Shown: piece after piece, positions 1 through 32,000 of the stretch
How positions within the stretch are numbered: the stretch's first letter is position 1
How the letters are laid out: every line of letters starts with the position of its first letter
Assembly (NCBI RefSeq): GCF_002201895.1
Contig: NZ_CP019436.1
Span: forward strand, 759,619 to 791,618
Direction of reading: 5' to 3'
Source of the DNA: Methanopyrus sp. SNP6
GTDB lineage: Archaea > JAADCQ01 > Methanopyri > Methanopyrales > Methanopyraceae
Length of the DNA stretch: 32,000 nt
The notes under the pieces: model-generated
Told to the model about the DNA's origin: nothing
Database searches by the model: none
Seen by the model: only the letters and a program-made list of their open reading frames with translations
Program-made: the position numbers and the translations under genes

Positions 1-1150
1 TTAGTACAGCGTGTCGCCTTAGGGACCGGAAATTATCAATAACAAATGCCACAAATGTGCAGAGAATCACTGCTGAAAACATCAAAAACCATTTCGGTTC
101 GAAACCGATCCGTTCCATGGGCTTCTGAAGCACAAGCCCGAAGGACAGGAGCAGTGCCACGCCTGTCATGATCGCAAAGGGGAAGAAAGTTCTCGGACGG
201 CGTCGTGCCGCGAGGATTAGCCCCGACCAACCAAGGAAGAACTGGACCGCACCCACGTATTTAGCATACCTTGTTTTCCAGTAACCCGGTACGAAGAACT
301 CCCACGGATCGTGTACCGAAGACATGCTGATCCACCACTTCGGCTTGGTAGTGTAGGAGTACGTTCGGTACTCAAGGGCGGGTACCAACCACCACGAAAC
401 CGCGAGTACTGAGAGCAAGATCGCGGAAAGCACCCACGCGTGTCCCGGTACTTCCGGGAGTATCGAAGGAAGCTCTTCTTTCCCCACCGCCCACAACGTC
501 CAGGATCGAAAGACGCGGAGCGCTACGTAGGCCAGGCACACCGTTATAGCTGCCAGACCTGAACTATGGTGTGTGAGAACGGTCAGTGAGAGCACGAGCG
601 CCAAATAACCGGCCCAGCGACTGCGCTCCCAGACTCTCCGATATACGGCCACGAGCAGCCCGGGAACTAGTGCGTAGAAGACGATGGCAGCAACAGTCGG
701 GATCCGACCTTCAGTGAATGTAATTTCAATGTGATTGTAGGACGTCTGGTACGCGACGGCGGCGATCAGAGACCCTAACGGTGAGGCACCCATCAGACGG
801 GCGGATGCGTACACCGACGGTCCCGCAAGCGAGTAAGCCAGCCAAGTCCACCATTTCCACGCCGTTAGAACGTCCGTCTTTACGAAGTGCGTAATCAAGG
901 CAGGGATGAAGTATGACAGAGGCGGATAGAACCACAGAAAGGGATACCCACAGTACCAGTATTCTGACCATTTCGGGTACGGCACGTCGCCCATCGACCA
1001 GAGCTTTTCGAGCATCCAAACCTTAGTCATGTGTCCGCGCGCGTCTGCACCGCTAGGAAACCAGTTCCAACCGTAGTTAAGAGAGGGAGAAGACACCACC
1101 GTACCAACCACGAAAGCGACCAGTGCACACAGTACATCTTTACGGTCCAA
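1..1150 (-). CDS. Polytopic integral membrane protein, N-terminal part only (ORF runs off the left window edge)
   Basis: Absent from the ORF track because it is edge-truncated. My hand translation of the minus strand from TTG at 1150 stays open for 383 codons to position 1 (..RKDVLCALVAFVVGTVVSSPSLNYGWNWFP..YWYCGYPFLWFYPPLSYFIPAL..WVLSAILLSVLAVSWWLVPALEY..). It has many W/Y/F-rich hydrophobic segments. It resembles large archaeal glycosyltransferase-C-like membrane proteins, but the family is uncertain. Track ORFs 36..230 and 726..1019 are other frames of the same DNA. Confidence 0.7.
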   Translation of the reverse strand, partial: MDRKDVLCALVAFVVGTVVSSPSLNYGWNWFPSGADARGHMTKVWMLEKLWSMGDVPYPKWSEYWYCGYPFLWFYPPLSYFIPALITHFVKTDVLTAWKWWTWLAYSLAGPSVYASARLMGASPLGSLIAAVAYQTSYNHIEITFTEGRIPTVAAIVFYALVPGLLVAVYRRVWERSRWAGYLALVLSLTVLTHHSSGLAAITVCLAYVALRVFRSWTLWAVGKEELPSILPEVPGHAWVLSAILLSVLAVSWWLVPALEYRTYSYTTKPKWWISMSSVHDPWEFFVPGYWKTRYAKYVGAVQFFLGWSGLILAARRRPRTFFPFAIMTGVALLLSFGLVLQKPMERIGFEPKWFLMFSAVILCTFVAFVIDNFRSLRRHAVL

Positions 1151-1187
1151 CGTCCTCTTCCTTCCCCCTCGTCCGCGGGGTGAGAGC

Positions 1188-2348
1188 GTGGCTGACCCTT
1201 CTAAGGACGTTAAGAAGCTGTCGATGATGCTCGAATCGGAGGAATGGCGCGTAGAAAAGGCCATAGAGCGTGGTACGATCCGACGTGTGAGGACGTCTTT
1301 CCCGGACTTCGCCTACTACAGAACCGTACGGGAATTCGCTGGGTTCGAGCGGGGAACTTTGATCGTCCCGAGCCACGGGTTGTTGTTGCGCGGGTTTCCC
1401 AAGATTGAGCGCGCGTTGTTGCTTGAGCCGGCTCTCAGGTCGAGGTTCGGGAAAGCAGGTAAAGTGATCGTAGAAGAAAAAATGAACGGCCACAACGTAC
1501 GCGTGTTCGAGCTGGACGGAGATGTGTACGCAGCCACGCGCGGAGGTTTGATCTGCCCGTACACTACTCACAAGCTCCGGACTATGTTCGGGGATGAGTT
1601 GAAGCAGTTCTTCGAGGATTACCCCAGAACGGTAGTCTGTGGTGAGTTCGTGGGGAAGGAGAATCCGTACGTGTCCCGCGAGTACCCAGAAGCCCGTGAC
1701 GTGGGGTTCTTCGTGTTCGATGTCCGAGACCCGAGTGGGCGGTTCTGGTCGTACGAGGAGAAGCTGAGAGTTGACGAGTATGGGCTCGAACGCGTCCGGT
1801 GCTTCGGTGAGTTCGAGGTGGGCGAGGTCGAGGAGATCCACCGGATCGTCCGAGAGCTCGATCGTGAGGGCCGAGAAGGTATCGTCATCAAGGATCCGGA
1901 TCGAAGGTTACCCCCACTGAAGTACACGACACACTCGGCGCACGTTGAGGAGATCGAGTGGGCGTTCAGGTTCGCGTTCGACTTAGGTCGTGATTTCGTG
2001 CTGACTCGTACGATCCGAGAGGGATTCCAATCGTTTGAATGGTGTGAGGGGAATGAAGAGCTGAAGCGTCGAGGCGCGGAGATAGGGAGGGCGATAGTGG
2101 AAGGGTTGAGGAGAGCCGTAGAGCAAGTGGTGGAGGAAGGCGAAGCCTACGAAGAAATCCCACTAACCTTCGAATCACAAGAGTGGTTCGACCGGTACAA
2201 AGACTTCGTGAACCAGGTTACCGGAGGAACTCATTCACTTGAGATCATTGAGAAGAGGGAGGACGGAACCGTCCGTGCGGTACTACGAAAGCGTTACTTC
2301 GGGACCGGTGATAAGGTGTCACGAATCCTCGAGGAGGGGGTCCTGTAG
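1188..2348 (+). CDS. ATP-dependent RNA ligase, archaeal homodimeric Rnl3 (Pab1020/MthRnl) type
   Basis: 386-aa ORF with a GTG start. It carries nucleotidyltransferase motif I, EEKMNGHNVR (KxNG lysine), and its length and layout match this family. Confidence 0.8.
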   Translation: MADPSKDVKKLSMMLESEEWRVEKAIERGTIRRVRTSFPDFAYYRTVREFAGFERGTLIVPSHGLLLRGFPKIERALLLEPALRSRFGKAGKVIVEEKMNGHNVRVFELDGDVYAATRGGLICPYTTHKLRTMFGDELKQFFEDYPRTVVCGEFVGKENPYVSREYPEARDVGFFVFDVRDPSGRFWSYEEKLRVDEYGLERVRCFGEFEVGEVEEIHRIVRELDREGREGIVIKDPDRRLPPLKYTTHSAHVEEIEWAFRFAFDLGRDFVLTRTIREGFQSFEWCEGNEELKRRGAEIGRAIVEGLRRAVEQVVEEGEAYEEIPLTFESQEWFDRYKDFVNQVTGGTHSLEIIEKREDGTVRAVLRKRYFGTGDKVSRILEEGVL

Positions 2349-2352
2349 GGGT

Positions 2353-2829
2353 TTGATAGAAGTAGAGATCCCAGGTCGAGGCGAACTGCGGCTAGAACAC
2401 CTAGTCCTCGATTACAACGGTACGATAGCTTCGGGAGGAAAGTTGCTCGAAAGCGTCGTCGAGCCACTGCAAGAGCTTACCGAAATCGTGCACGTTGTCG
2501 TCGCATCTGCGGATACTTACGGTACGGTTGAAAACGAACTGAACGGTGCCGAACTGGACATCGAGATTTACAGGGTAAGCGCCGGGAACGAGCGGGAGGA
2601 TAAAGCCGAACTGATCGAGGAACTGGGACCGGAAGTCTGCGCTGCCGTTGGGAACGGTGCGAACGACGAGTTGATGCTTAAAAGGGCCGCATTGAGCATC
2701 TGCGTGATAGGTCCGGAGGGAGCGTGTTCGAAAACCCTGCTGAGTGCAGACGTGGTCGTGCGAGAGCCACGTGAAGCCCTGGAGCTACTCTTAGATCCGA
2801 AAGCGCTCAGGGCGACGTTGAGGTGTTAA
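2353..2829 (+). CDS. HAD-superfamily hydrolase of the 'soluble P-type ATPase-like' group
   Basis: Motif I is LVLDYNGTIA (DxxGT, as in P-type ATPases), and the distal motif is VGNGANDELMLKRA. I place the start at TTG 2353, 4 nt after the RNA ligase stop. The track ORF start at 2239 lies inside the ligase gene. Confidence 0.6.
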   Translation: MIEVEIPGRGELRLEHLVLDYNGTIASGGKLLESVVEPLQELTEIVHVVVASADTYGTVENELNGAELDIEIYRVSAGNEREDKAELIEELGPEVCAAVGNGANDELMLKRAALSICVIGPEGACSKTLLSADVVVREPREALELLLDPKALRATLRC

Positions 2830-4103
2830 CGTTGCGGGCGCTGCTCAATGGTAAGATCTTGATCGGAGGACGGGTACGAGAGCGCGAGGTGCTGATCGAA
2901 AATGGTTGGATAGTTAAGATCGGCAAGAGATTGAACGAAGAGGCCGACCTCACGTTGGAACTAGGAAGAAGGGAGCTAGCTGTTCCAGCACCGATCGACC
3001 TGCACGTGCATTGCCGGGACCCGCACCCGGACTATCCGTTTGGGTTCAAAACCGAAACAAGAAGGTTTCTTTTAGGGGGAGTCGCCACCGTAGTAGACAT
3101 GCCGAACACGCGTCCGGCACCCACTACACCTGAAGCGTACTACGAAAAGGAGAAACTGGCGCGGGAGAACGCCGAGATCGAGGTCATCGTAGCCGGGGGC
3201 GTGAAGGACCCACATTGTACCAAGAAACTCATCGAAGCCGGGACGTACGTGCTCGGAGAAGTGTTCCTAGCGACGTCCACTGACGCGCCTGCGATACCGT
3301 GGAGCACGCTCCCGGAGATCTTCAAGGAATTACCACCTGATGGCCCTCTAATAATATTCCATCCCGAGCTCGACGAGCTGGTGGCCGAGAAGCCGGCTCG
3401 AAACCTCTACGAGCACTTGAAAAATAGGCCACCGGAGGCTGAAACAGCCGCCGTAGGGCTCCTGGCCGGTCTCAAGGCGAGATACCCGTGCCGTATCCAC
3501 CTGTCTCACGTCACGCTGCCAGAGTCGGTAAAGATCGCAAAAGGAGCGGACATCACCGTAGACGTGACTCCCCATCATCTCTTTTTCGACGTACTGCGAG
3601 TGGACCCGGAAGACCCGGTGTTTAAAGTGAACCCTCCACTGAGAGGTAGTCATCACAGACTCAGACTCCTGCGCGCTGTGAGAAGAGGGGACGTGGACGT
3701 ACTCGCCTCCGATCACGCCCCACACACCTTCGAGGACGAGTTCGAGGGCATCCCATCAGGAGTCACTGGAGGAGAGGTTATCCTGCCAGCGGCTCTCACG
3801 TTACATAAACGATTAGGTTTACCACTGAGGGACGCTATAGCCATGATCACGCGCCGACCGGCGGAGCTCCTAGGCCGCGACGACCTGGGTGAGATAGCGG
3901 TGGGGAAACGTGCCAGAATAACGGTTGTCCGAATGCGGGAGTTTGTCGTCCGGGCCGAAGAGTTCGGAGAGGAAGATCGGAAATTCCCCTACGACGGTAT
4001 GCGGATGTTCGGAGAACCCATCAAGTTGATCGACGGAACCAAGGTGTACGACCTCAAGGAATCTCGGCGGGAAGGGAAGCCGGTCATATTGGAGGGTGAG
4101 TGA
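2823..4103 (+). CDS. pyrC: Dihydroorotase (amidohydrolase superfamily)
   Basis: 426 aa with metal-ligand motifs PIDLHVHCRDP and VLASDHAPH. The start overlaps the preceding stop by 7 nt. Confidence 0.85.
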   Translation: MLTLRALLNGKILIGGRVREREVLIENGWIVKIGKRLNEEADLTLELGRRELAVPAPIDLHVHCRDPHPDYPFGFKTETRRFLLGGVATVVDMPNTRPAPTTPEAYYEKEKLARENAEIEVIVAGGVKDPHCTKKLIEAGTYVLGEVFLATSTDAPAIPWSTLPEIFKELPPDGPLIIFHPELDELVAEKPARNLYEHLKNRPPEAETAAVGLLAGLKARYPCRIHLSHVTLPESVKIAKGADITVDVTPHHLFFDVLRVDPEDPVFKVNPPLRGSHHRLRLLRAVRRGDVDVLASDHAPHTFEDEFEGIPSGVTGGEVILPAALTLHKRLGLPLRDAIAMITRRPAELLGRDDLGEIAVGKRARITVVRMREFVVRAEEFGEEDRKFPYDGMRMFGEPIKLIDGTKVYDLKESRREGKPVILEGE

Positions 4104-5793
4104 GTTGCCCACGGGTGCCAGGGTACTCGTCGAGTGCTTGAAAGAAGAGGGTGTCGAGCACATTTTCGGGTACCCGGGAGGCGCCGTCCTACCGATTTAT
4201 GACGAGATCTACGACGAGGTTTCGATCGAACATATCCTAGTACGACACGAGCAGGGAGCGGCTCACGCCGCCGATGGGTACGCGAGAGTGAAAGGGAAAC
4301 CCGGAGTATGCATGGCGACATCGGGACCAGGGGCGACGAACCTAGTCACAGGTATTGCCACAGCTTACATGGACTCGTCCCCGGTAATAGCCATCACCGG
4401 ACAGGTTCCCACTACCATGATCGGAAAGGACGCATTCCAGGAGGTCGACGCCGTCGGCGTGTTCATGCCCATCACTAAACACAACTACCAAATAGGGAAA
4501 CCTGAGGAGATACCGGAAGTCGTGAAGGAAGCGTTCAAGATAGCTATCACCGGTCGGCCGGGACCTGTTCATATCGACGTACCTAAGGACGTGCAGGAAG
4601 CGGAAGCGGATATCGAGATACCCAAAACTGTCGAGGTCGAGGGATTGAACGTGGTCAAGCGCGGCCATCCGGTTCAAGTCAAACGGGCAGCGGAGTTACT
4701 CGCCGAGGCAGAGCGACCCGTCATCTTGGCAGGTGGTGGGTGTGTAATATCCAACGCCACTCGGGAGCTGATCGAGCTCGCGGAACTGCTCGGTGCCCCG
4801 GTGGCTACGACCCTCATGGGGAAGGGAGCGTTTCCAGAGGATCATCCACTAGCACTGGGTATGGCCGGTATGCACGGCACTAAGGCTGCGAACTACGCGC
4901 TAACGGAGTGCGACGTACTACTCGCTGTAGGGTGCAGGTTCTCGGATAGGACTACGGGAGATCCTTCCGGATTCGCTCCCGGAGCGAAAATCATCCATAT
5001 CGACATAGACCCCGCCGAGATCGGCAAGAACATTCCAGTCGACGTGCCCATAGTCGGTGATGCGAAGCTAGTCCTCAGGGACCTGATCAAGGAGTTGAAG
5101 CGGCGTAAGTACTTGAGGGAACGTAAGCGCTGGGGGAAGAGAATCGAGGAACTTAAGGCCGAAGTGGAGATGCCTCCGGAACACACGGAGTCCGACCAAC
5201 GGATCAGCCCACGTGAGCTCGTACGCGCGTTACACGAAGCCCTGAGAGATCGGGATTACATTCTCACGACGGACGTAGGTCAGAACCAGATGTGGATGGC
5301 ACGATACTTCCCGGTGGAAGAACCGCGCAGGTTCATCTCCTCCGGCGGTTTAGGGACCATGGGATTCGGTCTCCCGGCCGCGCTCGGTGCCAAGGTGGCC
5401 GCACCGGAGAAAACCGTGGTCGCCGTGGTAGGAGACGGCGGATTCTTGATGACAGCGCAGGAGTTAGCCACGGCCGTGGACAACGACATCGAGGTGAAAG
5501 TCTTCGTAATGGATAACAGACTACTGGGGATGGTAGCACAGTGGCAGAGACTGTTTTATGACGAAAGGTTGTCGGAGTCGAAACTCGATGAGAAAACCGA
5601 CATAGTGAAACTGACGGGGTCGTACGGAGCGACCGGGATCACCGTGGAGGAGCCGAGCGAGCTGGAGTCCGCAGTGGAGGAAGCTTTCGAGACTCCGGGC
5701 ACGGTAGTGGTGGATGTGTTTGTGGACCCGAAAGAAATCATCCCTATGGTACCGCCGGGAGGCGAGTTGCGCGACATCTTGGGTGAAAAATAA
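4096..5793 (+). CDS. ilvB: Acetolactate synthase (AHAS) large catalytic subunit, ThDP-dependent
   Basis: 565 aa with HEQGAAHAADGYARVKGKPGVCMATSGPGATNLVTGIATAYMDSSPVIAITGQV and the ThDP motif GLGTMGFGLPAALGAK..VVGDGGFLM. It overlaps the pyrC stop by 8 nt. Confidence 0.9.
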   Translation: MSELPTGARVLVECLKEEGVEHIFGYPGGAVLPIYDEIYDEVSIEHILVRHEQGAAHAADGYARVKGKPGVCMATSGPGATNLVTGIATAYMDSSPVIAITGQVPTTMIGKDAFQEVDAVGVFMPITKHNYQIGKPEEIPEVVKEAFKIAITGRPGPVHIDVPKDVQEAEADIEIPKTVEVEGLNVVKRGHPVQVKRAAELLAEAERPVILAGGGCVISNATRELIELAELLGAPVATTLMGKGAFPEDHPLALGMAGMHGTKAANYALTECDVLLAVGCRFSDRTTGDPSGFAPGAKIIHIDIDPAEIGKNIPVDVPIVGDAKLVLRDLIKELKRRKYLRERKRWGKRIEELKAEVEMPPEHTESDQRISPRELVRALHEALRDRDYILTTDVGQNQMWMARYFPVEEPRRFISSGGLGTMGFGLPAALGAKVAAPEKTVVAVVGDGGFLMTAQELATAVDNDIEVKVFVMDNRLLGMVAQWQRLFYDERLSESKLDEKTDIVKLTGSYGATGITVEEPSELESAVEEAFETPGTVVVDVFVDPKEIIPMVPPGGELRDILGEK

Positions 5794-5823
5794 GGAGGAA
5801 GCGTAAAAAAGGATGGAAGGGAT

Positions 5824-5982
5824 CTACTCCTCGACCTCTATCACACGGGGCACCAACATCGCTGTGCACATTTCAGGCATTTCGAGAGTGGTCTGGTCGT
5901 CCTCCCAGCGTTCCAACTCCACCCGATCACTTCCGGATAGAGTGTGGAGGACGCGTCCGAAATTCATCGGGTCCTCCCCCAC
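5824..5982 (-). CDS. Small acidic hypothetical protein (52 aa from GTG 5982, or 47 aa from ATG 5967)
   Basis: Below the 60-aa cutoff of the track. Hand translation gives VGEDPMNFGRVLHTLSGSDRVELERWEDDQTTLEMPEMCTAMLVPRVIEVEE*. The minus strand has TATTTTAA at 6018-6011, about 30 nt upstream, and a T6 tract (5810-5805) just after the stop. The opposite-strand track ORF 5813..6019 is S/T/R-rich and looks like a shadow ORF. Confidence 0.35.
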   Translation of the reverse strand: MGEDPMNFGRVLHTLSGSDRVELERWEDDQTTLEMPEMCTAMLVPRVIEVEE

Positions 5983-6150
5983 TCGTTTTACCCACGAATG
6001 TACGAGGTCGTTAAAATAGAAGGCGTGTCATGACGAGGGTGTGGAGTTCCTAAAGCGCGATCCGTGTTCACGAGATGGGCACAGCGTTGTTCGATCTACT
6101 TCGAAAAAGTTAAAAGGCGCGTAGCGGACGAGGATCGAGGGGGTCCGAAT

Positions 6151-6537
6151 ATGGACTTCGAGGAGTACCTCGAGAAGTGGTTCAAGGGAGAAACTACCGA
6201 AGTGGGTATCTATATGGCGATGGCTATCGTCGCTAGAGAACAGGGTTATCCCGAAGTAGGTGACTTGCTGGAGCAAATCGCCATGGACGAAGCCAGACAT
6301 GCGGCCGCAGCGGCACTGATAGCAGGTAAAGTAGAGAACAGTCTAAAGGGACTGATCGAGAAGATGGAGGAGATGATTGAAGGTGAGAAAAACGCCTACG
6401 AGACCAGGATGGACGAGGCCGACCACCACTCCGATGAGCTGGACGACGAGGTTATCACCCTGCTGAAGGCCACAGCATACGACGAGAGGCACCACAGGAA
6501 GATGCTCAAAGCGGCCCTAGAAAAGCTGAATGAGTAA
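6151..6537 (+). CDS. Rubrerythrin/ferritin-like diiron four-helix-bundle protein (no rubredoxin domain)
   Basis: Two E...ExxH pairs are present (ETTEVGIYMAMA..MDEARH and EGEKNAYE..YDERHH). The likely start is ATG 6151, with an A/T-rich block about 40 nt upstream. The track start at 6064 adds a basic, non-conserved-looking extension. Confidence 0.7.
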   Translation: MDFEEYLEKWFKGETTEVGIYMAMAIVAREQGYPEVGDLLEQIAMDEARHAAAAALIAGKVENSLKGLIEKMEEMIEGEKNAYETRMDEADHHSDELDDEVITLLKATAYDERHHRKMLKAALEKLNE

Positions 6538-6603
6538 TCCCAAGCACCTTTCTTCGTCGCCCTCGCTCAATCGTTATGACATCCGAAACGAGGGAGTGGA
6601 CCT

Positions 6604-7373
6604 TTGAGGTACGTCGACGCGCACGTACACCTCGACGTTAGGAGTTACGAAAACATCGAGAAGATGGCTTTATCTGGAGTCCGAACTGTCATCACGTGCT
6701 CTCACGATCCCTACCCTGACATGACGGCCGAAGTGTACTCCGCCCTCTTTCGGAGGCTACTCAAAGTGGAAACGTGGAGAGGCAGAAAGGCAGGGCTAAC
6801 GGTCAGAGTGGCAGTGGGAGTACATCCGGGAGGAGTACCGGATAACGTGAGTGACGTGCTACGGGAAATCGAAGATCTCCTAAGTTATGATGACGTCGTA
6901 GCGATCGGAGAGACAGGTCTCAACGAAAATCCGGACGATAGAGATCCGAGCCTTAAAGGTCCAGCTGGAGTTAGCCCGAGAATACGAGGTACCCATCATT
7001 GTCCACACGCCGAGCAAGAACAAGGTTGGAATCACCGAGAAGGTGTTGGATATCTTGAATTCCTCGGGTATAGATCCATCACTGGTGTTAGTGGACCACG
7101 CCTCGGCGGAGGACCGTCCAGCTAATCGGTGAGGAAGGGTACGCGGTTGGGCTGACACTCCGACCGGGAGAGCTCGACGTGTGGGAAGCGTGTGATATCG
7201 TAGAGGAGTACGCCGACGAGGTGACGCTCATCGCGAGCAGTGACCTGGGATCACTAGCCGCCGATCCACTCGCTCTCCCCAAGCTAGCCCTCGAACTGGA
7301 ACGCCGGAACGTCGAGAAAGGCGTTATCCGGGACGTTACAGCCCGGAACGCCAAGAGGTTTTACGGGCTCTAA
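6604..7373 (+). pseudogene. TatD-related TIM-barrel metal-dependent hydrolase interrupted by two +1 frameshifts
   Basis: The frame from 6604 reads MRYVDAHVHLD..VVAIGETGLNENPDD and then degenerates. The next frame, from about 6941, reads EIRALKVQLELAREYEVPIIVHTPSKNKVGITEKVLDILNSSGIDPSLVLVDHASAED and stops at TGA 7130. The third frame, from about 7116, reads VQLIGEEGYAVGLTLRPGELDVWEACDIVEEYADEVTLIASSDLGS..ARNAKRFYGL*. The track shows only fragments 6604..7125 and 7179..7373. Confidence 0.7.
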
Positions 7374-7593
7374 CCCCTAGCCCTAGAGCACGAGGTTTCA
7401 GGCAGCTCCGGTTCCTTCCTTTATCGATCACGCGGGCGGGTGATCAAGCCTGTCAGAGCAACCCCACATTGAAGACGAATCCTACAGCGATTCCTAAGGA
7501 TCACTTCCTCATCACGAGACCGATTAAGACCTGAGGACGAACCCTCGTTCTAGTCGTCCTTGATGACGTTTCACGAGGGGCCGTGAGGACCGA

Positions 7594-8349
7594 TTGCGCT
7601 TCGCCGCGCTCTACTCACATCCGTTCGGTAAGAGGATGATAGCCAATCTACTGAACGAACCCGGTCACTGCAGAGCTTGCGGGCCTGCATGCGACGGATG
7701 CAAGTACGACATGTACTCCCTCGTCGACTCCCTTGTCACCGTTGAGAGGATACCTAAACCGGAGGAGTTACCATCGTTCATCGACGAGCCAAAGAACTAC
7801 CTCCCAGAAATACCACCAGTAGATGTTCTTGTGGTGATCGGATTGCACCCAGACCTCCTTGTAGCGTTACCCAGAGTGTACAAAATCAAGGCACTGATAG
7901 TACCCGTCGAGGAACCCGATTGGATCGACCCGTGGATCGAGGAGAAACTACGAGAGGTGTGCGAAGGAGACGGCGTGGAGCTCACCGTGGCGAGGCCAGG
8001 GTGCGACCTGGAACCGTCGGGTCCCGTAACCGAGGCGTTCTGCGACGCGGGCATGATCGGGAAGCCTAAGCTGTTTATGAAGGTCGAGGACGGCGTCGTG
8101 ACCGACGTCAACGTAGTACGATCGGCGCCATGCGGTTGCACGTGGTTCGTGGCCAAACGACTGGTCGGTGTGGACGCTGATCCCGAAGAGGTGAAGGCTA
8201 CAGTTTCCGAGACGCACCACTCGTACCCCTGCACGGCTTCGATGGAGGTCGACAAGCACGTCGGGGACACCCTGCTCCACGTAGCGGGACGGTTGCACAT
8301 CAAGGCGGCTCTCCGAGCGCTCGAAGAAGCGATAGATACCGACACCTGA
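7594..8349 (+). CDS. Cys-rich conserved archaeal protein, DUF166-like (a family sometimes labelled archaeal thymidylate-synthase-like)
   Basis: 251 aa with a TTG start. Motifs are CRACGPACDGCKY, SAPCGCTWFVAKRLVG and HHSYPCTASM. The family assignment is from memory and moderately uncertain. Confidence 0.6.
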   Translation: MRFAALYSHPFGKRMIANLLNEPGHCRACGPACDGCKYDMYSLVDSLVTVERIPKPEELPSFIDEPKNYLPEIPPVDVLVVIGLHPDLLVALPRVYKIKALIVPVEEPDWIDPWIEEKLREVCEGDGVELTVARPGCDLEPSGPVTEAFCDAGMIGKPKLFMKVEDGVVTDVNVVRSAPCGCTWFVAKRLVGVDADPEEVKATVSETHHSYPCTASMEVDKHVGDTLLHVAGRLHIKAALRALEEAIDTDT

Positions 8350-8357
8350 TAGGCATC

Positions 8358-8786
8358 TCACTCCTCTCCTGGTACTCTCTCCAAAACTTCCCGGAACAGT
8401 CTCCACTTATCCTCGTATAGATTGTACTCCCTGCGTACGTCGTCCTCGACGTCTTCGACTCTGTAACCCACGGGATAGTACGTCGAAACAAGCTCTCCGT
8501 TTCGGCGCTTTGGTCTCAGTTCTATTTCACCCAGACGGAGCAGATCGAAGACAGCTTCCTTCACATCGACGGAGAAGTAGGGTGCCTTGAGCAGTATGCA
8601 GTGACCGTATTCAGTTCCCGTCAGTGGTCTTCCGGTCTCACGCTCGAAAGCTTTGTCCAGTAAATACACCGCACGGAACAGGGAGCGCTTGTCTAGACCG
8701 GGCCGGAACGCGACGATGTACTTCACCAGAGGCCGCAGGTTAGCGTCCGTCGGTTTGACCTTGTGACACCTGCATCGGGCATGCAA
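8358..8786 (-). CDS. Hypothetical protein; weak resemblance to DUF4065/Panacea-type domain plus a C-terminal winged-helix-like segment
   Basis: I prefer TTG 8786, which is preceded by GGGGGAG 6 nt upstream. The open frame continues to 8900 and 9191, but that part is antisense to the cooS N-terminus. The core reads LFRAVYLLDKAFERETGRPLTGTEYGHCILLKAPYF. The start is uncertain. Confidence 0.5.
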   Translation of the reverse strand: MHARCRCHKVKPTDANLRPLVKYIVAFRPGLDKRSLFRAVYLLDKAFERETGRPLTGTEYGHCILLKAPYFSVDVKEAVFDLLRLGEIELRPKRRNGELVSTYYPVGYRVEDVEDDVRREYNLYEDKWRLFREVLERVPGEE

Positions 8787-8847
8787 TCGAGGCTCCCCCT
8801 CGTATCGGTGTGTTCGGAAGTACTCAAACGTTTGATGAAAATCGAAA

Positions 8848-8857
8848 CTAATATAAG
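8848..8857. promoter_or_regulatory. A/T-rich near-palindromic TATA-like element (CTAATATAAG) between divergent cooS and the 8358..8786 gene
   Basis: It is the only A/T-rich block in the divergent region. It lies about 70 nt upstream of the cooS GTG (8925, with GGGGAG 5-9 nt upstream) and about 60 nt upstream of TTG 8786 on the other strand. Confidence 0.35.
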
Positions 8858-8924
8858 TCGAGCTACCCTCATAACGGTCGAATAATGTCGAACATTCCAA
8901 CAGTACCGAACAGGGGAGATCCCC

Positions 8925-10841
8925 GTGGAAGAGAAGAAACCTTCGTGTCCGTACACTGATGAAGTCGTATGCGAACTGGTCGAGCACGCGAAGGAGCTGA
9001 ATGAGGAGATACCGAGTGTAGAGACCCCACATATCCGATGGCCAGTTCAGTTCCCGAAATGCCCGTATGGCAAGCAGGGCGTTTGGTGTAACATCTGCTC
9101 GAACGGCCCGTGCCGGATCACGGAGAAGACGCCACGAGGTGTCTGCGGAGCGACGGCGGACGTGATCGTAGCACGGAACTTCTTGCGTCACGTCGCCGCC
9201 GGAGCCGCCTGCTACTTACACTGCCTGGAAAACGCCGCCAGGGCCTTAAAGTCCGTAGCGGACGAGGAATCCCCTTACGAGATCGCGGACGAGAAGGCGC
9301 TGAGGCACGCTGCCGAAGTTTACGGTCTAGATGCATCAGGTAAACCGGAAGACGTGGCCGAAGAGATCGCGGAGTTCATCCTCGAGGACATTTACAGGCC
9401 GAGATACGAGGAATCGGAAGTGTTCAAGGCGGTTGTGCCGGATTGGCGTATCGAGATGTATGAAGAAATGGGTCTAATTCCGGGCGGAGCTAAGTCGGAG
9501 GTACACGACGCACTCGTCAAGACAAGTACGAACCTCAACTCAGATCCCTTAGACATGCTCCTCCACGTGCTGCGGCTGGGACTGATCACCGGACCTGTTT
9601 CGCTCTTCGGAGTGGAGACGATCAACGATATCCTCTTCGGTAGCCCGAGGATCACGCAAACGGAGGGTGGTCCCGGAATATTGGATCCGGACTATGTCAA
9701 CATCATGACCACCGGTCACCAGATGTCTCTCATGAAATACCTAACGGACGCCGCCGAGAGGCTGGAAGAAGAGGCCAAGGCGGCAGGCGCTAAAGGCATC
9801 AGGATCATCGGTGCGACGTGCGTCGGTGACGATTTCGAGGCACGTGCCGACCACCTACCGGACACGTACGCGGGTTTCGCGGGCAACAATTTCGCTACGG
9901 AGGCACTCGCAGCGACGGGTCTCGTGGACGCGATCGTGAGCGAGTTTAACTGCACGTTCCCAGGTCTGAAGTTCTACGGTGAAAAGCTGGACGTTGAGCT
10001 GATCGCAGTCGACGACGTGGCTAAGGTGTGGGGAGCAAAGCTGATCTTATGGGACCCGGAGCGTGCCGAAGAGGTCGCGGAGGAGGCCGTCCGGAGAGCT
10101 ATAGAGGCGTTCAAGGAGCGGAGGTCGAAGCACGAAGATAAGATCCTAGAGCCGGAGCATAAGCACGAGAACGTGGTCGGGTTCGGATACTTCTCGATCG
10201 AGGAGGCGGTAGGTTGGGAGAACGTTCTCAAGCTGATCGAAGAGGGCACCATCCGCGGAGTGTGCGCCATCGTGGGTTGTACGAACCTCTCCAGCGGCGG
10301 CCACAACGTGCCGGCGGTCGAACTCGCAAAGGAGATGATCAAGCGCGACGTGCTCGTGCTCGGTGCAGGTTGTGTGAACGGAGCGTTCGCCAATGCTGGA
10401 ATGTTCAACCCTAAGGCAGCCGAGCTGGCCGGTGATAACCTCAGGAAGGTGTGCGAGGAGTTGAATATTCCACCGGTACTGCATTACGGCCCGTGTTTAG
10501 CGATCGGTAAAGTCGAGCATCTCGTTTTCGAGATCGCAGAGATACTTCGAGAGAAAACAGGTGAGGAAATCGACATACCGGACGTACCCGCCGTTGCGAG
10601 TGCGCCGCAGTGGCTCGAGGAGCAAGCCCTAGCGGACGCGTCCTCGGCCCTAGCTCTAGGTATCACGCTGCACGTGAGCCCAGTGCCGCCAGTGACCGGT
10701 AGCGAACTGGTTACGAAGACGTTGCTGGAAGACCTACCGGACCTCACCGGCGGCGAGCTGATTGTAGAGACGGACATGAGACGGGCCGGAAAGACCCTAG
10801 CCGATAAGATCGAAGAAAAGCGGAAACGGCTCGGTATCTAG
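8925..10841 (+). CDS. cooS: Ni-dependent anaerobic carbon monoxide dehydrogenase catalytic subunit (CooS type)
   Basis: 638 aa. The N-terminal Cys clusters read CPYGKQGVWCNICSNGPCRI..RGVCGATADVIVARNFLRHVAAGAA. Later motifs are TTGHQ, IIGATCVG and IVGCTNLSSGGHN. Size and layout match CooS rather than the roughly 800-aa CdhA. Confidence 0.9.
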   Translation: MEEKKPSCPYTDEVVCELVEHAKELNEEIPSVETPHIRWPVQFPKCPYGKQGVWCNICSNGPCRITEKTPRGVCGATADVIVARNFLRHVAAGAACYLHCLENAARALKSVADEESPYEIADEKALRHAAEVYGLDASGKPEDVAEEIAEFILEDIYRPRYEESEVFKAVVPDWRIEMYEEMGLIPGGAKSEVHDALVKTSTNLNSDPLDMLLHVLRLGLITGPVSLFGVETINDILFGSPRITQTEGGPGILDPDYVNIMTTGHQMSLMKYLTDAAERLEEEAKAAGAKGIRIIGATCVGDDFEARADHLPDTYAGFAGNNFATEALAATGLVDAIVSEFNCTFPGLKFYGEKLDVELIAVDDVAKVWGAKLILWDPERAEEVAEEAVRRAIEAFKERRSKHEDKILEPEHKHENVVGFGYFSIEEAVGWENVLKLIEEGTIRGVCAIVGCTNLSSGGHNVPAVELAKEMIKRDVLVLGAGCVNGAFANAGMFNPKAAELAGDNLRKVCEELNIPPVLHYGPCLAIGKVEHLVFEIAEILREKTGEEIDIPDVPAVASAPQWLEEQALADASSALALGITLHVSPVPPVTGSELVTKTLLEDLPDLTGGELIVETDMRRAGKTLADKIEEKRKRLGI

Positions 10842-10861
10842 TTCCAACCCACACTTCCGGG

Positions 10862-11974
10862 ATGGTGATGGTCATGGAGATCGAGGCGATCCGTATCGCA
10901 ACGGGAGCTCCTGGCGATCTGTATATGGTGGCAGAAATCGCGGAGGGCGAGGTTGTAAACGCCGAAGTGTGCTCTAGTACGACACCAGTCTCCTGGGAGA
11001 CGCTCGTCCTCGAGAAGCCCGTGGAGTTCGCCGTGGTAGCAGCCGAACGAGTATGCGCCAGCTGTGACGCGAGTCTAGGGCTCGCCGTAGCCGAGGCGGC
11101 CGAGGCGGCTCTTGACGTCGAGATCCAGGACGAAGCAGAGCGAGCGCGTGAGATTCTGAACATGGCTAACATCGTCAGGGCACACGCCACCGTGCTGGCG
11201 AGGACCGACTTCATCAACGTGAAGAAGCCAGCATACGACCTGGTAAAGGCAGCGAAAGACATCATGCATGCCGTCGGAGGAAAGCCAGATCACCCACCGG
11301 CCGTGACCGTAGGAGGTATGAACATCGAAAGGCTACCCGTAAACAGGATTGAATCCGTAGCCAAAGATGCCGCCGATGTAGCAGACAGGCTCGAAGACGA
11401 GGTCGGATTCGAGGTAGATCGGGCGGAGGAAGGTATCAATGTGGAGACTGAAGAGGTACCGACGGGACTGAAGGTTTCGGATACATACAAGGGCGACATA
11501 GATCCAGACAAGGTCGAGGTTCTAATGCCGGACGAGTTCTACCGGATGAGAACCACCCTGAAGATAGCGAACAACGTCGTCGCCAGGTATGACGGGGAAC
11601 CCGTCCTCGTCGGTCCTTACGCCCGAGTAAGGAGAGTGGAGAACCCGCTAGACCTCTACACCGTCAGGGCCGAGGAAATAGCGAGGATGCTCGACGGTAT
11701 CGCAAACGCCACATCCGGGCTAGACCCGACCGGGAACTTCCGAACGGACGTCGAGCTCGGCTCGGGAGTGGGTACGGCGGCCGTGGAGGCACCAGAAGGT
11801 ACTCTGATCGTCTCGCTGGAACTACGGGCGGGGCGCGTGGATAAAGCCCTGATGCTAACACCATGCAACTTCAAGGTTGCGGCGGTCGTGGAGATGGTAC
11901 GCGGCCTGACGGTTGACGGGGCTGAAACCGTTCTGCGCGCGGTCGGCCTCTCCGGTAGATGTCTTACTCACTAG
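10862..11974 (+). CDS. [NiFe]-hydrogenase large-subunit-like protein (FrhA-like) with a degenerate active-site ligand set
   Basis: 370 aa. The N-terminal motif ERVCASCDASL replaces RxCGxCxxxH (CxxC kept, His lost). The C-terminus ..VGLSGRCLTH* replaces DPCxxCxxH, with Ser at the first Cys position, and the protein ends exactly at the His. Confidence 0.8.
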   Translation: MVMVMEIEAIRIATGAPGDLYMVAEIAEGEVVNAEVCSSTTPVSWETLVLEKPVEFAVVAAERVCASCDASLGLAVAEAAEAALDVEIQDEAERAREILNMANIVRAHATVLARTDFINVKKPAYDLVKAAKDIMHAVGGKPDHPPAVTVGGMNIERLPVNRIESVAKDAADVADRLEDEVGFEVDRAEEGINVETEEVPTGLKVSDTYKGDIDPDKVEVLMPDEFYRMRTTLKIANNVVARYDGEPVLVGPYARVRRVENPLDLYTVRAEEIARMLDGIANATSGLDPTGNFRTDVELGSGVGTAAVEAPEGTLIVSLELRAGRVDKALMLTPCNFKVAAVVEMVRGLTVDGAETVLRAVGLSGRCLTH

Positions 11975-11986
11975 GGGGAGCTCGAA

Positions 11987-12712
11987 GTGAAGGTGGCTGT
12001 TCTGTCCCTTATGGCTTGTGGTGCATGCGCCAGGAACCTGGAGGAGTGTTGCTACGAAGATGGTCATGAGATAGTCTGGTCGAGCCTAGATGGCGACGAA
12101 GGAGAACCGGACGCCGACGTTCTGTTCGTAGAAGGCTCGGTGGACTTTGCCGACGCCGAGACCCTGGAGAAGTTAGAGGAGGCGGCTTCAGCCGCCAGCA
12201 CTGTGGTATCACTGGGCTCCTGTGCTGCCACCGGAGGTTTCGAGCGACACGTTATAGGCATGCGCGATCCCGACAGACACCACTTTACGGTCTTCCCAGC
12301 CGCCAAATTCATCGACACGGACTATGCTATCAACGGCTGCCCACCCACTACTGACGTGATCGCATCCTTCCTCAGAGCGCTAGAGGAGGGGAACGAGGAT
12401 GAACTCCGGCCGTACGAAGTCCTGTCCGGGGATTTCCACGAGCTTACACCGGAGTCATCCCAAGTAACCGGTCCGACGATACCGGTCGAGGACGTGCTCC
12501 TGACGTCGAACAAGGACTTGTGCTTAGGCTGTGACTTAGACGTGATTGAGAGAGATCTCTTCTGCGTTGGCTGCGGAACGTGCGCCGCCTCCTGTCCGGC
12601 GTGGGCCATCGAGATGGACGAGAAACCAGTGATCCAACAAGAGAGATGCATTCGGTGCGGAACTTGCTTCGTGAGTTGTCCTAGATCGTTCGAGATCCCC
12701 AATGGGAGGTGA
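11987..12712 (+). CDS. [NiFe]-hydrogenase small-subunit-like Fe-S protein (FrhG-like) with a C-terminal 2x[4Fe-4S] ferredoxin domain
   Basis: 241 aa. The proximal-cluster ligand pattern is MACGAC, LGSCAATGGF and INGCPP. These are followed by CVGCGTCAASCP and CIRCGTCFVSCP. Confidence 0.8.
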   Translation: MKVAVLSLMACGACARNLEECCYEDGHEIVWSSLDGDEGEPDADVLFVEGSVDFADAETLEKLEEAASAASTVVSLGSCAATGGFERHVIGMRDPDRHHFTVFPAAKFIDTDYAINGCPPTTDVIASFLRALEEGNEDELRPYEVLSGDFHELTPESSQVTGPTIPVEDVLLTSNKDLCLGCDLDVIERDLFCVGCGTCAASCPAWAIEMDEKPVIQQERCIRCGTCFVSCPRSFEIPNGR

Positions 12713-12715
12713 TCT

Positions 12716-13627
12716 ATGTTGCGCAAACTGATCCGAAAAATGGTGAATAAAAACAAAGATGAACCCACAAAGAACGACCCCCTGGACTCCGAGATCGTAG
12801 GTAAGTACCGTGAAATCTACTTAACCAGAGCAACGGACGAACTCATTCGCGAGCGCGGACAGGACGGAGGTACCACTACTGCGCTGCTAGCCCACGCGTT
12901 GGAGAAGGGTACGGTGGAAGCCGTAGTCACTTCGACTACCACAACAGAAGCTTGGAAGCCCGAGCCCGTGATCGTCACCGATCCAGACGAACTAATCGAG
13001 ACAGCCGGATCGAAGTACTCAATCTCTCCAAACGTTAGCGTCCTCGACAGGGCCATAGCTTCGTATGACTCAGTAGCCCTCGTAGGGACGCCGTGTCAAA
13101 TTACCGCAGTGAAGAAGTCGGAGGTGTACCCTTACGGAATGACCAGCGTGATGGATAGGGTGGAACTGACAGTCGGTATCTTCTGCACCGAGAACTTCCA
13201 GTACGAGAACCTACTGAAGTTACTTGAAGATATAGAAGTAAGCATCGAGAACGTCGAGCGTATGGACATCAGTCGTGGTAAATTCGTAGTAAAAACCGAG
13301 GACGGTGATGAACGGTCGGTACCGGTTTCCGAGCTAGGCGATTACGCCAATGAAGCGTGTAACTACTGCACGGATTTAACGGCTGAGGACGCAGACGTCA
13401 GCGTGGGATCCGTAGGCGCGCCAGACGGGTGGAATATCGTCCTGATTCGAACGAAGAGAGGCGAGAAGGTGTTCCGATCCGCCGTAGACGACAACGTCCT
13501 AGAAGTCAAGGGTATCGGAGAAGGGGATCCGAACCTGCTCGAGAGACTGGCCAGGGACAAGAAGAGGCGCATTCATACCTCAGTGTGTGCCACTTGGAGG
13601 CCCTACCACCCAAACATTCCATTATAA
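12716..13627 (+). CDS. FrhB/FdhB-family F420-interacting flavo-Fe-S subunit (FrhB-like)
   Basis: 303 aa with family hallmarks RGQDGGTTTALLAHALEKG, GSKYSISPNVS, VGTPCQITA, VGIFCTENF and CNYCTDLTAEDADVSVGSVG. Confidence 0.85.
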   Translation: MLRKLIRKMVNKNKDEPTKNDPLDSEIVGKYREIYLTRATDELIRERGQDGGTTTALLAHALEKGTVEAVVTSTTTTEAWKPEPVIVTDPDELIETAGSKYSISPNVSVLDRAIASYDSVALVGTPCQITAVKKSEVYPYGMTSVMDRVELTVGIFCTENFQYENLLKLLEDIEVSIENVERMDISRGKFVVKTEDGDERSVPVSELGDYANEACNYCTDLTAEDADVSVGSVGAPDGWNIVLIRTKRGEKVFRSAVDDNVLEVKGIGEGDPNLLERLARDKKRRIHTSVCATWRPYHPNIPL

Positions 13628-13650
13628 TTCTTTACTCAGGGGTCAGAGCT

Positions 13651-14115
13651 GTGATAGGACCGCGGGACTTCCTGAGGTACTTCCTCTTCTCTTACATAGT
13701 CACCTCTGCACAGCTGCTTGGAGATAAAGCTCCAACTCTGCGGCGAATGGTATGCAAAAACGCGGTAAAGGCGTTACTGCGCGAGCATCCGGAGCTGAAA
13801 GACGTTGAGCCTGTAGAGCTTGTCAAAACTGTGGCAGAGAGCCTTCTAGGGGCAGACGTCAGGGTAGATGAGAAGTCGGAAGAAGCAGTCGTACATGTGA
13901 GAGGGTGTGAGATCTGCCCTCGCGATCTGATCGAAGAGTTCGTAGGCGAAAACCCCAGCTTAGAAGGTCACATCTTCAGCTACAACGTGTGCGCGTTTGC
14001 GACTATGGCTGAGGAGGTTCTGCACGCTCTGGATTATGATTTCATCATCGAACACGAACCGATCAAACGCGGGCACTGCCGCGTAATCGTCAAGTCTAGG
14101 GATACTGAGAATTGA
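13651..14115 (+). CDS. Small V4R-like (4-vinyl-reductase-type) domain protein, divergent
   Basis: I place the start at GTG 13651, which has ATTATAATTC 25-30 nt upstream. The track start at 13429 lies inside frhB-like. The architecture VVHVRGCEICPRD..HIFSYNVCAFATMAEEVL..EPIKRGHCRVIVKS parallels the V4R domain of the next gene. The family call is tentative. Confidence 0.5.
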   Translation: MIGPRDFLRYFLFSYIVTSAQLLGDKAPTLRRMVCKNAVKALLREHPELKDVEPVELVKTVAESLLGADVRVDEKSEEAVVHVRGCEICPRDLIEEFVGENPSLEGHIFSYNVCAFATMAEEVLHALDYDFIIEHEPIKRGHCRVIVKSRDTEN

Positions 14116-14678
14116 TCTCCAGTTGACGTCCCTACGTCTCCTCAAAGTGACCTGGGAGGTAGGTGTTATCGGCACGTGAACACGTCAGATACGGGTTACT
14201 GAGGCATCGGCCCGCGCGCTACCCTCGATCGACTCCTAGGGAAACGGTACGATTTTTTCCGTCCGTCTAAAGAACGTTCGAAGTTCCTTCCCCGCTCGAT
14301 GGGGAAGTCTTGAGCTCGTCGTCAGACCTCCGCCGTCTTCGTCGTGCTAAAGACTTCTCAGGACTCGGGAGTCATCCTGGCGGGGCTAGGGACAGTAACT
14401 ACTGTGACATGGTTTCGGTTACATTGAAAATCGAAGTCGAACGGATCACTCGGAAAACCACGGGCGATGATCCGACTTGTACTGGGAGCTTGAATCCTGC
14501 TAGGCAGTACCGATCGGTGGGCGGTTGTTTAACCTTGGATAAAGAAGATTAGGATAACGACGCGTTGAGGACGGGTATCTGTTAACCTGATGAGACGAGT
14601 CTGGGACCCGGTTTGGGCAGGGGGCACCCGAGCTGACGGCGCGGCTCGACGGTCGGAACCTTCAAGGGGGTCCGAGCT

Positions 14679-15416
14679 ATGAAGTTGATGATTAACGTGC
14701 CGAAGGAGATCGCAAAGGCTTTGGACAGCAAAACGCGGCGTGAGATTCTGAAACTGCTGGAAGAACGCGGATCGATGACTATATCGGATATCGCCAAAGA
14801 ACTGAACATGTCCAAATCGACTGTTCATCACCATTTGCAGGAACTCCGAAAGGTCGGTCTCGTGGACGTCATTAAGGAGGACCGCGAAACTCCACTCCCG
14901 AAGCGTTACTACGGGCTAGTGAGGAGACCCGTCCGAGTGTCGGAACCGAAGCTCGAAGACGCGTCCAAATACGTCATGAAAGTCCTAGAACGTGGGGAAG
15001 ATCTGGGAACGTCGATGGCACTAGTGATCGCGGCCGCATATCGCGCGGTGTTGGAATCGCTGGGTATTGACGCTTCGGAGGTCCTGTACGAGCTCGGAAA
15101 GGAGGTCGGTAAGCGACTAGCGGAACTGGAACCTGGGGAGGACGTGCTACGGAAGGGCTTAGAGATCATAGCAGAGTCAGTGGAATTCCGTCAGGAGGAC
15201 GACCGTGTGGTGGTCGAGATTGAAGGATGTCGAGAGTGTTCCGACCTACCCTACGGCCCCGCATGTCATCTGGAAGCGGGAATAATAGCTGGTGTTCTGT
15301 CGAGTTTGAGGGAACTAACTTACGAAGTCCGAGAGATAGAGTGCTGCGGAGAGGGCGCTCATAAATGCGTGTTCGTGGCGGAGCCAGCTACTGGCGAAGA
15401 ACACCCCAGGTCCTAG
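14679..15416 (+). CDS. ArsR-type winged-helix transcription regulator fused to a V4R domain
   Basis: 245 aa. The N-terminal HTH reads RREILKLLEERGSMTISDIAKELNMSKSTVHHHLQELRKVGLV. The C-terminal V4R pattern reads VVEIEGCRECSD..PACHLEAGIIAGVL..EIECCGEGAHKCVFV. Confidence 0.75.
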   Translation: MKLMINVPKEIAKALDSKTRREILKLLEERGSMTISDIAKELNMSKSTVHHHLQELRKVGLVDVIKEDRETPLPKRYYGLVRRPVRVSEPKLEDASKYVMKVLERGEDLGTSMALVIAAAYRAVLESLGIDASEVLYELGKEVGKRLAELEPGEDVLRKGLEIIAESVEFRQEDDRVVVEIEGCRECSDLPYGPACHLEAGIIAGVLSSLRELTYEVREIECCGEGAHKCVFVAEPATGEEHPRS

Positions 15417-15750
15417 TGACTTTGGACACTCCCTCTACCCAGGCGACCAAGGCTAGTGTTGCAGCTATCTCCTCGTTGGTGACTTCAGCTACGTTCTTCG
15501 CTGTCTCGGCAATGAGGTTTACTCTACGCTCGTCTCCGGCAGCCGCCGCCAAAGCTAGTGCGATAAGGTGTTTCGTCTTGTTGTCCAACGGAGATTCATT
15601 CCACACTATTCTATGAAGCTCCTCAACGACCTCCGCGTACTCGTCTCCTAGCATCTCTTCGGCGTACTTCACGGCTATCAAACCTTTTTCCTCCTCCCTC
15701 TCGGCCGGTTCGCCGGGCTTCCTAGACAACGGCAGCCCCCCGCACGCCAT
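15388..15750 (-). CDS. Carboxymuconolactone decarboxylase / AhpD-like family protein
   Basis: 120 aa with the core SPLDNKTKHLIALALAAAAGDE typical of the CMD/AhpD fold. The 3' end overlaps the convergent regulator gene by 29 nt. Confidence 0.75.
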   Translation of the reverse strand: MACGGLPLSRKPGEPAEREEEKGLIAVKYAEEMLGDEYAEVVEELHRIVWNESPLDNKTKHLIALALAAAAGDERRVNLIAETAKNVAEVTNEEIAATLALVAWVEGVSKVTRTWGVLRQ

Positions 15751-15979
15751 AGTTGGGGAGAAGTTAAACGGGGAGCGTGTTCTATCAAAGTCGAAAATCT
15801 TTAATTTCTCCAGATGCCCAAAGCCCGCGCACCGAATCCTGTAATGCCCTAGCTATTGGACGGTATGGCAACTCGACATGGGGTGTTGAACGTTTCCGGG
15901 AAGTGAGTGGACGTCCCCCCTCATGTGGGGTCCGATGATGCTATCAGACTGTTCCTGAGGTCCGACCGGGGTAGGCTAG

Positions 15980-17854
15980 GTGAGACTGCTGTTCATTCAC
16001 GCGGACGAGATGTCGTTCGAGGCGAGGCAGAAGACTAAGATCGCCGAAGAAGAGCCGCCTATCAAGGAGGCGGAAGTTGAGGACTGTATGGTTGTTTTCG
16101 CAGCGGTCCAGGAGGCTGATGAAGAGAATCCAGAGGCTATCGCCGAAGCGGCCGTAGAGGAGATCGAAGACGTCGCTGGTAAATTGAAGGTCGATAGGAT
16201 AGTCTTGTACCCGTACGCTCATTTAGCCGACGATCTCGCTTCTCCGGACGTTGCCGTCGAGGTTCTGAAGAGGATGGAGGGCCTCCTGAAGGAGCGCGGA
16301 TATGAAGTCGTGAGAGCCCCATTCGGATGGTACAAGGCGTTCCGGTTGGCGTGCAAGGGACACCCACTTTCTGAGCTCTCCAGGACGGTAACACCAGAGG
16401 TCGCAGAGGAAGTCGAGGAGGGGAAGATCGAGTCCGAGTTCTTGATGTATATGGACGGGGAACTGATACCGGTAGAAGAAGTGGATCTCTCGGAACTTCC
16501 CGAGGACTTCAGGCACCTGGTGGTGAACGAGCTAGGCGAAGAGCGTGAAGTGAGCGACAGGGAACCCGCACACGTGAAGCTGATACGGGAGAAGGGAATC
16601 TGCGACCACGAGCCGGCAGCGGACGTTGGACACGTGCGTTGGTACCCGAAGGGTCATGTGGTCAGGAGATGCCTGGCGGAGTACGTGGAGAACCTCATCG
16701 CCGATCTAGGAGCGGCAGTCGTCGAGACACCCGTGATGTACGATCTGAGCGAGGACGCTATCCGAGAGCACGCCGACAAATTCGGGGAACGACAGTATCG
16801 GATGAGGGTCGGAAACCGGGCATTGATGCTGAGGTACGCGGCCTGCTTCGGAGCCTTCAGGCTACTGGCGGACACCACGCTCAGCCGGCGTCATCTACCC
16901 CTGAAGATCTACGAGCTATCACAAAGCTTCAGGTTGGAGCAGAGTGGCGAGGTGGTCGGGCTGAAGCGGTTACGGGCGTTCACTATGCCCGATCTCCATA
17001 CTGTTTGCGCTGACATGGATGAGGCCGTAGAAGAGTTCCTCGAACAAGCGGAATTATGCTTGGAGGTAGGACTGGATCTCGGGCTGGAGTACGAAGTGGT
17101 GTTCAGGACCACGGAGAAGTTCCTGGAGGAGAGGAAGGAAGTCTTGGAGAAACTGTCCGAGGCCGTGGAAAAGGCGTACGGTGACGCGAAGCCCATACTA
17201 GTGGAGGTACTGCCAGAACGTAAACACTACTGGGAATGTAAGGTGGATTTCGCGTTCATTGATAGCCTCGGCAGACCCATCGAGAACCCGACTGTACAAA
17301 TCGACGTCGAGAGTGGGAGGCGCTTCGGAGTCACGTACGCGGATGAGTCGGGTGATGAACGTCATCCAGTGATATTACACTGCTCACCGACTGGGAGCCT
17401 TGAACGCGTAATATGCGCGATCCTCGAGAACCAGTACAAGCGGTTCAAGCAGGAGGGTAAGCTGCCGACTCTACCGACGTGGCTGTCACCGATACAGGTG
17501 CGTGTGATCCCAGTCTCGAAGAAAGTGCTAGAGGAAGCGGAAAAAGTCTTCGAAGCGCTGAAAAATGAGGGGTTCCGGGTCGACCTAGATGATCGCGATG
17601 AGCCGGTGGGACGTAAGATCCGGGACGCGGGTGAAGAGTGGATACCGTACGTCGTCGTTATCGGTGAGGAGGAAGTGAAGAAAGGCACGCTCTCGGTGAC
17701 GATACGAGAGGAATCCACGCTGAAAGAACAGCGGCGTGAGGAGATGACGTTAGATGAGCTCGTGGAGCGGTTGAAGCGCGAAACGGCCGGTAAACCGAGG
17801 GTCCCACTGGCGATGCCGGACCGCCTCAGCCGGCGTCCGCGGTTCGGCAGGTAA
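15980..17854 (+). CDS. thrS: Threonyl-tRNA synthetase, archaeal type with N-terminal editing domain
   Basis: 624 aa. It begins MRLLFIHADEMSFEA (archaeal editing domain) and has a class II core (RLRAFTMPDLH, ILHCSPTGSLERV). The anticodon-binding domain follows (PIQVRVIPVS..). Confidence 0.95.
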   Translation: MRLLFIHADEMSFEARQKTKIAEEEPPIKEAEVEDCMVVFAAVQEADEENPEAIAEAAVEEIEDVAGKLKVDRIVLYPYAHLADDLASPDVAVEVLKRMEGLLKERGYEVVRAPFGWYKAFRLACKGHPLSELSRTVTPEVAEEVEEGKIESEFLMYMDGELIPVEEVDLSELPEDFRHLVVNELGEEREVSDREPAHVKLIREKGICDHEPAADVGHVRWYPKGHVVRRCLAEYVENLIADLGAAVVETPVMYDLSEDAIREHADKFGERQYRMRVGNRALMLRYAACFGAFRLLADTTLSRRHLPLKIYELSQSFRLEQSGEVVGLKRLRAFTMPDLHTVCADMDEAVEEFLEQAELCLEVGLDLGLEYEVVFRTTEKFLEERKEVLEKLSEAVEKAYGDAKPILVEVLPERKHYWECKVDFAFIDSLGRPIENPTVQIDVESGRRFGVTYADESGDERHPVILHCSPTGSLERVICAILENQYKRFKQEGKLPTLPTWLSPIQVRVIPVSKKVLEEAEKVFEALKNEGFRVDLDDRDEPVGRKIRDAGEEWIPYVVVIGEEEVKKGTLSVTIREESTLKEQRREEMTLDELVERLKRETAGKPRVPLAMPDRLSRRPRFGR

Positions 17855-17855
17855 C

Positions 17856-18350
17856 TCACGTCTCCCTCTCCATCGCCACAACACCCGTCCTGGCGATTTC
17901 GACGATGTTGCCGATATCCTTCATAAGCTCGAGGAGAGACTCAACACTCCGCGGCTCCCCCACGATCTCTACTGTGATGGTCTCACGACCCACATCGACT
18001 ACTTCGGCGCCCGCGGCTCGAGCCAACTCGGCGGCCCTCGCACGGTCCTTCGTTCTGATCTTGACCAATGCTAACTGCCGCTCCACAGTGCGTTCTGGGT
18101 CCAACTCCGAGACCTTGATAACGTCGACGAGCTTGTTGAGCTGCTTCACTACTTGTTCGATCGTTTGGTCGTCCCCTTTCACCGTGAGCGTCATTCTGGC
18201 CAACCCTTCCCGCTCTGATGGGCCCTCGGCGATAGAGTCGATGTTGAACCCGCGTCTCCTGAAAAGTCCAGACACACGTTGCATGACACCGGGCCGGTCC
18301 TTCACGAGCACCGAGAGTACGCGACGCTTGGACAACCTCAAGTCCCCCAA
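17856..18350 (-). CDS. ilvH: Acetolactate synthase small (regulatory, ACT-domain) subunit
   Basis: 164 aa with VLSVLVKDRPGVMQRVSGLFRRRGFNIDSIAEGPSE..ARMTLTV, followed by the ACT-like C-terminal domain. TTG start. Confidence 0.9.
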   Translation of the reverse strand: MGDLRLSKRRVLSVLVKDRPGVMQRVSGLFRRRGFNIDSIAEGPSEREGLARMTLTVKGDDQTIEQVVKQLNKLVDVIKVSELDPERTVERQLALVKIRTKDRARAAELARAAGAEVVDVGRETITVEIVGEPRSVESLLELMKDIGNIVEIARTGVVAMERET

Positions 18351-18500
18351 TTAATTAGCAGGTGTGTGCTTATTTCTCGGACAGTTCCCATCCAAGGATA
18401 GGGATGATGGAGGCCCTCCCTAGCCGAGGAACCGATGAGGATCCAGCCCTTTCGCCGACCCCGACAGTGAAATGTTATCCGGAGGAGCGGGGGGACTCGA

Positions 18501-19274
18501 TTGAAGAAACCCGTCGACGCTCATTGTCATCTTTGCTTCGAACACTTCAAAGGCGAGGAAGACGAAGTGGTGGAACGGTCACGGAAGAAGGTGTTACGTG
18601 TGTACGATTGCGGGGCTACTCCTGGAACCGCACGGCGGACCCTAGAGTTAGCGGAAAGATTCGAGGGGTTCGTGTTCCCCACGATCGGACTCCATCCTCC
18701 ACGAGCGCCGAGGATGCAGCAAAGCGTCATCGATGACGTGGTCCGAATTATCCGTGAGCATACCGATAGGATTGCGGCAATCGGAGAGATAGGTCTTGAC
18801 TATTACTACGTGAAGGAACCAGGAGAGCGCAGGAAGATGCGAGAGATCTTCGAGAGGTTTCTGAAGCTCGCGGAAGAGCTCGACAAGCCGGTAGTGATCC
18901 ACGCCAGGGATGCGGAGGAGCACGCCCTCGAGGTCCTGGAGGGCTACGACGTAGTTGCCATGTTCCACTGCTACGACGGGTCGGCCGAGCTCGCTCGGCG
19001 TATCGCGGACGCCGGCCACTACGTTTCACTGTCGACGATTCACGTCATTCGTGGATCGAAGGATGAGAGAACGCGGGAATTGCTGGAGACGGTACCGTTA
19101 GGAGCGGCGCTTACGGAGACGGACAGTCCGTACCTGTCACCGGTGCGGGGAGAACGCAACGAGCCTCGAAACGTGTGGAGGATAATAGAGCTGCTTGCGC
19201 GAGTGAAAGGAGTTCCCGTCGACGAGGTAGTTGAGACCACAACTCGTAACGCGTTGGAGTTCTACGACCTATGA
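18501..19274 (+). CDS. tatD: TatD-family metal-dependent hydrolase (intact)
   Basis: 257 aa with a TTG start. Motifs are VDAHCHL, IGLHP, AIGEIGLDYYY, VVIHARDA and TETDSPYL. Confidence 0.85.
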   Translation: MKKPVDAHCHLCFEHFKGEEDEVVERSRKKVLRVYDCGATPGTARRTLELAERFEGFVFPTIGLHPPRAPRMQQSVIDDVVRIIREHTDRIAAIGEIGLDYYYVKEPGERRKMREIFERFLKLAEELDKPVVIHARDAEEHALEVLEGYDVVAMFHCYDGSAELARRIADAGHYVSLSTIHVIRGSKDERTRELLETVPLGAALTETDSPYLSPVRGERNEPRNVWRIIELLARVKGVPVDEVVETTTRNALEFYDL

Positions 19275-19277
19275 GGA

Positions 19278-19290
19278 GAAAATTTTAAAT
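19278..19290 (+). promoter_or_regulatory. TATA box of the 5S rRNA gene (AAAATTTTAAATA)
   Basis: This A/T-rich element is centred about 25 nt upstream of the inferred 5S 5' end and begins 4 nt after the tatD stop. Confidence 0.65.
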
Positions 19291-19310
19291 ACAACTCACC
19301 CAGTGCGTAG

Positions 19311-19441
19311 CCGTGGCGGCGGCCACAGCGGCCGGGGCCACACCCGGGCCACATCTCGAACCCGGAAGTTAAGCCCGGCCGCGTCCCGGGTGGTACTGCG
19401 CTCCGAGAGGGCGCGGGAAGCCCGGGATGCCGCCGCCGCTG
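19311..19441 (+). rRNA. rrf: 5S ribosomal RNA
   Basis: It contains the conserved 5S core ..CCACACCCGG..CUCGAACCCGGAAGUUAAGCC..GUACUGCGCUCCGAGAGGGCGCGGGAAGCC... Terminal helix I forms between GUGGCGGCGGC (5') and GCCGCCGCCGC (3'). Ends are good to +/-3 nt. Track ORF 19231..19485 is an artefact of this gene. Confidence 0.9.
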
Positions 19442-19481
19442 CCCAAATTGTTATGAATCTTAAAACGATGGGGGCGAGCCG

Positions 19482-19709
19482 TTGAAGAAGACGAATCTGG
19501 CCGCGCTAGTCTCTGCCGTAGCGCTCCTCGGCGCGTTGGTGTTAGCCTTCGCCGGCGGTCCTAGGTGGCCCGTCGGGGTGTTAGCCCTGATAGTAGGTGG
19601 GTTAGACGTAGTAATCTCGTTCAGACGAGGTGGAGACAGAGTTCTCGGTCTGATGGGGTTCTTACTACTGATGATAGGCATGGCCGTACTAACGGGCAGG
19701 GTGAAATAG
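19482..19709 (+). CDS. Small hydrophobic membrane protein (2-3 predicted TM helices)
   Basis: 75 aa with a TTG start: LAALVSAVALLGALVLAFAG..VGVLALIVGGLDVVISF..LGLMGFLLLMIGMAVL. Its stop lies 1 nt before the amzA start. Confidence 0.5.
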   Translation: MKKTNLAALVSAVALLGALVLAFAGGPRWPVGVLALIVGGLDVVISFRRGGDRVLGLMGFLLLMIGMAVLTGRVK

Positions 19710-19710
19710 C

Positions 19711-20238
19711 TTGAAGTTATGCCTGGTGGCGTTTGACGGAAAGATCCCATTACTCAGCAGTATCGTCGGCAGGTTCGAGGAACACGTATCGGAATACCTG
19801 GACGAGGTAGAGGTGGAAAGGAAACGAGAGAAACTACCCGAACATGCGTACTCAGAAGTGAGGGACCAGTACCTAGCAAGTGCTCTCCTCGATATCTTAC
19901 GCAACGTGAAAGGGGAGTACGACCGTGTCCTAGGATTGACCTCGGAGGATCTCTACGCTCCGGGGCTCAACTTCGTCTTCGGTCAGGCCCGATGCCCAGG
20001 TAGAGAGGCAGTAGTCTCAGTGGCCCGACTGCTGGATCCGAATCCGGACTTATACCTGGAACGTGTCGTAAAGGAGCTTACACACGAGCTCGGACATACC
20101 TTCGGGTTAGGCCACTGCTCGGACCGTAACTGCGTGATGAGCTTCTCTAGTTCATTACTAGAGGTAGACCGCAAATCACCGAACTTCTGTCGAAAATGTG
20201 CCGGGTTGCTTCGAGGAAACTTGAAGCGTGGAGGTTGA
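19711..20238 (+). CDS. amzA: Archaemetzincin (zinc metalloprotease)
   Basis: 175 aa with the diagnostic HELGHTFGLGHCSDRNCVMSF...CRKC signature (HExxHxxGxxHCxxxxCxM...CxxC). Confidence 0.9.
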   Translation: MKLCLVAFDGKIPLLSSIVGRFEEHVSEYLDEVEVERKREKLPEHAYSEVRDQYLASALLDILRNVKGEYDRVLGLTSEDLYAPGLNFVFGQARCPGREAVVSVARLLDPNPDLYLERVVKELTHELGHTFGLGHCSDRNCVMSFSSSLLEVDRKSPNFCRKCAGLLRGNLKRGG

Positions 20239-20253
20239 GCGGGGCACGTAATA

Positions 20254-20754
20254 GTGACCACCGAGTACGTAGACAAAGTGGGACGTAAGGTAGTAGTTCG
20301 GAGGGCTAAGAGGTCTGACATCCCGGAAGTGGTGGAGATAGAAGAGCGTGCGTTCCCGAAATCACCGTATCCGACGTACGTCTTCCTTTATAACTTGAGT
20401 AACAATCCGGAAGGATTCTTGGTGGCTGAGGTTGAGGGTAAGGTGGTGGGGTACGTCATCTTCGAGCTCCGACCGTGGCTCGGTGAGGGCCACATAGTCT
20501 CGATCGCCGTGCATCCTAACTACCGGCGTACCGGGATCGGTACTATTCTCATGAGAGAGGCAGAGTACAAGATAGTAGAAGCCGGGTACAAAACCGTCCG
20601 GCTGGAAGTCAGAGAGTCAAACTTCCCGGCCAGACGTTTCTACGAACGACTGGGTTACAGGGAGGAACGTAGGGAACGCGGTTACTACTCCGACGGAGAG
20701 ACTGCCGTTATCATGGTAAAGAAGCTGAACACCGTCCGGTATCATCGGCGATGA
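20254..20754 (+). CDS. rimI: GNAT N-acetyltransferase, RimI / archaeal N-alpha-acetyltransferase type
   Basis: 166 aa. The acetyl-CoA motif A reads IVSIAVHPNYRRTGIGTILM, followed by LEVRESNFPARRFYERLGY. Confidence 0.8.
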   Translation: MTTEYVDKVGRKVVVRRAKRSDIPEVVEIEERAFPKSPYPTYVFLYNLSNNPEGFLVAEVEGKVVGYVIFELRPWLGEGHIVSIAVHPNYRRTGIGTILMREAEYKIVEAGYKTVRLEVRESNFPARRFYERLGYREERRERGYYSDGETAVIMVKKLNTVRYHRR

Positions 20755-20805
20755 CGTCATAACGGCTCTCGTGGGAGCGGGAATTGTGTGGAGTTTTCGG
20801 CGAGG

Positions 20806-20819
20806 TTAAAACGTTTTAA
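20806..20819. terminator. Perfect 14-nt A/T palindrome TTAAAACGTTTTAA between convergent rimI and tRNA-Arg
   Basis: It presents a T4 tract after a short stem on both strands. It sits 52 nt after the rimI stop and 21 nt after the tRNA 3' end. Confidence 0.4.
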
Positions 20820-20839
20820 ACATTGTAACGATAGCCGTG

Positions 20840-20913
20840 TGGCCCCGCCGGGATTTGAACCCGGGCTACGGGCTCCGCAGGCCCGCGTCCTATCCAGGCT
20901 AGACTGCGGGGCC
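20840..20913 (-). tRNA. tRNA-Arg (anticodon GCG), no intron, CCA not encoded
   Basis: Hand-folded cloverleaf: GGCCCCG-CA-GTCT-AGCCTGGATA-GGAC-G-CGGGC-CTGCGGA-GCCCG-TAGC-CCGGG-TTCAAAT-CCCGG-CGGGGCC-A. All four stems pair. Position 8 is C. Confidence 0.95.
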
Positions 20914-20941
20914 CGCCTCCAAGGCGGGGGATCCCGTCCAG

Positions 20942-20950
20942 TTTAAAAAA
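20942..20950. promoter_or_regulatory. Shared bidirectional TATA element (TTTAAAAAA / TTTTTTAAA) for tRNA-Arg (-) and the gltB-like gene (+)
   Basis: It lies 29-37 nt upstream of the tRNA 5' end on the minus strand. On the plus strand it ends 28 nt before GTG 20978, implying a leaderless or near-leaderless mRNA. Confidence 0.5.
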
Positions 20951-20977
20951 CCTTATGGTGCGGAGCGATCCCGACCG

Positions 20978-22267
20978 GTGAACGCTAAAGTCCCCCCATA
21001 CGGTCGATACCTTCACCGGCTTGTGGGGGGAATTTCTCGGTTGTGGTGGCGCGAACACGTGAAAGAAATACAGAGAAAAGCCGAAACGGGCGAGTATGCT
21101 GTCCGTGGGTTCGGGACGAGCCGTAAAGTGCCACACTTCGACGATTTAGTCATCCTCCCAGCACAAGTTTCGCGACCTCCGATCGACAAGTATCGTGAGC
21201 CATGCAATACCAAAACGGTTCTCGGCGACCGGTTCGCGGAGAAACCATTGAAGTTGGATATCCCGGTGCTGGTTGGTGCCATGTCTTTCGGGGCTCTCAG
21301 CAAAGAGGCAAAAGTCGCGATCGCTCGTGGAACGGCTATGGTCGGAACTGCCACGAACACTGGTGAAGGAGGTATGTTACCAGAGGAGCGAGAAGAAGCG
21401 AAGTGGCTCATCGCCCAATACGCTTCAGGGCGATTCGGAGTCTCAGCGGAGTACTTGAACGCTGCCGACGCTATCGAGATCAAGATCGGACAGGGCGCCA
21501 AGCCCGGCATGGGAGGTCATCTCATGGGAGAGAAGGTGACGAAGGAAATCGCGGAGATAAGGGGCATCCCAGAGGGTTCGGACGCGCTGTCACCGGCCCG
21601 TCATATGGACATAGTCGGACCCGAAGACCTGAAGATGAAGATCGAGCAGCTTCGAGAGATTACGGATTGGGAGATCCCTATCATCGTTAAGTACAGCCCG
21701 GGCCGAGTCAAAGAGGACGTGAAGATCGCGGCCAAGGCCGGGGCTGATATCATAGCGATCGACGGAATGCAAGGAGGTACCGGCGCGTCACCGGAGATCG
21801 CGACCGAAAACGCTGGAATACCCACCATCGCCGCGCTAGTCCAGGCTGTGGAGGCCCTGAACGAGATCGGGATGCGGGACGAAGTCGACATAATCATCTC
21901 TGGCGGCATCCGCGACGGTGCGGACGTCGCCAAGGCGTTGGCTTTGGGCGCCGACGCCGTCTACGTCTGTACTTCGGTCCTGATCGCCATGGGATGTACG
22001 GCGTGCGCTCAGTGCCACTCTGGAAGGTGCCCAGTGGGTATCTGCACTCAGGATCCGGAACTCCGCAAGAAGCTCGATGTCGACGAAGTGGCGGAACGTG
22101 TGGCCAACTACCTTAAGGTGGTGACCGAGGAGTGCAAGATACTGGCACAGTTAGCCGGTAAGACGGACGTACACAACCTCGAAAAAGAGGATCTTAGAGC
22201 ACTCTCGGAGGACGTAGCCCGTATTACCGGCGTGAAGATGGCGGGCTCCGACGTCGAGCTAGCATAG
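20978..22267 (+). CDS. gltB: Archaeal glutamate synthase large-subunit domain 2 (FMN / Fe-S central domain) as a stand-alone protein
   Basis: 429 aa with FGALSKEAKVAIARG..NTGEGG, IKIGQGAKPGMGGHL, IDGMQGGTGASP and the C-terminal Cys cluster GCTACAQCHSGRCPVGIC. The start could be a few codons downstream. Confidence 0.85.
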   Translation: MNAKVPPYGRYLHRLVGGISRLWWREHVKEIQRKAETGEYAVRGFGTSRKVPHFDDLVILPAQVSRPPIDKYREPCNTKTVLGDRFAEKPLKLDIPVLVGAMSFGALSKEAKVAIARGTAMVGTATNTGEGGMLPEEREEAKWLIAQYASGRFGVSAEYLNAADAIEIKIGQGAKPGMGGHLMGEKVTKEIAEIRGIPEGSDALSPARHMDIVGPEDLKMKIEQLREITDWEIPIIVKYSPGRVKEDVKIAAKAGADIIAIDGMQGGTGASPEIATENAGIPTIAALVQAVEALNEIGMRDEVDIIISGGIRDGADVAKALALGADAVYVCTSVLIAMGCTACAQCHSGRCPVGICTQDPELRKKLDVDEVAERVANYLKVVTEECKILAQLAGKTDVHNLEKEDLRALSEDVARITGVKMAGSDVELA

Positions 22268-22281
22268 GGGCCTCTCCCCGT

Positions 22282-22845
22282 TTGATCCTTATAGTCGACA
22301 ACCACGGCCAATACGTGCACCTGATCCGCAAGAACTTCGACTACATGGGTGTTCCCGCCGAGATCATCCCTAATACCACTGACCCAGAAGACGTCCGCGA
22401 ACGTGCCAGCGGTGTGGTGATCAGCGGAGGACCATCCCGTGAGCTGGCGGGTAACTCCCAAGAGATTATCGAGGAACTGGCAGGAGAAGTACCTATACTG
22501 GGAATCTGCTTGGGGCACCAGCTCATGGCCGAGGTTTTCGGAGGGAAGGTGGATTGGGCTGCGGGTCGTGAGGAATACGCCAGAACGGAAGTAGAGATAC
22601 TGGACCACGAAGGCATCTTCGAAGGCTTACCGGATAAAATCGTGGCTTGGGCTTCGCACCGAGACGAGGTGAAGGAGGTCCCCGACGAGTTCGTCGTGAC
22701 AGCCCGTTCCGACAGATGCGACGTAGAGGCGATGCGCCACGAGGAGGTACCTTTATATGGCGTCCAGTTCCACCCAGAGCTGAAGTTCACCGAGTACGGA
22801 ATGGATATACTGAAGAACTTCGCGGAAATCTGTTCACGAGGATGA
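22282..22845 (+). CDS. guaAA: GMP synthase, glutamine amidotransferase subunit A (split archaeal GuaA)
   Basis: 187 aa. It has the class I GATase triad context ILGICLGHQLM and GVQFHPE, and begins MILIVDNHGQY. Confidence 0.85.
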   Translation: MILIVDNHGQYVHLIRKNFDYMGVPAEIIPNTTDPEDVRERASGVVISGGPSRELAGNSQEIIEELAGEVPILGICLGHQLMAEVFGGKVDWAAGREEYARTEVEILDHEGIFEGLPDKIVAWASHRDEVKEVPDEFVVTARSDRCDVEAMRHEEVPLYGVQFHPELKFTEYGMDILKNFAEICSRG

Positions 22846-22851
22846 CAAGGG

Positions 22852-22868
22852 GGAGCGCAACACGCTCC
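22852..22868 (+). terminator. GC hairpin (GGAGCG-CAACA-CGCTCC) immediately after the guaAA stop
   Basis: It has a 6-bp perfect stem and 5-nt loop starting 7 nt after the stop, followed by an A/T-rich stretch. It marks the left edge of the low-GC segment. Confidence 0.35.
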
Positions 22869-22879
22869 AAGAATTAGTA

Positions 22880-23884
22880 TTGTGGTCGTCCGTGCTCGCG
22901 TTCGCTACCGCACTCTGTTGGATAGGTTCGGAATTGTTGGTTTCGAGCCTTATAACGATCGGAGAAACCAGCGGTATCCCAGAAAGTGTACTAGGAGTAC
23001 TGGTCTCGGCTCCTGGCACCTCGCTCCCGGAATTCGGATCCTCACTTGTAGCTACTCTCGCAGAACACAAACCTGACGTAGGCGTCGGATGTGTTGTGGG
23101 TTCAAACGTATATAACTTATGTGGGATTTTAGGGATAGCGACTTTAGTAACGGTCATGAAGACTAAGACTCCGATTGAAGTTTCTAGATATCCAGTAATC
23201 GACGCGGTAGTATCAGCAGGAGTTATAGCGATGCTCATTGCAATGACTATTGACGGCATGATAACTAAATGGGATGGCGTATTGTTCTTCGTTATTTATT
23301 GCATATACGCATATGCTCTTATAAAGCATGGCAAAACGCACGGGGAGGAGAATAAGGAAGCAGAAAGGAAAGAAAGGTACGAACAGCACACAAAAGACGC
23401 AGGCGTATCTGTAGTAATGAGCCTGGACTCTCGTAGTAAGTTTAAAGTGGTGACAAAACTTGTAGTGGGAATAGGGTTGTTCGCAATCTCTGTGAGATTG
23501 CTTGTAAAAGCAACTATAAAGCTTTCCATAATTCTTGGATACCCATCGGCTCTCTTAGGTTACACCATATTGGCTATCGCTACCTCACTTCCGGAAACAT
23601 TTACCACGATTAGCGCCGCTGTTAAGGGTCACGGCGACCTAGCTGTAACCAACATATTGGGGAGCAATAACTTCAATATACTCATGGGAATCGGTATTCC
23701 GTCCCTATTCGGTGGTGTTGCCACCACCCTGGCTGATAGACGTCTAACAGTCATCCTTCTGACCGCCACTTTAGCAGCACTCCCCTTCATCTACCGAAGA
23801 CGAATCGGTATACTTTTCTCACTAACTATGTTCGCCTTTTATAGTCTGTTCATCTACTACACTGTTGCATTGATTACTCATTAA
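22880..23884 (+). CDS. Ca2+/Na+ (cation/Ca2+) antiporter, CaCA/YrbG-NCX family
   Basis: 334 aa and polytopic. The two alpha-repeats read SAPGTSLPEFGSSLVAT..GSNVYNL and IATSLPETFTTISAAVKG..GSNNFNI. Confidence 0.85.
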   Translation: MWSSVLAFATALCWIGSELLVSSLITIGETSGIPESVLGVLVSAPGTSLPEFGSSLVATLAEHKPDVGVGCVVGSNVYNLCGILGIATLVTVMKTKTPIEVSRYPVIDAVVSAGVIAMLIAMTIDGMITKWDGVLFFVIYCIYAYALIKHGKTHGEENKEAERKERYEQHTKDAGVSVVMSLDSRSKFKVVTKLVVGIGLFAISVRLLVKATIKLSIILGYPSALLGYTILAIATSLPETFTTISAAVKGHGDLAVTNILGSNNFNILMGIGIPSLFGGVATTLADRRLTVILLTATLAALPFIYRRRIGILFSLTMFAFYSLFIYYTVALITH

Positions 23885-23906
23885 TGTCAGTTAAAAGGGT
23901 GATAAA

Positions 23907-24458
23907 TTGGAAATGGTAGGTGATAACTTGACTGAGCCTACGTATCATGACCATAAGAAACATTCACCTGAAACCCTCCGTCTCGCTATTATGACGGTTA
24001 GTAACAGTAAGTTCGACCAAGCTGCTCGCAATAGACATCCAGATGACCCTTCAGGAGACATCCTGCAACAAAAGCTTGAGGAGACTGATTGTAAAGTCGT
24101 CTACCGTACCTTACTTCCGGATCAATCGGACGTGATCGTCGGTATGGTGAAGTGGTTTGTTGATCGCGTTCATGCTATTGTCATAGTGGGAGGCACTGGC
24201 ATAACGCCAACTGACACTACTATTGAAGCTTTAAAGCGTATCGCTGATAAGCAAGTTCCGGGATTCGGTGAGCTATTTCGTCGTCGATCCGAGAAGGAAA
24301 TAGGAGTCCACGCCGCCCTAACTCGTGCCACGATGTACATAGTCGACAAGACTCCAGTCGCTTGTCTGCCAGGGTCACCGCATGCCGCAGAGCTCGGTGC
24401 CGAGATACTCGTTGAACTCTTACCACATGCTGTCGTTCATAGCCGCGGCGACGCCTAG
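23907..24458 (+). CDS. moaB: Molybdenum cofactor biosynthesis protein B (MoaB/MogA-type molybdopterin adenylyltransferase)
   Basis: 183 aa with IVIVGGTGITPTDTTIEAL, PGFGELFR and LPGSPHAA. Confidence 0.85.
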   Translation: MEMVGDNLTEPTYHDHKKHSPETLRLAIMTVSNSKFDQAARNRHPDDPSGDILQQKLEETDCKVVYRTLLPDQSDVIVGMVKWFVDRVHAIVIVGGTGITPTDTTIEALKRIADKQVPGFGELFRRRSEKEIGVHAALTRATMYIVDKTPVACLPGSPHAAELGAEILVELLPHAVVHSRGDA

Positions 24459-24469
24459 GAGAACTCCTT

Positions 24470-24931
24470 CTATTTGATGATCTTCTCCACTACCCTAACG
24501 TTCTCGATGCGAGTGTGTGGGTATTGCCCCTCCCTATCCTTCTCAGCGTATTTAACCATGTCCCAGAGCGTGACTAATCCGACCACTAACCCTGTTAGGG
24601 CGTCCATCTCGACACCTGTCTTCCCTTCGGACTTGACCCGTACCGACATCTTCACGCCGTCTTCAAGGACCTCGACGTCGACATCGACTCCAGTGATCTT
24701 GACGGGATGGCAGTGGGGGACCAGCTCCGGCGTCTTCTTCACGGCGAGTATGGCAGCTATCTTGGCAACCTCGATGGGGTCACCCTTACCCTGTGGATGA
24801 GATTCGCCCGACTTCACCGCGTTCACGCCATCCTCGGTTAGTCTGAGGAACCCACTGGCCTCGGCAATGCGGATCTCTTCCTTCTTCCCGGTGACGTCCA
24901 CCATCGACATCAGTTTACCCCCAGCGGTCAC
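24470..24931 (-). CDS. moaC: Cyclic pyranopterin monophosphate synthase accessory protein MoaC
   Basis: It contains MVDVTGKKEEIRIAEASG..AKIAAILAVKKTPELVPHCHPV..GVEMDALTGLVVGLVTLWDM. The ORF maximum starts at GTG 24931. ATG 24910, with GGGGGT 6 nt upstream, is the more likely start. Confidence 0.9.
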   Translation of the reverse strand: MTAGGKLMSMVDVTGKKEEIRIAEASGFLRLTEDGVNAVKSGESHPQGKGDPIEVAKIAAILAVKKTPELVPHCHPVKITGVDVDVEVLEDGVKMSVRVKSEGKTGVEMDALTGLVVGLVTLWDMVKYAEKDREGQYPHTRIENVRVVEKIIK

Positions 24932-24991
24932 TCCTAAAGGGGCTCATCACCCAAAGGGATCGGTACTGCGGGACCCGTTCATCCCACCACA

Positions 24992-25020
24992 CATATTGTT
25001 ACGAAATCCATAACAATATG
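24992..25020 (-). repeat. A/T-rich perfect 10-bp inverted repeat (CATATTGTTA-9 nt-TAACAATATG) between the 16S 3' flank and moaC
   Basis: Read directly from the sequence. It is either a transcript-end structure for the 16S precursor or part of the moaC promoter. No T-tract follows it. Confidence 0.4.
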
Positions 25021-25047
25021 AGGAAGGGCGGGAGATCATCGCCCCCT

Positions 25048-25085
25048 CGCAAGCCCGCCCTCCGGGGCTTTCGTTACCCCACCGC
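25048..25085 (-). repeat. 3'-flanking arm of the 16S rRNA processing stem
   Basis: 25048-25067 is the exact reverse complement of 26660-26679 (20 bp), and 25077-25085 of 26642-26650 (9 bp). A 9x9-nt internal loop separates the two helices. Confidence 0.85.
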
Positions 25086-25100
25086 ATCATCCCCGCCGCT

Positions 25101-26612
<1,512 letters not shown>

Positions 26613-26641
26613 TAGGTGACGGCCGCAAGGATTTCGGGTCC

Positions 26642-26679
26642 GCGGTGGGGCTCTCACGGCCCCGGAGGGCGGGCTTGCG
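26642..26679 (-). repeat. 5'-flanking arm of the 16S rRNA processing stem
   Basis: It pairs with 25048-25085 (see that feature) and starts 30 nt upstream of the mature 5' end. Confidence 0.85.
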
Positions 26680-26774
26680 TCGACCCCGGGGCCCCTGGGG
26701 TGTGTTCCCCCAGGGGTTGCCCGGGGTCCCATCGGGGGGCTCTTCTCCCGCGGCCAACCTCCTTTGGAACACGG

Positions 26775-26790
26775 TTATATATTAAATTTT
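26775..26790 (-). promoter_or_regulatory. 16S rRNA promoter TATA region (minus strand AAAATTTAATATATAA)
   Basis: It is the only A/T-rich block upstream of the 16S gene. It lies about 165 nt upstream of the mature 5' end and about 95 nt upstream of the processing stem. Confidence 0.7.
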
Positions 26791-27582
26791 CGGGCTTCTC
26801 GGATCGCAAGCACGGACCTCATTCTGCTAATGGGAGGCGTCGCCGAGACCATGGGGACGCGCTTGGCATCGCTCGATTACATTAACCTCAGACCGGTGAG
26901 GGACCCGTGGTGGGGTTCGCGAGAGGCGACCGGTACCGGCTGGAGTGCAGGGTTTCCACCAAGGTGCTTCGTCCAGAAGGGCGACGGTGTTGGAGTTCCT
27001 GGAAGGGATGTTCGATGGTCACGGGAGGCTGGAACGGATTCGTGAGATCTGAGATGGGGGTAGGTGGGGTCGGTCAAGGGTGGGTTGGCCATCGGAGAGT
27101 CCTCCCCTTCGCGGGCACTCGTCATCCCGTACCACCGAGTGGCCTTCTTCTTGGGAGAGTTTAGCGCTCGGAAGCGGGAGACTTAAGTGGGCCCTCGGAC
27201 CGGGTTACCCACGAGTTCATGCTGGTGTCCCGGCTCATTATCCTCCGACCGATGATGATGTCGTTGCTCTCCCCAGTGATGTCTTCGTGGTGAGTGTCCC
27301 GCACCCGATCGGCTGACTTTTCACTACTCGAGGGCCGCCGAATGTTCGGTCGCGCCCCATTCCCGTCGGAGGTCTGGGTGTAGGGAGCGGCGTTCTAGGT
27401 ATCGTTACTATTTCCGCAACGATCTCTGAGGGCCGGGGGCGACCGGTCGGTACCCTCGGGATGTATCATCGCTACTAGCTCAACATGGAGCTAATCCCCA
27501 TCGTCCCGGACCCTATTCGTATGTGGTGGTCGGGTGGGCGGATTCCGATCATCCCGCGGCGGTCGCTCCCGTGGCCGTGTCC

Positions 27583-28458
27583 TCATCCTTCCATTTCTTC
27601 GAGCTCTTCGAGTAACCTTTCGATGTCGTCACGCTCCTCTAGCTCCTCCAGCACCTCGGAGTCTTCGGCGACTTCACGGGCCATGTGTTCGGGCATGTTT
27701 AGGATGTCGTTAAGGTACTCGTCGACGTCATGGATCTCACCGGCTTTCACGTCGAGGACCTTATCGCAATGTACCACGACGGTCCCGTCCTCGAGGATAC
27801 TCATCGGCGCCCGATATTTGGGAAGGTGTGGTGGCAGAGTACGGATCGGGAGGAGACTGTACACAAGGGCACCACGGAACTCGTGTACTGCGGTCTCCAG
27901 CAGGACGTCGGCTACCTCGGCGTTCGGGGATCGTAAGGCGGACTCAGGTAGGGCGCATCCGGCGAGGACGGCTATGTCGTTTTTCACCGCGGCCGCTTTC
28001 AAGACGGAGACCACTTGCAGGAATTTCTCGTGCTCGCCGCGGTGCATCGGGTATATCGAGTCAATCACGACCACGTCGGGGTCGTACTCAGGCACGATTT
28101 CTCTGATCCTGTAGGGTTCGATGTCCTGAATAATCTCGCCTATGGCCCGATGGTATATACCGGCGCGGACGCAGAAAGCGTTGAGGACGACCAGATCACC
28201 TTTCTCGTAAGCTCCTCGGGCGTCCTTGCCGTACTCCTCGGAACGTCGCAGGAACTCGTAAGGTGAGGTGCTAGTAGCGAGGAGGAGTACGCGAAGGCCG
28301 TCTTCCAGGATGTTCCAGATAGCGTTATCGAGCAGGGGCTGTCGAGGGGATCCGGGAAGGCCTGCGAGTATCGTCACGCCACGTCGTGGGAGTCCGCCAC
28401 CGATCATTTCGTCGAAACCGAGTATGCTAGTCTCGATACGGTCGGTCAAGTTGGACAC
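27583..28458 (-). CDS. KaiC/RadA-like RecA-superfamily protein with a degenerate Walker A motif and an acidic C-terminal tail
   Basis: 291 aa. ETSILGFDEMIGGGLPRRGVTILAGLPGSPRQPLL aligns to the KaiC-like TGIxGLDxxLGGGxPxGxxxLxxGxPGxGKT, but GKT is replaced by PRQ. The Walker B-like DPDVVVIDSI is kept. The tail reads SEVLEELEERDDIERLLEELEEMEG. Confidence 0.75.
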   Translation of the reverse strand: MSNLTDRIETSILGFDEMIGGGLPRRGVTILAGLPGSPRQPLLDNAIWNILEDGLRVLLLATSTSPYEFLRRSEEYGKDARGAYEKGDLVVLNAFCVRAGIYHRAIGEIIQDIEPYRIREIVPEYDPDVVVIDSIYPMHRGEHEKFLQVVSVLKAAAVKNDIAVLAGCALPESALRSPNAEVADVLLETAVHEFRGALVYSLLPIRTLPPHLPKYRAPMSILEDGTVVVHCDKVLDVKAGEIHDVDEYLNDILNMPEHMAREVAEDSEVLEELEERDDIERLLEELEEMEG

Positions 28459-28466
28459 CCTCAGAC

Positions 28467-29057
28467 CTAGGGGGCGTGGACTTCGTAAAACCCTCGATAT
28501 GCGGAGTGATACGTGAGGACTCCTAGCTTTTCGATGTGTGTTCGGAGCTCCTTCTCGAGCTGTAGGTACGGTCCGGGGTCCGCGGCAACCTCCAGCAGGT
28601 GGGCCCGACGCGCTCGTCGACAGGCCGAGGAGCAGGGGACGAACCCCTCGGTTACGATAACTACGTCCTCCGGGTCGTGGTCGAACTTGACATGGCCCTC
28701 CATGAAGTACTCGACGCAGCAGCCGGGATAATCAAGGAACTTCCCGATTTCCTCGTCATCGAGCGTGTACACTCCGATTCTCTCCGAGACATAGGGATGT
28801 AGGGCGGGGCGAACGTGTAAGCCGCTCTCCTCCCACATGGTCAGCTCCGTTTCGACAACACTTATGCATAGGTCGAGATCCACGGGTGTGAGCCGTTGGA
28901 GGGCGAACTCCGCGAGGGTTCGCGGTTCGGGTAAGTCACCGGTACCGTCCATATAGGAGCGGAGATCTTGGAGGAACGTGAGGATACGCTCGAGCGTGTT
29001 CAACTCGGATCCCCCGTGGAGAGCCGTGTCGGAGGTGTTAATCCGATGATCGGACAT
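28467..29057 (-). CDS. Conserved-looking hypothetical protein with Cys motifs (LDYPGCCVEYF, FVPCSSAC)
   Basis: 196-aa ORF with an ATG start and composition typical of this genome's proteins. It ends 8 nt before the KaiC-like start, so co-transcription is likely. I cannot name a family with confidence. Confidence 0.6.
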   Translation of the reverse strand: MSDHRINTSDTALHGGSELNTLERILTFLQDLRSYMDGTGDLPEPRTLAEFALQRLTPVDLDLCISVVETELTMWEESGLHVRPALHPYVSERIGVYTLDDEEIGKFLDYPGCCVEYFMEGHVKFDHDPEDVVIVTEGFVPCSSACRRARRAHLLEVAADPGPYLQLEKELRTHIEKLGVLTYHSAYRGFYEVHAP

Positions 29058-29255
29058 GGGCCGGAAGGATGGGGAGCTAGTCCGGGGGTGAGGGGCTATC
29101 CCGATGATCGTCCTCCACGGCCCCCGACCGGTCTTCTGAGAACGTTCCGACTATCGTGACGGAACGGACCGCGCCCACGAACCGTCGTGATGACTGCGAT
29201 GTCTCGACGTGATCGTTATACTGCCGGGCGACGGTCTGGCGACCGGGGATCGTTC

Positions 29256-30242
29256 TTGGTCCGGGTACGGTCCGTCTCCAGGATCCATGTGACGCTTATC
29301 GACTTACATGGTGGGTTGGGTCGTGTAGACGGTAGCGTGGGAGTGACGCTAGAAGGACCCAGGATAGAGCTCGAAGTGGAACCTAATGAGGAAGGAGTAG
29401 AGGTCAGTGGAGAAGGCGAGATCGCGGAGAAAGTGGAGCGGGCGGCGCGGAGGACACTCGAACTGTACGGGATCGAGGATGGCGTCCGGATCGAGGTGGT
29501 AAGGCGGTATCCCGAGCACGTGGGCCTCGGTTCCGGTACACAGGCGACGCTATCGGCGGCAGTCGGAACGTTAGAAGCGCACGGTGTCGAGAGCTACGAC
29601 GTGCGGGAACTAGCGGATGCGCTGGGTAGAGGTGGTACATCTGGGATCGGTGTGGCGGCGTTCGAACGGGGAGGGTTCATAGTAGATGGTGGCCACGTCT
29701 TCGGTTCGGGTGGGAAGGAGGAGTTCAAACCGTCGGCGGCGTCTGGCGAGGTCCCGCCGGCACCGGTGATCTCGCGGCTGGAAGTGCCGGAGGATTGGCG
29801 GTTCGTGCTCGCGATCCCCGAGGTGGAGCGGGGTGCGCACGGGGATAGGGAGGTTGACATCTTCAAGCGGTACTGTCCGGTACCGGCGCGGGAGGTGGGG
29901 GAGATCTGCAGGTGGATACTAATGGTAATGCTGCCCGCGGTGGTGGAGGATGATCCTGAAGACTTCGGTAGAGCCGTAGACGCTATCCAGGAGTTGGGGT
30001 TCAAGCGTGTGGAGGTGGGCCTGCAGCACCCCGTGGTCGTGGAGATAATGGAGGTGGCTCGGAACGCGGGAGCTTACGGGGCTGGGCTGAGCTCGTTCGG
30101 TCCTACCGTGTACGCGGTGTGCGATCCGTCCTCGGCGAACAGCGTCGCGCAGGAGCTTGAAATGTATATGAGAGAGAAAGGTATCGGCGGGAAGGTAAGC
30201 GTTTCCGGACCGAGGAACGAGGGTTTCGAAGTGACGGGGTAG
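29256..30242 (+). CDS. mptG: Beta-ribofuranosylaminobenzene 5'-phosphate (beta-RFAP) synthase, GHMP-kinase fold (methanopterin biosynthesis)
   Basis: It contains VRVRSVSRIHVTLIDLHGGLGRVDGSVGVTLEGP, HVGLGSGTQATLS and GRGGTSGIGVAAFERGGFIVDGGH. I prefer TTG 29256 (GGGGAT 6 nt upstream), which gives the family-typical N-terminus. The track ORF starts at GTG 29187. Confidence 0.8.
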   Translation: MVRVRSVSRIHVTLIDLHGGLGRVDGSVGVTLEGPRIELEVEPNEEGVEVSGEGEIAEKVERAARRTLELYGIEDGVRIEVVRRYPEHVGLGSGTQATLSAAVGTLEAHGVESYDVRELADALGRGGTSGIGVAAFERGGFIVDGGHVFGSGGKEEFKPSAASGEVPPAPVISRLEVPEDWRFVLAIPEVERGAHGDREVDIFKRYCPVPAREVGEICRWILMVMLPAVVEDDPEDFGRAVDAIQELGFKRVEVGLQHPVVVEIMEVARNAGAYGAGLSSFGPTVYAVCDPSSANSVAQELEMYMREKGIGGKVSVSGPRNEGFEVTG

Positions 30243-30253
30243 GGGGACCACCT

Positions 30254-31516
30254 TTGGGAGTCTACGTGGCCGAGAACTTCACTGGAGTTTACGCGTTCGA
30301 TGAGGAGGGGAACCTGGTAGACCACGAGCCGTTCCCGAAGGATCCGAACGAGATATTGGAGCGTCTGTTGAAGCGGGAACGTGGTGAGGTGTTGGAAGAG
30401 GAAGAGGCGCTGCTGTCGAGGCTAGATGCGGACGTGATCAACTTCGAGGGTACGAAGGCGGACCGGGAGAGGTTAGAAGGGGTGTTCGACGGGGAGCTAG
30501 TCGTCGAGTTCCCGAACGTGGCCGGGGAGATCCTTCGAGAGCGGGCGCGGGAGCTCGCCATCGAGGTCGGTGTGGTCGACTCCGAGGAGGAGTATTCGGA
30601 GCTAGTGTACGAGGTCGGTATGAAGCTGTCGAAGGAGAAGGTCCGGGCGACGGTAGAGGAACGGGACCAGATGATCATCCAGGCCATCAACACCATCGAC
30701 GACATCGACAGGATATTGAACATACTAACGGATCGCGTGCGAGAGTGGTATGGAATACACTTCCCAGAGATTAACAAAATCGTAAAGAAGCACGATGATT
30801 TCGTGACGTTGGTAGCCGAGCTAGGACACCGGGAGAACTTCACGTATGATAACATCAAGGAGGTGTTACCGGAGTTCCCGGATCACCTAGCCGAGAAGCT
30901 CGAGGAGGCCGCTAAGGACTCGATGGGCGCGGAGATGGACGAGAAGGACTTAGCGGCGGTACAGCGGATCGCGGAGGTCGCGCGGGAGCTCTACGAGATC
31001 AGGCGAAAGACCGCGGACTACATCGACGAGTCGATGGACGACGTGGCGCCGAACGTGAAGGCCCTAGTGGGTCCACTAATCGGTGCGAGGTTGATCGCGC
31101 TAGCCGGTGGATTGAAGGAGATGGCGAAGTTACCCGCGAGCACTATCCAGCTGTTGGGAGCGGAGAAGGCGCTGTTCAGGCACCTTACCAAGGGGACGAA
31201 GCCGCCGAAGCACGGTGTGATCTTCCAGCACCCGCTCATCCACCGAAGCCCGTGGTGGCAGCGCGGTAAGATCGCGAGGGCACTGGCCGGCAAGCTGGCT
31301 ATCGCGGCGCGTATCGACGCTTACTCTGGCGAATACCGGGGCGACGAGTTGAAACGACAACTAGAGCAGCGGGTGAAAGAGATCAAGGAGAAGTACCCGA
31401 AGCCCCCGAAGCGCAAGCGTGGTGGTCGGCCGCCTCGCGGTCGTCGACCGCGTCGGAGGCGCTCACCCCGGAGATCTCGTAGGGATCGCCGACGCCGCTC
31501 ACGCCGAAGGCGGTGA
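30254..31516 (+). CDS. nop5: Nop5 (Nop56/58 homologue), core protein of the box C/D sRNP
   Basis: 420 aa. The NOP domain reads APNVKALVGPLIGARLIALAGGLKEMAKLPASTIQLLGAEKALFRHL..PKHGVIFQHPLI, preceded by a coiled-coil middle. It has an Arg-rich C-terminal tail. Confidence 0.9.
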   Translation: MGVYVAENFTGVYAFDEEGNLVDHEPFPKDPNEILERLLKRERGEVLEEEEALLSRLDADVINFEGTKADRERLEGVFDGELVVEFPNVAGEILRERARELAIEVGVVDSEEEYSELVYEVGMKLSKEKVRATVEERDQMIIQAINTIDDIDRILNILTDRVREWYGIHFPEINKIVKKHDDFVTLVAELGHRENFTYDNIKEVLPEFPDHLAEKLEEAAKDSMGAEMDEKDLAAVQRIAEVARELYEIRRKTADYIDESMDDVAPNVKALVGPLIGARLIALAGGLKEMAKLPASTIQLLGAEKALFRHLTKGTKPPKHGVIFQHPLIHRSPWWQRGKIARALAGKLAIAARIDAYSGEYRGDELKRQLEQRVKEIKEKYPKPPKRKRGGRPPRGRRPRRRRSPRRSRRDRRRRSRRRR

Positions 31517-31561
31517 CTTCATTTCCTCGAGCACAACCGTTTTTCGAGGGTGAGTGAGGAA

Positions 31562-32000
31562 ATGGTGGAAATCGAGATCGAACCGCATGAGGAGTTCGAG
31601 GGTGTGTACTGGGCGATCTTTGAAGACGGTCGGAAGAAGCCCGCGACCGAGAACCTCGTTCCCGGGCATCAGGTTTACGGTGAGAGGTTAGTAGAGTACG
31701 ACGGGAAGGAGTACCGAGTATGGGAGCCGCGAAGGAGCAAGCTTGCCGCCATGATCATGAACGGCATGGAGTACTTCCCGCTCGAGGAGGGTTCGAAGGT
31801 ACTTTATCTGGGTGCGGCGGCCGGAACGACGCCGTCGCACGTGTCGGACATCATAAAGGAGTCGGGCGTGGAGTACTGCGTCGAATTCGCCTCGAGGATG
31901 ATGCAGGAGCTGATCCCGGTGTGTGAGAAGCGCCCGAACATGATACCCATTCTAGGCGACGCTACGAAGCCTCATGGATACGCACCGCTTGTCGAGCAAG
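31562..32000 (+). CDS. flpA: Fibrillarin (box C/D 2'-O-methyltransferase), N-terminal 146 codons; runs off the right edge
   Basis: Not in the track because it is edge-truncated. Hand translation from ATG 31562 gives MVEIEIEPHEEFEGVYWAIFEDG..VYGERLVEYDGKEYRVWEPRRSKLAAMI..GSKVLYLGAAAGTTPSHVSDI... A GGTGAGTGAGGA Shine-Dalgarno-like stretch lies upstream. Confidence 0.9.
   Translation, partial: MVEIEIEPHEEFEGVYWAIFEDGRKKPATENLVPGHQVYGERLVEYDGKEYRVWEPRRSKLAAMIMNGMEYFPLEEGSKVLYLGAAAGTTPSHVSDIIKESGVEYCVEFASRMMQELIPVCEKRPNMIPILGDATKPHGYAPLVEQ

Follow-up and report, generated by a model that had tools for sequence, protein, structure and literature searches.

The four genes at 8925-13627 of the window, as we call the whole 32,000 nt stretch of the thermophilic methanogen Methanopyrus sp. 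SNP6 analysed here (GCF_002201895.1, NZ_CP019436.1, positions 759,619-791,618, forward strand), may encode a cytoplasmic CO:F420 oxidoreductase that would provide F420H2 for defence against O2 and reactive oxygen species, a reading to which we give an even chance. CooS, here a clade C enzyme, would oxidise CO at its intact Ni-Fe-S C-cluster; electrons would exit via the B-cluster, the D-cluster being absent, and pass over the three [4Fe-4S] clusters of an FrhG-like subunit (FrhG') and the [4Fe-4S] cluster and FAD of an FrhB-like subunit (FrhB') to reduce F420. The FrhA-like subunit (FrhA') would be a catalytically dead hydrogenase descendant, retained to partner FrhG' structurally and perhaps also to provide the surface on which CooS docks. 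A redox regulator of the MsvR type would repress the operon and release it under oxidising conditions, and the F420H2 produced would feed O2/ROS-detoxifying enzymes such as the F420H2 oxidase FprA. With E0' values of about -520 mV for CO2/CO and about -340 mV for F420, electron transfer from CO to F420 releases roughly 33 kJ/mol. We infer from the features listed here and from their conservation that there is a four-protein complex, that electrons flow in this direction, that CO is the substrate and that MsvR exerts control.

6090..6537, + strand: perfect MsvR box (6090-6105), then the rubrerythrin gene (ATG at 6151)
8813..8846, + strand: two overlapping MsvR-type boxes, each with one mismatch, immediately 5' of the TATA box
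8851..8856, + strand: cooS promoter, TATA-like hexamer ATATAA, ~70 nt 5' of the start codon
8877..8910, + strand: two more one-mismatch MsvR-type boxes, 3' of the TATA box and near the expected transcription start
8925-10841, + strand: cooS, 638 aa, clade C Ni-CODH catalytic subunit
10862-11974, + strand: frhA' (frhA-like), 370 aa, degenerate [NiFe]-hydrogenase large-subunit homologue, a pseudo-hydrogenase
11987-12712, + strand: frhG' (frhG-like), 241 aa, small-subunit homologue with a 2x[4Fe-4S] ferredoxin domain
12716-13627, + strand: frhB' (frhB-like), 303 aa, F420/FAD/[4Fe-4S] subunit
13660..14115, + strand: gene for a 151-aa Cys-containing conserved protein, family unassigned, Methanopyri-specific
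14253..14258, + strand: T6 run, candidate archaeal terminator
14679..15416, + strand: MsvR-like regulator gene, ArsR-type HTH plus V4R domain

The ORF coordinates bear out the four closely packed same-strand frames described in an earlier, sequence-only reading of this DNA, with gaps of 20, 12 and 3 nt. Each of the four genes is preceded by a Shine-Dalgarno-like motif, and the start of frhA' possibly lies at 10868 or 10874, because the proteins of its relatives start at M3 or M5. The T6 run, 3' of the 151-aa gene, is the sole + strand oligo-T of at least 5 bases within 8900-14700. Gaps, Shine-Dalgarno-like motifs, the lone TATA element and T-run, and the conserved gene order suggest a single operon, of which the 151-aa gene is possibly a fifth member. 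The 151-aa protein has no Pfam or NCBIfam match; a candidate likeness to the V4R domain was observed.

All Methanopyri loci retrieved (L001-L005, L010-L013) show the order cooS-frhA'-frhG'-frhB', as do all Methanocaldococcus loci long enough to display it, the contig ending before frhB' in L007, L017 and L018. It thus spans two classes despite identities of 54% in CooS and 24% in FrhA', and this recurrence indicates that the adjacency of cooS and frh' genes is not chance. The neighbourhood is not new: it was published in 2011 and 2026, with its function called "unclear" (PMC3082573, PMC13240472). We agree with the earlier reading that no enzyme of this subunit composition has been characterised in the literature and, as it had noted, cooF, cooC, cdh/acs and frhD are absent from the entire window; the nickel-insertion gene cooC is likewise missing from the flanks examined.

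CooS reaches 722.7 bits against TIGR01702 (cut-off 478) in the profile search, and its ligands for the C-cluster (H265, C299, C343, C452, C483, C524) and the B-cluster (C55, C58, C63, C74) are complete. Tyr97 and Gln567 stand at the positions of the acid-base residues His93 and Lys563, the Tyr/Gln combination being common to all 120 best CooS homologues, and the protein belongs to clade C. At the D-site only C46 is found, the second position being Trp54. This second cysteine is absent from all seven CooS clusters of the Frh' lineage and from both further Frh'-linked loci checked. Of 113 bacterial clade C homologues that we inspected, most keep it, as do all three other archaeal clade C CooS. 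The low dN/dS of CooS (0.03-0.14) indicates strong purifying selection. The common type of clade C CODH still lacks a characterised member, and recent surveys predict that CO/CO2 activity in clade C is low or absent (PMC13056359, PMC6344411); growth of T. kivui on CO requires a clade C CooS, as summarised in PMC13056359. Turnover of CO by the present enzyme is plausible from its sequence and not to be taken for granted, being less certain because of the Tyr/Gln pair and the missing D-cluster pair.

FrhG' contains Oxidored_q6 and Fer4 domains and the motifs CGAC, GSCAATGG and GCPP as well as two CxxCxxCxxxCP, all of which the sequence-only reading had named. All 14 of its Fe-S cluster cysteines are invariant across both lineages at 36% identity, its ligands suffice for three [4Fe-4S] clusters including the proximal one, and dN/dS analysis places it under strong purifying selection. 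FrhB' (FrhB_FdhB_N plus FrhB_FdhB_C; 229 bits to a solved FrhB) retains the F420/FAD module, and QDGG and four cysteines are invariant, in line with the FAD/F420 blocks reported earlier. Its N-terminal extension is lineage-specific, and it has a C-terminal "KC[AS]" tail in common with the Methanocaldococcus version. With all cofactor ligands present both subunits look functional, which strengthens the proposal of an electron wire from the C-cluster over Fe-S clusters and the FrhB flavin to F420. In the family assignments CooS and FrhB' (PRK09325, 346 vs 269) pass their cut-offs, and FrhG' (TIGR03294, 142 vs 245.5) and FrhA' (TIGR03295, just 121 bits vs 392.5) remain below theirs.

Three paralogues of the structural hydrogenase subunits had been proposed, which stands for FrhG' and FrhB'; FrhA' is not equivalent. 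Pfam NiFeSe_Hases covers only its N-terminal part. The CxxC motif is intact, DPCxxCxxH now reads GLSGRCLTH with the stop codon directly after it, PRG has become PEG (catalytic Arg to Glu), and RxEGH has become TGAPGD with loss of the proton-gate Glu. Three of the four NiFe cysteines are left in Methanopyri, Cys3 being replaced by Ser, and the polypeptide stops exactly at the His of the mature terminus and has no C-terminal extension. The changes of Cys3, of the PRG Arg and of RxEGH are invariant in nine members of the FrhA' family. Among the 22 next-best sequences inspected (search of 1.84 billion representatives) the DPCxxC cysteine pair is kept, or the sequence ends just before it, in every case, and PRG is kept in all but two. 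The Methanocaldococcus FrhA' has a different cysteine trio, lacks the terminal His and is about 40 N-terminal residues shorter. FrhA' shows the highest dN/dS of the four proteins (0.23-0.37) in all but one of four comparisons, so that to judge by substitution rates it is under relaxed constraint. The fold is still FrhA-like (TM 0.74-0.77), with complex I (6yj4_D) among its distant matches. On these residues FrhA' is not a working hydrogenase. Nevertheless R63, C65, E309, E312, R366 and C367 of the former NiFe site are conserved between lineages 24% identical, which together with the conserved proximal cluster of FrhG' suggests that FrhA' may do more than scaffold.

Within the 124 nt ahead of cooS, four MsvR boxes with at most one mismatch (consensus TTCGN8CGAA, taken from PMC3729527) were observed against 0.07 expected, and the palindrome TCAAACGTTTGA lies at 8824-8835 within the first overlapping pair. 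Every one of these boxes carries one mismatch in the window; perfect boxes occur at the position equivalent to 8813..8846 in L010, L012 and L013, and to 8877..8910 in L010 and L012. The TATA-like element, one of only two such hexamers within 8300-14700, is conserved in six Methanopyri lineages. The regulator scores 105 against the MsvR equivalog cut-off of 220 and has stayed with the cluster throughout the Methanopyri loci, in spite of a rearrangement. From these boxes the cooS operon looks redox-regulated, and the rubrerythrin gene probably belongs to the same regulon. MsvR boxes were not found in the Methanocaldococcus loci, where the cluster follows genes for SOR, rubredoxin, ferritin, AhpC, rubrerythrin and the F420H2 oxidase (fprA) and is directly followed by NikR. 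AhpC, Rbr, FprA and CooS stand in a row in L023, and HCP is also among the neighbours. The F420H2 oxidase FpaA is a known MsvR target (PMC3729527).

The logic of a CODH connected by an Fe-S relay to a flavoprotein whose acceptor is a soluble two-electron carrier is shared with bacterial CooS-CooF-FNOR systems, whose CooS is of the same clade with the same Tyr and Gln. Here, however, FrhG' and FrhB' stand in for CooF and the FAD-NAD(P) oxidoreductase, F420 would be the carrier in place of NAD(P), a pseudo-hydrogenase subunit is added, and the D-cluster cysteine pair, the usual docking place of CooF, is lost. The pairing of ChCODH-IV, of a different clade, with rubrerythrin is functionally analogous, and linkage to rubrerythrin or oxidative-stress genes is found on both sides of the comparison. 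A tie of CODH-IV to rubrerythrin and oxidative stress was reportedly proposed by Wu in 2005, a work cited in PMC13240472. FrhABG/FruABG (PDB 3zfs, 4omf, 4ci0, 6qgr, 9r51) have the same three subunit folds, the three [4Fe-4S] clusters of FrhG and the [4Fe-4S]/FAD/F420 module of FrhB, but FrhA' lacks Cys3, Arg, Glu and the C-terminal extension, frhD is absent, and the electron source would be CooS instead of H2. Large-subunit homologues without a NiFe site are known as NuoD of complex I, Mbx/Mbs and Ehr, all from group 4 membrane complexes. There, too, a redox complex that is no hydrogenase keeps a large subunit with incomplete cysteines beside an Fe-S small subunit; FrhA', in contrast, derives from the soluble group 3a (Frh) lineage and keeps three of four cysteines. 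In Fsr, FGltS, FpoF and FdhB the FrhB-type F420 module is likewise reused on another catalytic unit via Fe-S clusters, whereas here that unit is a Ni-CODH and the link is not a fused ferredoxin domain but FrhG' and FrhA' as a separate pair. The closest regulatory parallel, the fpaA-rlp-rub operon of Methanothermobacter thermautotrophicus, has an HTH-V4R regulator adjoining its targets, TTCGN8CGAA boxes flanking the TATA box and transcription start, and, among its targets, a protein of the rubrerythrin type and F420H2-linked O2 defence (PMC3729527); it differs in that the target here is cooS-frh', the boxes are imperfect and the regulator falls below the MsvR cut-off.

Database annotations label the three proteins as Frh subunits, and ordinary F420-reducing hydrogenase genes might merely lie beside cooS, functionally unlinked. 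We find this barely credible given the tiny intergenic gaps, the order kept across two classes and the D-cluster cysteine loss that tracks the Frh' link. Nor is this the only Frh set, a case the sequence-only reading had considered: the class Methanopyri has another, canonical selenocysteine FruA (RHEGH, CGICQATH, PRGTNVH, D-I-Sec-ASCAAH, 22-aa extension) with FrhG and FrhB genes after it at a separate locus, to which the present set is 29% (A), 38% (G) and 42% (B) identical. A CO-linked hydrogenase, or an H2-/F420-linked CODH, in which FrhA' would still activate or evolve H2 at a modified metal site and the complex would couple CO oxidation to H2 formation or perform H2:F420 chemistry, is very improbable. 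The FrhA-like fold, the three cysteines and terminal His left in Methanopyri and the proximal-cluster ligands of FrhG' would suit it, and a protein ending at the mature His requires no endopeptidase. This alternative of the earlier reading is nevertheless disfavoured by the loss of a NiFe cysteine (the Ser occupies the Sec position of canonical Methanopyri FruA), of the catalytic Arg and of the proton-gate Glu, as well as by the different trio without His in Methanocaldococcus and the low TIGR03295 score.

The main competitor, unlikely but to be taken seriously, is an F420H2-dependent reductase in which FrhB' would oxidise F420H2 and pass electrons through FrhG' to a repurposed CooS site, there to reduce hydroxylamine, NO, nitrite, O2-derived species or another small molecule, in analogy to Fsr. 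CooS-V slowly reduces hydroxylamine, and CooS-V-like genes of other archaea adjoin MsvR-like genes with perfect boxes. FrhB modules on detoxifying enzymes usually oxidise F420H2, so electrons could flow in the opposite direction; Fsr, a detoxification enzyme of vent methanogens, FGltS and Fpo all use them as F420H2 entry points (PMC3448663). The Tyr/Gln pair of clade C (PMC6344411), the absence of CO/CO2 interconversion in the related CooS-V (PMC13056359) and neighbours that consume reductant (HCP, FprA, rubrerythrin, AhpC, SOR) point the same way. Against such a reductase, none of the six C-cluster ligands is lost, not even the counterpart of Cys295 that CooS-V is missing, the NikR gene directly downstream in Methanocaldococcus fits a Ni enzyme, T. 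kivui grows on CO with the help of its clade C CooS according to the summary cited above, and the sequence names no candidate substrate. A sensor of CO or redox state, whose slow turnover would report conditions and carry no metabolic flux, is improbable. Recent surveys suggest sensing or regulatory roles for clades C and D, with redox modulation among the proposals for clade C (PMC13056359), and the relaxed constraint on FrhA' and the linked regulators (MsvR-like in Methanopyri, NikR in Methanocaldococcus) would agree with this. However, four subunits with C-cluster, B-cluster, four further [4Fe-4S] clusters and FAD make a costly sensor, there is no output domain, and CooS and FrhG' are under strong purifying selection.

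A CO:F420 oxidoreductase thus remains our preferred reading. The earlier electron-wire proposal, with CO chemistry coupled to the methanogen F420 pool, is partly supported. Its role, however, is likelier to be oxygen or redox-stress defence than the feeding of methanogenesis, because of the MsvR boxes and of neighbouring genes for rubrerythrin, FprA and AhpC.

The cooS-frh' cluster is read as encoding a CO dehydrogenase (CODH) that has an electron-transfer and flavoprotein module of its own. Four open reading frames make up the cluster, the prime marking Frh-like paralogues that are linked to cooS:

8925-10841, forward strand, cooS
10862-11974, forward strand, frhA'
11987-12712, forward strand, frhG'
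12716-13627, forward strand, frhB'

They are separated by gaps of 20, 12 and 3 nt, and a ribosome-binding motif of the GGGGAG or GGTGAT type lies ahead of every gene. The sequence-only reading had described these four closely spaced frames accurately, and HMM searches confirmed the families to which it assigned them. It had also reported the window to be free of cooF, cooC, cdh/acs and frhD, and none of these was found anywhere in the 32 kb. An NCBI entry of Methanopyrus sp. SNP6 matches the window's FrhA-like protein at 100% identity; an exact-sequence lookup of the 370-aa FrhA' frame gave no match, and the public gene calls begin 2-4 codons later.

Transcription signals were scanned as TATA and oligo-T elements, the bacterial sigma-70 and terminator scan being uninformative for an archaeon. 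Between 8300 and 14700 only two TATA-like hexamers occur, at 8851 ahead of cooS and at 13622, overlapping the frhB' stop, and the single oligo-T run of the forward strand (T6 at 14253) lies beyond a conserved gene for a 151-aa protein. This placement fits one transcript from cooS to frhB', which would perhaps run on into the 151-aa gene. Every Methanopyri locus encodes the 151-aa protein (13660-14115 in the window) 3' of frhB', and Methanocaldococcus lacks it. The protein, with four invariant cysteines that include a GCxICP motif, matched no family; its likeness to the V4R domain is faint (BLASTP E=0.02, hhalign probability 39%). The 560 nt between this gene and the following msvR-like gene (14116-14678) hold no ORF and showed no similarity in related Methanopyri, where the distance is ~70-115 nt, no Rfam match and no repeats.

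Related loci were collected in part by a genome scan with a CooS alignment. The gene order cooS-frhA'-frhG'-frhB' is repeated in all retrieved Methanopyri loci (L001-L005, L010-L013) and likewise in Methanocaldococcus genomes and MAGs (L006, L008, L009, L014-L016, L019), while three further loci (L007, L017, L018) reach a contig edge ahead of frhB'. Identity between the two lineages is 54% for CooS, 37% for FrhG', 36% for FrhB' and 24% for FrhA'. Neither in the window nor in the Frh'-linked loci was a CooF-type ferredoxin or an FAD-NAD(P) oxidoreductase (FNOR) found, unlike the bacterial clade C CooS-CooF-FNOR module, in which both adjoin cooS.

CooS itself scores 722.7 bits with TIGR01702, whose cut-off is 478, and 501.9 bits with Prismane. 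All C-cluster ligands are present (H265, C299, C343, C452, C483 and C524, read against H261, C295, C333, C446, C476 and C526 of ChCODH-II), as are the four B-cluster cysteines C55, C58, C63 and C74. The cysteine pair of the D-cluster at the dimer interface is missing: the site reads KCPYGKQGVWC, with C46 alone and Trp54 (Tyr in Methanocaldococcus) at the second position. A D site with one cysteine corresponds to structural group C-3 (PMC6344411). The ...GVCC pair is kept in the common motifs among 113 bacterial clade C homologues and in 3/3 other archaeal clade C CooS, and is absent from all seven CooS clusters of the Frh' lineage as well as from L013 and L015. The D-cluster is the usual docking place of CooF. 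Its loss coincides exactly with the replacement of CooF and FNOR by FrhG' and FrhB', and we interpret this coincidence as the best sign, at the sequence level, of a cooperation between CooS and the Frh' module. The loss also suggests that electrons would exit straight from the B-cluster of CooS. Tyr97 and Gln567 replace the acid-base residues His93 and Lys563 of ChCODH-II, a substitution common to 120/120 closest homologues and a published signature of clade C (PMC6344411). Near this Tyr the Frh'-linked archaeal CooS have an additional cysteine, Cys100, in a C-Y-x-H-C motif (residues 96-100, window 9210-9224), where bacterial clade C CooS read C-Y-L-H-V/I.

The putative Fe-S relay in FrhG' and the F420 module in FrhB' appear intact. 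FrhG' scores 142 against TIGR03294 (cut-off 245.5) and also matches Oxidored_q6 and Fer4. Its 14 cysteines, namely those of the proximal cluster (C11, C14, C79, C118), a CxxC at 179/182 and two CxxCxxCxxxC motifs, are all invariant in both lineages and consistent with three [4Fe-4S] clusters. FrhB' matches PRK09325 (345.7, cut-off 269), both FrhB_FdhB domains and the solved FrhB structure (3zfs_C, 229 bits), and stays below the cut-off of the frhB equivalog (268.8 against 331.5). In it QDGG, the four cysteines of the [4Fe-4S] cluster and the rest of the invariant blocks are retained, in keeping with an FAD/F420 module. A C-terminal "KC[AS]" tail, missing from canonical FrhB, occurs in both FrhB' lineages and argues for a single common origin of the module.

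FrhA', by comparison with its solved M. marburgensis counterpart FrhA, reads as a large hydrogenase subunit devoid of its former catalytic machinery. Its score against the FrhA equivalog TIGR03295 is 121.4 (cut-off 392.5). The alignment shows the N-terminal CxxC retained (RVCASC, in RVCASCDASL for RxCGxCxxxH), while in GLSGRCLTH, which stands for DPCxxCxxH, the first C-terminal cysteine (Cys3) is Ser. PEGTLIV in place of PRGxxxH removes the conserved active-site Arg, and TGAPGD in place of RxEGH removes the proton-gate Glu. The protein stops exactly at His370, the His that forms the mature C-terminus of FrhA, and so requires neither a C-terminal extension nor FrhD; neither the window nor the related loci contain frhD or a gene for a HycI-type endopeptidase. 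The exchange of Cys3 for Ser, the losses of Arg and Glu and the stop at His are invariant among nine family members. The Methanocaldococcus FrhA' (298 aa) lack the first ~40 residues, have CxxN at the N-terminal motif and keep the C-terminal CxxC without the His, such that two of the four NiFe cysteines are common to both lineages. An AlphaFold model (pLDDT 76, pTM 0.82) finds its best structural matches in FrhA (TM 0.74-0.77).

When 1.84 billion representatives were searched exhaustively by HMM, the only cluster above 1e-30 was the FrhA' family itself (649 bits), and the next match scored 119 bits. The 22 next-best sequences inspected all retain the DPCxxC cysteine pair or end just short of it, PRG is kept in 20 of them, and CGxCxxx(H/Q) in the full-length ones except P0190. 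This latter protein, from a Methanobacteriaceae MAG, is an unrelated FrhA homologue with partly degenerate motifs (RICATDSLTH, IEGSTG, NPCSHCATH), which suggest that group 3a large subunits may have lost NiFe-site residues more than once. Over four Methanopyri pairs, dN/dS amounts to 0.03-0.14 for cooS, 0.11-0.25 for frhG', 0.18-0.38 for frhB' and 0.23-0.37 for frhA', the value of frhA' being the highest of the four in three pairs. These values indicate that frhA' is a maintained gene that is nevertheless among the least constrained of the four.

A set of frh genes next to cooS might have been the only one of the organism, and thus an ordinary hydrogenase. This objection falls at the class level, because Methanopyri MAGs carry a separate canonical FruA-FrhG-FrhB set (P0188/P0331, "Methanopyri archaeon", loci L026-L033), which was reached via the exhaustive HMM matches and a cluster lookup. 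Its FruA has the motifs RHEGH, CGICQATH and PRGTNVH and a C-terminus that reads D-I-TGA(Sec)-ASCAAH, with 22 further residues as an extension, and its partners are an FrhG of 238 aa and an FrhB of 306 aa. FrhA', FrhG' and FrhB' are 29%, 38% and 42% identical to this set, respectively, and FrhA' has Ser at the selenocysteine position of FruA.

Regulation and gene context point to oxygen or redox stress. Downstream of the cluster lies a gene for a putative regulator:

14679-15416, HTH-V4R msvR-like gene, HTH_5 and V4R passing the Pfam cut-offs

Its product matches the MsvR model NF053755 over the full length, with a score below the cut-off (105 bits against 220). MsvR, a methanogen redox regulator, controls the F420H2-oxidase operon, the TTCGN8CGAA boxes that it binds lying around the TATA box and the start of transcription (PMC3729527). 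The 124 nt ahead of cooS contain four such boxes with one mismatch, where 0.07 are expected from the 26 one-mismatch matches across the whole 32 kb, and these putative boxes flank the conserved TATA element at 8851. Perfect boxes occupy the equivalent positions in L010, L012 and L013; another precedes rubrerythrin, at 6090-6105 of the window and likewise in five relatives, and MsvR-type boxes also precede the msvR-like gene in L001, L005 and L011. In Methanocaldococcus the cluster lies directly 3' of genes for desulfoferrodoxin, rubredoxins, ferritin, AhpC, rubrerythrin and FprA, and is followed by NikR and hybrid-cluster protein genes. In the stretch 12475-14712 of L006, and likewise in L015, L016 and L019, the NikR-type nickel regulator comes after frhB', with the hybrid-cluster protein gene next in L006, L015 and L016. 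Further downstream are TatD and DUF166 genes in L006 and DUF166 in L016, the same two families as upstream of cooS in Methanopyrus. In another archaeon (L023), AhpC, rubrerythrin, FprA and CooS are consecutive. Two other archaea, L022 (8840-8855) and L024 (4573-4588), have a perfect published MsvR box (TTCGTGATTATACGAA; TTCGTATAATTACGAA) between divergently transcribed CooS-V-like and MsvR-like genes, the CooS-V-like protein having a CxxC-type D site and no equivalent of Cys295. From these divergent pairs, the pairing of MsvR and CODH seems to extend beyond the cooS-frh' operon.

Several features of the surrounding sequence are recorded here. A 277-aa antisense ORF overlapping the cooS start (8358-9191, reverse strand) is rejected as a gene in its listed extent: the match to a conserved protein of relatives, which belongs to no family, is confined to its last ~147 residues (8358-~8801), and the remainder is an antisense shadow of cooS. 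The related MAGs L001-L005 carry an extra DUF1678 gene near the equivalent position, which the window lacks. Between rubrerythrin and DUF166, a TatD-like gene (6592-7364) is split over three reading frames, its matches to the 263-aa orthologue of L001, which is intact, lying in frames 1, 2 and 3, hence it is a pseudogene or reflects sequence errors; a second TatD gene (18501-19274) is intact. The RNA genes are

25100-26612, reverse strand, 16S rRNA gene
19315-19438, forward strand, 5S rRNA gene
20839-20913, reverse strand, tRNA-Arg(GCG) gene

These are unlinked to one another, and no 23S gene adjoins the 16S gene. G+C is 0.66-0.68 over rRNA and falls to 0.44 at 23001-24000 in a Na/Ca-exchanger gene.

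The best-supported model for the operon product is a CO:F420 oxidoreductase. Electrons would pass from the C-cluster of CooS to its B-cluster, on through the three FrhG' clusters to the FrhB' cluster, and via FAD to F420. FrhA' would be a non-catalytic partner, expression of the operon would be under redox control, and the F420H2 produced would serve FprA-type O2 reduction. Judged from redox potentials, the reaction from CO to F420 is downhill by ~33 kJ/mol. A hydrogenase role for FrhA', which the sequence-only reading had held as an alternative, is poorly supported in view of the lost catalytic residues, as is a merely adjacent position of the frh' genes, against which the D-cluster loss speaks.

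The main rival is a reversed flow, in which F420H2 would drive the reduction of an oxidant at a repurposed C-cluster, comparable to the F420H2-dependent sulfite reductase Fsr with sulfite. The Tyr and Gln substitutions in CooS and the reductant-consuming neighbour genes would suit such a reaction, and the activity of clade C is unsettled (PMC13056359); however, CooS keeps the full set of Ni-cluster ligands, NikR is linked to the cluster, and a clade C CooS of T. kivui has a CO-growth phenotype (PMC13056359). It is also conceivable, if rather improbable, that the former NiFe pocket and the FrhG' proximal cluster form a new metal/Fe-S centre, either extending the wire from the B-cluster to FrhG' or acting as a second catalytic site. 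Both FrhA' lineages have three cysteines, the third of which differs, and a conserved Glu at the position of the former catalytic Arg. Such a centre would mean that a hydrogenase scaffold had been turned into a relay or reductase and joined to a CODH without D-cluster, i.e., a new kind of enzyme, whose substrate is possibly other than CO.

The gene neighbourhood itself is not new and no discovery, having been published as early as 2011; the cooS-frh' arrangement appears in earlier reports, Matson et al. among these. In the literature searched, no biochemical study of a cooS-frh' enzyme was found, nor any mention of an F420-dependent CO dehydrogenase or of the locus tags. The searchable literature likewise yielded no description of the degeneration of FrhA', of a D-cluster loss linked to the partnership with Frh', of a canonical Fru locus apart from the cluster, or of the MsvR boxes.

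If the CO:F420 oxidoreductase model is true, CO-dependent F420 reduction and O2-induced expression are expected, and the enzyme would stand as the first CO dehydrogenase that depends on F420 and whose subunit composition is defined, and as an archaeal counterpart to the bacterial CooS-CooF-FNOR modules. It would provide a testable function for the poorly understood clade C CODHs, including those of archaea. The large subunit of a soluble group 3a [NiFe]-hydrogenase would have lost its active site and been retained in a new redox complex, a reuse that would parallel complex I, which evolved from membrane hydrogenases. For these strictly anaerobic vent methanogens, CO or a CODH scaffold would then be tied to the defence against oxygen stress.

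Follow-up and report, generated by a model that had tools for sequence, protein, structure and literature searches.

A diverged F420-hydrogenase large subunit encoded beside cooS in Methanopyrus is probably part of an F420-linked CooS enzyme and not of a hydrogenase

The neighbourhood of cooS and 'F420 hydrogenase' genes in Methanopyrus and Methanocaldococcus has already been published, having been noted since 2011, and the M. jannaschii operon was suggested to serve hydrogenogenic CO metabolism (Diender et al. 2015, PMC4652020). The question raised by the locus described here is whether the large-subunit homologue in this cluster belongs to a hydrogenase at all. The window, by which we mean the whole stretch of 32,000 nucleotides of Methanopyrus sp. 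SNP6 DNA that was analysed, carries four genes with intergenic gaps of 3-32 nt:

8925..10841, + strand: cooS, catalytic subunit of an archaeal clade C-3 Ni-CODH (TIGR01702, 722.7 bits)
10862..11974, + strand: frhA', divergent FrhA-type large subunit (370 aa if translation begins at the first ATG), then TAG
11987..12712, + strand: frhG', small-subunit/ferredoxin homologue (TIGR03294, 142 bits, under the cut-off of 245.5; alignment to PDB FrhG)
12716..13627, + strand: frhB', F420/FAD/[4Fe-4S] subunit (PF04432 and PF04422; NF006807, 345.7 bits, above the cut-off of 269)

A preliminary description of this DNA took FrhA' for an F420-hydrogenase large-subunit paralogue with three of the four canonical cysteines, and alignment to a solved FrhA bears out both points. 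The best match in a phmmer search of PDB is M. marburgensis FrhA (4ci0_A, E=2.9e-21), with query residues 18-370 aligned to residues 15-386, where both sequences stop. All best matches of FrhA' are FrhA/group 3, which gives no sign of group 4 ancestry. An AF2 model of moderate quality (pLDDT 73), whose confidence is lowest precisely at the pocket segments, gives a TM score of 0.79 to FrhA 9r51_A (Foldseek); the segment around Cys37 is among the low-confidence segments, and the others coincide with pocket motifs. Profile scores reveal how far the protein has diverged. PF00374 is matched at 30.6 bits against a cut-off of 25.8, over residues 46-123 only, and the FrhA equivalog TIGR03295 at 121.4 bits, less than one-third of its cut-off of 392.5.

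Of the motifs that surround the metal site of canonical enzymes, together with an extra Cys, the protein has the following:

10970..10972, + strand: Cys37, an extra Cys found in 15 of 15 Methanopyri FrhA' (alignment, conservation)
11054..11065, + strand: Cys65-x-x-Cys68, remnant of L1 (RxCGxCxxxH), both Cys present, Gly and His gone
11786..11800, + strand: E309-A-P-E312-G313, remnant of L4 (EAPRG), the conserved Arg replaced by Glu
11945..11974, + strand: GLSGRCLTH and TAG, remnant of L5 (DPCxxCxxH), Ser364 in the place of Cys3/Sec, with Cys367 and the final His370 present

Where the solved FrhA reads RICGVCPIPH, FrhA' reads RVCASCDASL, with both Cys retained and His replaced by Leu, just as the preliminary description had it. 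At the C terminus, DPCLSCATH (ending at residue 386) lies over GLSGRCLTH (ending at residue 370), so that DP has become GL and the first Cys has become Ser, while the second Cys and the His remain unchanged. The Ser codon that had been recognized at the Sec/Cys3 position is confirmed as TCC at 11951-11953; Cys367 is encoded by TGT at 11960-11962 and His370 by CAC at 11969-11971, with TAG at 11972-11974. The EAPRG motif reads EAPEG, and RGLE is reduced to SWE with its Glu retained. The RxEGH motif, whose Glu we take to be the proton-relay residue adjoining the terminal Cys, has been lost as described, but its place had been assigned to IATGAP, whereas the real match is G15-A-P-G-D19, three residues away, with Pro in place of Glu. 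Ligands of the Mg/Fe site presumably include the terminal His and the RGxE Glu; Glu46 and His370 are invariant in Methanopyri FrhA', and in the Methanocaldococcus proteins the Glu is present and the His is Leu. The Cys37 position holds Phe or another residue in canonical FrhA. The true start of frhA' is probably the ATG at 10874, which would give 366 aa, because homologues begin with MEI or MEV and a Shine-Dalgarno-like GGTGAT lies at 10864-10869.

The altered positions are near-invariant elsewhere: among 89 other group-3-like large-subunit representatives, each of the four Cys occurs in 83-88 of them and 83 have the L4 Arg, and the FrhA' pattern is thus a real departure and not ordinary variation. 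Judged from sequence, a standard NiFe(CN)2CO site in FrhA' is very unlikely.

The protein does stop on the His without a propeptide, as had been stated, and mature FrhA ends at the same residue: 4ci0_A (386 aa) stops there, while 3zfs_A (405 aa), otherwise identical in sequence, extends 19 residues beyond. The further argument that this termination fits a missing frhD carries little weight, since a number of group-3-like large subunits in which all four Cys are present stop at the terminal His as well (P0013, P0017, P0019-21, P0024 and P0025). These are propeptide-free like FrhA', but their RxCGxC and DPCxxC motifs are intact. Moreover, the canonical fruA-fruG-fruB locus of Methanopyri has no fruD between its genes, yet its FruA has a 22-aa C-terminal extension.

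All 15 Methanopyri homologues of FrhA' have Ser for Cys3, Glu for the L4 Arg, Pro for the L0 Glu and GL for DP, and they lack the L1 His. The Ser substitution is therefore conserved in these cooS-linked proteins, a point that the preliminary description had put forward for checking. The Cys of LTPCNF, considered there as a replacement ligand, is ruled out in this role and does not rescue the degenerate site, being Ser in 9 of the 15 sequences. The gene evolves comparatively fast. Of the four subunits FrhA' is conserved least, with 53% identity where CooS of the same genome pair reaches 88%, and its dN/dS is the highest, at 0.15-0.21 some 3-4 times that of cooS (0.05-0.06). These values nonetheless indicate purifying selection, and across the 15 Methanopyri sequences 127 of the 370 positions do not vary. 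GLSGRCLTH is the most conserved 9-mer, and the top-ranking 9-mers correspond to the old L5, L2, L4, L1-flank and L3 motifs together with the Cys37 segment (fifth). Given purifying selection and the strong conservation of its former active-site motifs, FrhA' is neither a pseudogene nor simply dead. The catalytically dead scaffold suggested in the preliminary description is thus too simple, and conserved motif remnants in a fast-evolving protein, together with the invariant Cys37, favour a repurposed site. Our search for RNA runs containing frhA' returned none; the runs found are DNA and metagenome only.

The order cooS-frhA'-frhG'-frhB' is kept in every examined locus of sufficient extent (about 19 loci in two archaeal classes), and the evidence hence ties the gene to CooS in every locus, not to an Frh complex as first assumed. 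The Methanocaldococcus version shows different losses. It is 298 aa long and has lost the whole N-terminal beta segment and the RxEGH segment, and in 6 of 6 sequences Cys2 is Asn, instead of a loss of Cys3, which leaves only Cys1 and Cys4 common to both lineages. Several characters are nevertheless shared. The L4 Arg is Glu in 21 of 21 cooS-linked FrhA' (the Methanocaldococcus motif is EGGEG), both lineages have Arg before Cys4 and end at the His position, and FrhG' of both carries the insertion [DE]VL[LV]TSNK[DE]LCLGCD, which is missing from canonical FruG/FrhG and is represented in the window as follows:

12488..12535, + strand: EDVLLTSNKDLCLGCD, signature insertion of cooS-linked FrhG' in Methanopyri and Methanocaldococcus

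The case for a single origin of the module is built on these derived characters common to both lineages, and most of all on the FrhG' insertion. A neighbour-joining tree of 110 large subunits groups Methanopyri and Methanocaldococcus FrhA', but with a bootstrap of only 27% and a risk of long-branch attraction, and by pairwise scores each FrhA' is even nearer to canonical FrhA than to that of the other lineage. A degenerate FrhA-like match, P0018, was considered as the Methanocaldococcus cooS-linked form and rejected, as it is a stray Methanobacteriaceae FrhA variant; the search of a large protein database with it supplied canonical FrhA sequences.

Six further genes are conserved neighbours of the module:

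6064-6537, + strand: rubrerythrin, upstream
6604-7370, + strand: TatD-like gene, upstream, frameshifted in the window
7594-8349, + strand: DUF166/DfsP, upstream
13651-14115, + strand: 154-aa protein without a Pfam match, downstream
14679-15416, + strand: ArsR-HTH and V4R regulator, downstream
15388-15750, - strand: CMD/AhpD-like gene, downstream

Oxygen-defence enzymes (FprA, rubrerythrin and a peroxiredoxin) surround the module, an oxidative-stress setting. The conserved cluster has no membrane-protein genes.

The partner subunits are better preserved than FrhA'. In an alignment to 6t7j (PDB) and another with bacterial clade C sequences, the C-cluster and B-cluster ligands of the window CooS are complete, while His93 is replaced by Tyr (AACYLH), Lys563 by Gln (EEQALAD) and the second Cys of the D-cluster by Trp (GVWC, compared with GVCC in 6t7j), which leaves one Cys. 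Methanocaldococcus CooS has the same clade C-3 features, with GVYC in the D-cluster region, where bacterial relatives have GVCC. Replacement of His93 by Tyr and of Lys563 by Gln and a single Cys in the D-cluster region define the exclusively archaeal clade C-3 (Inoue et al. 2019, PMC6344411). FrhG' shares 13 Cys with the other lineage and with canonical FruG, sufficient for proximal, medial and distal [4Fe-4S] clusters, and FrhB' matches PDB FrhB 3zfs_C with 229.6 bits. As would be looked for in the genes of an F420-coupled Ni-CODH, CooS with its C- and B-cluster ligands, an FrhB-type subunit and an Fe-S bridge are encoded together.

On balance we favour, with moderate confidence, the view that FrhA' belongs to a CooS:F420 oxidoreductase, where it does not act as a hydrogenase subunit and its three-thiolate pocket has been repurposed. 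The published 'CODH plus hydrogenase' cluster would then probably encode no hydrogenase, but a CooS enzyme wired to F420. FrhA' would descend from a group-3a [NiFe]-hydrogenase large subunit that lost H2 activation, and together with FrhG' (three [4Fe-4S]) and FrhB' (FAD, [4Fe-4S] and an F420 site) it would form an electron-transfer/F420 module for the adjoining clade C-3 CooS, the catalytic subunit, which has lost its normal exit cluster, the D-cluster. Electrons would most likely travel by way of FrhG' and FrhB' between F420 and the C and B clusters of CooS. The thermodynamically easy direction would be CO oxidation with F420 reduction, and the main alternative would be that F420H2 donates electrons to a reductive detoxification at the CooS cluster. 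The substrate of CooS may not be CO, given that Tyr and Gln replace the acid-base His and Lys and that CO oxidation is poorly documented for clade C CooS (PMC13056359). FrhA' would be retained as the obligatory partner of FrhG', and its remodelled, strongly conserved pocket (Cys65, Cys68 and Cys367 with the invariant Cys37, Glu46, Ser364 and His370) would most likely hold a single metal ion or small cofactor, in a structural or electron-relay role beside the proximal cluster. We infer complex formation, the direction of electron flow and the occupancy of the pocket from sequence.

It is possible, if rather unlikely, that FrhA' is purely a scaffold that binds neither metal nor cofactor and is retained for the folding of FrhG' and the shielding of its proximal cluster, with CooS docking at another site, such as the ferredoxin domain of FrhG' or the shared insertion. 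NuoD, a subunit of complex I, offers a precedent. The two lineages have lost different Cys, and the differing subsets that remain agree equally well with decay of the site and with its rebuilding; the low conservation and high dN/dS of FrhA' and the missing N-terminal segment of the Methanocaldococcus protein are likewise consistent with a scaffold. However, conservation in FrhA' is strongest in the old motif segments, and the three canonical Cys, Cys37, Ser364 and His370 are invariant despite divergence to 53% identity. Drift would be the likely fate of a pocket without a use, which counts against this explanation.

A more specific proposal, which we consider doubtful, is that the pocket is an electron-entry port, in which the three thiolates form a new metal centre that links the B-cluster of CooS to the proximal cluster of FrhG'. 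Further ligation of such a centre might come from Cys37, or in trans from the orphan Cys that the archaeal CooS retains in its D-cluster region. If so, this would be a CO:F420 oxidoreductase on a hydrogenase chassis, and it could supply F420H2 to FprA, rubrerythrin and peroxiredoxin when the true hydrogenases are inhibited. In canonical enzymes the Ni-Fe site lies buried, and this counts against the favoured view too, as a passage of electrons from CooS through the pocket is hard to explain. CooS may instead dock on the ferredoxin domain of FrhG', with the proximal cluster and FrhA' lying off the path.

That the cluster encodes a working hydrogenase with unusual ligation, whether CO-oxidising, H2-evolving or of the H2:F420 type, seems highly improbable. 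The fold, CxxC, Cys4, terminal His and the Glu of RGxE are present, the small subunit is complete, P0013, P0017 and others combine the absence of a propeptide with an intact four-Cys site, and the suggestion of hydrogenogenic CO metabolism for the M. jannaschii operon (PMC4652020) would agree with it. Nevertheless, each lineage is short of one Ni ligand, the L4 Arg is Glu throughout, RxEGH has Pro for Glu in Methanopyri and is deleted with its whole segment in Methanocaldococcus, TIGR03295 is matched far below its cut-off, and the positions concerned are near-invariant in the 89 reference proteins. The idea that frhA' is a decaying pseudogene or an annotation artefact without function has next to nothing in its favour beyond its faster evolution than its neighbours and the frameshift in the nearby TatD-like gene, and we reject it on dN/dS and conservation (127 invariant positions of 370), the reading frame moreover being intact in about 20 loci of two archaeal classes and its tight spacing to cooS and frhG' suggesting translational coupling.

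If the alpha subunit is not a hydrogenase, then the published inference of a hydrogenase working with CODH, for example in hydrogenogenic CO metabolism, is wrong. In the literature that we searched, which covered sources other than reviews in subscription journals, no earlier report of a degenerate alpha subunit was found, nor was anything found on MJ0725-MJ0728. The proposal also provides a specific candidate function for archaeal clade C Ni-CODH, an uncharacterised clade, and the oxidative-stress setting suggests a link from CO (or another CooS substrate) through F420H2 to oxygen defence in strictly anaerobic hyperthermophilic methanogens.

The nearest known relatives of FrhA' are FrhA and FruA of group 3a (PDB 4ci0, 3zfs, 4omf and 9r51), which have the same fold and FrhG-like and FrhB-like partners and which, when mature, share its N-terminal CxxC, last Cys and terminal His. 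Methanopyri also possess a canonical, Sec-containing FruA with a C-terminal extension; there Cys3 is Sec, whereas FrhA' has Ser and no propeptide. In addition, frhA' is always linked to cooS, whereas the canonical genes form a stand-alone frh operon. Other hydrogenase-derived subunits that are not hydrogenases include NuoD/Nqo4 of complex I, FpoD and MbxL/MbsL. As in FrhA', the Ni-Fe ligands of NuoD/FpoD and MbxL/MbsL have been lost while the small-subunit partner keeps its proximal cluster, and the pocket has been reused there. However, those proteins come from membrane-bound group 4 enzymes and are located on membrane arms, whereas FrhA' goes back to a soluble group 3a enzyme, lacks membrane genes in its cluster and is accompanied by CooS and an F420 subunit. 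Complex I and Mbx/Mbs are the previous cases of such reuse known to us, and this would be, as far as we found, the first soluble group-3a-derived large/small pair reused as a non-hydrogenase redox module.

On the side of the catalytic subunit, the closest relative is the bacterial clade C CooS (47-50% identity; PMC6344411, PMC13056359), in which Tyr and Gln likewise replace the acid-base pair and which, like the archaeal protein, is paired with a flavin oxidoreductase via Fe-S proteins. The bacterial enzymes keep the CC of the D-cluster and are accompanied by CooF and an FAD-NAD(P) oxidoreductase (FNOR), whereas archaeal C-3 has one Cys and FrhA'G'B'. The F420-reducing CODH of Ca. Ethanoperedens thermophilum, with its FrhB-like subunit, has been both solved and assayed (PMC11493965). 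It provides the same sequence of Ni-CODH, Fe-S clusters and FrhB-type FAD/F420 subunit, with CO:F420 activity shown there, and is the sole precedent for such an activity. That enzyme is a Cdh alpha-epsilon-zeta of clade A, in which a single zeta subunit carries its own ferredoxin domain and homologues of the large and small hydrogenase subunits are absent, whereas the present system is built on CooS.

We conclude that FrhA′, the FrhA-like large subunit encoded between cooS and the FrhG-like and FrhB-like genes frhG′ and frhB′, is most readily understood as a hydrogenase-derived protein that would have lost H2 activation. Its gene is as follows:

10862-11974, + strand, frhA′ ORF (370 aa, stop TAG)

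The true start is probably ATG 10874, because every homologue starts MEI or MEV and GGTGAT at 10864-10869 resembles an SD sequence. The Pfam NiFeSe_Hases match (30.6 bits, cut-off 25.8) covers residues 46-123 only, and the score on the NCBIfam FrhA equivalog is 121 bits, where 392.5 would be needed. Among solved structures M. marburgensis FrhA is closest (E=2.9e-21), in an alignment that reaches the final residue of both proteins and pairs RICGVCPIPH with RVCASCDASL and DPCLSCATH(386) with GLSGRCLTH(370). The three motif statements of the preliminary description are correct overall, except that the partner of RxEGH is GAPGD (residues 15-19) rather than IATGAP. Chain 4ci0_A has 386 residues, the last being that His, and chain 3zfs_A (405 aa) is 19 residues longer; the ORF therefore ends, as had been proposed, at the maturation-cleavage position. 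An AF2 model (pLDDT 73, pTM 0.78) superposes on FrhA structures with TM 0.76-0.79, with the pocket motifs being its least confident segments.

When 15 Methanopyri FrhA′ proteins were aligned with 89 other group-3-like representatives, the site proved to be changed beyond the substitutions first listed. The following changes are present in 15/15 Methanopyri FrhA′, at positions almost invariant elsewhere (Cys1-Cys4 are the four canonical [NiFe] cysteines in order).

Active-site positions in Methanopyri FrhA′ and in the other representatives
Arg of L4 (EAPRG): Glu; others Arg 83/89
Glu of RxEGH: Pro; others Glu 67/89
Asp-Pro preceding Cys3: Gly-Leu; others Asp 81/89, Pro 83/89
His of L1 (RxCGxCxxxH): Ala, Leu, Ser or Pro; others His 82/89
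Cys3: Ser; others Cys 84/89

Cys1, Cys2, Cys4, the RGxE Glu and the terminal His are retained, and an extra Cys, C37, is invariant; the LTPCNF Cys is Ser in 9/15. Degenerate sites also occur in a few other group-3-like large subunits of the metagenome library, namely P0045 (Cys3 to His, Cys4 to Asp, Arg to Glu) and P0048 (Cys4 to Trp), both unnamed single-member clusters, and P0018 (Cys2 to Asp), whose cluster has two members, comes from a Methanobacteriaceae MAG and bears the label coenzyme F420 hydrogenase subunit alpha.

The codon of Ser364 (11951-11953) is indeed TCC and not TGA, and this Ser occupies the position of the first C-terminal Cys in 15/15 Methanopyri proteins; its conservation does not extend to the cooS-linked FrhA′ of Methanocaldococcus, which retains Cys3. 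Methanopyri do possess a true hydrogenase elsewhere: their canonical FruA, the Sec-containing form (cluster P0016; locus L020, 5001-6245), reads ...CYD-I-TGA-A-S-C-A-A-H before a 22-aa extension, with the in-frame TGA (6159-6161) at the Cys3 position, so that Sec sits exactly where FrhA′ has Ser. Gene callers cut this FruA short at 386 aa. At L020 fruG and fruB directly follow fruA and fruD is not between the fru genes; lack of frhD is therefore not diagnostic in Methanopyri, and the suggestion that it fits a missing propeptide loses much of its force. Several group-3-like proteins with four Cys likewise end at the His, and by itself the missing propeptide says little.

Selection was measured between the window and four Methanopyri loci.

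dN/dS, and amino acid identity with the Methanopyri locus furthest from the window
frhA′: 0.15-0.21; 53%
frhB′: 0.12-0.17; 64%
frhG′: 0.06-0.10; 80%
cooS: 0.05-0.06; 88%

FrhA′ is thus the least constrained of the four subunits, and its gene is under purifying selection. Its best-conserved 9-mers are GLSGRCLTH (L5, DPCxxCxxH), WETLVLEKP (L2), AAVEAPEGT (L4), EFAVVAAER (L1 flank), VNAEVCSST (Cys37) and HPPAVTVGG (L3). Constraint within FrhA′ is therefore strongest in the old active-site shell, which argues against a relic that is simply dead.

Among 5.8 billion proteins, FrhA′ recovered only nine 90%-identity clusters (53-100% identity), the named ones being Methanopyrus, and when a profile was run against 1.84 billion representatives, a single family cluster scored 649 bits and the next match only 119 bits, a gap that marks the lineage as isolated. 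The protein matches (88% identity) point to a Methanopyrus species for the window that differs from the one behind P0002 and P0281. The order cooS-frhA′-frhG′-frhB′ is found in every locus recovered, with gaps in the window of 20-32, 12 and 3 nt. In Methanocaldococcus, the genes of CooS relatives (~54% identity) likewise precede frhA′, frhG′ and frhB′. The FrhA′ there (298 aa) begins at the RGFE motif, has L1 as RLC(C/Y)LNEISH (Cys2 to Asn, His retained) and L4 as EGGEG (again Arg to Glu), and ends QLCERCYYL-stop, with Cys3 and Cys4 retained and the end at the His position. Hence different Ni ligands are gone in the two lineages, Cys3 in Methanopyri and Cys2 in Methanocaldococcus; the Arg-to-Glu change, an Arg preceding Cys4 and the termination point are common to both. 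An NJ tree of the large subunits joins the two lineages with a bootstrap of only 27%. In our view the best evidence that the module arose once is a block common to FrhG′ of both lineages, [DE]VL[LV]TSNK[DE]LCLGCD, which neither canonical Methanopyri FruG nor the solved FrhG proteins contain. In both lineages FrhB′ ends in a short tail that includes a conserved Cys (SVCATWRPYHP in the product of window 12716-13627; NKCSAYFAVCP in that of L004 10577-11362) and that canonical FruB does not have.

In the partner subunit FrhG′, 13 Cys align with canonical FruG (4 proximal cluster, 9 ferredoxin domain), and FrhB′ is a well-conserved FrhB (346 bits, above the family cut-off; 230 bits to solved FrhB). 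CooS scores 723 bits against the CODH catalytic-subunit model and, in our reading of its alignment to PDB 6t7j, retains all C-cluster and B-cluster ligands. It departs in its acid-base His (Tyr), acid-base Lys (Gln) and second D-cluster Cys (Trp; Tyr in Methanocaldococcus, Cys in bacterial relatives). These features match structural group C-3, which is confined to archaea and reported from Methanocaldococcus and Methanotorris (Inoue et al. 2019, PMC6344411).

In Methanopyri the cluster is flanked upstream by rubrerythrin, a TatD-like gene and DUF166, and downstream by a 154-aa protein, AGOG 8-oxoguanine glycosylase, an ArsR-V4R regulator and an AhpD-like CMD gene. One Methanocaldococcus type has it within an oxygen-defence run (desulfoferrodoxin, rubredoxins, ferritin, peroxiredoxin, rubrerythrin, FprA-like flavodiiron protein, flavoproteins, hybrid-cluster protein, TatD, DUF166), so that the TatD-like and DUF166 genes are linked to cooS in both groups; another has an Ogg-type glycosylase after frhB′. 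Because this setting recurs across Methanopyri and Methanocaldococcus, it suggests a role tied to oxidative stress. In related loci AGOG lies between the 154-aa protein and the regulator (L017 9301-10029); tblastn found no match to it anywhere in the window, where a ~560 bp gap takes its place (14116-14678). Further features of the window are:

6604-7370, + strand, TatD-like gene in three frames (6604-6945, 6941-7111, 7113-7370); the intact L017 homologue has 256 aa, hence two frameshifts, from pseudogenization or sequencing error
7594-8349, + strand, DUF166 gene; weak match to NCBIfam 'DUF166 family (seleno)protein DfsP' (65 bits, cut-off 200)
8358-9191, - strand, mechanically called ORF (277 aa) overlapping the cooS start; only ~140 aa (8367-8786) conserved, with a counterpart at the matching position of other Methanopyri loci and without Pfam match
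13651-14115, + strand, 154-aa protein directly 3′ of frhB′, conserved in all Methanopyri loci, without Pfam match; on visual inspection the arrangement of its Cys (GCxxC...C...C) resembles the V4R domain of the ArsR-V4R regulator close by
18501-19274, second TatD gene, intact
19315-19438, + strand, 5S rRNA
20840-20913, - strand, tRNA
25100-26612, - strand, complete archaeal 16S rRNA gene

FrhA′, FrhG′ and FrhB′ together probably form the module that carries electrons between a CooS enzyme and F420. With E0′ of about -520 mV for CO oxidation and about -340 to -380 mV for F420 reduction (quoted in PMC4652020), such coupling would be exergonic, and F420 reduction by a Cdh-type CODH has already been demonstrated (PMC11493965). 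Alternatively, since the activity of clade C CooS is poorly known (PMC13056359), F420H2 may drive the reduction of some other compound at the CooS cluster. The FrhA′ pocket retains three thiolates together with Cys37, Glu46 and His370, and probably binds a single metal or small cofactor, which may be either structural or part of the electron wire. The main rival is a scaffold without cofactor. A working hydrogenase is unlikely with the site so altered, and a pseudogene is also unlikely under the purifying selection observed (dN/dS 0.15-0.21).

[quoted passage not shown] 2011, PMC3082573), hydrogenogenic CO metabolism was inferred as possible in M. jannaschii (Diender et al. 2015, PMC4652020), and a 2026 survey describes archaeal clade C Ni-CODHs occurring with F420-reducing hydrogenases in an unclear role (PMC13240472). 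In the literature searched, which did not include subscription reviews, we found no paper reporting the loss of hydrogenase site residues from the alpha subunit. Reuse of a hydrogenase chassis without hydrogenase chemistry is a known theme; here the chassis is of soluble group 3a origin and would be attached to CooS.
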